From: an uncultured archaeon
GTDB taxonomy: Archaea; Asgardarchaeota; Hermodarchaeia; Hermodarchaeales; Hermodarchaeaceae
Assembly (NCBI GenBank): GCA_964347045.1
Contig: CAYFXC010000005.1
Location: forward strand, 98,282-162,281
DNA: 64,000 nucleotides
Direction of reading: 5' to 3'
This document shows, in pieces, positions 1 through 64,000 of this stretch (within the stretch, counting starts at the first letter, position 1; each line of letters begins with the position of its first letter). Both the position numbers and the translations under genes were made by a program. The notes below the pieces were generated by a model. It searched no databases. It saw nothing but the letters and a program-made list of their open reading frames with translations, and was not told the origin of the DNA.

Positions 1-155
1 CAGTCCGTTGGCTATTACGCAAAACTAACTCTGACCTGAATCAAAGGCACAAAACCTTTTTAATAATCAAAACTGATTTTTTTTAAGGCAGAGACGGTGT
101 GAAAGCAGGGGGAAGACCACTCTGTATAACGCTTCTCTGCGTAAGGTGAACGCCT

Positions 156-479
156 GTGATTGTACTTGAATATCAAGATGGAACATTTGTTGAATCGAAA
201 CAGGGATCCAGCGGCATCCGCTGTGAAGTAGATAAAACCGGCAAAAAAATCCGAATGATCATGCCTCAAGGCACTAACCTCATTGAACGACGAACCGCTT
301 TACGATTGGTTGACACCGTTGCGCGGAGTGGATATCTCCTTTCAACCGGCGAACGAGTCGGACAGGGTTTTGAGCTTGTCATCGATGAGAAAGGCACAGC
401 AATTCCAGATCGACTTAAACAGAGTCCACGAGTCAGTTATAGCTCAGTGACTGTCGGCAGCGTCGTCGACAAGAAGTAG
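156..479 (+). CDS. Probable single-domain gelsolin/cofilin-like (ProGel-type) actin-binding protein
   Basis: SD AAGGTGA at 143-149, GTG start. Strand-long helix-strand pattern (KKIRMIMPQGTNLIERRTALRLVDTVARSG...FELVIDE) parallels the gelsolin repeat of 46093..46698. C-terminal IPDRLKQS tail. Similarity to Asgard ProGel is from memory. Confidence 0.55.
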   Translation: MIVLEYQDGTFVESKQGSSGIRCEVDKTGKKIRMIMPQGTNLIERRTALRLVDTVARSGYLLSTGERVGQGFELVIDEKGTAIPDRLKQSPRVSYSSVTVGSVVDKK

Positions 480-555
480 TTATCACTCTGTGAAATGGGA
501 AATCGTCAACCAAACACAAGAACACAAAACAGCTTAAACAATTGAGGTGACCTGT

Positions 556-735
556 GTGAGCGAAGAAGAAAGTAAAGGAGAATCTTTGAGCGAGGAACTG
601 AAACGTGAAATCAAGAAAGGTGCAAAACTCGAACATGTCCCGGAAGTGAAACAACAAGTAGGCGATTTGTCAGCAGAGAAAGCCCTCCTCGAGAAGCTCA
701 GAGCTGAAGGAAAACTCGACGAGGAAGAGGATTAG
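556..735 (+). CDS. Small WH2/actobindin-like protein (~59 aa), putative G-actin binder
   Basis: SD GAGGTGA at 544-550 points to GTG 556 (ORF track opens at 547). ELKREIKKGAKLEHV fits the WH2 pattern of an amphipathic helix followed by G..LKxV. Second helix and acidic tail DEEED follow. Confidence 0.6.
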   Translation: MSEEESKGESLSEELKREIKKGAKLEHVPEVKQQVGDLSAEKALLEKLRAEGKLDEEED

Positions 736-787
736 CATCTCGTCTTGAGATTATACTTCTCTCCTCTTGTTTTAAATTAGGGCTAGT

Positions 788-1687
788 TCATGGCCTACGG
801 CGTTTTTTCATCTCTTGTGGACCTGACACAATAGGTAACTCACGGTATTTTTGCGTTCGTTTCCTAATCTCCTCTCGATGTTGTTGATAGACAGGACCTG
901 TTCGGAGAACCCATTCAGAGAAATGTTTGGCCATTGCTTCAGGGCTCCAACGATGTTTCCCTGTATCAATAATCCAAGAGATAGTTATGTCATTATCTTT
1001 TTCAAGTAGTTCTCCACGCGATTGGCAGAGTTGACATTCAACCTGGTTCTTTTCACGTATTATGAAGAAAGGTAGCCCACAATGGGGACACGCATTCTTT
1101 GGTATTGATAATTGAACTTCATTTTCTGGTTGTTGAATTTGATGAATCAATGCTGTTCCGATTTTCTGGACACGTTCCATGGTTTCATCATCTAGAAGTA
1201 CTTCAGCAGGTCCTGGTCGGTATGCCATTACGCGGTCGACTAATTTCAGTTGGAGTATACCTGCAAGTATTGAAAGCATGGGTAAAGTAAAAGGGTCCCA
1301 TTCTTGAAGTCCTGCAGTGGCAATGATGGCTCCAGGTCGTTGTTTGATTTTTCCCAGTTGTAGACTGTATTCAAAGAGACGGTCAATTAATAGTTTGACC
1401 AGACCTCCTGGACCTAAGAAATAGGTTGGAGCAGATAGTATGATGGCATCGGCCCATTGGAAATGATCCCATAAGGAATGCATGTCATCATCTAGTCGAC
1501 AGGGCTCTCCCTTGAGAACGCATGCTAAACACCCTTTGCATGGAAGCAAACGAAAATCTGATAATCGTAAGGGGCGAATTTCCGCGCCCTCTTCATGGGC
1601 TTGTAATAATGCTTCCTTTACCAAAACTTCGCAGTTTCCAAGTTTTCGAGCAGATCCAATAACCCCAAGAATCCTCAAGAGGTGCAC
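788..1687 (-). CDS. Flavodoxin-like iron-sulfur flavoprotein / NADPH-dependent FMN reductase with C-terminal Zn ribbon
   Basis: GSARKLGNC, CKGCLAC...C, ADAIILSAPTY motifs; CPHC...CQLC at the C-terminus. Confidence 0.85.
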   Translation of the reverse strand: MHLLRILGVIGSARKLGNCEVLVKEALLQAHEEGAEIRPLRLSDFRLLPCKGCLACVLKGEPCRLDDDMHSLWDHFQWADAIILSAPTYFLGPGGLVKLLIDRLFEYSLQLGKIKQRPGAIIATAGLQEWDPFTLPMLSILAGILQLKLVDRVMAYRPGPAEVLLDDETMERVQKIGTALIHQIQQPENEVQLSIPKNACPHCGLPFFIIREKNQVECQLCQSRGELLEKDNDITISWIIDTGKHRWSPEAMAKHFSEWVLRTGPVYQQHREEIRKRTQKYRELPIVSGPQEMKKRRRP

Positions 1688-1764
1688 CCATGGCTACTCA
1701 CATATTCTACCTTAAGAGTATGTAGTTTTGAGAAAATTCGCGAATGCTAGATGATTTCTTTCTC

Positions 1765-2043
1765 CTAATAGGTGATTCTAAAATCGCGAAGGTTAGGCTC
1801 AATTGGAACATTGGTAATTGACACATTATCAACTCTCGAGGAAGGGGATCCATGGTGAAGGTATTCAACAAACTCAATAATCGCTTGATCAGGGCCTTGA
1901 ACGTGGCATTCAACCGTTCCATCGCGATTATTACGCACCCATCCGTTTAGATTCAACTGATGGGCTTTATCCCTCGTATATACCCGAAAAAATACACCCT
2001 GTACTCGTCCTTGAACAAGGGCTCTTATTGCACGCATTGACAC
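1765..2043 (-). CDS. acyP: Acylphosphatase
   Basis: GRVQGVFFR and GWVRN signatures. Confidence 0.95.
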   Translation of the reverse strand: MSMRAIRALVQGRVQGVFFRVYTRDKAHQLNLNGWVRNNRDGTVECHVQGPDQAIIEFVEYLHHGSPSSRVDNVSITNVPIEPNLRDFRITY

Positions 2044-2149
2044 TTCCTCACTAGCATATGCAATCGAGGCTCCATAAGAAAATTATCCCTCTCTTTCGAA
2101 AATATCAAGAGGAACCAATTCCGATAGGTGCCTTGCTGGTGAAGAAAGA

Positions 2150-3862
2150 GTGAAAAACAAAGAAATCGCTCGAATCTTTTTACAAATTGCTGATTTACTG
2201 GAACTTCAAGAGGATTCATTCAAACCTCGAGCATATCGACGAGCTGCTCGAAGTTTGGAACAACTTAGTGAAGACATCGATGATATTGCGATCCGAGGTG
2301 AATTGGAGGACATTCCTGGTGTTGGCAAAGCTTTAGCGAAAAAAATCAAAGAGTATCTAGAAACTGGGAATATTGCGTATCTTAATAGTTTACAGAATGA
2401 AATTGATTCGGGATTAGTGGAACTCCTAAGCATTCCGGACATTGGACCCAAAACTGTGAGGGTGCTCAAAGAAGAACTTGGTGTAACTTCTCTTGAAGAT
2501 CTTCGTCTTGCATTAAATGACAACAAGGTACAAGAATTACGTGGATTTGGTCCCGCTAGCGAGGAGCGGATTCGTCAGAATCTAGAACTCATGGTTGGCT
2601 ATTCTAAGCGGTTATTTATCGGAATTGCACTGCCAATCGCCGAAAATCTCGTCAAGGACCTTAGAAAATTAAAGGATGTAACCCAAATTGCAATCGCGGG
2701 AAGCCTTCGCCGGTGGAAGGAAACCATTGGTGATATTGATATTCTCGCCAGTTCAACGAATCCAAATTTAGTGATGCACACGTTTATTAATCATCCCGCC
2801 GTTGAACGGGTGTTCGCTCAAGGACCTACGAAAACGAGTGTATTGGTCGATGAGGGTATTCAAGTTGATCTTCGAGTCGTAAATAACGAGTCGTTTGGTG
2901 CAGCTCTCCAGTATTTTACTGGATCAAAAGCACATAATATTGTTTTACGTCGCCTTGCTCGACAACGCAAGTGGAAATTAAGTGAATATCATTTACAAGA
3001 TATGAAAACAAACAAAATCATTGCCGGTAGTTCAGAGAAGGCTATCTATGAAGCATTGGGGCTGGATTGGATATCTCCCGAACTCCGCGAAGATACAGGT
3101 GAAATCGAAGCCGCCCTAAAACACAAGCTCCCCTCACTAATTGACGAACATGATATTCGAGGTGATCTTCATGTTCATTCTAACTGGAGTGATGGCGCTG
3201 ATACAATCGAAGACCTAGCAAAGACTGCAATTGCCCGTAAATACAAATATTTGGCAATCTGTGATCATTCTAAAAATGCTGCAATTGTAAATGGTCTTGA
3301 TGAAACTCGATTGAAAAAGCAAATACTCCATATAAGAAAACTGAATGAACAATTTAATAATTTCAAACTTCTCGCAGGGGCTGAGGTGAATGTTCTCCCA
3401 GATGGGTCGCTTGATTTATCTGACACGGTATTAGCAGAAACAGATCTTGTAATCGCCGCAATACACTTGACGCGTAAAACAAGAAGTTCAATCACAGACC
3501 TTCTTGTTAGCGCCTGTTATCATGATCTCGTCGATATCATTGCCTATCCATCAAAACAAATAATATCCCAGCACCCACGCTTTTCTATTGATTTTCCTAC
3601 TATCTTTGAGGTAGCAAAACAGCAGGGTGTTTCGCTTGAGATTAACAGTTCTCACCAACTAAAGTTAACTCCAGAACTGATCCGACAAGCAAAAGAATTG
3701 GGTGTTAATTTTGTGGTAAGCACAGCTGCTCATCGGGCTAGTCAACTTGGACTCATAAGATATGGAGTAGGTCTAGCTCGAAGAGGTTGGATTGAACCTA
3801 AGAATGTGCTCAATACACTCACGTTTAATCAGCTGCGCAAATGCTTCCAACATATTCGTTAG
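2150..3862 (+). CDS. polX: DNA polymerase X with C-terminal PHP domain
   Basis: HhH motifs (IPGVG, IPDIG), GSLRR, GDIDIL, QVDLR, YFTGS; PHP domain HVHSNWSDG, CDHS. Confidence 0.95.
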   Translation: MKNKEIARIFLQIADLLELQEDSFKPRAYRRAARSLEQLSEDIDDIAIRGELEDIPGVGKALAKKIKEYLETGNIAYLNSLQNEIDSGLVELLSIPDIGPKTVRVLKEELGVTSLEDLRLALNDNKVQELRGFGPASEERIRQNLELMVGYSKRLFIGIALPIAENLVKDLRKLKDVTQIAIAGSLRRWKETIGDIDILASSTNPNLVMHTFINHPAVERVFAQGPTKTSVLVDEGIQVDLRVVNNESFGAALQYFTGSKAHNIVLRRLARQRKWKLSEYHLQDMKTNKIIAGSSEKAIYEALGLDWISPELREDTGEIEAALKHKLPSLIDEHDIRGDLHVHSNWSDGADTIEDLAKTAIARKYKYLAICDHSKNAAIVNGLDETRLKKQILHIRKLNEQFNNFKLLAGAEVNVLPDGSLDLSDTVLAETDLVIAAIHLTRKTRSSITDLLVSACYHDLVDIIAYPSKQIISQHPRFSIDFPTIFEVAKQQGVSLEINSSHQLKLTPELIRQAKELGVNFVVSTAAHRASQLGLIRYGVGLARRGWIEPKNVLNTLTFNQLRKCFQHIR

Positions 3863-3928
3863 ATCAAGAAAGTCAGATTCGGAATCCTTAAATCAGTTTG
3901 CAATCTCTGCCTCACCGAGGAACGCGTT

Positions 3929-4219
3929 TTGAGCCCAATTAACCCCGAACAAACATCAGAAAAAGGAATCACCAATTATCCGGGAAAGATTGGACGTAGT
4001 GATCTTCGAAATTGGGTAAAGGTTTGCCCTAATTGTTTTAGCATTGACATTCAACCACTAACCAACATATCAGGTACTATTGTACAGGAACAATGGTATT
4101 GCCCCAACTGTGATTATGCAGGAGTTGTCATTGAAGTAAAGACTGAAGATCTTATTCGATTTCGCCTTCAACAACTCGCTCAGGAATATAACAAAAATCA
4201 TAAAGTGAAAACTAAATAG
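3929..4219 (+). CDS. Small zinc-ribbon protein
   Basis: CPNC...CPNC pair; SD GAGG upstream of the TTG start. Confidence 0.7.
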   Translation: MSPINPEQTSEKGITNYPGKIGRSDLRNWVKVCPNCFSIDIQPLTNISGTIVQEQWYCPNCDYAGVVIEVKTEDLIRFRLQQLAQEYNKNHKVKTK

Positions 4220-4237
4220 TTACCTCAAGAACTTATC

Positions 4238-5107
4238 CTATGCTGTTGGAAAAGCTACTTCAGCGGCGGCTCCCATCAACGTCTTATATAGCAGGTCTTT
4301 ATTTCGCGGATCAATCGCAACTAATCCTATTGTCCGCAAACCAAGTAATCGTGATACCGTGTCAGGGAGCAATGCATCTTTGAGATCCTGCTTGTTGGCA
4401 ATTGCCCAAATCAGAGCACCGTCTGTCCACTTTTGAATGATTGGAACTAGTTTACGTGTCGACATTACGTTCTTCAATGTTGAATCTGAGACCATAATGA
4501 CAACGTCAGTCCCGCGAAGATAGTCCTTCCACTTCGGAACTAAAAGCTCTTGGCCTGGAAAATCCCAGACTGCAATTTCGTAAGGACCTAATTTTGCGAT
4601 TTGCATCTCCTCTACATAAACTGCCATAGTGGCAATGTGATCAAGATCCGCTCGCTGGCTCATTAGCATTTTAAGAATTGTGGTTTTGCCCACTCCTCCT
4701 TCACCAAGAAGTACAATTTTCAGGGTAGAAATGATTGCGGAATCGAGAACAGGTCCGAGACCTTGAAAGACTTCTGAGTTTCGATTGCTTTTAAAGTCCC
4801 ATATTTGTTTTGCATACTTTTGTTTCATTGTTCGGACAGCGAAATCAATTTTCTCTTGAAGGATTTCATCCTTGTCTTGGCGGTCGGCAACGATAACGAG
4901 AATCAAGTCGCTGTCCACGTATTTATGAATAAATTTCATGCCATCTAAAAAAATTGGAACGGGGAGATCTTCACCGGTATCTCGTTCAAGTTGGCGAAGC
5001 GATTGGATATATTCAGAGACGACTGGTTGATCAATTTCAATTGCCCAATATGAGCGATGAAATAGTTTGATTCCATTTCTTGTTAATAACAGAACATTAT
5101 GGATCAA
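4238..5107 (-). CDS. Longin-like domain fused to an Arf/Rab-like small GTPase
   Basis: N-terminal longin pattern (VLLLTRNGIKLFHRSY...LILVIVAD); G1 GEGGVGKTT, G3 WDFPGQ, G4 NKQD. Confidence 0.85.
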   Translation of the reverse strand: MIHNVLLLTRNGIKLFHRSYWAIEIDQPVVSEYIQSLRQLERDTGEDLPVPIFLDGMKFIHKYVDSDLILVIVADRQDKDEILQEKIDFAVRTMKQKYAKQIWDFKSNRNSEVFQGLGPVLDSAIISTLKIVLLGEGGVGKTTILKMLMSQRADLDHIATMAVYVEEMQIAKLGPYEIAVWDFPGQELLVPKWKDYLRGTDVVIMVSDSTLKNVMSTRKLVPIIQKWTDGALIWAIANKQDLKDALLPDTVSRLLGLRTIGLVAIDPRNKDLLYKTLMGAAAEVAFPTA

Positions 5108-5242
5108 CCTAAATCGCCTCCCAGCTGGAAAGATCTATGTATCTGGGTGTGGGTTATTCGTTTTAGGGCTTTAAAATAGTTCCACCTACTTGCCAAGACC
5201 ACTTCCCAGGTTAAACATTTCTAATTAACAGGAAATATATTC

Positions 5243-6715
5243 TCAAGCTGGTCCATGGGGGAGAGAAGGGCATTTATAGTGTTTCATAACTTTTTTCATA
5301 ACCGAATCTAGGTCCTGGCTTTGCATCTTGGTAAGTGGTTGAACCTCATGGGTTGTAAGAATTTCTTTGACATGATTTCGAGCCCGTTCTTTACTTGATA
5401 GTGATCCCTGATTTTGCCAACTTTCGTAGGGTTGACGATCAACTAATATTCCTGGCATGTAATGTTCATTACGGAACCAGGTTAGGGTATGACGTAAGCG
5501 AAGGAAATCACCACCCTTCGTGCCTACTTCGCGTAGCTCATCGAGGGCAAGTGTTTCATCATTTACATCAATGCCTCTAATGAGTCGTTTTATCATGCCT
5601 GCTAATACATTGTCAATAACAAGTTTTTCAAAACTTTGAGTGCTTTCAAAAATTAGCATGCCTGCGCCTGCGATGTTATTAATCCCTGCCATCGCTGCGA
5701 GAAGAAATCCTGTTGCCGCTTCATATCCTGTTTGGGAATCGGCACCTAGTTTAGCATCAGAAAGTCCCATATAGCCATGAGAGGGAAGTCCGTAATGCTT
5801 TGCCATCTGCCCATATGCACAAGTGAGCATAATGCTTTCAATTGCTCCAAGTCTTGCTGTACCATATTGCATATCTACAGCCGTCGGTGAGCCCCCATAG
5901 ATAACAGGCGCACCTTTCGCTTTGAGTTGCGTGAGAACTACACCACTTAATGATTCGGCGTTATGCAAAACTAACGAACCAGCAATGGTTATTGGACTAG
6001 TTGCACCGAGTTGAGGCATTGATATGAGTTCAATAGGGATACCCGCCTCCGCGCCTAGTAAGAGGTCGTGAACTGTAAGTTCGCTCCACTGTAACGGCGC
6101 TGATGGGCAGGTATCAAAGATTGCTAGAGGTTTTTCTCTGAGTTTTTTTGGTCCACCTACAACCGCTTCCAGCATATGTTTCATGTCCTCAAAGGCGTCG
6201 AGGGCAAAAGTTCCCGTTATAATGGGTTTGGTCGAATGTTGTAGAATAATGTATAATCGATATCTATCTGCAAGTTTTGATGGAATATCTGCGGGAATGA
6301 GTGCTGTGCTTTGAGCATCGATATATTGTAGAGCATCAGTAACTCGAGCAAACTCGATTACATCTGAAACATAGGGGTGGCGTCTTACGCCGGTCTCACG
6401 GTCTATAAGATGTGTGGCCGCAGATCCAGGATTGAAGAAAATATTGTCATTCTCAAGGGTAAGTGCAAGGTTTCCTTCCCGACTATATAGACGAATTGAT
6501 GACGGTGCATGGGTAAGTTGTTCTTCAACTAGCGAAGAGGGGAAAAATGCATGATTTTTTTCATAATCAACCGGTGCTCCCACTCCTTCTAACAGCTCTA
6601 AGGCTTCCTTGCTATGAATTTTCATCCCCGCTTCTTCTAGGAGCATGAGGCTTTCTTTGTGTATGCGATGAATGTCTTCTTCTGAGAGTAGTTTGAGTCG
6701 AGGTTGTTGTGCCAT
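5243..6715 (-). CDS. mttB: Trimethylamine methyltransferase (MttB) superfamily protein, non-pyrrolysine
   Basis: LSEEDIHRIH..L..L...G start; GATSPITIAGSLV; GLSDAK..DSQTGYE; EKLVIDN; no in-frame TAG. Confidence 0.9.
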   Translation of the reverse strand: MAQQPRLKLLSEEDIHRIHKESLMLLEEAGMKIHSKEALELLEGVGAPVDYEKNHAFFPSSLVEEQLTHAPSSIRLYSREGNLALTLENDNIFFNPGSAATHLIDRETGVRRHPYVSDVIEFARVTDALQYIDAQSTALIPADIPSKLADRYRLYIILQHSTKPIITGTFALDAFEDMKHMLEAVVGGPKKLREKPLAIFDTCPSAPLQWSELTVHDLLLGAEAGIPIELISMPQLGATSPITIAGSLVLHNAESLSGVVLTQLKAKGAPVIYGGSPTAVDMQYGTARLGAIESIMLTCAYGQMAKHYGLPSHGYMGLSDAKLGADSQTGYEAATGFLLAAMAGINNIAGAGMLIFESTQSFEKLVIDNVLAGMIKRLIRGIDVNDETLALDELREVGTKGGDFLRLRHTLTWFRNEHYMPGILVDRQPYESWQNQGSLSSKERARNHVKEILTTHEVQPLTKMQSQDLDSVMKKVMKHYKCPSLPHGPA

Positions 6716-6745
6716 GCTTGGTTAGCTCCATTAAATTAGACTAAA

Positions 6746-7399
6746 TTAGTCGTCTGAATGTCCAGTTAATCGTTTGGCGATTTTTACGGCCTGGTTGAAA
6801 TCGACACCATAACCATCGGCCCCTATACTATTCGCAAATTGCTGACTAACTGGAGCGCCTCCTATCATTACTTTAACACGTTGATTGAGCTTTTCAGATT
6901 TTAACAAATCGATAGTTTCTTGCATATGATCCATTGTGGTAGTCAATAGCGCTGACATTGCAATTATGTCAGCATTTACTTCTTTGGTTTTTGTGACAAA
7001 TTGTGCTGGTGTCACTTCAACTCCTAAATCGTGGACAGTGAACCCTGCGACAGTAAGCATAGTCGCTACGATTGATTTTCCAATGTCATGAATATCTCCC
7101 TGGACTGTCCCTATCACAATCGTACCAAGAGCTTCCTCTTCAACGGATTTCGCTAAATAAGGCTCCAGAAATTCAAGGGCTTGTTTCATAGTCTCTGCGG
7201 CAACAGCTAGTTCAGGAAGAAAAGCTTCTCCCTTCTCAAATCGGTCTCCTAAAACTCTAATGCCTGCAGTTAGTCCTTGGTTTACAATTTTGGAGGCATC
7301 GATTCCCTGGTCAATTGCTTTTGGAACAAGTTCTAGAACTTGCTCGGTTTGACATTTGATCATTTCATCACGAATCTGATCAATAATTTCATAACCCAT
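6746..7399 (-). CDS. Corrinoid (B12-binding) methyltransferase cognate protein, MttC/MtbC-like
   Basis: GDIHDIGK B12-binding motif, SALLTTT, VMIGGAP. Confidence 0.95.
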   Translation of the reverse strand: MGYEIIDQIRDEMIKCQTEQVLELVPKAIDQGIDASKIVNQGLTAGIRVLGDRFEKGEAFLPELAVAAETMKQALEFLEPYLAKSVEEEALGTIVIGTVQGDIHDIGKSIVATMLTVAGFTVHDLGVEVTPAQFVTKTKEVNADIIAMSALLTTTMDHMQETIDLLKSEKLNQRVKVMIGGAPVSQQFANSIGADGYGVDFNQAVKIAKRLTGHSDD

Positions 7400-7432
7400 T
7401 GTGTATGCACCATGCTATTTGTCAGGATCTAT

Positions 7433-8488
7433 TTATTCGATGATTTCCCAATTGTTTTGGTATTTATCAAGCTCAGTTTTCGTACGCTCATCCATTGGAT
7501 GTTCACGATCAGGGATATCGAGATGCTTCGGTTCGCCACACAAGGGTGTGCTGAAGTACCGTTGTCCACTGTCATTAATCATGGTTACAATGGTGTTGAG
7601 GTCAGGATGTCTCTTCGCCAATTTCAGTGCAGCTGCAACATTACACCCTGAAGAAACTCCACAAAAGAGGCCTTCCTCGCGACTGAGCCATTGTGCCATT
7701 TCAAGAGCTTCATCAGAGGTGGTTGTAATTATTCCATTTAAAATACTTAAATCAAGATTTTCTGGTACAAATCCATCACCGATTCCTTCAATGTGGTGAG
7801 AACCCCACTTTCGATGTGCAAGCAGTGGTGCTTCAGTCGGCTCAATTGCATAAAGCTTCACATTTGGATTTTGTTTTCGTAAATATTGACCGACACCCGT
7901 AATTGTTCCCCCTGTGCCTTGGCTAGCAATGAAAGCATCAACTTTCCCGCCTGTCTGCTCCCAAATTTCTTGCCCAGTTGTTTCAAAATGAGCAAGGGAA
8001 TTGTCTGGGTTACTAAATTGCGCAGGTTCCCAGTACTTGCCCGGATTCGCTTCCTTGAGTTCTTTGACCTTAGTAAGGCACAAATCAACATCGGATTCGC
8101 CCCCCGGAGTCAAAATAATCTTAGCTCCATAAGCCGCCATGAGTTTTCGACGCTCTTGGCTCATCCCTTCAGGCATGACAATGGTCACCGGATAGTCCAG
8201 CATTCGGCCAACAAACGAACAGGCAATTCCCGCATTTCCCGTGGAGGATTCTATGATTTCCATTCCCGATTTCAAATCTCCCCGGGCAATAGCCTCGCGA
8301 ATCATTTTAAAATAAATACGGTCTTTTAGACTTCCGGTAGGAGAATACCATTCGATTTTTCCTAATATGTTGACTCCCGCTTTTTTACTAATTTTTGGCA
8401 TTCGAAAAAGTGGAGTAAGTCCAATGAGATCAAAGATGTTTTCCTGAACCTGTTTATATTTATCCCAGTTAAGGGGCACGTCAAACAA
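7433..8488 (-). CDS. cysK: Cysteine synthase family PLP enzyme
   Basis: PTGSLKDR (PLP Lys), ESSTGNAG, GTGGTITG, IEGIG, GVSSG. Confidence 0.9.
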   Translation of the reverse strand: MFDVPLNWDKYKQVQENIFDLIGLTPLFRMPKISKKAGVNILGKIEWYSPTGSLKDRIYFKMIREAIARGDLKSGMEIIESSTGNAGIACSFVGRMLDYPVTIVMPEGMSQERRKLMAAYGAKIILTPGGESDVDLCLTKVKELKEANPGKYWEPAQFSNPDNSLAHFETTGQEIWEQTGGKVDAFIASQGTGGTITGVGQYLRKQNPNVKLYAIEPTEAPLLAHRKWGSHHIEGIGDGFVPENLDLSILNGIITTTSDEALEMAQWLSREEGLFCGVSSGCNVAAALKLAKRHPDLNTIVTMINDSGQRYFSTPLCGEPKHLDIPDREHPMDERTKTELDKYQNNWEIIE

Positions 8489-8544
8489 CTCCTACCTAAT
8501 TATTCGCTGCATAGATTAGCCCGTATATAAGCATACGGCATAAT

Positions 8545-9321
8545 TTGATAGAAGAAGCGAAGAATCATAAGGGTGCAATACTGGGCAATGAAAGAAATGC
8601 TGAAGGAGCCATTTTTGTGAAACTTCAAGGACCTTTCCACTACGGGGAATTTCTCGAGCGGCCAAATCGGTTTCTAACTATTTGTCAACTCAACGGACAA
8701 CGGGTCCCTGCATATATTCCCAACCCTGGCCCCATGCCAGATCTACTGTTTCCAGGTGTTGAAGTGCTGCTACGTCACAAACCTGGAAACCAACGAAAAA
8801 CTGATTATGATTTGGTTTGTTCACGAAATAATGGTGTAATGCTTTCTTTGGATTCTCGGGTCCCAAACTGGATTTTAGCCGAAACTCTTCACCAGGGTAT
8901 TTTAGCACCTTTTTCTCAGTATCATGAAATCCATTCAGAACCGATATACAAAGAAAGTCGACTGGATTTCCTTCTCCAAGCTAGGGGTGCTCCTTCATGC
9001 TATATTGAGGCCAAATCATCAACTGATTCAAAAAATCGTATCGGGTTGTTTCCTCGGGTTCCCACAGAACGAGGACAACGCCATGTTCAGGAATTAATGC
9101 ATGCTCTTGACGAAGATTATCGTGCAGCTATTGTGTTTATTGTTCAGCGTATAGATGCTGATAGAATGCGACCAAATGATCTTATTGATCCCGAATTTGG
9201 TGTAATATTACGGCGAGCAGTCGAGTATGGCGTTGAAGCTTATGCATGGACTACTCAATATATTGAATCCAATCACGAAATTGTTATAGATCGATCAATT
9301 CCTGTGGATCTTAGCGAATAG
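8545..9321 (+). CDS. sfsA: DNA/RNA nuclease SfsA
   Basis: RPNRF, RKTDYDL, SRLDFLL, YIEAKS, RGQRH motifs; the true start may be downstream. Confidence 0.9.
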   Translation: MIEEAKNHKGAILGNERNAEGAIFVKLQGPFHYGEFLERPNRFLTICQLNGQRVPAYIPNPGPMPDLLFPGVEVLLRHKPGNQRKTDYDLVCSRNNGVMLSLDSRVPNWILAETLHQGILAPFSQYHEIHSEPIYKESRLDFLLQARGAPSCYIEAKSSTDSKNRIGLFPRVPTERGQRHVQELMHALDEDYRAAIVFIVQRIDADRMRPNDLIDPEFGVILRRAVEYGVEAYAWTTQYIESNHEIVIDRSIPVDLSE

Positions 9322-9335
9322 TTACTGTTGGTTAG

Positions 9336-10376
9336 TTACGAAAATTTTCCATATTTTTCAGCAGCAAGAACCATCGCTCGAATATTCTCCAACGGCGCTA
9401 GTGGTGGAACTTCACAGCCACTACTCAATATGTATCGACCATCTTGACCAACAGTTTCAATGCATCCTTTTGCAGCCGCTTCAATTTCTTTGGGGGTTCC
9501 CATCAATAGAAGTTCTGTAGGATTCAAATTTCCCATTAAAATGACTTTGTGCCCTACACGTTTTTTAGCCTCTGCCATATCGACGAGGTGATCGAGTTCT
9601 AGCATCTTAGTACCAGTCTCCGCCATAAGCTCAAGCATAGGCATTGTTTTACCGCATATGTGTAAAGAGGCAAAAGCACCTGTCTGTGAAATCGCGTTAA
9701 CAAGTACTTTTTGTTGAGGTGCCGCATAAGTTCCGAAGGTTGTAGGGCTAATAAGACTGCCACTAGCTGTTGGATCCGCTATTACTATGACATCTATTCC
9801 GGCTTCAATATTGGCGAGGGCATACTTTATTGAAGCCTCTAATGCTAAATCAGTAAGTTCGGTAACAAATTGTGAATCATGAATGGTCGCAATCATAAGG
9901 GGATTTACTCCAGCTAGCTGCCCGGCTAGTGTAAATGGTCCCGGTGTATAGGCAAAAAGAGGAATCTCGTCTTTTACTTTCTTTTTAATTAAGTATACCA
10001 ATTCCATATGTAGAGGTAAGCGTCCGGAGCTATTGGGATCAGGCACTTCTATCTTGTCAACATCAGCTGGTGATTTTACTATATTTTCTGCTACTTGGGG
10101 CACAGAGTCTTCTGGAAAGCGCATAGTGCACCCCATCGCTTCTGCCAGTAAATTAAATGAACTTTCCCATCCCACATAGATGGCATCATATCCAAGCCTA
10201 CGTTGCCCAGCCAATAAAGCTTTAGCCGTCTTCTTCGGACTATGTAACGCCTCTATTAGACCCACGCCAGTTATTTGAGCAGTTGTATAAGTGACTTGAG
10301 GGATAACTGGCACTCGATCCGGTAACTCGCCTTGAAGAACTTTCATTACGCGCTGAAAGGGAGTGAGCGAACTCAT
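9336..10376 (-). CDS. MtaA/CmuA-like methylcobamide methyltransferase (UROD fold)
   Basis: DRVPVIP, GPFTLA, ADPTAS, LHICG, GNLNP, SSGCEVP (H-x-C...C Zn ligands). Confidence 0.9.
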   Translation of the reverse strand: MSSLTPFQRVMKVLQGELPDRVPVIPQVTYTTAQITGVGLIEALHSPKKTAKALLAGQRRLGYDAIYVGWESSFNLLAEAMGCTMRFPEDSVPQVAENIVKSPADVDKIEVPDPNSSGRLPLHMELVYLIKKKVKDEIPLFAYTPGPFTLAGQLAGVNPLMIATIHDSQFVTELTDLALEASIKYALANIEAGIDVIVIADPTASGSLISPTTFGTYAAPQQKVLVNAISQTGAFASLHICGKTMPMLELMAETGTKMLELDHLVDMAEAKKRVGHKVILMGNLNPTELLLMGTPKEIEAAAKGCIETVGQDGRYILSSGCEVPPLAPLENIRAMVLAAEKYGKFS

Positions 10377-10520
10377 TTTCGTGTTTCCTCAACCACCAGA
10401 TTGATTTCAGGCTACATTAACCTTATACTACTTTTTCCTGTATAATTTCGTTTGCTACAGATGGAATAAAACTTCTATGCCTAAGGCAGCATCTTTAAAT
10501 TACTATTAACCACAGTTTGG

Positions 10521-11537
10521 ATGGGGAATGTGTCTTTCCCCATGCGTGAGTTGGATAGGCTGGGTTCGGATCCGATCGCTATGTCAAATAATCCTCCAAA
10601 GAAAACTCAACCGGATACAAGTCAGACAGAGGACGAACCACATACCTGTCCAAACTGCAGTAGCAACAAGCTAATAATGACCTCCTCACGTGAACTTGTG
10701 TGTTCTAATTGTGGTCTGGTTCTTAACGATGATGTTATAGATTTTGGAGCTGAATGGCGCGAGTTCTCTCCAGAAGAACGTGATAAACGCGCACGTGCCG
10801 GACCTCCCTCTACACTTACCATGCATGATCGTGGATTATCAACTACAATTGACTGGCGAGATGTCGATGCACGAGGACATAAACTTGATGCTCGGCGACG
10901 AGCAGAAATGCAACGGATTCGGAAATGGCACAATCGCAGTCGCGTCTATCAAGCTAGTGAACGCAATCTTGCTAGTGCCATGAGTGAACTCGACCGATTA
11001 TCTGGGCAACTAGACCTTCCTCAACGAGTTCGTCAATCTGCGGCGCTTTTGTATCGACGTGCCTTGGACAAAAACCTCATTCGCGGACGGAGCATTGAAG
11101 CCATCGTTGCCGCATGCGTTTATGCTGCATGTCGGTTTACCAGTTTTCCACGAACGCTAGCAGATGTAGGGCGATATACTCGGGTTGGGCGCAAAGAACT
11201 AGGTCGCTCATACAGGCTAATTGTACGACGTCTTGGACTTCAAATGCCTGTTACTCAGCCTGAGGATTTTGTATCTCGCTATACTAATGCACTCACCCTT
11301 TCCCAGCGAACTCATGCCCGGGCACTTGATATTCTCATGCAAGCTCGTAACAAAGGAATAACCTCTGGAAAAGATCCTACCTGTATTGCCGCGGCTGCGA
11401 TCTATATCGCCTCAATCCTTGAAGGAGAGCGGCGAACCCAACGTGAGATTGGCGAGGTCGCGGGTGTCACTGAAGTAACAGTTCGTAATCGGTACAAAGA
11501 ATTAGTTCGTGCCTTAGACCTTGGAGTAGAGGTTTAG
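10521..11537 (+). CDS. tfb: Transcription initiation factor IIB
   Basis: Zn ribbon CPNC..CSNCG, EWREF, HDRGLST, RGRS, GVTEVTVRNRYKE; likely start ATG 10581. Confidence 0.97.
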   Translation: MGNVSFPMRELDRLGSDPIAMSNNPPKKTQPDTSQTEDEPHTCPNCSSNKLIMTSSRELVCSNCGLVLNDDVIDFGAEWREFSPEERDKRARAGPPSTLTMHDRGLSTTIDWRDVDARGHKLDARRRAEMQRIRKWHNRSRVYQASERNLASAMSELDRLSGQLDLPQRVRQSAALLYRRALDKNLIRGRSIEAIVAACVYAACRFTSFPRTLADVGRYTRVGRKELGRSYRLIVRRLGLQMPVTQPEDFVSRYTNALTLSQRTHARALDILMQARNKGITSGKDPTCIAAAAIYIASILEGERRTQREIGEVAGVTEVTVRNRYKELVRALDLGVEV

Positions 11538-11602
11538 ATTCACGCAATCTCTTTTTTCTTACCATTTGGTCTAGACAAAATTACTTAAAGGCATACTCCT
11601 GA

Positions 11603-13597
11603 GTGTATGCCTGGTTTCCAGCTGAAGCGTATTATTGCCTTTTCGCTAGTTTTGTTATGGAAGCGATTATTGTGAGAAAAACAGCGCTCTTCTTTGGGAT
11701 GTTCTTTTCCATTCTTTTGTTCGCTAATATGGTGCCTTTATCTTCATCAGAACAGATTTCAAATAATGTCTCATTTCTAACTAGTTTGGACGGGTTCCAG
11801 GTATCAAAGATATCCACTCCACAATCCCCCGCACCTCCGCCACTTGAAACAGTGGCTATTATTGTACAAAACACATTGTATTCTAGTATATCTGGAAATG
11901 TGACTCAATATCGGGCAGATCTTAACAACACTGGATACAACACACTTCTTGTCACACAACTATTCAATACGCATCAGGAATTACGTGGTAATCTTACCCA
12001 ATGGTATCACAGCTATACCAATTTTGTTGGAGCTGTCATAATCGGTCGACTTCCCTTTGCACAATTCTACCATCCAACATCGGGACAATTCACTGCAGAA
12101 ACTTTCATTGCTGATCTCTATCTCATGGATTTAGATGGAAACTGGTATGACACAGGAATGGCAGGTCATGCTGTAGGAGTATATGATGTTCATAATGCTT
12201 CAGCTGGAGCAGACATTTACCCTGAAATTTTCATAGGACGTATTGATCCGCAAAATCTCTCTTGGGATACACCTGCGAATTTCATCAACACATATCTAGA
12301 TCGGGTTCATCGCTATAGAACCGGTGGAGTTCAACGTCAGAAACGTGCTCTTGTTTATATTGATGATGACTGGGCCGGCTATTGGGGTTCTGTATGGGAT
12401 GGTGAGGTAGGACTTGCTTATTCAACTCGAACCTTCATCGATTCCCCTGCAACCTGGACTAACTCAACAGATTGGGCAAATAATCGACTTATTCAAAATT
12501 ATCAATGGACTCATCTTGCCGTTCATAGTTCTGCTACAGCCCACTGGTTTGGTCCAGGTGGATTTGGTGGTGAGGGCATCATCTCTGCTAATCCAACCAT
12601 ACGTCAAGCTCCTCCCTCCTTTAACTTCTACAATTTGTTCGCTTGCCATGGGAGTCAATGGACAACCACTGACTCGTTGGGGTCAACGTATACTTTCAGT
12701 GGAAACTATAGTCTTGCAACCATTGGAAGTACCAAGACTGGCGGTATGATGGACAACAACCATTTCTATAACCCGATTAGCGTGAACGATACCATAGGTG
12801 AAGCTCTTCAATACTGGTTTGCTAATTCCTTGAATACGAGTAGTACAGCAGGATCACAGTTCCTCGAATGGTATTATGGCATGAACATCATCGGCGACCC
12901 ATTCTTGACAATTAACTATGATAGCACAGCCTTACCTCCCACTATTATGTCTAGCACGCACCCTGATCCTTCTGTCTGGTCTACCAATAATCAACCCCAA
13001 TTCAACTGGACCGTTCCAATCGATGTTAATGGTATTGCCGGGTACTATTATATTATTGATCAAAACTCATCAACAATTCCTTCGGCGATTACAGGAACGT
13101 ACACATTAACAAATGGAACCCAATCCTCAATCCTCTTAGCGGATGGCACTTATTATCTTCATGTGGTAAGTAGAGATAATGTGGGTAATGTAGGAAAAAT
13201 CGCTGCCCACTATCAGGTTAATATCGATGTGACTAATCCTGTTGTCACGATAACTATGCCGTCTACTGGTGCAACAGTCACCACATCAGTTCTCCTCTCA
13301 TGGTCAGTTGTGGAAAGTGGCTCTGGTTATGATTATGCCCGCATCCATGTAAATGGTTTATTCGATTCCCAAGTGAATACTCCTTTAACCAACTCTACCC
13401 TCATACTTCTCAACACAGGGAGTGTTACAATCAATGTTACTGTATTCGACCAATCCGGGCTTAGCGGATCAGACCAAATCACAGTAATTGTCTCATTACC
13501 TCCTCTTGGAATCCCCGGATTTCCAATTGAGGCTATTGCAATTGGAGCTGTACTTGCATTAGGCTTAGGTGTTATCTACCGTCGGAAGAAACGATAG
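11603..13597 (+). CDS. Surface-anchored peptidase C25 (gingipain-like) family protein with Ig-like domains and PGF-CTERM-like sorting signal
   Basis: Signal peptide; EIFIGRI, AVHSS, LFACHG, NIIGDP; many N-x-S/T sequons; IPGFP + TM + RRKKR tail; true start probably near 11657-11672. Confidence 0.75.
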   Translation: MYAWFPAEAYYCLFASFVMEAIIVRKTALFFGMFFSILLFANMVPLSSSEQISNNVSFLTSLDGFQVSKISTPQSPAPPPLETVAIIVQNTLYSSISGNVTQYRADLNNTGYNTLLVTQLFNTHQELRGNLTQWYHSYTNFVGAVIIGRLPFAQFYHPTSGQFTAETFIADLYLMDLDGNWYDTGMAGHAVGVYDVHNASAGADIYPEIFIGRIDPQNLSWDTPANFINTYLDRVHRYRTGGVQRQKRALVYIDDDWAGYWGSVWDGEVGLAYSTRTFIDSPATWTNSTDWANNRLIQNYQWTHLAVHSSATAHWFGPGGFGGEGIISANPTIRQAPPSFNFYNLFACHGSQWTTTDSLGSTYTFSGNYSLATIGSTKTGGMMDNNHFYNPISVNDTIGEALQYWFANSLNTSSTAGSQFLEWYYGMNIIGDPFLTINYDSTALPPTIMSSTHPDPSVWSTNNQPQFNWTVPIDVNGIAGYYYIIDQNSSTIPSAITGTYTLTNGTQSSILLADGTYYLHVVSRDNVGNVGKIAAHYQVNIDVTNPVVTITMPSTGATVTTSVLLSWSVVESGSGYDYARIHVNGLFDSQVNTPLTNSTLILLNTGSVTINVTVFDQSGLSGSDQITVIVSLPPLGIPGFPIEAIAIGAVLALGLGVIYRRKKR

Positions 13598-13833
13598 CGA
13601 AAGAAATTACTTATGAAGATTTCAGTTCAAATAATATATGCATTCTACACCTACGTGAAGGATGAAACGAAATCTCTTGTTAAAGTGCCACAATGCGATA
13701 TCGAAAGCGTTTTAGGAAAGTAGATCCGGTGGCAGTAAAGCGCGATCTTTGCTCAAAAGTATTTATACAAAATTAGCTTTTAATGAGAAGCATTGTTCAC
13801 CCGAACTTCCGGTAGAAGGTCAAAAAACCAGGA

Positions 13834-14420
13834 ATGTTAGAATTGGGATCCGACGTTGAAGTTGTTAAAAGTGTTTGTCGTAGTTGCCATGGTGGTTGCG
13901 ACGTACGAATCCATGTCAAGGATGGAAAGGTCGTTAGAGTTGAAGGCGATCCTAAAAGCCCGATAAGCTATGAACCCTCTGTGCTAAAGGCTTAGCATCA
14001 ATGCAGCTTGTCGAAAGCTCAAAGCGTTTGCTTCACCCTCTCAAGAGAATTGGTGAAAGAGGAGACGGGAGGTTTCAACAGTTTGAGTGGAATGAAGCAT
14101 TAGATATCGTAGCTAATAAGCTTAAAGAAATTAAGCAAAAGGATGGTGCAGAATCAGTAGTTTTTGCCCATGGTACCGAATCGGCGTACCTCCACTTCGT
14201 GCATAGGCTAGTCAATTTATTCGGAGCCCCCAATGTAACCTCACCCGGCTACGTATGCTATATTCCTCGTGTAGGCTCATCCATCATCACATGTGGGGGT
14301 TTACCCATCTGCGATTATGATAATAACCCAAGCTGTGTAATGGTTTGGGGTTGTAATCCTGTTCTCACCAACCCGTATGATAATTCAGCCAAAGAGGGGG
14401 CTTTTCGAGCATCACCATAA
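13834..14420 (+). pseudogene. Frameshifted, truncated molybdopterin oxidoreductase catalytic subunit
   Basis: 13834-13971 encodes VKSVCRSCHGGC...VEGDPKSPISY. It continues in another frame from 13974 as TLCAKGLASMQ...RLLHPLKR...WNEALD. One base is missing near 13972, and the ORF ends after ~190 aa. Confidence 0.85.
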
Positions 14421-14576
14421 CAGCACTCTAGTGTTACAGGATTGGAACCACTAAGATTCACACAAATTTATGAAACTAAAAGGTTAATACACGATCCCTT
14501 AATTCATTTCCAAATTCTATTATGACTTTATGCATATCTCATAAAAGTTATTTAATTCCTTAGATAGACTTCTACC

Positions 14577-16499
14577 ATGAATCAAAAAAAAGAAAGGAGC
14601 ATTACCGTCATATTTGAGCCTGAGGGACGAAAGGTAAGAACTGTAATCGGAGCAAGCGTATTTAACGTGGCCGGTAATGTGGGTGTCGACATAAGATCTG
14701 AATGTGGAGGAAAGGGAATCTGCGGAAAATGCAGAGTTATTATCCAAGATATGAAAGCCGTGAACAAGGTAACGGGGGCTGAAATGAACCATTTATCCCC
14801 GTCAGAAATTGATTCAGGCTATAGATTAGCTTGTCGTACTGTATTAAAAGAAAACATCACCATAATGATTCCCCAAGAAAGCCGAATTGGTGAACGTAAA
14901 ATCCAAGTCACAGGGTTAGAAAGGCTTGTACCGGTTTCACCTTTTGTTGCAAAATTTTATCTAGCCTTAGCGAAACCGACACTGGATGATGCCAGATCAG
15001 ACCAAGAAAGGATCCTTGATTTTTTAAAAGATAAGTACGGTCTCAAGCAATTAGAAATCAAGTCTGGAATTGTAAAGAACATGCCCACTATTATTCGCCA
15101 GGCCGATTGGGCCATCACCGTCACGGTATGGAATAGTCAGAAGATTATTGCAATTGAACAGAGTGACACGTCCAAAAAAATTCTAGGATTAGCAATTGAC
15201 ATCGGTACATCGAAAATTGTCGGATGTGTTGTTGATTTGAAGAATGGTACAACCATTGGTGTGGGTTCTATTGAAAACCCCCAGATAATCCATGGTGAGG
15301 ACATCATATCTAGGATTACCTTTGCTAGAAATAGTGAAGAAAAACTAGAAACTCTACAGACACTGGCATTCAAAGGAATAAATGACGTAATAAATGAGGC
15401 ATGCGCCCAAGCGGATGTTGATTCTCAAAACATCTACGAAGCAACAATCGTGGGCAACACAGCAATGCACCACCTATTCTTAGGCGTTCAACCTAAATTC
15501 CTAGCCCTCTCACCCTTTATACCGTCAATTAGTAAATCAATAGATCTTTCAGCCAGCGAAGTTAACCTCAAAATACATCCAATGGCTAATGTGCATGTTT
15601 TACCGATTATCGCAGGTTTCGTTGGTGCAGACGCTGTTGCAAATGTCCTATCCACGGGGATTTACGAATCGAATAAAGTTTTCTTACTTCTGGACATCGG
15701 AACAAACACAGAGATTGTTCTCGGCAACTCTGAGGACCTCGTTTCTTGCTCGTGTGCTTCAGGGCCTGCTTTTGAAGGCGTCCATATCAAACATGGGATG
15801 AAAGCTGTAACAGGTGCAATCGAAAGAGTGCACATCCACCCAGATTTAGATTATAACGTTGAGTTTGAGACAATAGGCAATGTAAAACCACACGGATTAT
15901 GCGGGTCAGCTATGGTTGACGTTGTAGCTGAATTGGCTAAACATGGGATTATAAATCAGCGAGGACGATATGACCTAAAAGTGAACACACCTCGATTGAA
16001 AAACGTTGACAATAATGTCGAATTTATTCTCGTTTGGAAAAACGAAAGCGCCACTGGAAAAGAAATAACGGTTACACAAAAAGACATTAATGAAATTCAA
16101 CTGGCAAAAGCGGCAATTTACACAGGATGCTGGATCTTGATGAAGGAGAAGCACCTGAAGAGTGAAGATATTGATCAGGTCCTTCTAGCAGGTGCCTTTG
16201 GGAGTTACATAAATCCCGAAAGCGCGAGAATGATAGGGTTGGTGCCCGAAGTCCCGACAGAGAAAATTAATTTTGTGGGTAACACTGCGCTAAGTGGTGC
16301 TAAAATGACATTAATTTCACAAGAAGCAAGAAATATTGCCGAGAAGTTATCGAACAAAATCCGGTATCTAGAACTCACAAGAGATCCCGATTTTAATTCC
16401 GAGTTCGCTAAAGCCATGTTTATTCCGCATAAAGATTCAAACCGATTTCCATTGGCTAGGAAAGATTTCAGGAGATTAGGAAAGGATGTTCAAATTTGA
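14577..16499 (+). CDS. ASKHA-domain reductive activator of corrinoid proteins (RACo/AcsV-like) with N-terminal 2Fe-2S domain
   Basis: CGGKGICGKC...RLAC; DIGTS; DIGTNTE; GPAFEG; GLCGS; LAGAFG. Confidence 0.92.
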   Translation: MNQKKERSITVIFEPEGRKVRTVIGASVFNVAGNVGVDIRSECGGKGICGKCRVIIQDMKAVNKVTGAEMNHLSPSEIDSGYRLACRTVLKENITIMIPQESRIGERKIQVTGLERLVPVSPFVAKFYLALAKPTLDDARSDQERILDFLKDKYGLKQLEIKSGIVKNMPTIIRQADWAITVTVWNSQKIIAIEQSDTSKKILGLAIDIGTSKIVGCVVDLKNGTTIGVGSIENPQIIHGEDIISRITFARNSEEKLETLQTLAFKGINDVINEACAQADVDSQNIYEATIVGNTAMHHLFLGVQPKFLALSPFIPSISKSIDLSASEVNLKIHPMANVHVLPIIAGFVGADAVANVLSTGIYESNKVFLLLDIGTNTEIVLGNSEDLVSCSCASGPAFEGVHIKHGMKAVTGAIERVHIHPDLDYNVEFETIGNVKPHGLCGSAMVDVVAELAKHGIINQRGRYDLKVNTPRLKNVDNNVEFILVWKNESATGKEITVTQKDINEIQLAKAAIYTGCWILMKEKHLKSEDIDQVLLAGAFGSYINPESARMIGLVPEVPTEKINFVGNTALSGAKMTLISQEARNIAEKLSNKIRYLELTRDPDFNSEFAKAMFIPHKDSNRFPLARKDFRRLGKDVQI

Positions 16500-16842
16500 A
16501 AAGGAACAAAAGGTCTTCGATATCGCCGGAGTAAAAGTAGGTGGACAACCAGGAGAGTATCCTACCGTTTTGATAGGCAGCATTTTCTATGATAGGCATA
16601 AAATCGTCACAGACACAATGAGAGGTAAATTCAATAAGGCAAAAGCTGAAACTTTACTTATGAAGCAAGAAGAAATGTCTGAAATGACAGGAAACTCGGT
16701 GATTGTCGACGTTGTAGGTCCATCAGCCGAGGCCCTTGAACGGTATGTTGATTTTGTGTCTGAAAAGACTAGATCCCCATTTCTTGTCGATGGTCCATCA
16801 GCTGATGTGAGACTTCCGGTAATGGCGGTGGTTATATCATGA
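16486..16842 (+). pseudogene. mtrH: N-terminal fragment of MtrH/MtxH-like methyltransferase
   Basis: MFKFEKEQKVFDIAGVKVGGQPGEYPTVLIGSIFY is the MtrH N-terminus; only 118 aa versus ~300 aa for the family. Confidence 0.8.
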
Positions 16843-16928
16843 CTAATGGGGCATTCTTTGATCGAGTAAAACCAGAAAATCTAAAGGCCATGGTTGGCGT
16901 CACCAAAGAATACGGCGTATACAAGTAG
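16824..16928 (+). pseudogene. C-terminal remnant of a UROD/MtaA-family protein
   Basis: Translates GGGYIMTNGAFFDRVKPENLKAMVGVTKEYGVYK*, a typical UROD-family end (compare GRYILSSGCEVPPLAPLENIRAMVLAAEKYGKFS at 9336); no start. Confidence 0.75.
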
Positions 16929-17092
16929 ATACCTTACGGGCTGATTTATAACATAATCGCACTGGAATGGTAGGGCATCATACAACCATCATTATAATTG
17001 ACCCCATTACGCCATTGATTACTAGTCTAGCATAGTTTGGCGTTTCATATCCTAAGCAAAGTATGGGAGCAATATCGTTGTTTCAGTACATT

Positions 17093-17866
17093 CTACTTTA
17101 AACGATTGTTTAGAATAGTTTCACATTTCTTGAATAGCTGGTCTATGTTCTGAGAAAATAGGTGGCTGGGATTTGTTTGTACGAGAATTTGGCGGCTCCC
17201 TAGTTCAATGAGTCGTGTGAACAATGGTACCACTGAAGCAACTTCAAAGCCGTACTCTTGTTCGATATCTTTTTTCACCTTGTCAAAGTCAAAAATCCCT
17301 GGACATTTATTACACACAATGTATGTGGAAGGTACTTCAAGTTTTTTAGCAAGGGCCAGGGTGATTGCCGTTCCAAGAAAGTCTTGTTGGTCCAAACGCA
17401 TAATTACAAACAGGAGATCCGTTGTTGCCATTGAGAGTAAAGTTTCTTGATCCAAACCAGGGTGAGTGTCAATGAAAAGGTAATCGAGCTGTTTAGCTTG
17501 CATAATACGCTTAAATCCCCGGCGGAGATCCGCAACCTCATACCCCTCTCGAATAATTGTAGAAATATCTTCAGCATTCAAACTGGCTGGAATAACATGC
17601 AAACTTCCTGGTCCTAACTTCATGGCTTTTGAATGGTTTATAGTGGCTTTCTCGATGGTACACTTCTTTCGCAGGTAATCGTTGAGCGTGTAATTGAATC
17701 GTTTTCCTGCGAGCCCAAAGAGGACATGCAGTCCTGGGCTTTGGATGTCTGTGTCAATAACCCCCACTTGTCGTCCTTTCATAGCTGCAAAGGTGGCAAG
17801 ATTTGCAGTAAGGTTGCTTTTACCTGTGCCCCCTCGGAAGCTGTGAACAGTAATGATTTTACCCAT
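17093..17866 (-). CDS. MinD/ParA family ATPase
   Basis: Deviant Walker A RGGTGKS; DTDIQSPG; DYLFIDTHPG. Confidence 0.9.
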   Translation of the reverse strand: MGKIITVHSFRGGTGKSNLTANLATFAAMKGRQVGVIDTDIQSPGLHVLFGLAGKRFNYTLNDYLRKKCTIEKATINHSKAMKLGPGSLHVIPASLNAEDISTIIREGYEVADLRRGFKRIMQAKQLDYLFIDTHPGLDQETLLSMATTDLLFVIMRLDQQDFLGTAITLALAKKLEVPSTYIVCNKCPGIFDFDKVKKDIEQEYGFEVASVVPLFTRLIELGSRQILVQTNPSHLFSQNIDQLFKKCETILNNRLK

Positions 17867-17964
17867 AAATTTTCCACCTAGAAATTTACCTTCGATCTTT
17901 CTCTAAGATTTGGAGTTTATGCTCATTGTTTCGAGGTAGAATTGTGTGCTATTAAAGCATTGGT

Positions 17965-19233
17965 TTAAGTCAGCCACTCCACATTTTCTCCTAGTTTCCG
18001 CAAGACTACGGTGAGCTTCTCTTCGTCGACACCTATGCGCTGTGCGATGTCGCCTATCGTATTGTTCCCGTCGCAGTAGGATTTCGCGTCTTCAAGAATC
18101 TTATATTCGTCACGAGGCAAGCCCACTGTTTCCAAATAAGCTAGAAATCGACGGTCGCTAGCGACTAACTTCGGATAGAATTGCACACGCCGAATATACC
18201 CTCGGGCGGAGAGGTAACTGAGAATCTCAGAGAGCTGACGCCCATGTACGCCTGTTCGGGTTCTAATCTCCTCGACATTAGAAACACCGTCGATGCCTTG
18301 AAAGACATCACGTCCCGCATTCCCAAATAAGTTATCAAATTCTTTAGCTTGCCCTGTACTCTCAGCAAATAGCTTGCCTTCCATCATGGGGTTAGAGGCA
18401 AAGACATCAAACTCGGAGAATGTTTCTACGCCAATAGTCTTGGGTTGAACCTTCACCATACTCGAATAGTCGACATTACTCAAACCATAGACTAAAGGAG
18501 ATATGATTTCAGCACAACGTCCCACATTCATATCTTCACGAATTATGGCAAGAAGAGCCAAGTCTGGCTTTACTTGGTTCACAAAAAGTTTGGTACCTTC
18601 TTCCAAAATGGTTTGAGCCACTGCAAAATAGCTTGGAAGCTCCATATTTCGGGATTGGCTAATTTGACGTGTACCAATCTCTAATTCGTGTTGCTGGAGT
18701 TTCGTTGATATGACAAAACCATCTTTGGTCAAAAGTGCTGTTCGTAAAATTCCTGGTTTTCCCTCAATGATGTTGAGGAGCTCTTCGACTTTCTGAAAAA
18801 TTTCTGGAGGAAGGATTGCTGAGGGATATCTCTGTTGAATCTCAGGAATTTTATCATATTTTCCAAGAATTTCCATGACATATTCACGAAAACCCACAAA
18901 CAAATGAGATGAGATTACTGCTTGTTTCAATATCTTCCCATATTGTCGTTCGAAGGTTTGTGCAATTTCTTTGATAATCACCCGATAAACGTTCTCATCA
19001 TCTCCTTGTCCAATTACGATGATGAATAGCACATCTTCTCTGCTTTCATAAACAAATTTATTTTCTGCGAAGGTAACAACTTGAATCTGACCTTCACCAA
19101 TTTCTTCAGCAAATCCTGCTTGGGCTGAAAGAAATCCAGCAACAAGTGCATCGAGTTTCGGTGCACCATCGGGGGCAAAATTAAACAAAGGCATGCCTCC
19201 TTTTTTAAGAACAATGATTTCTTTTACCGGCAA
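17965..19233 (-). CDS. Longin + roadblock + tandem winged-helix multidomain protein
   Basis: Longin (IIVLKKGGMPLF..LVAGFLSA); roadblock (GILRTALLTKDGFVIST); two DG..[NT]+.[ED]I wH-like repeats. Confidence 0.7.
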   Translation of the reverse strand: MPVKEIIVLKKGGMPLFNFAPDGAPKLDALVAGFLSAQAGFAEEIGEGQIQVVTFAENKFVYESREDVLFIIVIGQGDDENVYRVIIKEIAQTFERQYGKILKQAVISSHLFVGFREYVMEILGKYDKIPEIQQRYPSAILPPEIFQKVEELLNIIEGKPGILRTALLTKDGFVISTKLQQHELEIGTRQISQSRNMELPSYFAVAQTILEEGTKLFVNQVKPDLALLAIIREDMNVGRCAEIISPLVYGLSNVDYSSMVKVQPKTIGVETFSEFDVFASNPMMEGKLFAESTGQAKEFDNLFGNAGRDVFQGIDGVSNVEEIRTRTGVHGRQLSEILSYLSARGYIRRVQFYPKLVASDRRFLAYLETVGLPRDEYKILEDAKSYCDGNNTIGDIAQRIGVDEEKLTVVLRKLGENVEWLT

Positions 19234-19384
19234 ATGGTGTCACCAAATTCTGACCTTTACTGATACCACGCATAGATTAACCTTTGTATTGAAAAAACCA
19301 CATCCAAGCCAAGATTGAAACGCTTATAATCTTTTCTTTCTAATGTTCAGGCGAGATAGTGTGGAATAAGCGGAGATTAACTTA

Positions 19385-20848
19385 ATGAAAATAGATAGAA
19401 ATTGGGTTACAGCTGCAATCCTTACACTTCCGTGTAATTGGGTGATCGCGTTTTTCTTTTTTATGCGTCCATATATCCTTTCGAATCCAATATTCATTTT
19501 TCTTTTAACAATTGGATTACTGATTGGGCTTTCTGTAGGTGGTCTAGTTGCTGACAAACTACGTGGACGAAATCTTATCTTTGGTCTCGTTGAAACAATG
19601 ATTCTGGTAATCGGTATCATTCAATGGTCCCTTCCCTCAGATATTTGGTTAACATCCTTTGGTCTGCTTCTTTTTTGTCTTATTCTATTTCTTTTTGGTG
19701 CTGCCCTCGCACTTTTGACTGTATTTCTTAATCAATTAGTTTCGAGTATTCATCGTGGACGCCTGGTGGGTATTCTTACAGCTTTGTCGCTAGCTTTCGT
19801 GGGGCTTTTTTCCTTTGTCTGGAGTTTTCCCACTCCTTCATCTTTTGCCCCTGCTATTACAGCTGGTATACTTCTACTATTACTTGTAATCACCTTTATT
19901 ATACAAACCTGGAAAGGAGAACTTCAAACGTATATGGTGCCAGGGTCTATCCGTCCATATGCTATTTGGTGGATAATCTATCTTACTGCTTTTGGATTGT
20001 ATGTCTGGGCTACTCCCTTAGAGCGTCGCTTTTTGTTACCCATTCTAAATTTATCTGGACCAATTACTATACTCATACTATTAGGACTTGGGGGTGCCAT
20101 TTTCGTCCTTACGTTCCTACCCGATAAACTTGGGCGAAAACTCGGCTTTAATATTGGAACTCTTCTTCTCGGATTACTGTGTATTTTTGGCCCAGCACAA
20201 TTCACTCCCATTATTGGTTTACCTGTTTCAATCGTTTTGTCAATCGTGGAAGCTTTTGTAATTGCATTTATTTTCGGAATCGGAGTTTGGCTTGTTTGGG
20301 CTGAAGTTGGGTCCGTTGGATTGAAGGGTCGTCGTGTAGCGTTTGGTTGGGGGATGGTGGCACTTCTTGGAGCACTGCTCTGGGCTATTATTATTACGCC
20401 ATCCGTTTCTCTTATACCACTTTTAGTATATCCGATTGCTGCTTCACTGGTTTTGATAAGCATTTTTCCTCTCACTAATGCTCGTGAAGTTGTCTGGAAT
20501 GAAAGAATCGTTGAAGATATTGATGTTAGCGTCGACAGTCGACAAGTGAGTCGAGCTCTTCGAGACCTTGAGGTTGATACTTCGCTTCGAAGCATTGAAG
20601 AACAAATTGAAGCTGAAATCGCACAACTTACAAAAATTAAGGGTCTCACAAAAAAGCAAGCTAAAGAATTACGCGATGCAGGTTATGAAACCCCTGAATT
20701 AGTGGCTCGTGCCAACAGGGAAAGTCTCGCTCAAATGTTGTCAATCTCGCTTGAGAACGCGGAGCAAATTATCAAAAATGCTAAGACAGTATCACTCCAA
20801 ACAATGAGACCACGGGCGAAATCCTCAAGAAAGAGAAAAACTAAGTAA
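19385..20848 (+). CDS. Polytopic (MFS-like) membrane protein with C-terminal helix-hairpin-helix domain
   Basis: About 12 hydrophobic segments; MFS motif A-like VADKLRGR and LPDKLGRK; IKGLTKKQAKELRDAGYET HhH; basic tail. Confidence 0.7.
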   Translation: MKIDRNWVTAAILTLPCNWVIAFFFFMRPYILSNPIFIFLLTIGLLIGLSVGGLVADKLRGRNLIFGLVETMILVIGIIQWSLPSDIWLTSFGLLLFCLILFLFGAALALLTVFLNQLVSSIHRGRLVGILTALSLAFVGLFSFVWSFPTPSSFAPAITAGILLLLLVITFIIQTWKGELQTYMVPGSIRPYAIWWIIYLTAFGLYVWATPLERRFLLPILNLSGPITILILLGLGGAIFVLTFLPDKLGRKLGFNIGTLLLGLLCIFGPAQFTPIIGLPVSIVLSIVEAFVIAFIFGIGVWLVWAEVGSVGLKGRRVAFGWGMVALLGALLWAIIITPSVSLIPLLVYPIAASLVLISIFPLTNAREVVWNERIVEDIDVSVDSRQVSRALRDLEVDTSLRSIEEQIEAEIAQLTKIKGLTKKQAKELRDAGYETPELVARANRESLAQMLSISLENAEQIIKNAKTVSLQTMRPRAKSSRKRKTK

Positions 20849-20919
20849 TAGAACTCTAGATGATGTAAAATCAGAAGCATCCAAACGCAATTCGTTATGT
20901 TGGGAGACTCCGAGAGTTC

Positions 20920-22575
20920 ATGACATCGAAAGGGCGAAAGAGGACAAAAGCTAGGCAAAAACGTCTGGGACAATTTTTCACTCCAGACTGGGTGGTCGAC
21001 TACATTATTCGACACACACTAGTTCCTGCCATTGATGAAGATCCTGAACGGCTTCTTGGTGAATTCACGGTTCTCGATCCGGCTTGTGGTGATGGCGCCT
21101 TTCTTCTTGGTGTGTTACGTTTCCTATCAGCAAGAGTTGAAACATATCCTGTCTCTCAACAAAGTTTATTCCTTCGAAGTATTGTTGACAGCATTCACGG
21201 CATAGATGTGGATCCGAGGGCTATAAAACGCTGTCATCAACGCCTAGAAGAAGCCAGCAAAGAATTTCTAAATGCACCTGCTGATTTCTCCCAACGGGTT
21301 CTTCGTGGTAATAGCCTCATCCAAACTGATGAAAATGCCCAAAATATCTTTGGAGCGAACCTTGAAAAACAGCAACCTGTCGATTGGCACCGTGTCTATC
21401 CTTGGGTGATGCGCGATGGGGGCTTTGATGCGATTGTTGGCAACCCTCCTTTTCTTGGCATAAAGGCTATGGATCCTGAATTCAAAAATTATATTCGAAG
21501 CCGGTATCGAACCATTCATCAGCAATTTGACATTCTTATCCCGTTTATCGAATTAGGCCTATCTCTTCTCCGTCCTGGTGGGCGCCTTGGCTTCATTATA
21601 AGTAACAAGGTTCTTGCAGCAGATTATGGACGCGTTCTCCGGAAAACTATTATCAATAATTATGTTATCGAACAGATGGTCGACCTATCTCACCTCAATG
21701 TTTTCGAAGATGCCGCAACCTATCCTCACATAATTATAATTCGAAAACCCCGAAACCCCGACGAAGTCCGACAAAACAAAGTCTTAGTTCCTACTACTCT
21801 TCTACACCCAGATGAACTAACATCTGGAAAAGACTTCACTAACTATGTCCCCCAACATTATTACGCAATGTTACCTAACTCCATTCTTGCTCCCTCATTA
21901 ACAGAAGAAAAATTCTCCATAATTCGGAAACTCCTTCACGACACAATTCCTTTAGCTCAAGCCTGTGCAATCCGATGTGGAATCGCCAAAACAGGCTTTA
22001 CCAAACATCTCATATCAGTGTCTGCCTACAAACGGTTAAGCAAAAAAATCCAAATGAAAACACTCCCCTTTTTAAACGCAGGTGATGTCCAACGCTATTC
22101 CCTTCGACGAAAGAAATTCCTTTCCTACACGTCAGTTCTTGCATCTCCTGATCAATGGAGGGACTTCAAAGAACCCAAAATTGTAATCGCCGGCATGGCA
22201 AAACGTCTTAGGGTCGCCCTCGACCAAACCGGACATGCTCTTGGACGAGTCTACTATGTCACCCAAACTCGTACTCCCTATGACCCTCTTTTTATGCTTG
22301 GACTTCTCAACTCTCGCCTTATTAACGCATACTTTTCAATTCTCTTTGTTGCCACCCATCTGCGTAGTGGTTATATCCGCTATAATGCCACCTACCTGGA
22401 ACAAATTCCTTTAGTAACCCCTACCCAACACCAGGAAGAACAACTGGCTGATCTTGCCCGGCTGGTTGTGCAGAATCCAAAATATTTGACAAAGGGGCTA
22501 GATCATGAAATTGATGAAGTGGTCAATAACTTGTATGGCCTAAGCTTTGATGAGGTTTCTTTGTTAGAAGAATAG
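20920..22575 (+). CDS. N6-adenine DNA methyltransferase, gamma class (TaqI/Eco57I-like) with TaqI-C target recognition domain
   Basis: GQFFTP, LDPACGDG, FDAIVGNPPF, LGLLNS. Confidence 0.9.
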   Translation: MTSKGRKRTKARQKRLGQFFTPDWVVDYIIRHTLVPAIDEDPERLLGEFTVLDPACGDGAFLLGVLRFLSARVETYPVSQQSLFLRSIVDSIHGIDVDPRAIKRCHQRLEEASKEFLNAPADFSQRVLRGNSLIQTDENAQNIFGANLEKQQPVDWHRVYPWVMRDGGFDAIVGNPPFLGIKAMDPEFKNYIRSRYRTIHQQFDILIPFIELGLSLLRPGGRLGFIISNKVLAADYGRVLRKTIINNYVIEQMVDLSHLNVFEDAATYPHIIIIRKPRNPDEVRQNKVLVPTTLLHPDELTSGKDFTNYVPQHYYAMLPNSILAPSLTEEKFSIIRKLLHDTIPLAQACAIRCGIAKTGFTKHLISVSAYKRLSKKIQMKTLPFLNAGDVQRYSLRRKKFLSYTSVLASPDQWRDFKEPKIVIAGMAKRLRVALDQTGHALGRVYYVTQTRTPYDPLFMLGLLNSRLINAYFSILFVATHLRSGYIRYNATYLEQIPLVTPTQHQEEQLADLARLVVQNPKYLTKGLDHEIDEVVNNLYGLSFDEVSLLEE

Positions 22576-22692
22576 ATTTAAAAGGAATTAGTATACAAAA
22601 TTCTTCAAGATATAATATTCTCACCTCGTGAGAAAAGGAGATTAAAAACAAAAACCGTCCTATCTCTCTTTGAGAACAACAAGGTGGTAAAT

Positions 22693-23337
22693 ATGGCTCA
22701 TCAAGATGTAATAACATTTGAACCTGAACGCATTAAGATTATATATGATCGAAAGATTAACGAGATCTTATTAGACCCGAACCATCTTCCCATTATTCGG
22801 GCACTCCGGAAGGGGCCCATGACGGTTCGGGAAATCGAAGAAGCATATTCTAAAGCAGCGGAAGATTCTGATGAAATTGAAGCAAAATCTGATAAAACTA
22901 TTTATCGTTATTTGAAAGTATTAGAAAAATCAGATCTTGTTGTTCCTGCAGGTCAACGGGTTGTAATTGGTAAAACAGCAACTGAAACGCTTTTTTCACG
23001 AACTGCTGAAGCATTTATCACAGGGCAAAGTGAAAAGGAATATTGGAGCTGCGACATTGGAAAAGAACTCGCTGAAAAAATGGCTCAGATACTCGGTAAA
23101 ATCGTTGGTGACAAAAAACCAGACATTAATTGCATAGTCACATTCATGAACGACTTCGATGCAATTGGTAACAAATACATTGTCAGCCTAATCGAAGAAG
23201 CTGATGATGAAATGATTGATCTCATCACTGATCTTGACTGGAAGTACAAAGATAAAATACTCAATTATGTCAGTTTCTTCGCGACTGTTCTAAAAAATCC
23301 TGCGCTCTTTGAAAAGCTTCAAGCCTGCTTTAAATAA
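22693..23337 (+). CDS. Winged-helix (ArsR-like) DNA-binding protein
   Basis: IIRALRKGPMTVREI...KTIYRYLKVLEKSDLV; SD GGTGGT before ATG 22693. Confidence 0.75.
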   Translation: MAHQDVITFEPERIKIIYDRKINEILLDPNHLPIIRALRKGPMTVREIEEAYSKAAEDSDEIEAKSDKTIYRYLKVLEKSDLVVPAGQRVVIGKTATETLFSRTAEAFITGQSEKEYWSCDIGKELAEKMAQILGKIVGDKKPDINCIVTFMNDFDAIGNKYIVSLIEEADDEMIDLITDLDWKYKDKILNYVSFFATVLKNPALFEKLQACFK

Positions 23338-23353
23338 TTGAGCGCAGGCGTTC

Positions 23354-24664
23354 TTAGCTTCCCTCTTTGCTTTTGGTGGGTTGCTCCTCGGATTCGGGTT
23401 GACTACGCCGATTACGGATCTGAAAGTATACTTCTATACAAAGGGGAATTGTAACAACTACGCTCAATAAGATAAATGCAATAATTGTAATCTGTTCAAA
23501 TGTTAATGGAAAACGCGGAGTGGCTGGTGTCTGATACCCAATCGCTGAGATGATGTAATCTTCCATGATAGTTGAAAAGGAAGCTTCTTCGTACCAAGCA
23601 GTAAATACTACAACAAGATTGTGTTCAGGAACGACGTTGATCTGTTGACCATGATAGCCAATCGCTAGATAGGTATTGATTGGTAAATTTAGCCACCACT
23701 GGTATCCATAGCCTAATGTATCTGTATCATTATATGGTGTAGCGTGATTTGCAGTGGATTCATTTATCCAAGACTGAGGAATTAATTGTTGATTGTCCCA
23801 AGTACCATTATTCAAATATAAGAAACCGAACTTTGCCATATCTCGTGGTGTGAGGTGCAGGTCGGAGCACCCAATAACGACACCTTGGGGGTCAGTATCC
23901 CATTGGTAATCTGTAATTCCGAGGGGTGAAAATAGGTGGCTATCTGCATATGAAAGAGTAGTGCTACCTACAGTCTGGTTGATAATCATTGAAAGAAGAT
24001 GAGATCCGCCTGAATTGTAATCCCATATCTCACCTGGATTATATCTCATGGGTTGGTCCAACACATATTGCACCCAATCGGCGCTATCATTCATATAGGC
24101 ATAACTGCTGGTCGGACCATAAGGCCATTCATACCAAGCCAAACCAGATGTCATTGTCAACACCTGTTTCAAAGTAATGGCTTCCTTCTCCGTAGTGAGG
24201 TTGGCAATTGTACGGTCTGGGAAGAAACTCACCAAAGTTTCATTAACGCCTGCAATATGCTCTTCTTCAATCGCCATCCCGATCAACGCTGATATTATAC
24301 TTTTTGTACACGAGAAAATGTTGATTTGCTGATCTTGATCATATGCGGGGTCGTAATATGATTCCCAAACAATGTATCCGTTACGGATTATCAGAATAGA
24401 GCGTATCAAATTTCCCCATGATAATCGCTGAATATATCCTTCCATGGCTTGCAGCTGAATCGAACTCATACCTTGTGCTTCTGGGCTCGTTGAACGCCAA
24501 CCATCTGTTGGCCAGTAATCGGGGGCTGCCGAAACACGAAATGCTGGTTGATTGTTTTCTGCTATCGATGGGCTTATCACTAGCAAGGCCAACGCTACAA
24601 TCATGATGAACCAAAGTTTGCTTCTTAAAGCCATACAGACCGACCTAGAAGTTGAGTGTTTCAC
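23354..24664 (-). CDS. Membrane-anchored serine hydrolase (beta-lactamase/AmpC family)
   Basis: Signal peptide, SCTK (SxxK), LTMTSGL, DYNS, YGYQWW, C-terminal TM helix. Confidence 0.9.
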   Translation of the reverse strand: MKHSTSRSVCMALRSKLWFIMIVALALLVISPSIAENNQPAFRVSAAPDYWPTDGWRSTSPEAQGMSSIQLQAMEGYIQRLSWGNLIRSILIIRNGYIVWESYYDPAYDQDQQINIFSCTKSIISALIGMAIEEEHIAGVNETLVSFFPDRTIANLTTEKEAITLKQVLTMTSGLAWYEWPYGPTSSYAYMNDSADWVQYVLDQPMRYNPGEIWDYNSGGSHLLSMIINQTVGSTTLSYADSHLFSPLGITDYQWDTDPQGVVIGCSDLHLTPRDMAKFGFLYLNNGTWDNQQLIPQSWINESTANHATPYNDTDTLGYGYQWWLNLPINTYLAIGYHGQQINVVPEHNLVVVFTAWYEEASFSTIMEDYIISAIGYQTPATPRFPLTFEQITIIAFILLSVVVTIPLCIEVYFQIRNRRSQPESEEQPTKSKEGS

Positions 24665-24878
24665 TCCTCATCCAAAGTTTCATCTTATATGCTCATGGAA
24701 TGTGGCAAGAAATCGTTTGCCTTGTTGTGTGTAAGAGTTTCGTGTTGGTGGGGGCTAGTATGGTCTTATTTTCTCATCATATAGTAGTCATTATCTCCAA
24801 AACCGATACATTTATATTATAGTTGTAGATAGTATTCTCATCCCGTAAGAATATCGGGACATGTGGTGGTAAAGAATA

Positions 24879-25016
24879 ATGTCAAAGAAAAAAATCAACT
24901 TCGCTGGAATTGGTATCGGTGAACGAGCTGCCCTTGGGGGTCGCAATCCTCATCCAACCCCGAACTTTCAGCGAGCATACAAAGTCATGGCCTCGCGAAG
25001 AGGTTCAAAGTGGTGA
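24879..25016 (+). CDS. Micro-ORF 1 (45 aa, basic): MSKKKINFAGIGIGERAALGGRNPHPTPNFQRAYKVMASRRGSKW
   Basis: TATA-like TTTATAT at ~24811, SD GGTGGT at ~24865-24870; below the ORF-track cutoff. Confidence 0.55.
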   Translation: MSKKKINFAGIGIGERAALGGRNPHPTPNFQRAYKVMASRRGSKW

Positions 25017-25052
25017 ACGCCGAATAAATAATCAACTAAAGTGGTGATAAAT

Positions 25053-25133
25053 ATGGCAGTTAATAAGAAAGCTCATTATCAAGCTCATAGTAAAAATAAC
25101 TTCGTGTACACTCTAGTCCTTGTTCGAAGGTAG
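25053..25133 (+). CDS. Micro-ORF 2 (26 aa): MAVNKKAHYQAHSKNNFVYTLVLVRR
   Basis: Canonical SD GGTGA at 25043-25047, 5 nt before ATG. Confidence 0.45.
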   Translation: MAVNKKAHYQAHSKNNFVYTLVLVRR

Positions 25134-25199
25134 CCTGAATACAATCATGAAGAAATAAACCGGAGAGGGGCTCTTCCTTTATAATGATGTCACGAACTC

Positions 25200-25319
25200 G
25201 GGTCTTCCGGAACTTACAAGCTACTCAATTCCGTTGTCTACCTAGTAGGCCCACAAACCTCATTGGCGCAAATAACCATTCCTCACTTCTCCTCTTGGCT
25301 AGCAGTTTCCGGAAGGCCC
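25200..25319 (+). ncRNA. Putative structured RNA element (~120 nt closed by a 13-bp helix)
   Basis: GGGTCTTCCGGAA (25200-25212) pairs with TTCCGGAAGGCCC (25307-25319), with one G-U pair; followed by a T-tract. Confidence 0.45.
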
Positions 25320-25320
25320 A

Positions 25321-25335
25321 TTATTTTTTTTATTC
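25321..25335 (+). terminator. Oligo-T terminator after the structured element
   Basis: TTATTTTTTTTATTC directly after the long stem. Confidence 0.5.
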
Positions 25336-25711
25336 TAGTTCTGTGTAGGTGATTGAAATGGGGGAGTTCAATAAGACATTTCAAACCGGAATTGGCACGG
25401 AATTAGTTTTTTCAAGGTGGTCTTGGATGTTAAAACCCACTGCATTGTGCCTTTTCCTATTCAATCAAAGACGAATTTACCACCGCGAATAGGGCGATCC
25501 TTTCGTCAATAAAGGCGTTAGGTGGGTTTTAGCATCCATTTCACAATTTCCATTATAGTGGTTTTTGAGATCTTGAGAAATGAAAAAAGTATAAAAACCA
25601 CTTCGATACTTAACACCGTTAACTCCAAAGTGTCTCAAGTGTTAACTAATACTTACAAAGCACCGGTTCTATCAGCGACTATAATTGGCAAAAAAATAAG
25701 GGGTGACTGTA

Positions 25712-25858
25712 ATGGTACGATACGAATTAAACAAATGCAAAGTACCCGTCTCTGAAGATGAGCGTACCAAAAATTCTCCGGGGCTTGCCGAATGCCGCAA
25801 TCCCAAAGCACTTTATAAAGAACCCTTTGATAAAGCGCTTCTCTTTCAGCGACGCTAA
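25712..25858 (+). CDS. Micro-ORF 3 (48 aa): MVRYELNKCKVPVSEDERTKNSPGLAECRNPKALYKEPFDKALLFQRR
   Basis: Strong SD GGGGTGA at 25700-25706; downstream hairpin CGAACA/TGTTCG (25890-25910) plus T-rich tract. Confidence 0.6.
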   Translation: MVRYELNKCKVPVSEDERTKNSPGLAECRNPKALYKEPFDKALLFQRR

Positions 25859-26041
25859 GAAATTGGAATAAATCTTTCCGTTTGCGGGTCGAACACCTAC
25901 TGGTTGTTCGTCCTCCCATTTCTTTTTATCCAAAATTTATTTTTCAATGCCAAAAGGGAAAGGTTTTTACACAACATGAGATAACATTCTCACTGCATTA
26001 GAAAACTAATTTCTTGCACTTATTCACAGGCAAATAAACAG

Positions 26042-27250
26042 GTGAAAAACTTGCCCTCAAAAGTCTATTTTGGATCCATCCAACAAGGTCGAGACTCCGC
26101 ATTTGCCTCCCTTGCTGCTAAACTCGAAAAACTCCTCGAACACCTTGATTTCTCCACTATCGAAAAAAACGACAAGGTCGCTATTAAAATGCACCTGGGA
26201 TTTCATGATGGGTATCAAACTGTACCAGTCTTTTTTGTCCGTCGCATTGTCAAAGCCGTCAAAGAAGCCGGAGGTTGGCCATTTATCACAGATAATCCCA
26301 CCGCTGTGTACAATGCTGTAGAAAGAGGATACACCCAAGAAACTTGCGGCTGCCCCCTAATCCCGGTAGCCGGAGTGAAAGATGGATACATCAAACCCGT
26401 CAAAATCAACTTCAGGAATGTTAAAGAAATCGACATGGGCGGTGTCCTCCACGATGCAGAAGCCTTAATCGATCTCACACACGCTAAAGGCCACGCCAAC
26501 TGTGGTTATGGCGGCGCTGTCAAAAATATCGCTCTCGGTGGGTATTCTGGTCCTTCACGATGGCACCGTATCCATGGTGTCGAAAATGCAGACCTCTGGT
26601 GGGATGCTAAGAAATGCTCACCTGAACACGCTCAAAAACTTGTAGAATCTTGCCCATACAATGCTCTCACCTATGATAAAGAAAAGCATCAACTCAATAT
26701 CGCGCGATTTTCATGCCACTACGGTAACTGTACCGAATGCATCAAAGCCGATAAAGACATTGGCTCTCTTAACCTTACCCCTGAGCAATTCGAAGCCTTT
26801 CAAGAATTGATGGCTATCGCGGCTAAACACATCATCGACACCTTTGATGAGAACAAACGCTTTTACATTAATGTCGCAATTGACATTACACCTCATTGTG
26901 ATTGCGTGGGGCTCATTCAACCTGCAGTAGTTCCGCACATTGGTATTCTCGCTAGTCGAGATATCATAGCGTTGGAGCAGGCGACCTTGGATATGGTTGC
27001 GGAGAAGGGTCTGATTGAAAGCGAGATTCCGCTATATTTTCAACATGTGAACTTAGATCCAGCTGCTGATCTACATCCGTTCCAACGTTTATGGGGTCCG
27101 TACAAGAATCCATATCTAGTGACAAAGCATGGCGAAAAACTAGGATTAGGTCAGAGAGAATATGAACTGGTTGAAATTCTTTCGCCTAAAAAGACTATGA
27201 AGATGAAACCGCCCAAACAACAGTTTGAAAGGGCCCCATCTTTCTTCTGA
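26042..27250 (+). CDS. DUF362 domain Fe-S protein
   Basis: VAIKMHLG, THAKGH..CGYGGAVKNIALG, ITPHCDC, IGILASRD. Confidence 0.85.
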   Translation: MKNLPSKVYFGSIQQGRDSAFASLAAKLEKLLEHLDFSTIEKNDKVAIKMHLGFHDGYQTVPVFFVRRIVKAVKEAGGWPFITDNPTAVYNAVERGYTQETCGCPLIPVAGVKDGYIKPVKINFRNVKEIDMGGVLHDAEALIDLTHAKGHANCGYGGAVKNIALGGYSGPSRWHRIHGVENADLWWDAKKCSPEHAQKLVESCPYNALTYDKEKHQLNIARFSCHYGNCTECIKADKDIGSLNLTPEQFEAFQELMAIAAKHIIDTFDENKRFYINVAIDITPHCDCVGLIQPAVVPHIGILASRDIIALEQATLDMVAEKGLIESEIPLYFQHVNLDPAADLHPFQRLWGPYKNPYLVTKHGEKLGLGQREYELVEILSPKKTMKMKPPKQQFERAPSFF

Positions 27251-27379
27251 ATCAATTGATTACTTAGGATCTTTAGATACGTACAAAGGATTTTTAATTT
27301 TCAGCATCCATCTTTGCGATGACAGTTCTCTATTCTTGAAAAGAATAATTTTTATAGACTTAACCAAATCAGTTTCTTT

Positions 27380-27467
27380 GAGGCTGAGCAGATGACAGGT
27401 GTTCACTTTCCTAATTACCCACCAATCGTTTAAAGCCACCCACTCTATTTTTACTGCTCAACGTCTC
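27380..27467 (+). promoter_or_regulatory. Structured proS 5' leader containing Pro-rich uORF MTGVHFPNYPPIV (27392-27433)
   Basis: GAGGC-TGAGCAG (27380-27391) pairs with CTGCTCA-AC-GTCTC (27454-27467); TATA-like TTTTATA at ~27350. Confidence 0.45.
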
Positions 27468-27523
27468 CTATGTGTAGAATCAAAACACCAAATGAATGAT
27501 ACCGTTCTTCGACAGGTGATATC

Positions 27524-29029
27524 ATGACAAAAAAATCAACAAAACAATCTAAGAAGGAAGCTTCCAACCAAGATGAAATTGTAACCTTCCACTATGATAA
27601 GGTCGATGACTTTTCCAATTGGTTCACAGAAATCAACAAACGTGCGGAACTCTCTGACCAACGTTATGGCGTCAAAGGTCTAGTAGTTTTTCGTGCATGG
27701 GCAACCGTGACGCTGAAGATTATGTATCGACTACTTGAAGAAGATTTAGAACGTCACGGACATCTCCCTGTCATTTTCCCTGCCTTAGTTCCTGAATCGA
27801 ATCTCGTTAAGGAAGCCGAACACGTTGAAGGCTTTGCTCCGGAAGTCTTTTGGTGTACACGCGCAGGTGCTGATAATGTCTTTGAAGAACCACTTGCACT
27901 GCGTCCAACTAGCGAGTCCGCTATGTATCCCATGTATGCTCTATGGATTCGAAGCTGGCGCGATCTGCCCTTCAAACGCTACCAAAGTGTAGCTATTTGG
28001 CGATATGACACAAAAATGACAAGACCCTTCTTGCGCGGGCGGGAATTCTATTGGATAGAAGCCCATAACGTGTTTGCCACTGCAAAGGAAGCCGAAGATC
28101 AAGTCCTCGAAGATCTTGCGATCACCAAAAATTTTGTTGAAGGGCATTTAGCCATTCCCATCATTGTTCTCAAACGCCCACAATGGGACAAATTCCCTGG
28201 TGCTGTCTATACAGTGGCGGGTGAATCGATTCTGCCTAACGGGCGGTTCATCCAAAACTCAACTAGTCATATGCTCGGGGATAACTTCGCGAAAGCCTAC
28301 GGTGTTAAATATGTTGATGAAAACGAAGTGGAACAATTTGCTCAACAGACCTGTTTTGGACCCGGGCTAAGTCGAATGTACGGTGCACTTATCATCATGC
28401 ATGGCGACGATGATGGATTAATCTTACCCTTCAAATTAGCTCCAGTCCAGATTGTCATTATTCCAATTCCTAAGAAGGGTGCTAAGAAAACTGTTCAAAA
28501 ACGTTGTCTTGAACTTGAAGAAATCTTACGCAAGGCTGGATTTCGTGTCCACTTTGACAACACTGAGAAACGACCTGGTGATAAGTATTATTATTGGGAA
28601 ATGCGCGGTGTCCCACTGCGACTGGAGATAGGCAACCGTGAAGTGCAAGAAAATACTGCAACCATCTTTCGACGGGACATTCGGACACGAGAGGCCATTC
28701 TGGTTGATGAGCTAGTCAAAATGATACGTAAAACCGGTAAGGCGGTCACACAGGAACTCTGGCGTCGTGCAAAGGAGCATTTCGAAAAATCCTTTCAAGA
28801 CGCAGAAACCTTCGAAGAAATCTGTCAAATCATTGATCAAAATAACGCTGCCCGTATTAATTTCTGCACCATCGAAATGAATGGTTTAGCCTGTGCTGAA
28901 AAAATCAAAGATGCGACTGGAGCAGATATTCGAGGTGTGAGACTGGACAAAGATGAGAAACCATGGGGACCTTGTTCAATCTGTGGAGAACCTGCAACAG
29001 TTGTTGCCTATGTCGGAAAACAATATTAG
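27524..29029 (+). CDS. proS: Proline--tRNA ligase (archaeal/eukaryotic type)
   Basis: EHVEGFAPEV, LRPTSE, PFLRGREF, APVQIVIIPI, C-terminal Zn-binding domain ending KQY; SD AGGTGA. Confidence 0.97.
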   Translation: MTKKSTKQSKKEASNQDEIVTFHYDKVDDFSNWFTEINKRAELSDQRYGVKGLVVFRAWATVTLKIMYRLLEEDLERHGHLPVIFPALVPESNLVKEAEHVEGFAPEVFWCTRAGADNVFEEPLALRPTSESAMYPMYALWIRSWRDLPFKRYQSVAIWRYDTKMTRPFLRGREFYWIEAHNVFATAKEAEDQVLEDLAITKNFVEGHLAIPIIVLKRPQWDKFPGAVYTVAGESILPNGRFIQNSTSHMLGDNFAKAYGVKYVDENEVEQFAQQTCFGPGLSRMYGALIIMHGDDDGLILPFKLAPVQIVIIPIPKKGAKKTVQKRCLELEEILRKAGFRVHFDNTEKRPGDKYYYWEMRGVPLRLEIGNREVQENTATIFRRDIRTREAILVDELVKMIRKTGKAVTQELWRRAKEHFEKSFQDAETFEEICQIIDQNNAARINFCTIEMNGLACAEKIKDATGADIRGVRLDKDEKPWGPCSICGEPATVVAYVGKQY

Positions 29030-29063
29030 CCAATTCAGTTTTGTCTCGTTTTCTAGGATATGG

Positions 29064-29471
29064 CTAATTTTTTAGGTGTAGCTCCATCCATTGGCGCATT
29101 ACAGGATATTTCCCAGGGAAATTCCGGTCGATGTATAAAAAAACAGTATAGAGCAGGTCTCGGTCAAACTCAGGACCAAATGCAACATCTTGAATGCCAT
29201 CGTCGCCGTAAAAGAAGATATTTTCACTGGGCTTAACAGTAATGCTTGCTTCGCTGCCATCGACGTAGTAATCCCAATGTACAAAAAGTTTGGTGAAATA
29301 TTCAACATTCCATGGCCGTTCAACAGTGATATTTGCATACCCTGAAGCAGTGATCTCAATTTCCAAGTTACCAAGAAAAATGGTGTCACCTTGAATTAGA
29401 GGGTTCACCCCTTTCAAGAGCGATATCAATGCCTCTTTACAACTTTGTTTAGCAGCTTTATTGGTAGACAA
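29064..29471 (-). CDS. Hypothetical protein
   Basis: 135-aa ORF with protein-like composition; SD-like GGGG upstream. Confidence 0.6.
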   Translation of the reverse strand: MSTNKAAKQSCKEALISLLKGVNPLIQGDTIFLGNLEIEITASGYANITVERPWNVEYFTKLFVHWDYYVDGSEASITVKPSENIFFYGDDGIQDVAFGPEFDRDLLYTVFLYIDRNFPGKYPVMRQWMELHLKN

Positions 29472-29570
29472 GCCCGATATCCCCCTATATGGTTACAACA
29501 ATCATTTTTTACTATTCCGTTTCACTTCATTTGCCCTGAAATAAAAAGGAAAGAAAACAAAGGTTCTCGA

Positions 29571-30083
29571 TTAACGATTTGTGTCGGGATTTTTTGTTGC
29601 AAGCACTTCGTAGGCAAGTCCGGTGGCTCCTTCAATGAAATCACGACATTTCGTCTCCCAAAAATTCTGTTTTCTATACACCTGTAAGTCATTTTCTGAC
29701 GAAATATCAAGCCCGAGCAGATCATTACATCGGATATGTCCGAATCGAGCAATGAATAAGTTCATCATGGTCTGGCTAAACTCATACGGTGGTTTGTCTT
29801 CTGGTGTTTCTGTGGGGTGGTCTCGACCAAATTGAAGACTTAGTCCCATAATGGCCCCAGATAGTGCCCCACAGATTTCGCCATGTCGACCTATCCCCGC
29901 TCCAAAGCCCGTGGCGATTCGCGGAATGATTTTACTTTTAACATTCAATGCTTGGCTCAGCGCTTTGAGAACTGCTTCAGAACAAAGAAACCCTTCTTCA
30001 GCGTATTTCTTTGCTTGGTTCACTACTTCGTATTTTGAAAGCATTAGCTGCACCTTGAGACGAGAGAGTTGGTTTTCCTTCAA
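29571..30083 (-). CDS. C_GCAxxG_C_C family putative redox protein
   Basis: FLCSEAV, GFGAGIG, EICGALSG, C..L, KC. Confidence 0.9.
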   Translation of the reverse strand: MKENQLSRLKVQLMLSKYEVVNQAKKYAEEGFLCSEAVLKALSQALNVKSKIIPRIATGFGAGIGRHGEICGALSGAIMGLSLQFGRDHPTETPEDKPPYEFSQTMMNLFIARFGHIRCNDLLGLDISSENDLQVYRKQNFWETKCRDFIEGATGLAYEVLATKNPDTNR

Positions 30084-32117
30084 TTAGTTTATGGTTTGGT
30101 CTTCAGCTGATTCTTTATCTAATTCGGGTGCTTCACTAGATGAAGGTTGGGGATCATGACGATAGTACCACATTACAATTCCAAGGATTAGTAACCAAAA
30201 CGGTAGCACAATGAGTTGTAGAATAGGAATTAGGAAGGATACGATAACCAATGTGACAGCAGATCCCGCGATAAAACCAACAGCCATGACTTGGCCTTTT
30301 TTGGCAAACCATTCTTTACCATATTTACTATCAGTGTAGAGTCGCAGGAATCCTCCAATGGAGAATGGAATGAAATAGGAAGGTGGTAGAAACATTGCCA
30401 ATGCAACGCCCAAAGTAGATATTGGGAAAGCTACAGCTAGTAATCCGACAAGAACGCCTGCGATGAAGAATGCTGCAACGTTAAAGCCGGCAGCAAAAGC
30501 ATTGAGTGCGAAAAGAGAGACAATGGCAAATCCCTGCAAAACACCAACAGCAGGGAAGACTTCGCTGGGAAATCCTATCAAATACCAAGCGGCTATGACA
30601 AAGAGAACACTCGTTATCGCCCCCGGGAACATCTTAATGAGTTGAGCAATGAGAATAGACCTACGGGGAGTTTCGGTCATGTTGCCAATTTTCATGTTTC
30701 CAAGAGTGTCCGTTGTGATAAAGGGATTGATAGCTGGATATGCTAGAAATGCAGTGTATCCTTCGAGACCGATTACCGTGAGAGGGATTTCGTAGAAGGC
30801 AAGTCGTTGAACGCCCATTCCAATTCCGGCTTCACCGACGAATTTAACCATTACAAAGGTATCAATGAGAACAATCGGTAAAAGTAAGAATATTGAGATG
30901 CTGATACTAGTCCAAATGGGGAATGGTGAAAAGACATTCAGTCCAACGATAATGATGAAATAGATAAATATGATGGCTAAATAGGTCAGACCCAAGCGTC
31001 GGTTTTGGACTAATCCTAGAATAAATGTTTTCATATAGCTCCCAAAACCAACGGTGTCTCCTTCTTCACCATCAAATTTTCGGCTCCTTTCATTAGCGGG
31101 TTTAATTCGTCTTCGTAGGCTAATGACGGCAAAGACAACCAATCCACTGAGAAGCATTATACCGAGTGCGGGTGCAAGAATGTACTCGAAAAGGAGGTTG
31201 AAATACATCTCCATGCCTGTAAATCCATCGCTAACTACGCCCAATGTCACTAAGATTGGTGAAATCACAAGGTATGTGATAATTCCAGCGAAAAGCATAG
31301 TGATGGAGACTTTTGGGTCAATTATGTAGGATATAGCCATAAGGCTGATATTAAGCATAAACCCGAGGGCTAGCCCAGGAAGCAAGTAAGGCGTAAGATC
31401 CCAACCGAGGGTCGTGTACCCGAAGGGCATCACTAAAACATTGATAAAATATTGCAAGACTGTCACAAAGATTCCGATTCCCAACCAACGGAACATAAAC
31501 CGGCTTTGTTGACCTGTTTCCATGCAGGTGTTAATAGTTACTCCACTCGCAGTATAGAATGGAAATTTGGTTTGCTTTCGGGACTGTACATAATCTGCGA
31601 CAGCGAGTGCCCCAATGAATCCCAGAAAAGTGCTTATCCACACAAACCCAAGGTGAAAAATAATTGGCGGGATCCAACTCGGATCAAAAGCACTCCCATA
31701 GAGTAATACATCTTTCGATGGAACCAACCACCAGGGTAATGTGTACTCAGTATAGGCTTGCACGTACATAGAAATGGTTAAAGTATAGTATACCACGAAA
31801 CCAGTTGAAGCGATCATAGTCGTTGCGAGTTCTTGACGGTTAGATCCGCCCCGGGCAATATGAAATACTGTGTATGCGGTGAGGACCGTGATAATACCAA
31901 AGCCAAGGCCAAATCCAAAATTAATGCCAAGGTACGCGTTGATAGTAGTATAGACTATATTCAAAATTAGAGCTAGAACTATCCCCCGGATAGTAAGACT
32001 GGGGGCTGAGGACTCGCTTCTGGGATCCTTAGGCAAAGTACACTCCTCATCTTTTGATGCCTTAAGTTTATTCCCTTGTTTTCCTGTTTCATCGCTTAGA
32101 TGTTCGGAATCAGTCAT
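30084..32117 (-). CDS. OPT/YSL oligopeptide transporter family protein
   Basis: SLTIRGIVL N-terminal motif, many TM helices, F-P motif (TKFPF), GFIAGSA. Confidence 0.7.
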   Translation of the reverse strand: MTDSEHLSDETGKQGNKLKASKDEECTLPKDPRSESSAPSLTIRGIVLALILNIVYTTINAYLGINFGFGLGFGIITVLTAYTVFHIARGGSNRQELATTMIASTGFVVYYTLTISMYVQAYTEYTLPWWLVPSKDVLLYGSAFDPSWIPPIIFHLGFVWISTFLGFIGALAVADYVQSRKQTKFPFYTASGVTINTCMETGQQSRFMFRWLGIGIFVTVLQYFINVLVMPFGYTTLGWDLTPYLLPGLALGFMLNISLMAISYIIDPKVSITMLFAGIITYLVISPILVTLGVVSDGFTGMEMYFNLLFEYILAPALGIMLLSGLVVFAVISLRRRIKPANERSRKFDGEEGDTVGFGSYMKTFILGLVQNRRLGLTYLAIIFIYFIIIVGLNVFSPFPIWTSISISIFLLLPIVLIDTFVMVKFVGEAGIGMGVQRLAFYEIPLTVIGLEGYTAFLAYPAINPFITTDTLGNMKIGNMTETPRRSILIAQLIKMFPGAITSVLFVIAAWYLIGFPSEVFPAVGVLQGFAIVSLFALNAFAAGFNVAAFFIAGVLVGLLAVAFPISTLGVALAMFLPPSYFIPFSIGGFLRLYTDSKYGKEWFAKKGQVMAVGFIAGSAVTLVIVSFLIPILQLIVLPFWLLILGIVMWYYRHDPQPSSSEAPELDKESAEDQTIN

Positions 32118-32390
32118 AACGGGTTCATCTGCTTCTCACTCAATAGTTAGGTGGTTTATGATTCCGCTCATAGCGCTTCATATAGTACATATTGTTTTTG
32201 AAAATGGCATAAAATCGCATAATATATCATCATAATCCTTATGGTGTGGTCAGTGCACTAATGCAATCTGCGATAAACTGCTCAAATTTGTGGTTACTCA
32301 TTGAACAGATCTGAATACTTCTTCGTAAATAGCAAGACAGTGTAACTCAAATACTAAGACTTCCTTCTCGCTATCGAGGTTTGGGTAACC

Positions 32391-33566
32391 ATGGTTGATT
32401 TTCATCTTTCTGATGAGCAGTTGGCTCTTCAAGCTAAAGCGCGTCAATTCGCTCTCAACGAAGTGCTTCCGGTGTCCCGGCACTATGATCGAACCGGGGA
32501 GTTTCCCCGGGAAGTTATCGCAAAAGCCCATAAAGCCGGACTAATGAATCTTGGCATTCCCACCGAATATGGTGGGCTTGGCTATAGCTCCTTTAGCTCG
32601 GTCTTGGTTGTTGAAGAGTTTGCTGCTGCATGCGCTGGAATGACAACATCCATCTATGTCAACGATTTAGGAACAACACCAATAGTGTTGGGTGGAAATG
32701 AAGCACAGAAAAAACAATGGCTAACTCCTTTTTCGAAAAAACTTCAATTTGCTTCATTTGCCACCAGTGAGCCTGGAATGGGTTCCGATGTGGCTGGTAT
32801 CCAAACCAGCTACGAACGCAAAGGAGACGTATTCATTCTCAATGGCAACAAATTCTGGATTACCAACGGCAATTATGCTGATCTGTTTGTTATTTTTGCT
32901 CGTCAAAAAGGCACTGAACGCCACCAAGGTCTTTCTGCATTCATTGTTCCAGCGGATACAAAAGGTCTCTCAACCGGAAAGCCTTTGAAAAAATTGGGTC
33001 ACCGTGCATCAGATACTGCAGCTGTAATTTTGCGCAATGCTGAAGTTCCTACTGAAAACCTTCTAGGCAGTGAAGGGATGGGCTTCTTGCTTGCGATGAT
33101 GACCTTCGTCAAAACCCGTCCCGCCATTGGGGCTATGGCAACAGGGCTAGCTCGCTCCGCGATGGAGTATGCCATTAACTATGCAAAACAACGAGAGGCC
33201 TTCGGGAAACGAATCAGCAGCTTCCAAGCTATTCAAGACTTGGCTGCGGATATGTATGCTCGTATCGAAGCGATGCGTCTTTTAACGTGGAAAGCTGCGT
33301 GGATGGTGGATCAAAAAACCGATGGTAATATCACTAACGTCGCCTCCAGCTGTGCTAAACTTATTGGCGCAGAAGACGCCATGAAAATCGTCACAGACGC
33401 CCTACAAATCTACGGCGGTAAAGGTTACCTGGAACAATACCCCATCCAGAAACTTTTCCGTGACGCAAAACTCTATCAAATCTATGAAGGAACAAGTCAA
33501 ATCCAACGCTACGTCATCTCACGCTTCCTATTCAAAGAATATGAATCAATCATGAAGAACTTCTAG
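32391..33566 (+). CDS. Acyl-CoA dehydrogenase
   Basis: SEPGMGSD, LNGNKFWITN, REAFGK, QIYGGKGY, IYEGTSQIQR. Confidence 0.95.
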   Translation: MVDFHLSDEQLALQAKARQFALNEVLPVSRHYDRTGEFPREVIAKAHKAGLMNLGIPTEYGGLGYSSFSSVLVVEEFAAACAGMTTSIYVNDLGTTPIVLGGNEAQKKQWLTPFSKKLQFASFATSEPGMGSDVAGIQTSYERKGDVFILNGNKFWITNGNYADLFVIFARQKGTERHQGLSAFIVPADTKGLSTGKPLKKLGHRASDTAAVILRNAEVPTENLLGSEGMGFLLAMMTFVKTRPAIGAMATGLARSAMEYAINYAKQREAFGKRISSFQAIQDLAADMYARIEAMRLLTWKAAWMVDQKTDGNITNVASSCAKLIGAEDAMKIVTDALQIYGGKGYLEQYPIQKLFRDAKLYQIYEGTSQIQRYVISRFLFKEYESIMKNF

Positions 33567-33684
33567 GTGCAATTTTTCCATCGGATGTTGCCGGATGGGT
33601 ATCAGAAAGAAATATGATAATTTAGTAATTAATGCGGTGGCGCTAAAGCGGATTTACAAAGCTGTTTGGTTTTCTCGTCTTTTC

Positions 33685-33924
33685 TTATTTTTTCCACGCA
33701 GGCATTTTCGCCATATATTCATCAACATTCTTTTCTGCTGTTGTTCGATCAACTTTTTCGCGTTGCATCCAGAACTGAATCATGCCTTCCCGGACTTCGT
33801 TGCGGGGTTTGAGAATGCCTTCATCATCGCTACAGTAGACGCAGCTTTCGTTGCCTTCTTTTCCGCCACCGAATTCTTCGGGTTTTGTCATGTTCATGCC
33901 ACAGGAGATACAGTGTTCGACCAT
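33685..33924 (-). CDS. Putative zinc-ribbon protein (79 aa)
   Basis: CISCGM...CVYC...MPAWK; SD GGTGA before ATG 33924. Confidence 0.8.
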   Translation of the reverse strand: MVEHCISCGMNMTKPEEFGGGKEGNESCVYCSDDEGILKPRNEVREGMIQFWMQREKVDRTTAEKNVDEYMAKMPAWKK

Positions 33925-33988
33925 TTGAATCACCCATGAGAAAAATGGGCTAGCTGACATTTAAAAGTCTATGCAGAAATGCCTATAG

Positions 33989-34879
33989 GTGAAATTGCAT
34001 ATAGATTGTGTTATGCCAAGCCAAGAACTGGTTCGAAATCAAATCCTTCTCATTCTTGATCAGCAAGGCTGTCATGGGTATGAACTCCGTCGACGACTAG
34101 TCCCATTGGTAGGAGATGTTGAAATTACTACATTGTATCGGTGGCTCCATCAGATGGAGAAAGAAGGACTCATTACAAGTAGGCAGACCTCCGGACCTCA
34201 TGGGCCTAATCGACGTGAATATCAACTAGGAGAAAGAAGTGAACGAGCCTTACGTCGCCTTTTACGTGATTCGTTAGGAGTACTATTGCATTTCTATGAC
34301 GAATATCGACGCTCGCTACTTAATCAGATAGACCCTATTGATTTACCTCGCGGTCCAAAGCCCCCTGGACCTACATTAGCAGGCATTCTTGCACCGTATT
34401 ATGGTCATGAACGCAGCTTTTTTAATTTTCAATTGTTCCGATTAGAAGGCTCTCCTCTATATGTGTTAGGTGATTTTGATGCTATGGGGGCTCGAAAAGG
34501 AATGATGATCCCCGTTCAAGGAACGCCTTGGGATGTTGCATCAAAGGGGAACCGTTTCGGTGAAATTTGGCTGCTTGGAGTCCCTCCCCGCGATAAGTTA
34601 CCTCGAACTGTAGTAGAAGCTAAACGAATATTGGTTCCAGGTGGGATTTTCCGGTTAAATGTCCCTTTTGTGTTTTTTGACGAACCAAAAGCCCCAACCT
34701 TGGAAGCTTTCATTCAAGTGACAGCTTCTCATCTCTTTCCTGAACTTGGTTTCTTCGAAGGAAATGAGTTAATACAGATTTTCAAACAACACTTCCTCCG
34801 CTCAGGTGTAATTGAAATCGTTGCTGGATATGTCCAAATGTGGGGGCTCAATATTCCATGTGATGAATCTTCGACCTAG
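33989..34879 (+). CDS. PadR-family regulator with degenerate SAM-methyltransferase-like C-terminal domain
   Basis: HGYELRRRL, TTLYRWLHQMEKEGLI, GPNRREY; EAKRILVPGG. Confidence 0.8.
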   Translation: MKLHIDCVMPSQELVRNQILLILDQQGCHGYELRRRLVPLVGDVEITTLYRWLHQMEKEGLITSRQTSGPHGPNRREYQLGERSERALRRLLRDSLGVLLHFYDEYRRSLLNQIDPIDLPRGPKPPGPTLAGILAPYYGHERSFFNFQLFRLEGSPLYVLGDFDAMGARKGMMIPVQGTPWDVASKGNRFGEIWLLGVPPRDKLPRTVVEAKRILVPGGIFRLNVPFVFFDEPKAPTLEAFIQVTASHLFPELGFFEGNELIQIFKQHFLRSGVIEIVAGYVQMWGLNIPCDESST

Positions 34880-34880
34880 A

Positions 34881-36485
34881 TTACTCCTCCTCTTCGAAGA
34901 GCTCTTTACTGGACTTCCGAGCTCGTTGCATACTCATCGCTGCATCTTCATCGGCAATCGGTGCAGCTTGAGCGACACCCACCACAGAGCGTTTACTCAT
35001 TTCAACCTTTTGCCTTTCAGCGACCTGTTCGGCTTCCGCGATTTCTTCATCAAGAACCTTGTCAGCCTTTTTGATTGCTTTTGTCAGAGCGGCCGGGGCT
35101 TGATTCTTTACAGCTCTGTATGCTTTTTGAGTGTCTTTGAGAATTTTCTTACTCTTGGCTACCTCACCCCGATACTGTTCTTCGCCTGCCCTTTGTACAG
35201 CATAAGTGGCGGGAAGTTCAGCGTCTAGGGTTTCGATGATTGGTTTTGCATCATCAGTTACCTGGACCCGTTTAGTCATCACGCGCATTCGCTGGTTGCC
35301 TTCCTCATCCCTGTAGGAGATTTGCACTTGAATAGGAACTTCTTTTTCTTTCACCTTTGCTGCCGGGGCTAGCCTGACATATACCTCTCGATCTTCTGTT
35401 ACAGATCCTATTCGGATACCTTGTTTGAGTTGGCTTGCATCAACTCCTCCAAGCCCACTGACTTCAGAGAGTTCTACGTCTTCGGGGGCAATTACACGCA
35501 TCTTCACACTTCGTGCAACAATCTTGCCCGCTGAAGAGGAGCTCATGGCATCGGCGATTTCAGAAGCTTGGGCATAGTACATCGTTCCCCCTGTCTGCAT
35601 AGGCATAACAGCGAGAGCTTCTAGTGCCATGAAAGCAGACGGATCTTTGATTCCAACCACATCAATGATGATGCTAGAATTGGCAGCTTTGATTGCAAGA
35701 TCCTCATAGAGTTGAGCTCCAGTTGTTGAAGCGCCTTCAAGCGCCCCAACGCCTTCATTGGCAAGACCATCGGTGAGGAGAATAATACGTCCTCCTCGAT
35801 CTTTCATAATCACATAACCAGCGACCATCGCGGGTCCAAGGGCGGTCATATCGATGTCGCGAAGTTTTTCGATGTTTGAGACCCATTGTTTCTTCGTCTT
35901 TTTCAAGGGTTTGAGCTTGACATCCTTGAGTCTCTTTTTGACGACCTTGCTGATTTCTTTAATACTATATCGTATATCACCAGAGAGAGTGAAGATTTTC
36001 TTCATATTTTCATCATAGCAATATACATCACTGTGGAAGGCGAGAAGACCAAAGGCAGTTTCAGGAGCATTAACACTCAAATCAGTCACTGTTCGAATTA
36101 GCGATTCTTTCACTGCTTCCAGTTTTCCCCCACTCATTGAACCCGAAATGTCAATCACTGCTAGTAAGGTGTCTTCGTGAATGGGTTTTGCATGGGCGAG
36201 TTGCCCTAATACGAATTCGGAGAGATCGGTTCCAGGCATCAATTCCTTTGGAATAATGTTGATGGTGCTACAAAATTCGCATTGAAACGTCTTCCCTTTA
36301 GTAGGGGATGTCTGAATGATATCTGGATTAGTTAGAGCCCCACCACAGTTACTACACATAATAGGTCTTGTGGAAATCTCTTTGACTTTCTCTTTCATAT
36401 CGGCAAAGGAGACGCGTCCGACCCAGGGCATATCCTTGAGGACTTTACTGTCTTTGGGAAAATAATCTGAACTAGTTTTGAACAT
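34881..36485 (-). CDS. Sec23/Sec24-like Zn-finger + vWA (trunk) protein
   Basis: PIMCSNCGGAL...FQCEFCSTIN; VIDISGSM (MIDAS); TALGPA; GRIILLTDGLANEGVGAL; beta-sandwich and helical tail. Confidence 0.75.
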   Translation of the reverse strand: MFKTSSDYFPKDSKVLKDMPWVGRVSFADMKEKVKEISTRPIMCSNCGGALTNPDIIQTSPTKGKTFQCEFCSTINIIPKELMPGTDLSEFVLGQLAHAKPIHEDTLLAVIDISGSMSGGKLEAVKESLIRTVTDLSVNAPETAFGLLAFHSDVYCYDENMKKIFTLSGDIRYSIKEISKVVKKRLKDVKLKPLKKTKKQWVSNIEKLRDIDMTALGPAMVAGYVIMKDRGGRIILLTDGLANEGVGALEGASTTGAQLYEDLAIKAANSSIIIDVVGIKDPSAFMALEALAVMPMQTGGTMYYAQASEIADAMSSSSAGKIVARSVKMRVIAPEDVELSEVSGLGGVDASQLKQGIRIGSVTEDREVYVRLAPAAKVKEKEVPIQVQISYRDEEGNQRMRVMTKRVQVTDDAKPIIETLDAELPATYAVQRAGEEQYRGEVAKSKKILKDTQKAYRAVKNQAPAALTKAIKKADKVLDEEIAEAEQVAERQKVEMSKRSVVGVAQAAPIADEDAAMSMQRARKSSKELFEEEE

Positions 36486-36665
36486 GATACTCGATTCCCC
36501 GTGAGTTTACTGTTGTAGGCTGATAGAAATCTAGGTACAAAAGCTTGTCGTCGATGGTGAATGCAACCTTCTAATTAATGGTTGGGCATTTACGCTTTCT
36601 TCAAGCCTCAGGGAAGCTCCATTTTGCATCAACTAGGCTTTTCACCTGAGTTTTCGTGGTTCAGA

Positions 36666-37748
36666 TTAGCCAATTACTCCTGTGGTTCGAGCAAGACGCT
36701 CCGCAGCCTCTTCGGTGAGTCCCCTTTCACCTAAAATAGTGTACCTGCTAGGATTAATGGTGTGCGCAATCTTCAGTGCTTCGATAACATCTTTGGCTTT
36801 CAATCCTAGCTGTCTTGCAGTCGTTGGGGCACCAATTGTGGCCAGAGCATCGCGAATTTTTTCCCAATCAATTGCGTGGAGATATCCCATCATGATGGTG
36901 CCTACTCCACATTGTTCACCATGCAAGGCAGGTTGGGAGGCGATACGATCGAGAGCATGACTAAATTTGTGTTCAGCACCACTTGCAGGGCGACTGGAAC
37001 CTGCAATTCCCATAGCTATTCCGCTAGCAATCAAAGCCTCAACAACTAAACGGATACTGTATTCGTCATTTGGTTTGATTGATGCTGCATTCTTTATAAT
37101 GATGTTAGCACCCATTAGGGAGAGGGAAGCAGAATATTCTCCATAGTACTCGTAACCAAGAGCGTGGGCTAGTTTCCAATCCCGCACAGCAGTGATTTTG
37201 GAGATTAGATCACCACACCCTGCAGCGGTAAATCGGTAAGGGGCATTTGCAATAATGTGGGTGTCAGCAACAATGGCAATGGGGGATTGACCTTCAATTG
37301 ATACTGTCGTTCCATCTTTTTTAATTGAGGCTCGAGGACTTGATATCCCATCATGCGATGCAGAGGTTGGTACACTAATAAAGGGCTGACGTTCTCGGGT
37401 GGAACATAGTTTTGCTGTATCAATAACTGATCCTCCACCAACTGCAACCACAACTCCCGCACTTTTCCTCTTTATCCCATCACAAGATTTCTCGACTTCT
37501 TGTTCCGTGGCTTTCTTGATTAAGACAAGTTCAACACTAAATTTTGAGTTTTCGAGCGATGTGATAGCATCATCACCTGTAATCTTCATCACATCACTAT
37601 CAGTGATGAGGACTGCTCTACGAGTCGATACAACACGTCGTGTGACGTCACCAAGCTGATGAATAACTCCTGATCCAATCATCACTTCACCAGGGAGTTG
37701 CATGCGATGGGTATTTTCTTCCTCACTCATTGCACTTTCACCTATCAA
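36666..37748 (-). CDS. egsA: Glycerol-1-phosphate dehydrogenase [NAD(P)+]
   Basis: GGGSVID, PTSASHDG, SRPASGAEHKFSHALD, LHGEQ. Confidence 0.97.
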   Translation of the reverse strand: MIGESAMSEEENTHRMQLPGEVMIGSGVIHQLGDVTRRVVSTRRAVLITDSDVMKITGDDAITSLENSKFSVELVLIKKATEQEVEKSCDGIKRKSAGVVVAVGGGSVIDTAKLCSTRERQPFISVPTSASHDGISSPRASIKKDGTTVSIEGQSPIAIVADTHIIANAPYRFTAAGCGDLISKITAVRDWKLAHALGYEYYGEYSASLSLMGANIIIKNAASIKPNDEYSIRLVVEALIASGIAMGIAGSSRPASGAEHKFSHALDRIASQPALHGEQCGVGTIMMGYLHAIDWEKIRDALATIGAPTTARQLGLKAKDVIEALKIAHTINPSRYTILGERGLTEEAAERLARTTGVIG

Positions 37749-37894
37749 ACTAAGAACAGAATAGCTATCGGTTTAGTCCTCTTAAAAATATAAACTGTAC
37801 ATAGTAGGTTTAAGGCAGGATTATATTTGCGAGTGACTCAATATTTCCAGTCATAACAAACTATGAAAACCTAGGGCGGAAGTGATACATTCAA

Positions 37895-38482
37895 ATGACC
37901 AATAAACCAACAAATCAAAAACGTCCAGACTTCAATCTAAATGCAATACTTTCATTAGTTGGGCTCCTTCTTGGATTCCTATTCATTGTTGTGATATACA
38001 TTCTTGAATTCCCCTATGAATTTCAATCAACCTGGGGTATGCCATTAATTATGTTTCTCACCATTTGCTATGCAATTGGGCTTCTCAATATTGGCTACAT
38101 AATTAGTCACGAAATTAATTTCTATTTAGCCAATAAAACGCGCGAGATTGAGTCAAATGAATTATCTTCAGAGAAATATCTTGAATTCAAACAAAATACC
38201 GAGAAAACCTTCAGACGAAGCATTCAAACGTTCTTGTATTTCTTTTTCAGCTTTGGATTATTTTTAATTAATCTCGCTTGTTTTACGGCATCAAAGTTTG
38301 TATATCCTGTAATTGAAATAGTAGAGACATCAATACTCTTAACTTGGGGTCTACTTGGGCTCATTTTCATTCGATTATTGGTCATGTTCCTTGTCCAACT
38401 AATCCTTATTATTCCCTTTTCTATATTCCAAGGTGATTTATGGGATTCTTTCAAAGTTGTTGATAATCTTCAGAGCATTTGA
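37895..38482 (+). CDS. Hypothetical membrane protein (about 4 TM)
   Basis: Hydrophobic segments; AT-rich coding sequence. Confidence 0.7.
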   Translation: MTNKPTNQKRPDFNLNAILSLVGLLLGFLFIVVIYILEFPYEFQSTWGMPLIMFLTICYAIGLLNIGYIISHEINFYLANKTREIESNELSSEKYLEFKQNTEKTFRRSIQTFLYFFFSFGLFLINLACFTASKFVYPVIEIVETSILLTWGLLGLIFIRLLVMFLVQLILIIPFSIFQGDLWDSFKVVDNLQSI

Positions 38483-38531
38483 GAAAACCCTGAAAAATTA
38501 TGCGAAAACCTAAGACAAAAAGGAAAAAATA

Positions 38532-38909
38532 TCACTTTATGTGTGTAGCAAAATTCAGTTTTAGATCCGCTAATCTGGATTTGAGAGCTTCTATTACATC
38601 GGCTTCAATGCGATCACCTAACTGGTTTAGGAGGGCTTCATAGGAATCAATAGCTATTCGTGCTTGGTCAAGATCCTTCTCGATTTCTTGTGTCATCGGA
38701 TTGACAATAAGTCCCATTTTTTGCCAGGCAACTGAATCGAGTATTCGAATGAAAAATGGGATGATATGCCAGACCGGTAGGGCACTAATGTCCACCATCT
38801 GGGGTGTTCCCTCCGCTTCTTGTGAAGGTTCAGAAGCTTCTTCGGGTCCAGATTTGGGTGTTTTAGGTTTCGATTTAATTTTTTTCTTTCCTTTTGCCAA
38901 AATGACCAC
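38532..38909 (-). CDS. DUF1844-like protein
   Basis: AWQKMGLIVNP...KDLDQARIAID...LADLKLNF. Confidence 0.8.
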   Translation of the reverse strand: MVILAKGKKKIKSKPKTPKSGPEEASEPSQEAEGTPQMVDISALPVWHIIPFFIRILDSVAWQKMGLIVNPMTQEIEKDLDQARIAIDSYEALLNQLGDRIEADVIEALKSRLADLKLNFATHIK

Positions 38910-38966
38910 CTTCTCTATTAACCGTTAGGGTTCAAAGGTCTCACGCTAGAAAAGTGTTACTGGGTG

Positions 38967-40121
38967 CTACTCATTACGGATAACTTTAACCATACGCCAT
39001 GTTCGGTAGTCAACAAGAACTCTGATGAATCCACTGAGCATTTTGTCCACATTAAGATCACCGGTATCAACATGTAACCCTCGATCTGCTAAGCTAGCAA
39101 TTTTACTATGAGTTGCAATCACAAGAATTTGTTCAGGTGGGATTCGCCGAATGATATTTGGGCTAATTTGTTGGTTTCCTCTCCCAAACAACATTCCTTG
39201 ATTTCCAATTGGTGAAACTACTATCCATGTGTTTAAGAAATCAGGAATCAATTCTATCAATTGTTGTTCGTTTACATCCAAGTAGACTTTACCAGTTTGG
39301 TAGACATCGACGCCTAGTAAAGTCTTATCAACACCTAACGCATTTGCAAAAGCCCGAACTGTTGAACCTGGACCAAGGATGTAGGTATCACCTTCAACCA
39401 TGTCTTCAATCAAGGTCCTTGCGACAGCCTCCTGATTATCTTGTTCATCAACCGTTGTCGGTGAGGTCATCTTCGATCCTGGCATCCGAGCAGGTATTAG
39501 CGGACCTCGAAGAAAACCATATAATTTCACCGCAAACTCATCCTTTCGAATTGCTTCTTCATCGGCATCCATGATTTCAAAAGATTCTTCGAGGGTATCA
39601 CCTTTTAGCCAGTCTACCACAACTCGAGCAGCCGCTGCTGGTGAGTAGGCAAAGATTCCACTATACATTTTCACACCAGCTGGGACTCCTAGCACCAAAA
39701 TCTTAGAGTCTTCACCAACAGCGTCCTGAATATCTCGGGCAGTTCCATCTCCACCAACAAAGATGAGCAAATCAACCTCACGTTCAACGAAAAGCTCAAC
39801 CGCTTTCTTCGTATCCGCGGCGAATGTCACTTCCTCCAGATCCATTGGTACAACTTCTGGTGTAATTCCCGCTTCAAGCAGCTCGCGAGTTCCCATCGGT
39901 TCAGGGCAAGAGACCCATTCAAGTTTAACAATCGTTGGATACAATCTTTTTAATATCTGCAGAAATAGGGTCGCCCGATTGGATGCGACTGGTTCTGCGC
40001 CTAACCGTTGAGCTTCTTCTGCCATCCCGTCTGTGCCTTTTAGCCCAACTCGACCTCCCATACCCGCTATGGGGTTGATAAGGAAGCCAATACGATGTTG
40101 TAACTCAGGACCAGAGGTCAA
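38967..40121 (-). CDS. ATP-NAD kinase family protein
   Basis: NPIAGMGG, GGDGTARD, GVKMYSG, GRGNQQ. Confidence 0.9.
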   Translation of the reverse strand: MTSGPELQHRIGFLINPIAGMGGRVGLKGTDGMAEEAQRLGAEPVASNRATLFLQILKRLYPTIVKLEWVSCPEPMGTRELLEAGITPEVVPMDLEEVTFAADTKKAVELFVEREVDLLIFVGGDGTARDIQDAVGEDSKILVLGVPAGVKMYSGIFAYSPAAAARVVVDWLKGDTLEESFEIMDADEEAIRKDEFAVKLYGFLRGPLIPARMPGSKMTSPTTVDEQDNQEAVARTLIEDMVEGDTYILGPGSTVRAFANALGVDKTLLGVDVYQTGKVYLDVNEQQLIELIPDFLNTWIVVSPIGNQGMLFGRGNQQISPNIIRRIPPEQILVIATHSKIASLADRGLHVDTGDLNVDKMLSGFIRVLVDYRTWRMVKVIRNE

Positions 40122-40200
40122 AGCTATCCTTTCCCAACCAATCGCGTTCGTAATCTGAAATAACCTTTACTCTCAGATAATAAAATAAAGAATTACTGGT

Positions 40201-40584
40201 TCATTCTTCCACCAATTCTTCGTCTTCTGGCCGCCAATATGGATCAACAATACAGAGAAAAACGATATCTTGGTCACCAGTATTTTCCAAGTATTGAGTG
40301 GCATTGGGAGGAACATAAACTATGGATCCAGCACTAACTTCACATTTTTCATCATCAACGTGCATTATACCAGTTCCTTCGAAGAAATAATAGACCTCCG
40401 AGGCTTTGGTCAGTCGATGTGGTAGTGAGGCGTTTCCTGTAGGTATTAGCGCATGAGCAATACTGTATCGAAGTTTCAAGGTTGGACCATCACGCAAGGG
40501 ATTTAGTACTTCTCGCAGGATGGTTCCATCAAGTGCAGTGATGACATTACAGTCGTTGAGATTTCGTACAAACATAATTAACAC
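40201..40584 (-). CDS. Cupin domain protein
   Basis: PH...EVYY..EG.G.M; VYVPP; NTG. Confidence 0.9.
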   Translation of the reverse strand: MLIMFVRNLNDCNVITALDGTILREVLNPLRDGPTLKLRYSIAHALIPTGNASLPHRLTKASEVYYFFEGTGIMHVDDEKCEVSAGSIVYVPPNATQYLENTGDQDIVFLCIVDPYWRPEDEELVEE

Positions 40585-40720
40585 TTCATCCGCTATTGGT
40601 CTTAGGTTATCTTTTTAATTATGGAAATGAAGACAAATTCCTTAAGGTTTTTTACATCATGTGACGGCATTTAGTTAATATTCAAGTGATATTTCTATTT
40701 CTCAAAGGAGTAACTCAAGC

Positions 40721-41362
40721 ATGACTGAAAAGAAAGATTGGACGCGTGAAGAATTGCAACGAAAATATATTGATACAATGACTGCAGTGACTCTTCCTGT
40801 TCAAATAAAATTCGATGGCACAACACGCATATTCGATTTTAATCAAGCCGGTGCGATTCTAAAGAAGGCAAAAATAATCTCATTGGGGACTTGTTGTTGT
40901 CGTGAGAGAGTCCAAGCCTGTGAAAGCCCGTTGGATGTGTGTATAGGCATTGACAAAGAAGCTGAAATAATAATCCAAAAGGGTCATGGGCGGCTGGTCT
41001 CTCTCAATGAGGCTTTGGATGCGTTACAGCGATCTCATGATGCAGGGCTTGTTCATATCTCCTATACTGATAAAGGCGAATCTGAGCCTTTCATTATCTG
41101 TAGTTGTTGTGCATGCTGTTGTCATTCCTTGGCTGGCTTAATGCGGTTTGATTTTCCAGAAGCGGTTGTCGAATCTGATTTTATTGCCTTCCAAGATGAA
41201 CAAACTTGTGATCATTGTGGGAGTTGCATAGATCGGTGTCATTTTCAAGCCCGAAGTATGGAGAACGGGTCTCTTAAATATGATTCTTCGAAATGTTTTG
41301 GCTGTGGAGTTTGTGTAGGCACTTGCCCTATTGAAGCAATCTCAATGGTTAAACGATTTTAG
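40721..41362 (+). CDS. 4Fe-4S dicluster ferredoxin domain protein
   Basis: CCCR, ICSCCACCC, CDHCGSCIDRC, CFGCGVCVGTCP. Confidence 0.9.
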   Translation: MTEKKDWTREELQRKYIDTMTAVTLPVQIKFDGTTRIFDFNQAGAILKKAKIISLGTCCCRERVQACESPLDVCIGIDKEAEIIIQKGHGRLVSLNEALDALQRSHDAGLVHISYTDKGESEPFIICSCCACCCHSLAGLMRFDFPEAVVESDFIAFQDEQTCDHCGSCIDRCHFQARSMENGSLKYDSSKCFGCGVCVGTCPIEAISMVKRF

Positions 41363-41429
41363 ATAAAATCACAGAAAGCTTAAAGCCCGTTTAAGAGAGG
41401 CGAGGTCTAGAATTGTTGAGGTAAGTGTC

Positions 41430-41978
41430 TTGGGTATAGCTGAAGCTGAAATGGTTCTCCGAGAAATTGAGGCATCAAATAACCATTACATCATCGGACC
41501 TAAACGGGGGCATATCCTAGTACGAATTGCTAGTGAATTCCATCCTCAACGCATTCTTGAAATTGGCACAAATGTTGGATATTCCACTATTCTGATGGCG
41601 AAGGAACTTCCCAAACGGGCACGAATTACAACAATTGAAATCAATCCTGAATTTGCTGCAAGAGCAAAAGAAAATCTCAAACGTTCAAATGTCGAACCCA
41701 CTGTTGAAGTTTTAATTGGTGATGCCCTTGAAATCATTCCTACCTTAAATGATGAATATGATTTCGTGTTCATTGATGCTCACAAAACTCAATACTATGA
41801 TTACATACTAGCGATCGAACCACATCTTTTTCGGGGGAGTATGATTATTGCTGATAATGTGGGCAAAAGTGAAGATAGAATGCAAGATTACCTTAAACAC
41901 GTTCGTGAATCTGGTCTTTACACCAGTCGCTTCATCATGGTCGACGATGATGGCGTCGAACTAAGTATCCGCCGATAA
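41430..41978 (+). CDS. O-methyltransferase (CCoAOMT/TrmR-like)
   Basis: LEIGTNVGYS, FVFIDA.K, IADN. Confidence 0.9.
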   Translation: MGIAEAEMVLREIEASNNHYIIGPKRGHILVRIASEFHPQRILEIGTNVGYSTILMAKELPKRARITTIEINPEFAARAKENLKRSNVEPTVEVLIGDALEIIPTLNDEYDFVFIDAHKTQYYDYILAIEPHLFRGSMIIADNVGKSEDRMQDYLKHVRESGLYTSRFIMVDDDGVELSIRR

Positions 41979-42077
41979 AGTGAGTCCGCTGAGTAATTTT
42001 CCTTTTTATTATGCAACGCAAAAAGACAAATAGCACTCAACATCAACACCTTTTATCGGTACACAGAGCTGTTAGTC

Positions 42078-43145
42078 ATGGAAGCGTTTTTGAAGAAAAA
42101 ACCTGGACCCGGCGTTGAACGAGGAACAGTGGATAAACCTACTATTAGTGACACCGAAGTCTTGGTCGAGGTGAAAGGAGCCGCAATCTGTGGAACTGAT
42201 ATTCACATTTATCTATGGGATGAGTGGGCCGCAAACCGCATAAAGCCTCCATTAATTGTTGGCCATGAAATGTCCGGCAAGGTGGTTGAAGTTGGAAAAG
42301 ATGTTAATCATATTATTGTTGGTAATATGGTGTCTGCAGAAACCCATATAGTTGACCAAACTTGTTTACAGTGCCTTACAGGGCGTAAACATGTTTGCCA
42401 AAACATGAAGATTCTCGGTGTCGACCGCGATGGTATATTCGCTGAGTATGTGGCCATCCCAGCTCATAATGCTTGGAAAAACGATTCAGATTTAGATCCA
42501 ATAATTGGTGCAATTCAAGAACCCCTAGGAAATGCTGTGCAAACCTTACTTCCGATTAATAATGTAGAAGATATCGCAGGACGCAATATTGCCGTTATTG
42601 GAATGGGTCCCATTGGACTCATGGCAGTTGCGGTTGCTAAGGAACTGGGTGCTGACAAAGTTTTTGCCACTGCTGGAGGACGGAATAAGACCCGCATGGA
42701 ACTCGCTCGAACCATGGGTGCAGATGAAGTCTTCAGCGCTCGCGAACTGGATCGAGACGCCATAGTGAAAGCTATTCAAGATTCTACAGATGGCAATGGA
42801 GTTGATGTCGCCATCGAGATGAGCGGTCATCCAGATGGGTTAGTAACTGCTTTTGAAGCATTAACCCTTGGTGGGCGTGTAAGTCTACTTGGTTTATTTC
42901 CTCAGCCCTTTGAGGTTGACCTCAACCGTCTCATGATTTTCAAAGCGGCAACAGTCTATGGTGTGAGCGGACGGCTCATGTATCGCACATGGTTCCAAGT
43001 TCGAGGGCTCCTTCGCCGCCCAAAGCTTCGCGAAAAAATCGCAAAGGTAGTTACACACCGATTGCCAATTAAAGAACTTGAACAAGGATATAAGCTCATT
43101 CTCTCTAAAAAAGCTGCAAAAGTAGGTCTAACACCCCAGTGGTAA
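42078..43145 (+). CDS. tdh: L-threonine 3-dehydrogenase
   Basis: ICGTD.HIY.WDEWA, GHE, SAETH, QEPLGNAV, EMSG. Confidence 0.92.
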   Translation: MEAFLKKKPGPGVERGTVDKPTISDTEVLVEVKGAAICGTDIHIYLWDEWAANRIKPPLIVGHEMSGKVVEVGKDVNHIIVGNMVSAETHIVDQTCLQCLTGRKHVCQNMKILGVDRDGIFAEYVAIPAHNAWKNDSDLDPIIGAIQEPLGNAVQTLLPINNVEDIAGRNIAVIGMGPIGLMAVAVAKELGADKVFATAGGRNKTRMELARTMGADEVFSARELDRDAIVKAIQDSTDGNGVDVAIEMSGHPDGLVTAFEALTLGGRVSLLGLFPQPFEVDLNRLMIFKAATVYGVSGRLMYRTWFQVRGLLRRPKLREKIAKVVTHRLPIKELEQGYKLILSKKAAKVGLTPQW

Positions 43146-43240
43146 TTGTCCTCCATTGTTTCCTTATTATTTTGTATAACAAGTGCGAAATTGGCCTAAC
43201 TAATTATGAAGCGTTCAAGCAAATTAATACTGCCAAAAAA

Positions 43241-44050
43241 TCATTTGAAGGTGATGAAATGCAGCTGTGCATCGATTTGAATCGGTTCAATATCATTAAT
43301 GTCCTTAAACTGGGTTGTGGCTGCAGCACGAACCTCTTGCATGATTTGTCGGTGAATTACATCTGGAAGATTACGCCACATTGATGAAAAGACTCGACGC
43401 TCAAGATATGAAATGGTAAGATGGAGAGGAACTTCAATAGTTGTTTGATAATAATGAGTTTCAACAGCAGCGTCTCGTGATTTGAGTTCAACGACCACCT
43501 CATTTGGACCTACTCCAAAAGTAGAAGATGAATATCCGAGCTCTTCACGTCGTTCCCGATAGAGTAGATTCAGAAATGATTGGGAAGTTATTGATTCTAC
43601 GTAACCGGTGATGATTGTGCCCTCAGACGCAAGAACATGAATCGTTTCTGTTAATGCCTCTTGCCAATCTGAAATCAGATGGAACAAATGAATGGCTAGA
43701 ATAGTCTGAAAGATGCCATGATTCAGTGGAATAGCCACCGCATCTCCTAAAGCTAAATTTGATCGAAGAAATTTCGTTGAAAGCTGATTGGAATAAGCTT
43801 TCCTGAGCATTCCCTGTGAAACATCAATCCCTACAACGGGAATTTTCCGGGTCGCTAACGCACGGAGAAAGCGCCCAGCGCCACACCCTAGTTCCAAGAC
43901 AAGATTTTCTGGCTTCAAATCACAGGTATGGATAATATCATCAATGAGCTCTTTCATGAACGCTTCTGGAATATAGCGTGTAGTTTCATAGTCCTCTGCA
44001 ATATGTCCAAAATCAACACGTGAGGAGGGGTTTCTAGGAGGATTACTCAT
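43241..44050 (-). CDS. Class I SAM-dependent methyltransferase
   Basis: VLELGCGAG, GIDVSQGML, HLFHL. Confidence 0.9.
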   Translation of the reverse strand: MSNPPRNPSSRVDFGHIAEDYETTRYIPEAFMKELIDDIIHTCDLKPENLVLELGCGAGRFLRALATRKIPVVGIDVSQGMLRKAYSNQLSTKFLRSNLALGDAVAIPLNHGIFQTILAIHLFHLISDWQEALTETIHVLASEGTIITGYVESITSQSFLNLLYRERREELGYSSSTFGVGPNEVVVELKSRDAAVETHYYQTTIEVPLHLTISYLERRVFSSMWRNLPDVIHRQIMQEVRAAATTQFKDINDIEPIQIDAQLHFITFK

Positions 44051-44169
44051 AGTGGTCTAGAACTGAACATGTCTCTTTAGTCTAATGCCTTATGATACCA
44101 AGCTTTTATTTTTCTGAGTTGTTGTCGTCTTCATTAATGATTGAAGACTTGGAATTGATTTGTATCGTT

Positions 44170-44535
44170 TCAAAGATTTGACAATAGCTGGCTAGCATCT
44201 CCGATGTCTGAAATCGCCTTGCCGTTTATTACAAAAAGGGGAGTTTGGGTTTTTCCCTTTATTAATAACTTCAACCGCTCTAATACGCTGGACCCAATAT
44301 CAACGATTTTCACCCTAATATTATATTTCTGTGAAATTTCTTCAATAATGAGTAGGGCTTTTTGATCTTCGGTTGAAAAGAATTTCCCCGAAGAGCTGGC
44401 AATTTTTGATTTGAGAGAATCTAAATCTGCTCGAGTATGGCAACTACTTGTTGAGCCCATTCGATCGATCATTGGCTGAGATGAAGTCTGATTCGACCGA
44501 ATATACAACACGATATTGATAGCATTAAATGACAT
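44170..44535 (-). CDS. Hypothetical glutaredoxin-fold-like protein lacking CxxC
   Basis: VKIVDI...TPLFVINGK cis-Pro motif. Confidence 0.55.
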   Translation of the reverse strand: MSFNAINIVLYIRSNQTSSQPMIDRMGSTSSCHTRADLDSLKSKIASSSGKFFSTEDQKALLIIEEISQKYNIRVKIVDIGSSVLERLKLLIKGKTQTPLFVINGKAISDIGDASQLLSNL

Positions 44536-44723
44536 AGAAACTATCTCAACTCGCCCTCAGAAAAAGGTGAATAAGAATACATGGGTATCGGCAGGTTCGT
44601 TTTTTAGTATTTTGAAAGCGTTTTATTCAATCTTGATAAACTGATGGGTTTTCATTTTTCCTTTCGAATAGTTCATGGAACTCTGAAACAATTTAAAAGC
44701 TCCAAAGTAGAGTTGCACACAAG

Positions 44724-45932
44724 GTGAGTTCTGCTATGACTCGCGATCCAATAGCCTTCCTTAAAGATGAGTTCGAGGAGCTTGTTAAACAAGCCCTAGA
44801 CTGGAGGCTCCGCGAACTTCAGGGTCCCAGTTCCCCACGAGCAATGGTAGATAACAAAGAAGTAATCATGTTATGCAGTAACAATTACCTCGGGTTGAGT
44901 AACCATCCCCATCTCAAACAAGCAGCCATCGATGCAATAAAAACCCATGGCGTTGGTAGTGGCAGTGTTCGCCCCATTGCGGGCAACATGGACCTCCATG
45001 AGGAACTTGAACGTCGCCTCGCTCAGTTCAAAGGCGCTGAGGCTAGCCTCGTTTACCAAACTGGATTTGCAGCTAACGCAGGCCTCATTCCACAACTTGC
45101 AGGGAAGGATGACCTAATAATCAGCGATGAACTAAATCATGGCTCCATCATCGATGGAGTACGGCTAACTCGCGCCGAGCGTGCCATTTTCAAACACGCC
45201 GATGTTCCTGATCTCGGAAGAGTGCTTGATGAAGCTAAAAAGCGCAAACCTGCTTATCGGCGCATTCTCATCATTACGGATGGAGTCTTCAGTATGGATG
45301 GTGATATAGCGCCTTTAGATCAGATTGTTAAAATTAGTAAACCTCATGGTGCCATGATCTATGTTGATGACGCCCATGGTGAAGCTGTACTTGGCAAGGA
45401 TGGTCGAGGTATTGTTTCTCACTTCAACCTGACTCATCAAGATGTTCATGTTGAAATGGGCACATTCAGCAAAGCCTTTGGTGTTGTTGGGGGTCATGTT
45501 TCGGGAAGTGAGTATCTTCGAAAGTTCGCCTATAATAAATCCCGCACTTGGCTCCTCAGTGGCTCACATCCTCCACCAGTCGCAGCGGCATGTATTGCGG
45601 CAATCGACATTCTTGAAAATGAACCACAACATGTTAAGAACCTCTGGAAAAATACAGATTATTTCAAAAAAGCTCTTCTTGATCTTGGGTTTAATACTGG
45701 AATGAGTGAGACACCAATAACACCTGTCATCATAGGTGAGAGCGACAAAGCACAGAAATTTAGCCTTCGCCTCTTTGAAGAAGGTGTCTTTGCCCTTCCA
45801 ATTGTATACCCGATGGTCGCCCAAGGTACCGCACGAATCCGCACCATGATGAATGCAGCACTGAAAATGGAAGACCTCAACGATGCCATCACAGCATTCG
45901 ATAAAGTAGGGAAAGAACTTAACGTAATTTAG
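44724..45932 (+). CDS. kbl: 2-amino-3-ketobutyrate CoA ligase (glycine C-acetyltransferase)
   Basis: CSNNYLGL, LNHGSIIDG, DGVFSMDG, DDAH, GTFSKA; near tdh. Confidence 0.9.
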   Translation: MSSAMTRDPIAFLKDEFEELVKQALDWRLRELQGPSSPRAMVDNKEVIMLCSNNYLGLSNHPHLKQAAIDAIKTHGVGSGSVRPIAGNMDLHEELERRLAQFKGAEASLVYQTGFAANAGLIPQLAGKDDLIISDELNHGSIIDGVRLTRAERAIFKHADVPDLGRVLDEAKKRKPAYRRILIITDGVFSMDGDIAPLDQIVKISKPHGAMIYVDDAHGEAVLGKDGRGIVSHFNLTHQDVHVEMGTFSKAFGVVGGHVSGSEYLRKFAYNKSRTWLLSGSHPPPVAAACIAAIDILENEPQHVKNLWKNTDYFKKALLDLGFNTGMSETPITPVIIGESDKAQKFSLRLFEEGVFALPIVYPMVAQGTARIRTMMNAALKMEDLNDAITAFDKVGKELNVI

Positions 45933-46092
45933 ATGCCTTCATCCTCGAAAGCATGCTTCAAATAATTCTATTCTAGTAGCAAGTCTCTTTCGAGTTTACG
46001 GGAAGATTAAAAACATATATTCGGTCCAATCTAGATAAGCAACTGTGAACTTCAGATGGCTAACAACTGGGCTTGTTTGTGTGGAATGAAAC

Positions 46093-46698
46093 TTGGCTGA
46101 TTTTAAAAAGTATCATATTCAACGTGGTCATGTCCTACGGGTTCCTGATGATATGACCAATGATTTTGGGGATGGAGACTGCTATCTCGTTGATACAGGA
46201 TCCATCATTTATCTTTGGTGTGGCAGCAAAGCCACAGTGGATGAACGTTTCATTGGAGCGGTAACCTCTGTTTGGCGTGATCAAGACCGAGAAGGGGTAG
46301 CTCGCCTCATCACAATCGAAGCTCGTAGCGAACCACCCGAATTTCTTGCCCTATTTGGGGGCAAAATCACAATAACTGATCAAGATACTGAAAGCATACT
46401 AAAGGAGGTCATCTTAGAAAAACATGAGTTCAAACTTTTCCGCCTTAATATCGTTGGCGGTGTACATTTATTCATTGAGGTTCCAAGATCAAAAGAGAGC
46501 TTAAAATCTGATGATGTGTTTATTCTAGATACCTTTGATAAGATCTACATTTGGCGTGGCAATTCTTCGTCAGGACGAGAAAAATTTCATGCAATGCTGA
46601 TTGCTAGAAGATACGATTACGAGCGGGCGGGTGCTCAGAATATACTTCTTGTGGAAGATGGTGAGGAAACAAAAGAGTTTCTTCAAGCCCTCCAATGA
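46093..46698 (+). CDS. Two-domain gelsolin-like protein
   Basis: GDCYLVDTG..IYLWCGS and LKSDDVFILDT..IYIWRG..S..EK; EPPEF and ETKEF. Confidence 0.9.
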   Translation: MADFKKYHIQRGHVLRVPDDMTNDFGDGDCYLVDTGSIIYLWCGSKATVDERFIGAVTSVWRDQDREGVARLITIEARSEPPEFLALFGGKITITDQDTESILKEVILEKHEFKLFRLNIVGGVHLFIEVPRSKESLKSDDVFILDTFDKIYIWRGNSSSGREKFHAMLIARRYDYERAGAQNILLVEDGEETKEFLQALQ

Positions 46699-46739
46699 TA
46701 TTCCTATGAAGAATTGATAAGTCTTGGTTTAGAGCCAAA

Positions 46740-47100
46740 TTTTTTCTAATATTATAAAGAATTGTTTACTGGAACTAATGCGCGAAAGAATATAAATATA
46801 TTAAATATAATAAAAAATTGGGTTTATATCAATTTATTATGACAAATTAAAATCAAATTTTTAATAATGATTGATTATAAGAATCTAAATTCCTATTACC
46901 TTAAAGGATATTCGGTAATTCTTATCGCGTTAAATAAATAAGAATCTAATTTTTATTAGTAAAAGATAATAAAAAATTAATCAACATTCAACAAAAAAAT
47001 TAGGATAACATTAGTAATTATTACGGTTTAAACAATTTTTCATTTAATACTTACAGTTATTACATAGGGATTTTTATGGAACAATTTTGTAAATCTTAAT
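46740..47100. other. Very AT-rich non-coding tract with direct repeat ATAAGAATCTAA (46877, 46938)
   Basis: Visibly about 80% AT; 12-bp direct repeat spaced 61 bp, each copy followed by TATTA. Confidence 0.6.
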
Positions 47101-47103
47101 TCG

Positions 47104-47538
47104 TTGGACATTCTTTGGAAGGATTCTATGGTTACACAAACAGCTCAACTTGAAGGATTTGTTGCAGACGTTCTCATCCCGCGTATTGACGAGGTAGTAG
47201 AAGCTGCATCGAATGGTCTTGATGATGAGCAGCTTCGTGAACTATTTTGTGCCAATATTTACAATGGCCTAAAATTTTTTTATGAACGTTGGACGCCTGT
47301 CTATCTCTCAATTCATGGACAGAAAAAAACAACTCACGCAAACAAAACCCTCGATAAGCTATTTCAGGATGTAATTAATGTTCCTGGTAAACAACTTAGG
47401 GAATCATTAGTAAAAGCGATCTGGTACATTCTATCCATCAGCCTTGAAGATATGGACAATGTACCTGTTTTTTCTGATGAGCTCACCTTTTCCGAACTAC
47501 AAACGGCTATCAAGAATGCAACACGACGAATCTCCTAA
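47104..47538 (+). CDS. Hypothetical helical protein
   Basis: 144-aa ORF; likely start ATG 47128. Confidence 0.65.
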   Translation: MDILWKDSMVTQTAQLEGFVADVLIPRIDEVVEAASNGLDDEQLRELFCANIYNGLKFFYERWTPVYLSIHGQKKTTHANKTLDKLFQDVINVPGKQLRESLVKAIWYILSISLEDMDNVPVFSDELTFSELQTAIKNATRRIS

Positions 47539-47636
47539 AAACAGAACCAAATCCGCGAGATTTTTCATTTATATCACCAATAAACTTTTTACGCTAGCCT
47601 GCATGTCATCAACGCGGTATTTGGAGTCGGTCAGTT

Positions 47637-48518
47637 ATGAGTTTTCTTTGTGCTAAAGAATGGACAGATCCAAAGATAGCCCGGATTCTGGTGCCGCTTC
47701 AAGGTTTTCCTGCTGAAGTCAATAGTATCCAATTGGCTTTTAACTTAGCAGAAAAATCAGAAGCCAAAGTTTTACTTCTACATTGTCAAGAAAGGATTCG
47801 TAGATCGAGGTTACAAATGGTTGACCGATTAATCAGGTTTTCTAAACGTCTATCAAAGTCGCTCAAAGTCCAGTTTGACGAAGAACGAGTAAAACGAGTA
47901 CGGGCTTCCGATGCAATTCTTAAATCAAGCCAACAGGAAGATTGCGATCTCATCATCATGTCAGCCGCCCATACTCCCGTTCATAAACGGCTTTTAGGCT
48001 CCACTGCTCGAAGGGTCACGCGGAAAAGCGACATCCCAGTCATCATCGTTGCATCATGGCTCGAAGATTTTGCGATAGATCACAAAACGACTCTCAACAA
48101 GATTTTGTTACCCATTCGAAGTACAAGCAAAGATCAGGTTGCCCTTCGGCTAGCTGCTGCTTTGAAGGCCTGTTCAGCTGCAAAAAGTGCGGAACTAATT
48201 GCATTGAACCTAACTACTTTTCCATCTGTTAAGAATTCGACTCCCTTAGGTGCACCAGAAATTAAATTACATCGTGAATTGTTTATGGATGATATCTCGA
48301 TTTTCTCCGAGCAGACCGGTCTCACACTCACACCAAGACATTTGGCAACACAGAACGTTGGAGAAGCGGCGATAGAGTTTGCGACAAAGGAGAAGATAGA
48401 TCTCATTCTTTTAGGCGCTCATCGCAAACCAGGTCGAATTAGAAGTTTTTTAGGTACGGTATCAAAAGAGATTGCTTCGAAATCATCATCACCTGTAGTT
48501 ATTACGTATGTCCCCTAA
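47637..48518 (+). CDS. Tandem universal stress protein (USP)
   Basis: RILVPL, DLIIM..LLGSTARRV, DLILLG..FLGTVS.EI. Confidence 0.9.
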   Translation: MSFLCAKEWTDPKIARILVPLQGFPAEVNSIQLAFNLAEKSEAKVLLLHCQERIRRSRLQMVDRLIRFSKRLSKSLKVQFDEERVKRVRASDAILKSSQQEDCDLIIMSAAHTPVHKRLLGSTARRVTRKSDIPVIIVASWLEDFAIDHKTTLNKILLPIRSTSKDQVALRLAAALKACSAAKSAELIALNLTTFPSVKNSTPLGAPEIKLHRELFMDDISIFSEQTGLTLTPRHLATQNVGEAAIEFATKEKIDLILLGAHRKPGRIRSFLGTVSKEIASKSSSPVVITYVP

Positions 48519-48543
48519 TTAGCAATCATCTATAGTGACTTTG

Positions 48544-49461
48544 CTATACTGGTTTTTTCCCTGCAGATAGAATGAAATCTTCAACTTGTTGTGCTGTTGG
48601 TAAACCCTCACGTGCTCCTGGAGTGGTGATTTGTATAGCTGCACAAGCGGCCGCTCGAATGGCAACCTCTTTGATGGAAAAGAGTTGGTGGAAGTAATGG
48701 ATGAATCCTGCTGAGAATGCGTCTCCGGCTCCAGTTGTATCCACGGCATCAACTTTGAAGGCAGGTGTTTTGAAGCTAGTGCATTTAGTTGCTGTAATGG
48801 AACCTTTATGTCCTAATGTTATATTCAAGATTTCGAGGTTTCCACCAATTTCTGCTTGAATATTTTTAATAGTTGGTTTTTGATTGAATATGCGCTTAAA
48901 GGTTATCTGATTCATAAAGACAATTGAGAAACTGCAAATCAGCTTCCTTAATTCGTCAATTGGTTGCTTTGATAGTTCTTCACCAACATCAATTGCTGAG
49001 AGTGCTCCTATACGTTGACAGATCACCGCAATTTGTCTTGCAATTGGAATGGAAACGCTTGCGGCATAAGCGATTTCAACATTTTTCAAAAGATTGGGCG
49101 TTATCTCCTGTGGAGAAAGACATAAGTTAGCTCCTCGATAACGGAGTTTCATTGTTTGTCCTTCTTCTCCGACTAAAATTATAACCAGACCTGTTGGATG
49201 GTCTTTTTCAAGGATTACTAACGAGGTGTCCACTTGCTCTTTTTGAAGGGAGCGCAATGCTTCATGACCCTCCGCATCATCTCCCACATGTCCAAAAATA
49301 CCTACTTTGGATCCCAATCGTGCAAGATTTGTAGCGAAATTTGCGGCAGACCCACCTGGAAATATAGTGAGTGATTCTATGTTGATCTTTTCATCGGGCT
49401 CTGGAAGATGTGAGAGTTTGCATATCCAATCCATGTTGATATTACCAATCGCACATATCAT
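48544..49461 (-). CDS. PfkB-family carbohydrate kinase
   Basis: PGGSAAN, DTTGAGDAF. Confidence 0.95.
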   Translation of the reverse strand: MICAIGNINMDWICKLSHLPEPDEKINIESLTIFPGGSAANFATNLARLGSKVGIFGHVGDDAEGHEALRSLQKEQVDTSLVILEKDHPTGLVIILVGEEGQTMKLRYRGANLCLSPQEITPNLLKNVEIAYAASVSIPIARQIAVICQRIGALSAIDVGEELSKQPIDELRKLICSFSIVFMNQITFKRIFNQKPTIKNIQAEIGGNLEILNITLGHKGSITATKCTSFKTPAFKVDAVDTTGAGDAFSAGFIHYFHQLFSIKEVAIRAAACAAIQITTPGAREGLPTAQQVEDFILSAGKKPV

Positions 49462-49549
49462 TGATGTACCCTTGCCGTTAATGCTAATGTGTCCTGATTA
49501 TAATATGTCTTTATGTCCACTTGTTTTGACAAAAATGTAGTTGTTAATG

Positions 49550-50521
49550 CTAATCCAGTCGATGTGTTATTTGGAATCCTTCTATTGCTTTTCGCCTTCG
49601 TCTTGGTGTTAGAGTATCTGTATCACAAAGTTTTCCTTCAATGACTGGAATTAATTTCTCATCTATTTCATATCCAACACTATTTCGGTGAGTTTCTTTT
49701 GCGACTTTCATAGTTGTGCCTGTTCCTAGGAATGGATCTACAACAGTGTCCCCAATGACAGAAAACATTCGGATTAGGCGATATGCTATTTCCTCAGGAA
49801 ATGCTGCTACTCGACGTGATACTTGACGATTCTGTTGCCGTGCTCCTGGGAGTTGCCATATCTGCGTAAACCATGAGTTCCTTTCACTAATCGTGTAGTG
49901 ACTAGCGTATCGAATTAAGTCCTTGGGTGGAAATGCACGAGGCTGCCCTTTTCTGAAGAGGAGTATGAATTCACAATCTTGGGTTACGTATGCGTTTGGA
50001 GGAATAAAACCGGATCCAAGGAAAGGATTAATCCGTTTGGTGGGTTTTTTCCATAAAATAAAGGGGAGAGTAGTAAATCCTACGTTCTCACAGTGCTCAA
50101 TGATCTTTACATGGTTAGGATATAATTGGAAGTTACTGTCAATTTTCCGTAACGCGTCACCAATATTGATACAGGCGATACCTCCATCGATAAGGATACG
50201 ATAGCATTCATTCCAGACTTGGGCAAGATATTCATGCATTGCATTAAAATCTGTACATCCCATCTTTGTAAACAATTCATCCCACAATTCAATCATAGGA
50301 TAGGGGGGTGAGGTCACAATCAGGTGAACAGATCTATTTGCTATTTCTTGCATGAGTCGGCTGTCACCAATTATGAGATTGTGTTTGGTTTCCGGGAGTT
50401 TTAGAGGTCGACCCTTGAGCATTTTGGCAAGTTGTCGTTCTGGATATGAAGCTGATTTTGATTTCTTGTCTGGTTTCATATCTTGTTTTTCTAGTTCAGT
50501 GCGCAAAGTCCGACCATCCAC
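49550..50521 (-). CDS. Site-specific DNA methyltransferase, beta class (N4-cytosine type)
   Basis: VTSPPY before VVDPFLGTGTT; AFPEEI. Confidence 0.92.
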   Translation of the reverse strand: MDGRTLRTELEKQDMKPDKKSKSASYPERQLAKMLKGRPLKLPETKHNLIIGDSRLMQEIANRSVHLIVTSPPYPMIELWDELFTKMGCTDFNAMHEYLAQVWNECYRILIDGGIACINIGDALRKIDSNFQLYPNHVKIIEHCENVGFTTLPFILWKKPTKRINPFLGSGFIPPNAYVTQDCEFILLFRKGQPRAFPPKDLIRYASHYTISERNSWFTQIWQLPGARQQNRQVSRRVAAFPEEIAYRLIRMFSVIGDTVVDPFLGTGTTMKVAKETHRNSVGYEIDEKLIPVIEGKLCDTDTLTPRRRRKAIEGFQITHRLD

Positions 50522-50578
50522 TCATCCCTAACAGTCTTTCGGACTCTAAAGCCTTTGCCATCTAATTGGAAAAAAGTA

Positions 50579-51313
50579 CTATAATGAAATTATTAGCCGT
50601 GCAGTATCAGAACTAGTGAGTTCAAGAACTCCTTTATTCTCCATCTCTTTAAGGACTCGAGTTGTAATTGCCGGAGGCGATTTGGCAGCCCGTTTAATAT
50701 CTGAGATAGATACTTCTTTTTTGTGAATCAACAATGCAAGGATATCTAATTCCGGAGGCTTGTGGGCTTCAGAAAGAAGATAATCTGCTACTGGATTCTC
50801 CTTCTTCACTTGTTTGATTTGTCTTTTTGCTGAAGTGAGAGCTTCTTTTTGTCTTGTGAGCTCTTGATCCTTGCTTGCTTGTAACCGCCCAAGCTCCTTT
50901 TGTTTCTCATCTATGAGATTCTGTTGTGAACCAAGGATCGCCTTTCGTTCTATTAGGTTGGCTTCGACAGTTTCCAGTTGACCTGATTTTTCCATTATGG
51001 TTGCCTTTAATTTTGCAATTTGTTGTTGTTGCTCACTGAGCTCTGTGTATAATCCTGCAATTGTTGCTTCAATTGCTGAACCTGTTTCGCGCAACTGAGT
51101 TAATTGTTCCTGGCTATGGCTTATCAACACCTGGTGCTCTTCCAGACGGGAATCAGATAACTGAAACTCGCGTTCAATTCGTGATAGGGTTTGCAGAGTG
51201 CTAGCTACTTCATTGACCAGAGCTGACATTTGGCTTCGGAACGCTTCACGTAAGGCTTTCATCCGGGCTTGATTTTGCTCAAGGAGCTGTTGGAGTTGCT
51301 TGATCTCAGCCAT
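50579..51313 (-). CDS. Long coiled-coil protein with C-terminal winged-helix
   Basis: Heptad-rich ~175 aa, then PPELDILALL..VSISDIK...TRVLKEMENKGVL. Confidence 0.75.
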   Translation of the reverse strand: MAEIKQLQQLLEQNQARMKALREAFRSQMSALVNEVASTLQTLSRIEREFQLSDSRLEEHQVLISHSQEQLTQLRETGSAIEATIAGLYTELSEQQQQIAKLKATIMEKSGQLETVEANLIERKAILGSQQNLIDEKQKELGRLQASKDQELTRQKEALTSAKRQIKQVKKENPVADYLLSEAHKPPELDILALLIHKKEVSISDIKRAAKSPPAITTRVLKEMENKGVLELTSSDTARLIISL

Positions 51314-51333
51314 TTTTTTTCACTTTCTTTTTT

Positions 51334-52110
51334 TTATAAATCAATTGGTTTGAGTACTTTCACTTGTTCTGTTTCTTTTTCTAATTTGACGATTTTTCGT
51401 TCGGCTAGCTGTTCAATTATTTCTCGCACCCTAAAAAGTCCAATAAAAGTGGTCTTTTGTATGTGATCTAAGGTGGTAGTGTCCTTCCCTTTGAGCTCCA
51501 CTGCTACTTTTGCCTCTGGCATCGTAATGATACCTTGCTGTAGAAGGTATCGTAATGCTTTGTATTTGGCATTTTGTAATTCAGCTTCATTTCGAGCTTC
51601 AGTAACTTGTATATCTAGGGTTTGAAGTTGATTTGCTAGCTTTTCGTCTGAAGAACTTAGTTTCTCGTCCACGCTAGTCATGTTCTTCTCCAAATTACGA
51701 AGAGCTCTGTCAGTATTTCTTATTTCGTCTTCCGAACTCTCTAACTTTCTTTCAATCTCAGCTAGTTCCCGTTGGAGTTTCTCCCTTTCAGCCTTCGCTT
51801 GAACAATGACCTTTTGTTGAGCGGCACTCGTCGATTCAAGTTTCACCCGCTCTTGGCTTTCAACTGAAAGTTCTCCTTCCAGTGCTGAAGCCTCCCGAGT
51901 CAATTCTTCCTCCATGGCATTTCGTTCATCCCAAATCTCTTGGAGGCGATTTGCCAACTGTTGGAGTTGTTTAATTTGGGTAAGAATCACCGATAATTCT
52001 CGCTGTGTTGAAATTTGTAGTTCATCTACCACAGATAGGTTTTTTTTCAATGATCCAATTAGTGAAGAAATTCCTGGCATAGGCGTCATCCATCCATTAC
52101 TAGTTTCCAA
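51334..52110 (-). CDS. Long coiled-coil protein with C-terminal winged-helix (paralog of the adjacent gene)
   Basis: Heptad-rich ~185 aa, then MPEAKV..TTLDHIQK..VREIIEQLAERKIV; likely start ATG 52080 or 52089. Confidence 0.75.
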   Translation of the reverse strand: METSNGWMTPMPGISSLIGSLKKNLSVVDELQISTQRELSVILTQIKQLQQLANRLQEIWDERNAMEEELTREASALEGELSVESQERVKLESTSAAQQKVIVQAKAEREKLQRELAEIERKLESSEDEIRNTDRALRNLEKNMTSVDEKLSSSDEKLANQLQTLDIQVTEARNEAELQNAKYKALRYLLQQGIITMPEAKVAVELKGKDTTTLDHIQKTTFIGLFRVREIIEQLAERKIVKLEKETEQVKVLKPIDL

Positions 52111-52300
52111 TTATTAAGGGCACTCAGATAATAATATCTAAAACTCTCAATTGTATCGAATTCCCAAAAGGGTTTTGCTAACGGTTTTCCAAAAAAATTA
52201 ATTTATTCTGAAGAAATGAATGAACTTCTTTAGGAATCTGAATCCAAACCTATTGAATTCGGTTCTTCGTATTATTAGTAAATTAAATTGCTTGAATTGT

Positions 52301-52744
52301 TTATGTGTGTTCTAATCGTTGTGAAAAGGTTCGTAATTCCCGTGTTAAATCCCTGTGCAATAAACGCGAGAGTGCACCTGAATCTCTTTGCCGAGAGGTT
52401 TTGTTCTTTGTTAAGTTTCTGGCATCTAAAATTCGTTCCAGGTATTTACAAACAGCTAGAAGATGACCAAGAATTTCTTTGGCAGCCAAACATTCCTGTA
52501 CTACATCCTTATTTTCAAAGTCTGCCCTCTTAAGTCTACGATCAAATTCGGTTATGTGATCATCAAAGATTAGATTGAATTGATCCTTCAATCGTATAAT
52601 TCCTTCCTCATTCATCGCATACGAAGTTGCCAATACCTTTCGAAGCCAGTGAATCGCCTCTGGTAAATCTTCCGGCGTTTCCACATTTGTCGCACGCCGT
52701 TTTGGTGTCTTCTCATGTTTTCTACTTCGACTGGATTTACTCAT
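52301..52744 (-). CDS. Hypothetical helical protein
   Basis: ATG 52744 with GGTG upstream; ORF track extends to 52864. Confidence 0.6.
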   Translation of the reverse strand: MSKSSRSRKHEKTPKRRATNVETPEDLPEAIHWLRKVLATSYAMNEEGIIRLKDQFNLIFDDHITEFDRRLKRADFENKDVVQECLAAKEILGHLLAVCKYLERILDARNLTKNKTSRQRDSGALSRLLHRDLTRELRTFSQRLEHT

Positions 52745-53019
52745 AATTGCACCCGCAGTCTGAAGCCTAGATCCTATCCCAGTATTCTGGAATAGAACAG
52801 GAAATATTTCGTATCGGTGAGCTATAATTATTCCGAAATTAATGTCGGTACCAATACTAGCCAAATCCGCCCCAATCCGTTGGGTATAGACCGCTGCACT
52901 ATGCAGGAATCACGTAATTAGTCTAATGATTTCAAATGAAATTTCATATCCGCAAAACTGTTAAGACTTCAAAACTCTTTGTGTTACTCATTCAAAAAAC
53001 CTGAAGGACCAAGAAAGTT

Positions 53020-53784
53020 ATGCCATTTGTTGAACTTGAAAAAGAGAAGCAGATTGCTATTGTTACAATAAAAAATCCACCTGCTAATACACTGACTCCT
53101 GATGTCTTTCATGCTCTTGAAGAAACATTTTCAAAACTTGATCAGGATGATACCAAGGTAGTAATCCTCACCGGAGCGGGAGACCGGTTTTTTATTGGTG
53201 GTGCTGATATTAAGCAATTCGAGGGAAAGGATGCCGATAAGGCAGATTCGTTGACTAGGGTAGGTCAGAATTTTACATTATCTTTAGAAAGGATTTCAAA
53301 ACCAATTATTGTCGCCGTCAATGGTTTTTGCCTTGGAGGAGGCATGGAAATAGCAATGGCCTGCGATTTTGTTATTGCCTCAGAAACAGCGAAATTTGGG
53401 CAACCTGAAATCAAATTGGGAGTCATTCCAGGATGGGGTGGTACTCAACGGATACAACGATGGATGAATCCCCAACTTGCCCGGGAATTAATTTTCACCG
53501 GTGAAATTTTACCCGCTTCAAAAATGGGGGTGTTTGTATACAAAATCGTCCCACCTGATCAGCTAATACCTACGGCAAGGGCTCTAGCAGAGCGCATCGC
53601 TCGTCATGGCCTCGTGGCATTAAAATTCGCTAAACGGGCACTCAAGGAAGCAACTCAACGCACTCTTGAAGAAGGATTGTTCATCGAAGCCCAATATATG
53701 AGAAAACTCCTTGAAACTGAAGATGCTAGAGAGGGTGTAAGAGCCTTCTTAGAAAAGCGCGAACCCAAAGTAGTAGATAAATAG
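53020..53784 (+). CDS. Enoyl-CoA hydratase (crotonase)
   Basis: GADIK, GGGMEIAMACD, FGQPE, PGWGGTQR (both catalytic Glu present). Confidence 0.93.
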   Translation: MPFVELEKEKQIAIVTIKNPPANTLTPDVFHALEETFSKLDQDDTKVVILTGAGDRFFIGGADIKQFEGKDADKADSLTRVGQNFTLSLERISKPIIVAVNGFCLGGGMEIAMACDFVIASETAKFGQPEIKLGVIPGWGGTQRIQRWMNPQLARELIFTGEILPASKMGVFVYKIVPPDQLIPTARALAERIARHGLVALKFAKRALKEATQRTLEEGLFIEAQYMRKLLETEDAREGVRAFLEKREPKVVDK

Positions 53785-53795
53785 GTGAAAAAAAC

Positions 53796-54845
53796 TTGTC
53801 AAACATATTGAAATTTGGAGTGGTGAGTACTCCGTCCGCATGGGACAGAATCCTTGATACCGCAACCTATATCGAAAAAATGGGCTTTGATTCTTTCTGG
53901 ATGCCAGATCACACGGTTGGATTCGGTATAAGACGATGGGATGCATTAGAAGCTTGGTCAGCACTCTCTGCTGTGGCTACTCAGACAAAGAATGTAAAAT
54001 TAGGCACCTGTGTGGGTGATACATATCGTCACCATCCAGCAGCTTTAGCACAGATGGTTACGACTTGTGATCACATCTCAAATGGACGAGCTATAGTGGG
54101 AGTCGGACTAGGCGAGGCTATGAATCTCTTCCCTTTCGGAATTGATCTCAAGAAACCCCTCAGACGCACTCGCGAAGCAGTGAGAGTCATGAGAATGTTA
54201 TGGACACAAGAGGTTTCCAATTATGAAGGTAAGTATTACAAATTGGATAATGCGTTCCTCCATCCGCGACCAATTCAAGAACCTAACCCTCCTGTGTGGA
54301 TAGCTGCCAACTCACCTAAAACTATGAAAATGGCTGGAGAATTAGGTGATGGTTGGGTTCCAGCAAGCATGTTTCCTGACGAATATGCAGAAAAATTACA
54401 GATTGTCCGAGATCACGCAAAGAAGGCAGAACGTGATCCGAATGCAATTGAACCGGCTGCATTTGTTTTTACAGTCGTAGCAGACGACTACGAGACAGCT
54501 CGAAAAAGTGTGGGATTGGGGGCGAAAATCTATTTCCTAACGCGACCCCGTATCCTTCATCGATTAGGATATCATGATATTACAGACGAGTTTGATATGA
54601 CTTGGAATCTGGTCATGAACTCAGATGTTACTGAAAAATTGCTAACGATGGCAAAAGAGATTCCCGATGAAGTTCTTGACAAAGCCCCAGTTTTCTTCGG
54701 TACGCCAGAAGATGTTATCAAAGGTATCCGAGCTTATCAAAAGGCGGGTGTTCAGCATATGGTTGTCAACTTCTTTGTTCCCCCCAAAATGCTCAAGGAT
54801 ACCCTGAAACTCTTTGCCACTAAGGTTATACCTGAATTCCGATAA
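53796..54845 (+). CDS. Luciferase-like (LLM) oxidoreductase, probably F420-dependent
   Basis: GFDSFWMPDH, RHHPA.LAQ, SNGR..GVG.GE, GDGW. Confidence 0.88.
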   Translation: MSNILKFGVVSTPSAWDRILDTATYIEKMGFDSFWMPDHTVGFGIRRWDALEAWSALSAVATQTKNVKLGTCVGDTYRHHPAALAQMVTTCDHISNGRAIVGVGLGEAMNLFPFGIDLKKPLRRTREAVRVMRMLWTQEVSNYEGKYYKLDNAFLHPRPIQEPNPPVWIAANSPKTMKMAGELGDGWVPASMFPDEYAEKLQIVRDHAKKAERDPNAIEPAAFVFTVVADDYETARKSVGLGAKIYFLTRPRILHRLGYHDITDEFDMTWNLVMNSDVTEKLLTMAKEIPDEVLDKAPVFFGTPEDVIKGIRAYQKAGVQHMVVNFFVPPKMLKDTLKLFATKVIPEFR

Positions 54846-54850
54846 TCAAA

Positions 54851-55273
54851 TTAGGGTATCTGAAACTCATACGACACTCGTTCTTCATCGATTTTACACG
54901 GTACTAGTTGAATTGCCATCCCAATCTTCATTTGTTCCAATGACAGATCCTTGGAAAATCGTGCGAAAACGTGTTGGCCACTATCAAGCAATCCAAGTGC
55001 TAGGATATAGGGGACATCTTCTTGGAATCCCGTGGGTGCAAAATTTACTTCGGTGTAAGTAACGAGTTTGCCATCACCTTTGATTTCAACCCATTCAATG
55101 TCATCACCAAAACAGGATGTGCAATCACCACGTGGCGGAAAATAGATTCTTCCGCATTTTTTGCACTTCGTTCCCATTAATTGATTATTTTTCAAGTATT
55201 CAGTGAATTCACCGATTTTTGCCTGTGAAACATAACTGACAAAACCAAACTGTTCAAATCCCATTATTTTCAC
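54851..55273 (-). CDS. DUF35 Zn-ribbon/OB-fold protein
   Basis: CKKCG..FPPR..C..C; PY...L. Confidence 0.92.
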   Translation of the reverse strand: MKIMGFEQFGFVSYVSQAKIGEFTEYLKNNQLMGTKCKKCGRIYFPPRGDCTSCFGDDIEWVEIKGDGKLVTYTEVNFAPTGFQEDVPYILALGLLDSGQHVFARFSKDLSLEQMKIGMAIQLVPCKIDEERVSYEFQIP

Positions 55274-55287
55274 CTCAAACCTCAGAA

Positions 55288-56448
55288 CTATACCTCAAGA
55301 ATGGTCACACTCGTATACATTCCGATACCACCAACATTATGACCAAGCGCGATTTTCGCACCATCAACTTGCACTTTTCCACCTTCACCACGAAGTTGAT
55401 GGACTAAGGTTCGAATTTGTGAACCTCCCGTTGCTCCGACAGGATGACCCTTTGATAAGAGTCCCCCATCCACATTTACGGGAATTCGTCCACCAAGATA
55501 TGTCTCTTCATCACGAATCATTTTAGGGCTGTCTTCACGTTTACAGAATCCAAGATCTCCATAAGCAATTAGTTCTGCGATTGTGAAGCAATCGTGAACC
55601 TCTGCAACATCGATATCTTTGGGCTTCACTCTAGCCATAGAGTAGGCTTGACGAGCTGCTTCTAGCGCACTTTCAAAACCAGTGAAGGGGGGTTTTCGGC
55701 CAGCAAGAGACATTGGTGTCGATCCTAGACCTAACCCTTTGATCCAAACAGGTTGTTCTGCAAACTTCTTTGCCCTCGTTTCATTTGCTACAATCAGACA
55801 AGATGCACCATCCGCGTTTGCACAACAATCAAGACTCTTTAATGGGCTAGCGATTACACGGGTTGACAACACCTTCTCCAAGGTGAATTCCTTCTGAAAC
55901 ATTGCCTTTGGATTAAATTGGCTGTAATAATGATTCTTGACGGATACTTTCGCGAGATCTTCCTCAGTTGTGCCATATGCATCCATGTGAGCTCGCGCAA
56001 ACATGGCATAGTATGCAGGCATGCTAGTCCCGAAAGGGGATTCAAACATAACGTCACCAGCGCGTCCCATCACCTCTTGAATTGCCTCTGATGTCATATC
56101 TGTCATTTTCTGATAACCAATAACGGCAACAACATCATGAAGACCAGATTTTACAAAAGACCACGCTGTCCGTAACGCAACTGTACTTGATGCACAAGCA
56201 GCTTCAGTTAGAAAAGTCGGGTGAGGATTCAATTCTAAATGTTCAGCAATAACGGCTGCAGGTGACCTCTGTTTATCATAGCCTGCTGCAGTAGCAACCA
56301 AAGAAGCATCGATATCTGTCCTACCTAAATTCTTGGTGTCCTCAATGGCTTCATGAAATGCTTCAAACGTTAAATCTCGAATTGATGAGTCTGGACGTTT
56401 TCCAAAACTACTTTGCCCAACGCCAATTATAGCAACACGATTTGTCAC
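55288..56448 (-). CDS. Thiolase (SCP2/archaeal type)
   Basis: EAACAS, HDCF, GHPVGATG. Confidence 0.93.
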   Translation of the reverse strand: MTNRVAIIGVGQSSFGKRPDSSIRDLTFEAFHEAIEDTKNLGRTDIDASLVATAAGYDKQRSPAAVIAEHLELNPHPTFLTEAACASSTVALRTAWSFVKSGLHDVVAVIGYQKMTDMTSEAIQEVMGRAGDVMFESPFGTSMPAYYAMFARAHMDAYGTTEEDLAKVSVKNHYYSQFNPKAMFQKEFTLEKVLSTRVIASPLKSLDCCANADGASCLIVANETRAKKFAEQPVWIKGLGLGSTPMSLAGRKPPFTGFESALEAARQAYSMARVKPKDIDVAEVHDCFTIAELIAYGDLGFCKREDSPKMIRDEETYLGGRIPVNVDGGLLSKGHPVGATGGSQIRTLVHQLRGEGGKVQVDGAKIALGHNVGGIGMYTSVTILEV

Positions 56449-56581
56449 AATCGATCACCTTTTCTTCGAATACAGACGTCCTCAGTAAAAAGTGTTTTAT
56501 TGTTTCATACTCATCAGCACAAAGAAATATGAGCAAAGACCGAACGATAACACTTTACTATAATCCTCGGAGTGTTCCGGC

Positions 56582-58516
56582 ATGGTTGAAATTGTTTGGC
56601 ATTCAACGGGCGATTATCAAACCAACAGCAATATTCGCCACTTTATGAATAAACATGGCATCAAAACATATGATGAACTAATTCATCGAAGTACAGAAGA
56701 CATTGAGTGGTTTTGGGATGCCGCTCTCAAGGATCTTGGCGTTGAATGGTATCATCCCTATTCAAAGGTGATGGACGACTCAAAAGGAATCGAATGGACT
56801 AAGTGGTTTGTTGGTGGCAAAATTAACATCGTACACAACATACTAGACCGTCATGTTCAATCACAACGCGCTGAAAAAACAGCTCTCGTTTGGGTGAGTG
56901 AAACTGGTGAAGAACGAATCCTTTCTTATAAACAACTAAATGAAGGAGTCTGTAAACTTGCAAATGCCTTGCAAACATTAGGTGTTGAGAAAGGTGATCC
57001 TTGCGCAATCTACATGCCAATGGTCCCAGAAACTGTAATGGCTTTATTAGCGAGCTATAAAATTGGAGCAATCGGGGTTCCAATCTTTTCTGGGTTTAGT
57101 CCCGCTGCAGTAAAAATTCGTATCCAAGATGTGGAAGCAAAAATCCTCTTCACTGCCGATGGCTCAAATCGACGTGGAAAACAAATTCCTCTTAAACAAA
57201 ATGCTGATTTAAGTATCGACGGAATCGAATCAATCAACCATTTGGTTGTGTTCAAACGTCTAGGTACTAAAATTCCTTGGAATGGAGCTGTAGATCTATG
57301 GTGGCACGATGTCATTGACGGTATGGAAACTTCTGCTCCTACAGAACAAATGGATTCAGAAGATCCTGCAATGGTGTTATATAGCTCAGGTACAACTGGA
57401 AAGCCAAAAGGTACTGTTCATTCCCATGCTGGAGCCTTAGCCCAGGCAGCAAAAGAAGTCACGTATTATTGTGATATCAAAGAAACTGACACTCTTTTCT
57501 GGTTGAGTGACCTTGGATGGATGATGGGTCCCTGGCAAATCGTTGGAGCACAACATCAAGGTGCTGCTCATCTCATCTACGAAGGTGCAATTGATTATCC
57601 TGAACCCGATCAGTTATGGAAAATCGTAGACGACCATAATGTAACAGCATTTGGCATATCACCTACTGCCATTCGATATCTCATTAGGTTAGGCGATGAT
57701 TGGGTAAAGAAGCATGACCTGAGCTCTCTTCGCATTCTAGGTTCTACTGGCGAACCATGGGATGATACAAGTTGGTTCTGGTATTTTGAAACGGTTGGAA
57801 AAGGCAAACTCCCCATAATCAACCTGTCTGGAGGAACTGAAATCTTTGGATGTTTCCTAAGTCCCATGCCAATCAATGACCTCAAGCCCAGAACCCTACG
57901 TGGTCCCGGTTTAGGGATGGCTATAGATTGCGTTGATGATGCTGGAAAGAGCATTCGAGGAGAGATTGGCACACTAATTTGTCGTAAACCTGCTCCTTCA
58001 ATGACAAGAGGCTTCTGGAATGCATCAGAACGATATATCGAAACATACTGGTCAAAATTTCCGGGAATCTGGTGGCATGGAGATCTTGCTCAAGTTGATG
58101 AAGATGGATTCTGGTTCCTTTTAGGGCGAGCTGATGATGTCATCAAGGTATCAAGCCAACGGGTGGGACCATCAGAAATCGAAACAGCATTAATCAGCCA
58201 TGGGGCGGTCTCCGAAGTCGCTGCAATTGGAGTTCCTCATGAAATCAAAGGGGCTGGAATCATTTCCTATGTTGTCCTCAAATCCGGATTTGAAATCAGC
58301 GAGGATCTCCGTGAAGAATTAAGGCAATACGTCGGAAAAACCATGGGCAAACCCTTCCTCCCTGAAGAAGTTAGATTCGTTTCTGCATTACCAAAAACCC
58401 GATCAGGTAAAATTGTTCGACGATTAATCAAGCGTGTATATCTTAACCAAGAAGTAGGTGATTTGTCTTCCGTTGAAAATCCCGAAGCCTTTGATTCAAT
58501 TCGTGATTCGAAATAG
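56582..58516 (+). CDS. AMP-forming acyl-CoA synthetase (ACS/acetoacetyl-CoA synthetase-like)
   Basis: YSSGTTGKPKG, STGEPW, GRADD, PKTRSGK. Confidence 0.93.
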   Translation: MVEIVWHSTGDYQTNSNIRHFMNKHGIKTYDELIHRSTEDIEWFWDAALKDLGVEWYHPYSKVMDDSKGIEWTKWFVGGKINIVHNILDRHVQSQRAEKTALVWVSETGEERILSYKQLNEGVCKLANALQTLGVEKGDPCAIYMPMVPETVMALLASYKIGAIGVPIFSGFSPAAVKIRIQDVEAKILFTADGSNRRGKQIPLKQNADLSIDGIESINHLVVFKRLGTKIPWNGAVDLWWHDVIDGMETSAPTEQMDSEDPAMVLYSSGTTGKPKGTVHSHAGALAQAAKEVTYYCDIKETDTLFWLSDLGWMMGPWQIVGAQHQGAAHLIYEGAIDYPEPDQLWKIVDDHNVTAFGISPTAIRYLIRLGDDWVKKHDLSSLRILGSTGEPWDDTSWFWYFETVGKGKLPIINLSGGTEIFGCFLSPMPINDLKPRTLRGPGLGMAIDCVDDAGKSIRGEIGTLICRKPAPSMTRGFWNASERYIETYWSKFPGIWWHGDLAQVDEDGFWFLLGRADDVIKVSSQRVGPSEIETALISHGAVSEVAAIGVPHEIKGAGIISYVVLKSGFEISEDLREELRQYVGKTMGKPFLPEEVRFVSALPKTRSGKIVRRLIKRVYLNQEVGDLSSVENPEAFDSIRDSK

Positions 58517-58608
58517 CTTCCAGGGGAAGTAGCCTGTTAAATGCACTTAAAAGACTGCACCGTGCAATGATGTTGAGTCACACCTTTCCGTTTGAATGGT
58601 GAATTAGA

Positions 58609-59778
58609 ATGAGACCTGTATCTGTTGTTGGAGTTGGACTCACTCAATGGGGTAAACGTGATGACGTTTCTTTGGGTGAGCTTATTGTCGAATCAGCAGA
58701 ACATGCCTTTGAAGATATGAAGGGGCTAGCATCCAAAGATATTGAAGCACTGTATGTTGCTAATGCCCAATCAGAAAGATTCACTGAACAGGCTCATCCA
58801 GCAAACCTTGCTGCTGAATTTCTTGGTATGTCGCCAAAGGTTACCTCCAGAGTTGAAATGGCCTGTGCAAGTGGAGGTGCAGCGTTTCGAAATGCCTTCT
58901 TTGCCATAGCGTCTGGACAAGCAGACTCTGCCCTTGTTTCTGGTGTGGAAAAAATGTGCAATGTGCCTTCCCCTGAAGCCATGCGCAATCTTTGCCTAGT
59001 TGAAGATCTGACCTGGGAAAGTTTTCATGGTATGATTCCTCCTTCCGGATTTGCCCTCATTGCATCACGTTATATGCATGAGTATGGTGTGACCCAAGAG
59101 CAACTAGCTAAGATTGCTGTGAAAAATCATAAGAATGGTAGTAAAAATCCCATTGCCCAATTTCGGAAGGAAATCACAATTGAAACCGTCCTTGAGTCTC
59201 CAATGATTGCGCACCCACTGAATCTTTTCGACTGTAGTCCGATTTCAGATGGATCAGCTGCTGCAATTCTTGTCCCCGCAAAAGATGCGAGAAAATACAA
59301 CGATACTCCAGTTGATGTAATCGGTTCAGGACAGTTTATGGAACCTTCCTTCAACTGTTCGAATATGCAGAGCCTTACGACTTGGCGCGCATTAGTTAAT
59401 GCTGCGAAAAATGCCTATTCCATGGCAAAACTCACACCCAAAGATATGGATCTAGCTGAAACCCACGATTGCTTTACCATCGCTGAGCTCATCGAATATG
59501 AAGATCTTGGGCTATGCAAAAAGGGTGAAGGCCCGAAACTCGTTGATAGTGGGGATACGGAAATAGGAGGTCGAATTCCAGTCAATCCATCTGGAGGTCT
59601 CAAATCAAAAGGACATCCAGTTGGTGCTACAGGAGTTGCCCAAATTGTCGAAGTAACTGAACAACTTCGTGGTGAAGGCGGCCCTCGTCAAGTCGATGGT
59701 GCAACAATAGGGATCACCCAGAACCTAAGCGGCTTTGCGACACATCACGTGGTTCATATTCTTCGGAGGCAGAACTAA
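58609..59778 (+). CDS. Thiolase (SCP2/archaeal type)
   Basis: EMACASG, HDCF, GHPVGATG. Confidence 0.93.
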   Translation: MRPVSVVGVGLTQWGKRDDVSLGELIVESAEHAFEDMKGLASKDIEALYVANAQSERFTEQAHPANLAAEFLGMSPKVTSRVEMACASGGAAFRNAFFAIASGQADSALVSGVEKMCNVPSPEAMRNLCLVEDLTWESFHGMIPPSGFALIASRYMHEYGVTQEQLAKIAVKNHKNGSKNPIAQFRKEITIETVLESPMIAHPLNLFDCSPISDGSAAAILVPAKDARKYNDTPVDVIGSGQFMEPSFNCSNMQSLTTWRALVNAAKNAYSMAKLTPKDMDLAETHDCFTIAELIEYEDLGLCKKGEGPKLVDSGDTEIGGRIPVNPSGGLKSKGHPVGATGVAQIVEVTEQLRGEGGPRQVDGATIGITQNLSGFATHHVVHILRRQN

Positions 59779-59779
59779 G

Positions 59780-60190
59780 ATGACCGAACAACCCATGGAT
59801 ATACCCTACACTCTTGTCTATCCTCAAACTCAAATCAAGCAATTCTGGGATAACCTTGCTCAAAACAAATTCACCACAACCAAATGTCCTAGGTGCGGTG
59901 TCTTATGGCCACCCAAATCAACTTGTCCCCAATGTGGAGCAAAGGCTGCTGAGTGGATTGAACTGAAAGGAACTGGTGAAATCTACGCAAAAACCCTTGT
60001 TGGAGCTGCACCTCCCGCATACAAGAAATTGTTACCTTACATCCTTGCTGTTGGGAAACTCGAAGAAGGGATACTAGTCGTTGCTCGGGTAGAAAATTCG
60101 AAATTTGAAGACCTCAAAATTGGAACACCAATTAATATTAGGATAAAGAAATCATTTGGTCTTGATTCCTACGTGTTCGTACCTGCCTAA
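59780..60190 (+). CDS. DUF35 Zn-ribbon/OB-fold protein
   Basis: CPRCG.LWPP..CPQCG; ATG directly after the thiolase stop. Confidence 0.9.
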   Translation: MTEQPMDIPYTLVYPQTQIKQFWDNLAQNKFTTTKCPRCGVLWPPKSTCPQCGAKAAEWIELKGTGEIYAKTLVGAAPPAYKKLLPYILAVGKLEEGILVVARVENSKFEDLKIGTPINIRIKKSFGLDSYVFVPA

Positions 60191-60331
60191 CTCACATTAA
60201 CTTTCAGATTTGTAGACACTTTGAAGTCAAAATATAAACTAACTATTTTCATAGTGTTTTTTATGCCTATTGAAAATTGTCGTATCAAGTAGAAACTTCA
60301 AATAAGAGAATTCGGTATTAACCCAACTACT

Positions 60332-61279
60332 TTGGTGGTTATGTTGGCAAAACCCAAATACAAAGAAATTCTTTACGAGAAGAAAGACTGGGTCGCCACC
60401 CTTACAATCAATCGCCCGGACAAATTCAATGCATATACACTTTTGACACTCAACGAAATGTGTGATGCCCTTCATACTGCATCATGGGATGATGAAGTAG
60501 GTGTCATTGTTGTCACCGGTGCAGGCAATAAAGCATTTTGCACCGGAGGTGACGTAAAAGAATATGCAACAAAGTATACAAAGAAACCCAGAGATTTCTG
60601 GAAATGGTGCGAGATTTTTGAACGCGCTCTACATCTATTACGGCATTGTGGAAAACCGGTAATAGCCAGGCTAAATGGCATTGTTGCTGGTGGTGGCAAT
60701 GAACTTCAAATGGCATGCGACCTAGCAATCGCTGCAGACCATGTCGAAATATTACAGGTTGGAACTCGTGTCGGGAGTGTCGCTGCAGGGGGCGCAACTC
60801 AGTGGTTACCAATCATTATTGGCGATCGACGAGCCCGAGAAATGCTGTTTACATGCGATCGAATCAGTGCTGAAAAAGCCAAGGATTGGGGGCTGGTAAA
60901 CGAAGTTGTTCCCTATGACAAGCTAGATGAAACCATAGCTGAGTGGTCAAAGAAAATTCTTGAAAAATTCCCTGAATGTCTTCGTTTTACCAAGGCTCAA
61001 ACTAATTTCTGGAAAGACTTTGTTTGGTCTCTCACCTGGCCAAGTGTTCGAGACTGGCTCAGTGTACACTTCAGTTCCCAAGAACCCCATGAAGGTATGT
61101 GGGCGTTCGTTGAGAAACGACCTCCAGCATATATGCGACTCCGACAAGAAGCTGCGGATGGTAAATCACCTGAATTCAAATGGGGACCTTGGGAAAAGAC
61201 ATGCCCCAGTTGTGGAACGCAATACCTACCAAGCGAGTTTACACATTGTGGAAAATGTGGTGAAAAGCTCGACAAATAA
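60332..61279 (+). CDS. Crotonase-family C-C hydrolase (Oah/BamA-, BadI- or MenB-like) with C-terminal Zn ribbon
   Basis: AFCTGGD.KEY, GGGNE, QVGTRVGS..AGG, FPECLR.TK..NFWK..W; CPSCG...CGKCG. Confidence 0.75.
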   Translation: MVVMLAKPKYKEILYEKKDWVATLTINRPDKFNAYTLLTLNEMCDALHTASWDDEVGVIVVTGAGNKAFCTGGDVKEYATKYTKKPRDFWKWCEIFERALHLLRHCGKPVIARLNGIVAGGGNELQMACDLAIAADHVEILQVGTRVGSVAAGGATQWLPIIIGDRRAREMLFTCDRISAEKAKDWGLVNEVVPYDKLDETIAEWSKKILEKFPECLRFTKAQTNFWKDFVWSLTWPSVRDWLSVHFSSQEPHEGMWAFVEKRPPAYMRLRQEAADGKSPEFKWGPWEKTCPSCGTQYLPSEFTHCGKCGEKLDK

Positions 61280-61363
61280 CCCAGATTCACTTCTCAAATA
61301 ACCCCTAATTCCACCTCAATGCGAGGTTTTGAGTCAATGGTGGGTTCAAGATAGGATTAGAGT

Positions 61364-62284
61364 TTATTTGTTCCAATCGTAGAATCCTTGCTTTGTCTTC
61401 CTACCTAGTTTGCCTTCTTTAACCATCTTTCCAAGTAATGGCGCTGCTGCGTATTTTTGTTCATCCATCTCTTTTTGGAATACTTTTGTGATGGAAAGGG
61501 TGGTATCTAGTCCTACATAATCCAAGAGCGTGATTGGTCCCATTGGCCAGTTCAACCCCAACTTAATGGCTTTATCAATATCTTCTGGCTCAGCAACATC
61601 CTCTTGGAGTAACCAGATGGCTTCGTTGAGTGCAGGAACTAGTATCCGATTGACAATAAAACCTGGTGAATCCTTTTTGCAAAGCACGGTTTCCTTACCC
61701 ATTTTCTGTGATACTTGTTTAACCACTGATACTGTGTTATCTGATGTTTTATCTCCCCGAATAATTTCAACCAGTTTCATTATTTGTACGGGGTTAAAAA
61801 AGTGCATACCAACGACCTTATCAGGGCGTTTTGTTGCCGTGGCTATGCGGCTAATACTGATAGAGGAAGTGTTCGATGAGAGTATTGCATGCGGTGGTGC
61901 AAGTTGATCTATTTCAGCAAAGATCTTCTTTTTTAGCTCTAGATTTTCGGGAACTGCCTCGATAACGAAATCGGTGTCACTCATTGCTTCTTTCATATCA
62001 AGAGTAGGATGAATTCGTTGGAGTGTTGCATCGGCATCGGTTTGAGCGAGTTTCTCTTTTTCAACAAGTTTTCCAAGGCTCCATTGAATTCGACCCATGC
62101 CTGTGTCAATGAATTCTTGTTTGATATCTTTCAAGGACACCTCGTATCCAGCTATCTGAGCTAGGACCTGTGTTATGCCGTGACCCATGAGTCCAGCACC
62201 AATGACTGAGACTTTTTTGATTTCCAAAAGCGTCACCTCGCAGTGGTTATGCAAGATGTTGTTAAAAAATCTGTCATTCGCCAA
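61364..62284 (-). CDS. hbd: 3-hydroxyacyl-CoA (3-hydroxybutyryl-CoA) dehydrogenase
   Basis: GAGLMGHG, IEAVPE, SNTSS, GMHFFNP, PGFIVNR, PMGP; true start ~18 codons downstream. Confidence 0.93.
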   Translation of the reverse strand: MANDRFFNNILHNHCEVTLLEIKKVSVIGAGLMGHGITQVLAQIAGYEVSLKDIKQEFIDTGMGRIQWSLGKLVEKEKLAQTDADATLQRIHPTLDMKEAMSDTDFVIEAVPENLELKKKIFAEIDQLAPPHAILSSNTSSISISRIATATKRPDKVVGMHFFNPVQIMKLVEIIRGDKTSDNTVSVVKQVSQKMGKETVLCKKDSPGFIVNRILVPALNEAIWLLQEDVAEPEDIDKAIKLGLNWPMGPITLLDYVGLDTTLSITKVFQKEMDEQKYAAAPLLGKMVKEGKLGRKTKQGFYDWNK

Positions 62285-62352
62285 AAATACGAGTTACTAC
62301 CCAGCGTATTTTTATGAGAAATTAGCTATCTTTGGGAATAGAGAGGATTCAT

Positions 62353-63582
62353 ATGCGCCTTGTGATTATCGGAAGCGGAGCTGCTGGGCTAAGTGCTGTA
62401 CAAACACTGATAGAACATCAAAATTCCTCTGAAGTTGTGCTAATAACAAAGGATACGCGATTCTACGCGTTGTTCTCTCTTCCCTCTTTCGTCGCTGGAG
62501 AAATTGATGAAGAATATCTCGATCGATTTGACCTACAATACTTTGAAGACTCTGGAATCACAATGAAACTGGACACAAATGTCACAGCGGTGAATCCTCA
62601 GACCAACTCGGTTCTCCTCGAAACCGGGGAAGAACTTCCTTATGATCGGCTCCTCATTGCTACTGGTGCATCTGCAATCAAACCTCCAATAGAAGGGCTT
62701 GATAAAGATGGTGTCGTAACTCTGGTAAATCTACGAGATAGCAAAGACATCCTAGCGAGAGCGAAACGCAAAGTAAAACATGCAGTTGTTATTGGCGGGG
62801 GATTTGTTGGTATCGAAAGTGCTACAGCGCTCCATCGCCTTGGTGTCCAAGTGACAATCATTGAAAGAGAAAGTCATCTTCTCCCTCGAATGCTAGATGA
62901 AGATACAGCCAAAATCGTGAACCAACTACTGCAGGAACATGATGTAGAAGTTCATACTTCAACTAGTGTAAGCCAAATTCTTGGTAGTAATAACATCCAA
63001 GGAGTACGAATTGATGGAAAACAACTTGAATGCGATTTGGTCATCGTGGCTGTGGGTGTTCGTCCAAACCTTGACATCATCAAAGGAACTCAAATCACAA
63101 CCAATGAAGGAATTCTAGTCAACGAATACATGCAAACCAATGTGAAAAACATTTATGCTGCCGGAGACGTTGCGGAAGCATTAGAACGTGCTACGAACGA
63201 ATTAAGAGTCAATGCAATATGGCCCAATGCTATTGCCCAGGGTCGTGTCGCAGCACAAAATATGGTTGGTCAACAGGTTTCCTATCAGGGATCTGATGCC
63301 CTCAACCTGATTAACATCTTCGAGACACCTGTGGTTAGTATCGGTCAGACTTCAAAAGAGATAGGGGCTTGTGAAGTGTCCCAGGTCCACCGAAAAAAGG
63401 TTTACAGGAAACTTCTTCTTTGTGATGGTAAGGTCATGGGGTACCAAGCAATTGGAGATCTTCGAAACGCCGGATTTATTCTGCAAGCTCATCGAACAGG
63501 CGCTAATATAAAAGGAGTCCTCAACTCTTTGAAAAAAGATAATATCATCGGCCAGCATTATTGGCGCATTGAAAAAAAGTGA
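62353..63582 (+). CDS. FAD/NAD(P)-dependent oxidoreductase (NADH oxidase/rubredoxin reductase-like)
   Basis: GSGAAG, ATGA, GGGFVGIE, IYAAGD; SD GAGG before ATG 62353. Confidence 0.9.
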   Translation: MRLVIIGSGAAGLSAVQTLIEHQNSSEVVLITKDTRFYALFSLPSFVAGEIDEEYLDRFDLQYFEDSGITMKLDTNVTAVNPQTNSVLLETGEELPYDRLLIATGASAIKPPIEGLDKDGVVTLVNLRDSKDILARAKRKVKHAVVIGGGFVGIESATALHRLGVQVTIIERESHLLPRMLDEDTAKIVNQLLQEHDVEVHTSTSVSQILGSNNIQGVRIDGKQLECDLVIVAVGVRPNLDIIKGTQITTNEGILVNEYMQTNVKNIYAAGDVAEALERATNELRVNAIWPNAIAQGRVAAQNMVGQQVSYQGSDALNLINIFETPVVSIGQTSKEIGACEVSQVHRKKVYRKLLLCDGKVMGYQAIGDLRNAGFILQAHRTGANIKGVLNSLKKDNIIGQHYWRIEKK

Positions 63583-63645
63583 ATTTACTCAATGTGGTTC
63601 TTTAGCTTATTCACTGATTTCGATCTTATTTCCGATATCTCAGAG

Positions 63646-63999
63646 TCAAGTCCTAAGTTGATTTGCTATTTTTTTTCCGAAATCTATGCATTTTGGGAAC
63701 TCTCCATCTGTGACTGGTCCCTTCATTCCATCAACTCTTACTGACAGACCAGAAGCTATTAGCTTCAATCTGGGAACCTTTTCGTTTATTCTCTTCTCCA
63801 TCTTCTTCACAGACTTTTCGAAGTCTTCTCCTAGATAGGTGTCGAAAACAGCGACCCATTTCGCTTTCAAGTCAAGTTTGCCAAGTTTATCAATAAACCT
63901 ATTAATACCTCTAACGGGCCCTCCAAAATGTGTTGGTGATCCTATCAATATTGCATCATAATTGGCTGCCTCTTTGGGATCGATTTTCTCCACATCACT
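63646..63999 (-). CDS. Flavodoxin (5' end outside the window)
   Basis: YDAILIGSPTH, AVFDT; frame open to the window edge. Confidence 0.85.
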   Translation of the reverse strand, partial: SDVEKIDPKEAANYDAILIGSPTHFGGPVRGINRFIDKLGKLDLKAKWVAVFDTYLGEDFEKSVKKMEKRINEKVPRLKLIASGLSVRVDGMKGPVTDGEFPKCIDFGKKIANQLRT

Positions 64000-64000
64000 G

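Follow-up and report, generated by a model that had tools for sequence, protein, structure and literature searches.

A co-oriented pair of small genes for a gelsolin-fold protein and a WH2-like microprotein in an Asgard archaeon: a plausible actin-regulation module

Genes and features of the locus

The window analysed here, a stretch of 64,000 nucleotides from an uncultured Asgard archaeon, begins in an intergenic region, as read from the sequence. Two small genes follow on the forward strand, and the arrangement described in an earlier sequence-only reading (two co-oriented genes, each with a Shine-Dalgarno site and separated by 76 nt) was confirmed at 156-479 and 556-735. The features are given below in their order along the window.

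48..67, + strand: BRE/TATA-like element CACAAAACCTTTTTAATAAT with its TATA-like part at 57-66, ~90 nt before the start codon of gene 1; predicted promoter
86..142, + strand: structured 5' leader, from folding; long, imperfectly paired hairpin whose apical motif is GGGG(A/G)A
141..147, + strand: Shine-Dalgarno site of gene 1, AAGGTGA, from sequence reading; 8 nt before the GTG at 156
156..479, + strand: gene 1; GTG start, 107 aa, basic, pI 9.4, single-domain protein of predicted gelsolin fold, with P[DE]RLxxSPRxxY as a conserved tail at its C terminus
480..555, + strand: intergenic spacer; 76 nt, no T-run >2 and no terminator-like T-tract
484..498, + strand: motif CACTCTGTGAAATGG, inside the spacer; conserved in orthologues too
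544..550, + strand: Shine-Dalgarno site of gene 2, GAGGTGA, from sequence reading; 5 nt before the GTG at 556
556..735, + strand: gene 2; GTG start, 59 aa, acidic, pI 4.7, helix-linker-helix microprotein
756..773, + strand: pyrimidine/T-rich tract after the gene 2 stop (733-735), ending in TTTT; candidate archaeal oligo-T terminator

The frame of gene 2 is already open from 547, and the start at 556 is backed by annotated homologues that begin MSEEE... Downstream, the pair is delimited by a convergent gene (299 aa) that has its end at 788.

Conservation of the two genes

Genes 1 and 2 were both present in 18/18 other genomes of the host family, which comprises two genera (g1 and g2), and were co-oriented on one contig in every genome that places both; the fragmented assembly G014 carries intact copies of gene 1 and gene 2 on separate contigs. 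Within the family, orthologues of gene 1 showed 51-93% identity and those of gene 2 52-86%, and cross-genus identity of the two genes was 51-57%. Pairwise differences between orthologues fell mostly at third codon positions (740/339/2662 at positions one, two and three of gene 1; 231/214/790 in gene 2). The AGGTGA core of the gene 1 Shine-Dalgarno site was invariant in 15/15 orthologues, and GAGGTGA precedes gene 2 in most orthologues of genus g1. Homologues of the pair annotated at NCBI carry adjacent locus tags (ACFFD8_05385 and ACFFD8_05390).

Genes 1 and 2 are genuine genes under purifying selection. Both are short, begin with GTG and are without a family annotation, as chance open frames might be, but it is almost inconceivable that either is one, and the idea was rejected on the codon-position pattern, the 51-57% identity kept across genera and the breadth of the gene 1 family, with the conserved Shine-Dalgarno sites also speaking against it. 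A toxin-antitoxin pair was considered and rejected, with no support in either protein or its relatives.

Transcription unit

Spacers, T-runs and promoter regions were compared across 17 orthologous loci. The element CACAAAACCTTTTTAATAAT was almost invariant among genus-g1 orthologues, and in genus g2 its place is taken by a BRE/TATA-like variant, CACAAAAGGTTTTTTA; no comparable element was found between genes 1 and 2 in the orthologue comparison. Its likeness to the known archaeal BRE/TATA consensus suggests that CACAAAACCTTTTTAATAAT is the promoter of the pair, in which case the 5' end of the transcript would fall near 88-92. The spacer is 68-122 nt long in the orthologues. The earlier reading had seen no T-tract between the genes and a T-rich, terminator-like stretch after the second, and both observations held: the longest T-run in the spacer is ≤2 in the window and ≤3 across the 17 orthologous loci, and the tract after gene 2, which reaches only T4 in the window (756-773), lengthens to as much as T8 in many orthologues, ~50 nt or less past the stop. 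This comparative anatomy, with a single upstream BRE/TATA-like element, a T-poor spacer and T-tracts past gene 2, indicates that the two genes probably form a single transcription unit.

The leader hairpin has a predicted minimum free energy of -30.1 kcal/mol (z -4.3), and 0/200 shuffled sequences folded equally well. Its architecture recurred in single-sequence folds of 15/15 orthologues. RNAalifold on the two-genus leader alignment returned a trivial 7-pair consensus without compensatory changes, because the leaders of the two genera align poorly. No Rfam family was matched in window positions 1-900, the leader included.

Fold of the gene 1 product

Gene 1 matched no Pfam family at E≤10, PF00626 included; a sequence search of the PDB gave no match, and a profile search of the PDB found no gelsolin and nothing else of significance. 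An alignment of 21 sequences has a conserved core, LIERRTAxRQAxxIARSGF..GERVGRG, and a conserved tail, P[DE]RLxxSPRxxY, the middle residues of which vary (LKQS, LTVS, LKHS, LLRS). The AlphaFold2 model is of moderate confidence (pLDDT 75) and has strands at residues 2-7, 10-14, 22-26 and 31-35, a helix at 42-58 and a further strand at 73-77, with the tail disordered; it thus shows the mixed beta-sheet packed on a long helix that marks the gelsolin/ADF-H fold. The WH2 likeness that the earlier reading saw in the LKQS tail is weaker than first put, as it would depend on the variable middle of this disordered tail.

The model was compared with known structures by Foldseek, as had been proposed from the sequence, and the top match was ProGel of Thorarchaeota (7c2f; E 0.018, probability 1.0); nearly all of the best 50 matches were gelsolin/ADF domains. 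An independent VIA-align search of 48,161 representative PDB chains returned ProGel 7c2f as the sole match at Z≥8 (Z 9.7, rmsd 2.4 Å, 72/88 residues). Ranks 2-35 of that search were held by gelsolin, villin, fragmin, adseverin, cofilin and twinfilin domains, together with one Sec23 gelsolin-like domain (Z 5.9); further Sec23/24 domains lay at ~Z 4. Gelsolin G1, G2 and G4, CapG, fragmin and cofilin aligned to the gene 1 model with Z 5-8 and rmsd 2.0-2.6 Å over ~71 residues. The nearest Pfam-bearing ESM-Atlas clusters to gene 1 carried the family Gelsolin. Since Foldseek, VIA-align and the ESM Atlas all point there, a gelsolin/cofilin-type fold is well supported for the modelled protein. The gelsolin-like fold is also found in Sec23/24, which do not bind actin.

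The likeness to gelsolin that had been proposed for gene 1 therefore stands for the fold, with ProGel ranked best by both programs, and fails for the sequence, which has no PF00626 match and lacks the DWG/W-x-G motif before the long helix (IRMIMPQG, that is, MPQG at the W-x-G site). A gelsolin/cofilin-type fold for gene 1 and a pairing conserved in relatives were the two points on which the sequence-only reading had staked its proposal, and both were found. The most conserved stretch of the gene 1 family maps onto the long helix, which in gelsolin G1, ProGel and cofilin is the actin-contacting element (PMC7444086).

ProGel of Thorarchaeota (7C2F; Akil et al. 2020, PMC7444086) resembles gene 1 in being a single gelsolin/cofilin-type domain of ~90-110 residues from an Asgard archaeon, with only 15% identity between the two. 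Unlike ProGel, gene 1 has no PF00626 match, has MPQG in place of DWG/W-x-G, and carries two additions, the segment GYLLSTGERVGQG behind the long helix and the P[DE]RLxxSPRxxY tail.

The gene 1 family and B35_Gel2 of L. ossiferum

A full HMMER profile search placed 166 cluster representatives in the gene 1 family. Most are stand-alone proteins of ~100 aa. The domain also stands at the end of larger proteins, namely canonical two-domain gelsolins with a PEP-rich linker (P0122), Ras-family GTPases joined to it via a coiled coil (P0143, P0156) and long coiled-coil proteins.

The gene 1 profile matched a 240-aa protein of Ca. Lokiarchaeum ossiferum (E 1.2e-5; hhalign 87%, E 3.9e-6), in which VWLWHG aligns with IRMIMPQG of gene 1; the W-x-G motif is therefore present in the family and has been lost in gene 1. 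This protein was identified as GNAMCCOK_04647, or B35_Gel2 (UYP48324.1), from its monoisotopic mass of 26.57 kDa and a roughly consistent genome position. B35_Gel2 is listed as a single gelsolin-homology-domain protein (bioRxiv 10.1101/2025.11.30.690169), and was enriched in an anti-Lokiactin Co-IP (log2 2.58, adj p 0.0028; Supplementary Tables 2-3 of the same preprint), a measure of association, not of direct binding, from a different Asgard class than the host. It shares with gene 1 an RR-x-A-x-RQA-x-SI-x-x-G core helix and, by profile, the same divergent gelsolin-homology family; unlike gene 1, it is 240 aa long, keeps WLWHG, has a disordered linker and a C-terminal domain, and has no adjoining WH2-like gene, and the Lokiactin Co-IP data are its own. 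This link places gene 1 within the Asgard gelsolin-homology (ProGel-like) family as a reduced and far-diverged form, and at least one member of that family associates with an Asgard actin. The family had been partly recognised already in the 2025 preprint, via the B35_Gel proteins.

Host genome and distribution of the pair

Encoded in the host genome, which measures 2.58 Mb and is 89% complete, are an actin of 381 aa (on contig 30) that scores 447 bits against PF00022, two two-domain gelsolins (2DGels), one of them at 46093-46698 of the window, and one profilin-like protein with a sub-threshold score. Scanning the genome with PF00626 returned the two 2DGels only and left gene 1 unmatched. Homologues of both genes were found only in MAGs labelled Hermodarchaeia, Thorarchaeota, Hodarchaeota or Promethearchaeota. 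In a phylum-wide profile search, strong gene 2 scores were confined to the host family (18/18 genomes), and no gene-2-like ORF was found beside the gene 1 homologues examined in other families. The proposed pairing is accordingly a feature of the host family, where the neighbourhood survey of Asgard genomes recovered it in 18/18 genomes, and was seen in none outside it. In another family, two closed genomes carry the gene 1 homologue upstream of a 2DGel gene at a distance of 1.1 kb, and a hydrolase gene on the opposite strand separates them.

Sequence and predicted structure of gene 2

Two segments of gene 2 stood out in an alignment of 23 members.

Residues 13-28 of gene 2: WH2-like module EELKREIKKGAKLEHV
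C-terminal helix of gene 2: DLSAEKALLEKLRAEGK, highly conserved; the best conserved part of gene 2

Residues E14, L15, I19, L25, D37, L38, S39, E41, A43, L44, L45, L48, A50, E51, G52 and K53 were invariant in all 23 members. In genus g1, the spacing of EELKREIKKGAKLEHV, L-x3-I-x2-G-x2-L-x2-V, is exactly that of the WH2 pattern; genus g2 has a one-residue insertion before the tetrad. The tetrad equivalent to LKKV varies (LEHV, LDHA, LAHA, LESA, LQSA, and LKKA in two members), most members are without the basic pair of LKKV, and G22 is not invariant. Neither PF02205 (WH2) nor PF01290 (Thymosin) matched gene 2 or any of its relatives at E≤10, gene 2 was not among the best matches of the host genome to the WH2 model, and the gene 2 profile searched against the PDB gave no WH2 chain and nothing significant. 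Pfam as a whole and a PDB sequence search likewise returned no significant match to gene 2. No longer or fused forms of gene 2 were found with its profile. The call of gene 2 as WH2-like has partial support in its spacing in genus g1 and in the invariant L15, I19 and L25, and none in any Pfam WH2 or Thymosin score. The first named neighbour of gene 2 in the ESM Atlas was a Thymosin-bearing cluster (0.88), with a WH2 cluster lower (0.79); these were taken as leads only.

AlphaFold2 predicted a helix at residues 2-21, coil at 22-38, a helix at 39-50 and an acidic tail. Beta-thymosins consist of an N-terminal helix, LKKT, a linker of ~10 residues and a C-terminal helix, a layout that the predicted helix-coil-helix architecture of gene 2 matches. 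Beta-thymosins (PF01290) are free-standing peptides of ~40-60 aa, and gene 2 would resemble them in its small size and in its predicted N-helix, LKKT-like segment and C-terminal helix; it differs from them in giving no profile match, in the unrelated sequence of its C-terminal helix and in its acidic tail. With WH2 domains (PF02205; N-WASP, WAVE, MIM) it appears to share, in genus g1, an amphipathic helix followed by G-x-x-L-x-x-V at canonical spacing, and it differs from these in having no Pfam score and an acidic or neutral pair in place of the basic pair of LKKV. Gene 2 is also free-standing, whereas WH2 sequences are embedded in larger regulators or, in Asgard 2DGels, lie between gelsolin domains. 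The WH2-like linkers of Asgard 2DGels read LRRV, LKHV, LVDV and LKDV (PMC7444086, PMC9433394).

Loki-type relatives of gene 2

In Loki-type families, the phylum-wide search with the gene 2 profile repeatedly gave weak matches, in which the N-terminal module aligned with ORFs of 50-55 aa. These ORFs form a microprotein family (MPQLDDELKxxIKKGVxL...) present in 125/135, 13/14 and 4/4 genomes of three families. Aligned to each other with hhalign, the gene 2 and Loki microprotein alignments matched over a 28-column module (93% probability, E 2.5e-7), and reciprocally the Loki microprotein profile matched gene 2 in the host genome (E 0.0014). WP_371806818.1 of L. ossiferum (55 aa) matched the gene 2 alignment in both halves, including the C-terminal L-x-K-L-K-A-E-G-K (hhalign 91%, E 1.2e-6). 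Gene 2 carries the [DE]ELKxxIKxGxxL N-terminal module that marks Asgard WH2-like microproteins of ~50-60 aa, and by sequence the WH2-like module extends beyond Loki-type genomes to the non-Loki family of the host.

The best PDB match of the Loki profile was a construct of tandem WH2 domains from N-WASP, with three weak repeats together giving E 1.4e-4; N-WASP 2vcp (0.063) and the MIM WH2 (0.4) were also listed. In proteins ~250-260 aa long the Loki module stands behind a profilin-like domain; these domains score 19.2 and 16.6 bits against Pfam Profilin, below threshold. Asgard profilins usually score below the Pfam threshold. About 10 copies of the module occur in one 488-aa L. ossiferum protein, identified as GNAMCCOK_04085 from its monoisotopic mass of 56.41 kDa and gene-order interpolation. 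GNAMCCOK_04085 associated with Lokiactin in the Co-IP at log2 4.53 (adj p 0.0021, 44 peptides), actin itself being at 4.44, and is absent from the main text of the preprint (bioRxiv 10.1101/2025.11.30.690169). A direct hhalign comparison of the gene 2 alignment with GNAMCCOK_04085 was not significant, so that the link between the two is transitive. WP_371806818.1, sought by neighbouring locus tags, was not located in the Co-IP table.

In Loki-type genomes the microprotein gene lies between GNAT-like and Pelota-like genes, as read from their translations, and has no adjacent gelsolin-fold gene. The linkage of genes 1 and 2 had been offered as support for the WH2 call; that argument is of limited weight, with strong gene 2 scores only in the host family, where the pair is kept, and the Loki microprotein not beside a gelsolin-fold gene.

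Interpretation

The pair is a plausible actin-regulation module. We hold with modest confidence that the two genes are co-transcribed in this Asgard archaeon and that the unit probably has the host's actin as its target; actin binding by either protein, and the activity of each (capping, sequestration), are what we infer from fold, module and family links. If gene 1 behaves as ProGel, gelsolin G1 and cofilin do, its long helix (42-58) would make the contact with actin, the probable docking site being the subdomain 1/3 cleft or the side of the filament. Side binding, bundling or weak capping would be the likely outcome, and the disordered but conserved tail of gene 1 may fold upon binding a partner. 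Gene 2 would act as a free-standing WH2/beta-thymosin-like peptide whose amphipathic N-helix (L15, I19), extended L25-x-x-[VA], linker of ~10 residues and second helix might run along an actin monomer. Sequestration or delivery of monomers could follow, and the C-terminal helix would favour sequestration. Canonical WH2 helices and gelsolin G1 occupy the same actin cleft; therefore, if both proteins are canonical, genes 1 and 2 would either be rivals for one monomer or each have its own state of actin, monomer or filament.

Gene 2 could instead bind gene 1, as its chaperone, inhibitor or adaptor, with actin not involved and the WH2 likeness convergent or irrelevant. The opposite charges of the two proteins (pI 4.7 versus 9.4) and their operon-like adjacency in 18/18 family genomes would suit such a partnership, as would the conservation of gene 2, which is greatest in the C-terminal helix and not in the WH2-like part, and its failure to match a WH2 or Thymosin profile; we nevertheless judge it unlikely, with the N-terminal module present in Loki-type genomes that have no neighbouring gelsolin-fold gene, fused to profilin-like domains and repeated in an actin-co-precipitating protein, and with gene 1 homologues of other families lacking an adjoining gene 2.

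The place of ProGel as the single best structural match, far above Sec23/24, speaks against a unit unrelated to actin, in which the gene 1 fold would serve another role (cf. Sec23/24) and gene 2 would encode an unremarkable small protein, charged and helical. The fusion of the gene 1 domain to genuine 2DGel proteins, the enrichment of one gene 1 family member and one relative of the module with Lokiactin, and the 2DGel gene 1.1 kb from a gene 1 homologue in two closed genomes point the same way. Such a unit seems improbable to us, even though neither protein significantly matches an actin-binding family by sequence, fold likeness is no proof of function (with Sec23/24 domains in the fold list at Z 4-6) and Ras-like GTPases and coiled coils are further fusion partners of the gene 1 family.

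If the pair does act on actin, the locus would bear on how such regulation arose. No known organisms are more closely related to eukaryotes than the Asgard archaea. If true, a free-standing peptide of the WH2/thymosin kind would add a third class of Asgard actin regulator, and the regulation of actin by a helix-in-cleft peptide, so far credited to eukaryotes, would predate eukaryogenesis. The Asgard actin regulators described so far are profilins and gelsolins, with WH2-like motifs only as four-residue 2DGel linkers (PMC7444086, PMC9433394); among the papers searched on Asgard archaea we found no free-standing WH2 or thymosin-like protein described, and the Loki-type microprotein family is undescribed in print. 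A wider proposal, which we put forward tentatively and consider rather doubtful, is that at least two Asgard lineages (the Loki type and the Hermod/Thor-labelled family) have free-standing monomer binders of the WH2/beta-thymosin type, and that in the latter the peptide has come to share an operon with a pared-down gelsolin-homology domain.

The Arcadin-2 gene lies in the arcade cluster beside crenactin, and its product reportedly acts through a short helical peptide. It comes from a different lineage than the host pair and is likened to it here by its role as a regulator, not by sequence comparison. Izore et al. 2016 (PMC5173319) describe Arcadin-2 of Pyrobaculum as an archaeal protein that regulates an actin homologue.

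The pair is interesting and directly testable as two putative actin ligands. The locus is a compact test case that encodes, side by side, two soluble proteins of only 107 and 59 residues, and if the reading is true they would be a minimal two-protein sequester-and-cap/sever system that could be reconstituted from 166 residues. For gene 1, sequence models miss part of the gelsolin-homology family: the 166 cluster representatives have no PF00626 match on the gene-1-type domain, and inventories of Asgard gelsolins are therefore probably undercounted.

Leader hairpin of the operon

The operon of gene 1 (divergent single-domain gelsolin-fold protein) and gene 2 (WH2-like microprotein) carries a hairpin in its 5' leader and a short motif in two copies.

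Window 86–142, + strand: 5' leader hairpin, stable predicted fold (−30.1 kcal/mol, z −4.3)
Window 118–125 and 484–498, + strand: sequence motif CACTCTGT, two copies

The hairpin architecture, with the apical motif GGGG(A/G)A, was kept in 15/15 orthologues, and no Rfam family was found for window 86–142. The hairpin may act as an operator in translational control or autoregulation. The first copy of CACTCTGT lies within its 3' arm (118–125); the second, present as CACTCTGTGAAATGG (484–498), stands immediately 3' of the gene 1 stop and was kept in most orthologues of genus g1, one of two genera in the home family.

Gene-1-type domains in other contexts

In another Asgard family, two closed 2.8-Mb genomes (loci L032 and L033) carry a two-domain gelsolin (2DGel) gene 1.1 kb downstream of a gene 1 homologue; in L032 an opposite-strand alpha/beta-hydrolase-like gene lies between them.

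L032:2525–2821 and 3950–4579, likewise in L033: gene 1 homologue and 2DGel gene

The gene-1-type gelsolin-fold domain was also found fused to other modules. Metagenomic proteins P0143 (493 aa) and P0156 (530 aa) consist of a Ras-family small GTPase, a long charged coiled coil and this domain at the C-terminus, an architecture that might connect Asgard GTPase signalling directly with actin. In P0122 (459 aa), a long PEP-repeat linker joins a two-domain gelsolin to a third, C-terminal and divergent gelsolin-fold domain of the gene 1 type, which was missed by Pfam; P0122 is effectively a hidden three-domain gelsolin.

WH2-like modules in larger Loki-type proteins

L102:864–2327 (~4.726–4.728 Mb of the Ca. 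L. ossiferum genome), − strand: 488-aa tandem WH2-like protein
L107:901–1653, − strand, and L108:617–1390, + strand: profilin-like and WH2-like fusion proteins, ~250–260 aa

The 488-aa protein, composed of ~ten WH2-like units and charged helices, was identified as GNAMCCOK_04085 from its mass (56.41 kDa) and gene order. GNAMCCOK_04085 was enriched equally to actin in the Lokiactin Co-IP of a 2025 preprint (log2 4.53) and is not discussed in the main text of that preprint (bioRxiv 10.1101/2025.11.30.690169). In the fusions, an N-terminal profilin-like domain (sub-threshold match to PF00235) precedes the WH2-like module and a small C-terminal domain.

Canonical gelsolins and actin paralogues

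Window 46093–46698, + strand: canonical 2DGel of 201 aa with two PF00626 repeats
Source genome G000, contig 8, 63633–65775, − strand: two tandem actin-family paralogues (112–115 bits to PF00022)

Between its two domains the window 2DGel carries LKEV, at the position where Asgard 2DGels that have been characterised carry a WH2-like linker (LRRV/LKHV). Contig 2 of the source genome encodes a second 2DGel. The contig 8 paralogues, which may be Arp-like or divergent actins, are additional to the main actin of this genome.

Follow-up and report, generated by a model that had tools for sequence, protein, structure and literature searches.

Is the 1.38 kb gap between a beta-lactamase-family gene and a gene for a DUF362 Fe-S protein in a Hermodarchaeota genome an empty spacer, or does it accommodate a cluster of small genes? 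The gap is located on contig C5 of G000, a 2.58 Mb, 89%-complete MAG, within a window (the whole stretch of DNA that was analysed) of 64,000 nucleotides. It is flanked on the left by the beta-lactamase-family gene (23354-24664, minus strand) and on the right by the DUF362 gene (26051..27250, plus strand; Pfam PF04015, E 2.3e-30), for which the TTG at 26051, situated 5 nt after AGGTGA, constitutes a likelier start than the GTG at 26042. In general, clues to the origin of eukaryotes are sought in Asgard archaea, whose small proteins and non-coding RNAs have hardly been explored and often go unannotated. A literature search found no work on small proteins of Hermodarchaeota, and it encountered DUF362 only as a clan-mate of the N-terminal domain of LarA.

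A preceding sequence-only reading of the window had recognized three micro-ORFs in the gap and had taken them for a paralogous family of basic micropeptides that had been overlooked. The 1.38 kb region is indeed a small gene cluster rather than an empty spacer, and its genes represent a real, previously uncharacterised and lineage-restricted microprotein family, in whose company a recurring structured RNA and a private promoter motif are found.

Small genes within the gap

The gap contains three open reading frames on the plus strand, ORF1 (24879..25016, 45 aa, net charge +9), ORF2 (25053..25133, 26 aa) and ORF3 (25712..25858, 48 aa, net charge +4, two invariant Cys), each of them precisely where it had been claimed. 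The well-spaced Shine-Dalgarno (SD) sequences attributed to them are likewise present, since every ATG is preceded at a distance of 5-9 nt by a GGTG-type motif: GGTGG for ORF1 (24865..24869, 9 nt before the ATG at 24879), GGTGA for ORF2 (25043..25047, 5 nt before the ATG at 25053) and GGGGTGA for ORF3 (25700..25706, 5 nt before the ATG at 25712). Pairs of the form GGTGR-N4-10-ATG occur six times on the plus strand of the gap as compared with about 0.6 expected on both strands, which amounts to a roughly tenfold over-representation of SD-ATG pairs, and 43 times in the whole window, where 25.9 are expected. In aligned relatives, GGTGG of ORF1 is retained in 8 of 12 copies, with the weaker GATGG or CGTGG in three; ORF2 features GGTGAT or GGTGGT 4-6 nt upstream of its start codon in 10 of 11 loci, with the weaker AGTGAT in L010; and TAAGGGGTG of the ORF3 SD region persists in 5 of 7 loci, L003 and L009 carrying variants of it. 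A fourth ORF preceded by an SD (25358, 44 aa) did not qualify as a gene, as its frame breaks off after 5 codons in 3/7 orthologs and its C-terminal frame varies between species.

The DNA of the gap is kept in 14/14 other species of the genus. A tblastn comparison, which the sequence-only reading had proposed as a check, found the frames of ORF1, ORF2 and ORF3 all preserved in genus relatives, and frames and lengths are retained in up to 12 species. The combination of a kept frame with a synonymous excess in that frame only, which distinguishes protein-coding DNA, was observed for ORF1 and ORF3. Among 11 orthologs of ORF1, dN/dS amounts to 0.115 in frame vs 1.95 and 2.16 in the shifted frames, and the variable columns are distributed over codon positions 1/2/3 as 20/14/39; the corresponding values for 7 orthologs of ORF3 are 0.134 in frame vs 1.25 and 2.71 in the shifted frames, and 17/12/37. 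Conservation acting at the level of DNA or RNA, with the ORFs remaining untranslated, would suit a region in which structured RNA and promoter elements are abundant and conserved and whose fourth SD-led ORF (25358) is not conserved in frame. Yet the third-position excess of ORF1 and ORF3 (39 and 37 variable columns, respectively, vs 14 and 12 at position 2), their in-frame dN/dS near 0.12 and the persistence of protein-level similarity among paralogs whose DNA no longer aligns render this explanation extremely improbable. ORF1 and ORF3 can be regarded as protein-coding beyond reasonable doubt, i.e., as translated genes that, judged by their substitution pattern, are under purifying selection.

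ORF2 behaves differently in this respect. The SD, the ATG, an open frame of 26-27 codons and the C-terminal ending [FY]x[FY]xL..xRR-stop are retained in 11/11 loci, and the only difference in length is one of 3 nt. The N-terminal half of this fast-evolving peptide, on the contrary, varies almost freely, and its dN/dS of 0.33-0.48 denotes weak constraint that is not clearly frame-specific, being near one off-frame value. ORF2 is probably translated but weakly constrained, while for this ORF alone the untranslated state, with conservation of DNA or RNA that would account for the proximity of dN/dS to an off-frame value, is a serious possibility.

The arrangement of promoter-like elements and transcript ends suggests how these genes may be expressed. 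The TATA-like box noted earlier in front of ORF1, TTTATATTA (24811..24819, plus strand), proved to be invariant in 7 orthologous loci and is accompanied by a conserved CCGATAC just upstream; from its position, it would serve as promoter P1 of an ORF1-ORF2 transcript. Directly after the box follows an operator-like motif, TAGATAGTATTCTCA (24826..24840, plus strand), which is conserved in orthologs and of which, in the form [TG]AGATANNATTCTCA, the 2.58 Mb genome contains just two instances, namely those at 24826-24840 and 25978-25992. The second copy, GAGATAACATTCTCA (25978..25992, plus strand), is preceded by AAAGGTTTTTAC, the TATA-like element of the DUF362 gene, and its region is the most conserved DNA locally in distant members of the genus (88-91% identity). 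The occurrence of a common 15-nt motif in the ORF1 and DUF362 promoters points to a shared, dedicated regulation of both, for which the HTH gene at 22684-23337 would be the first candidate regulator. The adjoining 5' UTR stem-loop UCCCG-UAAGAAUAU-CGGGA (24841..24859, plus strand) possesses a loop that is invariant in orthologs and a stem of which both sides are altered in G009, G011 and G014; taken from the window sequence alone, its fold is no better than that of shuffles (z -0.1). ORF3 is preceded by a putative promoter of its own, P3 (25590..25623, plus strand), which comprises the TATA box TATAAAAA (25590-25597) and the palindrome CTTAACACCGTTAAC (25609-25623) and which appears in orthologs as the conserved blocks AAAGGyATATAAAC and ACTTAACAGTGTTAAC.

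Hairpin or T-tract ends had been described after ORF2 and ORF3, and both were recovered. Downstream of ORF2, a structured RNA of 120 nt with the closing helix GGGUCUUCCGGAA/UUCCGGAAGGCCC (25200..25319, plus strand; MFE -33.2, z -3.1) is succeeded by a T8 tract (25324..25331, plus strand), which from its placement is probably the transcription stop of the ORF1-ORF2-RNA unit. Downstream of ORF3, a terminator-like hairpin with a T-rich run (25886..25927, plus strand; fold z -3.0) has counterparts of different sequence at the equivalent position in orthologs. In this layout, P1 would direct transcription of ORF1, ORF2 and the 120-nt structured RNA up to the T8 tract and P3 that of ORF3 up to its hairpin and T-run, with the DUF362 gene coming next under a promoter that has the operator-like motif in common with P1.

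Make-up and distribution of the microprotein family

ORF1 is a member of a family of very basic proteins of 43-50 aa (40-77 aa among the wider cluster matches), which can be abbreviated as ERA..CRNP..SRR. The family consensus begins with a Lys-rich N-terminus, continues with the core x-ERA-x3-[C]-RNP-x3-P and then with a hydrophobic stretch, and closes with SRR as the last residues of the protein; E, R, N, P and R are invariant. At the conserved Cys position the window's ORF1 carries Gly, while its other relatives carry Cys with the sole exception of L018, a copy of genus g2.

In its own genome, a profile of ORF1 relatives hits 6-7 places, one of which is a pseudogene with in-frame stops (G000 C6:44754-44879) and thereby shows that copies without selection decay. 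The family profile matches 17/18 other genomes of the same GTDB family with 1-6 copies each (1-7 per genome overall), and none of 282 genomes (0/282) from 29 other families of the phylum. Within 1.84 billion representative proteins it is matched by 17 true clusters; an eighteenth match was discarded as a repeat-protein artefact. With 5-6 further ORF1 paralogs in the same genome and relatives in 17/18 genomes, the overlooked paralogous family of basic micropeptides has materialized, and, by this distribution, the ORF1 family is multi-copy and restricted to Hermodarchaeota. It falls into about a dozen sequence clusters, the main ones being each orthologous across species and encompassing the ORF1/GSKW type (two loci) as well as the 'a' and 'b' types, which reside in a conserved tandem pair. 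The paralogs besides ORF1 have unrelated neighbours and are devoid of the 15-nt operator-like motif, and inspection of the gene context of two distant family members revealed no neighbour in common.

The description of the family as unannotated is correct in part: the window's three exact peptides are absent from about 15 billion predicted proteins, whereas some family members had already been called by gene finders (P0002-P0018). Moreover, one ortholog of ORF3 found elsewhere bears the annotation 'hypothetical protein' and nothing else.

Kinship within the cluster itself is graded, being well defined for the ORF1 family, moderate between ORF1 and ORF3, and limited to a part of ORF2. ORF3 is a single-copy gene of 12/15 genus genomes, where it always occupies the same locus directly before the DUF362 gene, with which it is syntenic within the genus. 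It aligns with the ORF1 family over ER...CRNP...RR at an hhalign probability of 64%, which lends moderate support to the view that ORF3 may be a diverged single-copy relative. As regards the pattern common to ORF1 and ORF3, both ortholog sets conserve E-R, [C]-R-N-P and an R-R at the end; F-x-[RK]-A, which had also been said to be shared, is conserved in ORF1 only, and ORF3 orthologs exhibit L/W/M/Y-x-x-[AS]-L at this place. ORF2 resembles the family in the C-terminal third of the latter only, and it most likely represents a paralog that has been truncated and yet continues to be translated. In three species, one ordinary family gene is found at the same locus instead of ORF1 and ORF2, which fits the notion that ORF2 is the decayed original copy.

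Small, clustered and paralogous ORFs with a conserved Cys could also encode precursors of secreted or modified peptides of the RiPP or bacteriocin-like type, all the more so as ...ALGG in the window's ORF1 resembles a double-glycine cleavage site. This explanation is, however, highly improbable, given that relatives have GC, AC or GA at the GG site, that conservation extends along the whole peptide rather than being split between leader and core, that a signal sequence is missing, and that no modifying enzyme, protease or transporter is conserved in the neighbourhood, which differs from paralog to paralog.

The structured RNA downstream of family genes

An element of the form GGGUCUUC...GAAGACCC begins 67 nt after the stop of ORF2 and 52-68 nt past the stop of most paralogs (100 nt in one copy). 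It measures 95-135 nt across its copies, most of which are followed by T-rich runs. The corresponding covariance model, R1, finds matches in 15/18 related genomes of the GTDB family and in 0/22 outside, and for 29 of the 38 genome-wide matches a family gene is encountered 56-230 nt upstream on the same strand. The closing helix is paired to 95.6% and displays compensatory changes at 5/11 pairs in an alignment fitted to the R1 model itself; this covariation is far above that of shuffled and slid controls, and the G-U pairs are compatible with the plus strand alone. No TATA box was detected between family gene and RNA, and peptide and structured RNA would be supplied by one transcript. The in-frame conservation in relatives, the multi-copy nature of the family and the recurrence of the RNA behind paralogs are observations that go beyond the sequence-only reading.

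The association is not an exclusive one. Nine of the 38 R1 matches are without a family gene upstream, including one behind a beta-lactamase-family gene, in which the closing helix is altered on both sides and the inner motifs are retained. Conversely, 37/66 family protein matches are without a detected R1 RNA, among them the second ORF1-type locus and most copies of genus g2. Since the RNA also occurs apart from the family and 37/66 family copies are without it, the linkage could be due to mere duplication of transcription units with a shared terminator-type 3' element. A downstream gene that starts inside the 3' strand of the RNA, which was considered as a possible feature of the arrangement, turned out to be true of one copy only.

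With respect to known RNAs, an Rfam search with E up to 10 left the window region without a match, the RNA element in six other loci that hold a copy had none at E up to 1, and a tRNA scan of the region found nothing. The R1 RNA is reminiscent of 3'-UTR-embedded or 3'-UTR-derived sRNAs in being located behind a coding sequence, promoterless and terminated by oligo-T; it differs from them in that one RNA family recurs behind paralogous microprotein genes, and in the missing Rfam match. On the protein side, Pfam gave no match for ORF1 or any of the 20 family members, even with the E-value limit relaxed to 10, NCBIfam gave none to the microprotein family, the best score of an ESM Atlas feature search (0.89) was under the useful level, and the viral contigs of IMG/VR contained no relatives of the family. 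Neither the proteins of the family nor its RNA have a detectable relative in any library searched. A microprotein family maintained by selection and a recurrent structured RNA are documented here, both of which are confined to one Asgard lineage, and the exact coordinates, the profiles (A2, A3) and the covariance model (R1) make protein family and RNA testable.

The regular order, in which a short ORF with the ending ...RR-stop is separated by a spacer of about 60 nt from a large helix with subsequent oligo-T, could be read as the signature of cis-acting leader or arrest peptides, whose translation would control the downstream RNA and T-tract and thus attenuate the genes beyond. Genes on the same strand do follow downstream, and ORF2 keeps its frame and its end rather than its sequence, as a peptide of this kind might. 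On the contrary, the stop precedes the helix by 52-72 nt, which is out of reach of a terminating ribosome, purifying selection acts along the entire ORF1 and ORF3 peptides and across paralogs, and ORF3 as well as the downstream genes feature conserved promoters of their own. Leader-peptide control is disfavoured, and we consider it improbable, because of the distance of more than 50 nt between stop and helix together with the selection on whole peptides.

Multi-copy, lineage-restricted units of protein plus RNA that include tandem pairs and an occasional pseudogene are also what might be expected of addiction or conflict modules, in which a small basic toxin would be held in check by a protective structured RNA, or the reverse, as a selfish unit. 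Such modules are a decidedly improbable explanation, though, as the loci are stably syntenic in 9-14 species instead of patchy and the RNA is sense and downstream, being neither antisense nor repeated. Moreover, PADLOC, which covers defence and toxin-antitoxin systems, returned no match at E up to 1, the PHROGs phage families returned only noise (E 0.08-0.27), and no viral contigs were hit.

Candidate partners of the microproteins

Taken as genes, the ORFs may encode small nucleic-acid-binding proteins, probably RNA-binding ones, for which the co-transcribed RNA would be the leading candidate partner; this is the reading we favour, tentatively and at somewhat less than an even chance. It is suggested by the charge of +9 in the 45 aa of ORF1, by the basic tails and probable disorder of the peptides, and by the co-transcribed RNA, located about 60 nt behind most family genes, whose presumed presence on their transcript makes it the foremost candidate. 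Among the functions proposed in the sequence-only reading (ribosome or RNA binding, stress, regulation), RNA binding is thus favoured on indirect evidence. The step from a real gene family to RNA binding is one that we infer, and no significant homology of the family to any nucleic-acid-binding family was detected. AF2 models of ORF1 and ORF3 are of low confidence (pLDDT 59), too low for fold searches, which is as expected of peptides that fold on a partner: alone, they would be disordered, and they would adopt a fold upon binding. The partnership of peptide and RNA might take the form of an RNP or that of autoregulation. In its most specific version, each family gene and its own RNA of about 120 nt would form a dedicated RNP, so that a genome would harbour several duplicated cognate pairs, specific to Hermodarchaeota and without a described counterpart; we hold this version to be unlikely, albeit worth keeping in mind. 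If proteins and RNAs prove to be partners, they would constitute a new class of small RNPs; if not, the locus would be a clean example of real genes hidden in 'intergenic' MAG DNA.

An alternative in which the microproteins are equally real is that they act on proteins, e.g., by regulating enzymes like the adjacent DUF362 protein or by assisting in their assembly, the RNA being a mere shared 3' end. Several features of the locus would accord with this: the genome-unique 15-nt motif common to the ORF1 and DUF362 promoters, the invariable position of ORF3 directly upstream of the DUF362 gene in the genus, the conserved Cys of the family and the two of ORF3, and the presence of the RNA behind an unrelated gene as well. 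Other paralogs, however, have unrelated neighbours and no such motif, the Cys is lost in the window's ORF1, and the extreme positive charge with a Lys-rich tail is more typical of nucleic-acid binders. A function directed at proteins is considered unlikely on balance, though with real weight, and the nucleic-acid-binding reading is retained as the preferred one.

Small basic ribosomal proteins of archaea and eukaryotes, such as eL39 and eL41, are like the family in size (25-50 aa), in Lys/Arg richness and in likely disorder without a partner; the family differs from them in being multi-copy, with divergent paralogs, and in belonging to one GTDB family instead of being universal, and it has no Pfam or NCBIfam match. 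Searched against the PDB, the whole-family profile retrieved HU proteins as its four best matches, all at E 0.8-1.0, which is chance level. The most conserved block of the family aligns without gaps and with equal spacing to the beta-ribbon arm with which HU embraces DNA, as F-x2-[FI]-x-V-x-ERAA-x3-RNP, the arm motif of HU/IHF being R-x2-R-x2-G-R-N-P-x-T-G; HU is very basic like the microproteins. In contrast, HU/IHF proteins (PF00216) are about 90 aa long and have an N-terminal helical dimerisation body before the arm, while the family has half that length, is without the dimerisation body and has only a Lys-rich tail in front of the motif. The hhalign probability between the family and a narrow, gammaproteobacterial HU profile is 2-5%, 3 of 300 column shuffles were as good in what was a post-hoc test, none of the members tested reached the cut-off of the PF00216 HMM, and an HU gene was not found in the host genome. 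Being a chance-level match, HU may be taken as a lead to how the core could act, namely as a basic hairpin gripping a helix, and membership in the HU family is not claimed.

When the profile was built from orthologs of ORF1 only, it picked the active-site motif of GalT (HIT superfamily) instead, over 11 residues and again at chance level (E 0.2), which illustrates the weakness of short matches of this sort. This motif, GCSNPHPH, reads A-A-M-G-C-S-N-P-H-P-H in GalT as compared with A-A-L-G-C-R-N-P-H-P-T in the ORF1 subgroup, while conservation of its H-P part does not extend to the wider family.

Operator-like motifs and the start of the DUF362 gene

A 15-nt motif, [TG]AGATANNATTCTCA, occurs on the + strand at 24826-24840 and 25978-25992 and nowhere else in the 2.58 Mb genome. 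Both copies lie 6-12 nt 3' of a TATA-like box, the first at the unit of the microprotein gene ORF1 and the second at the DUF362 gene, an Fe-S gene located 3' of the microprotein gene ORF3. The motif probably constitutes a private operator, with the HTH gene at 22684-23337 as a candidate for its regulator. In addition, the palindrome CTTAACACCGTTAAC (25609-25623, +), which is conserved in orthologs in the form ACTTAACAGTGTTAAC, is positioned about 12 nt 3' of the ORF3 TATA box and represents a possible second operator. For the DUF362 gene, TTG 26051 is the most likely translation start, in preference to GTG 26042, the first GTG in frame (26040-26053, +). The TTG is located 5 nt 3' of AGGTGA, and orthologs likewise carry TTG at this position.

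Possible RNA-level features between ORF2 and ORF3

The structured RNA behind ORF2, described by the covariance model R1, is preceded at 25181-25199 (+) by the flank (A)CGAUGAUGUCACGAAC, which is near-invariant among orthologs of the ORF1 locus and missing from the paralogous RNA copies. This flank resembles a C-box/K-turn motif; no D box was seen. Further downstream, an ORF of 44 aa (25348-25492, +) features a conserved SD-like site and ATG (25358); in three orthologs it comprises just 5 codons, and its end lies in a different reading frame. It may be either a translated mini-ORF or an RNA-level feature only.

A second, strong RNA-like structure spans 25424-25538 (+; MFE -44.1, z -4.9), in which an 18-bp helix is formed by pairing of GGAUGUUAAAACCCACUG... 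with ...UAGGUGGGUUUUAGCAUCC. Orthologs keep both helix arms as well as an inner UUUACCACCGCGAAU block, with G-U pairs that are workable on the + strand only. This element is present in one copy in the genome and found no match in Rfam.

Family genes and RNA copies elsewhere in the genome

On contig C2 (116299-117122, -), a conserved tandem pair of genes of the ORF1-type microprotein family, 'b' type followed by 'a' type, adjoins HTH genes of the AsnC type as well as a gene for a secreted protein; its members are approximately 500 bp apart, each with its own R1-type RNA, and the same pair occurs in about 9 other genomes. A decayed family copy on C6 (44754-44879, -) carries in-frame TGA and TAA stops (...KIAKM, stop, VAERFVSGGRNPNPFVTR, stop). 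Moreover, 'orphan' R1 copies devoid of an upstream microprotein gene are present on C23 (11777-11926, +) and, as counterparts, in the related genomes G003, G004, G007, G009, G010, G011, G013 and G014. The C23 copy starts 10 nt 3' of a beta-lactamase-family gene. It retains the inner motifs AAUCCGUUGUCCACC..GUAGG and CCUCUUGG, while its closing helix differs in sequence with complementarity still intact.
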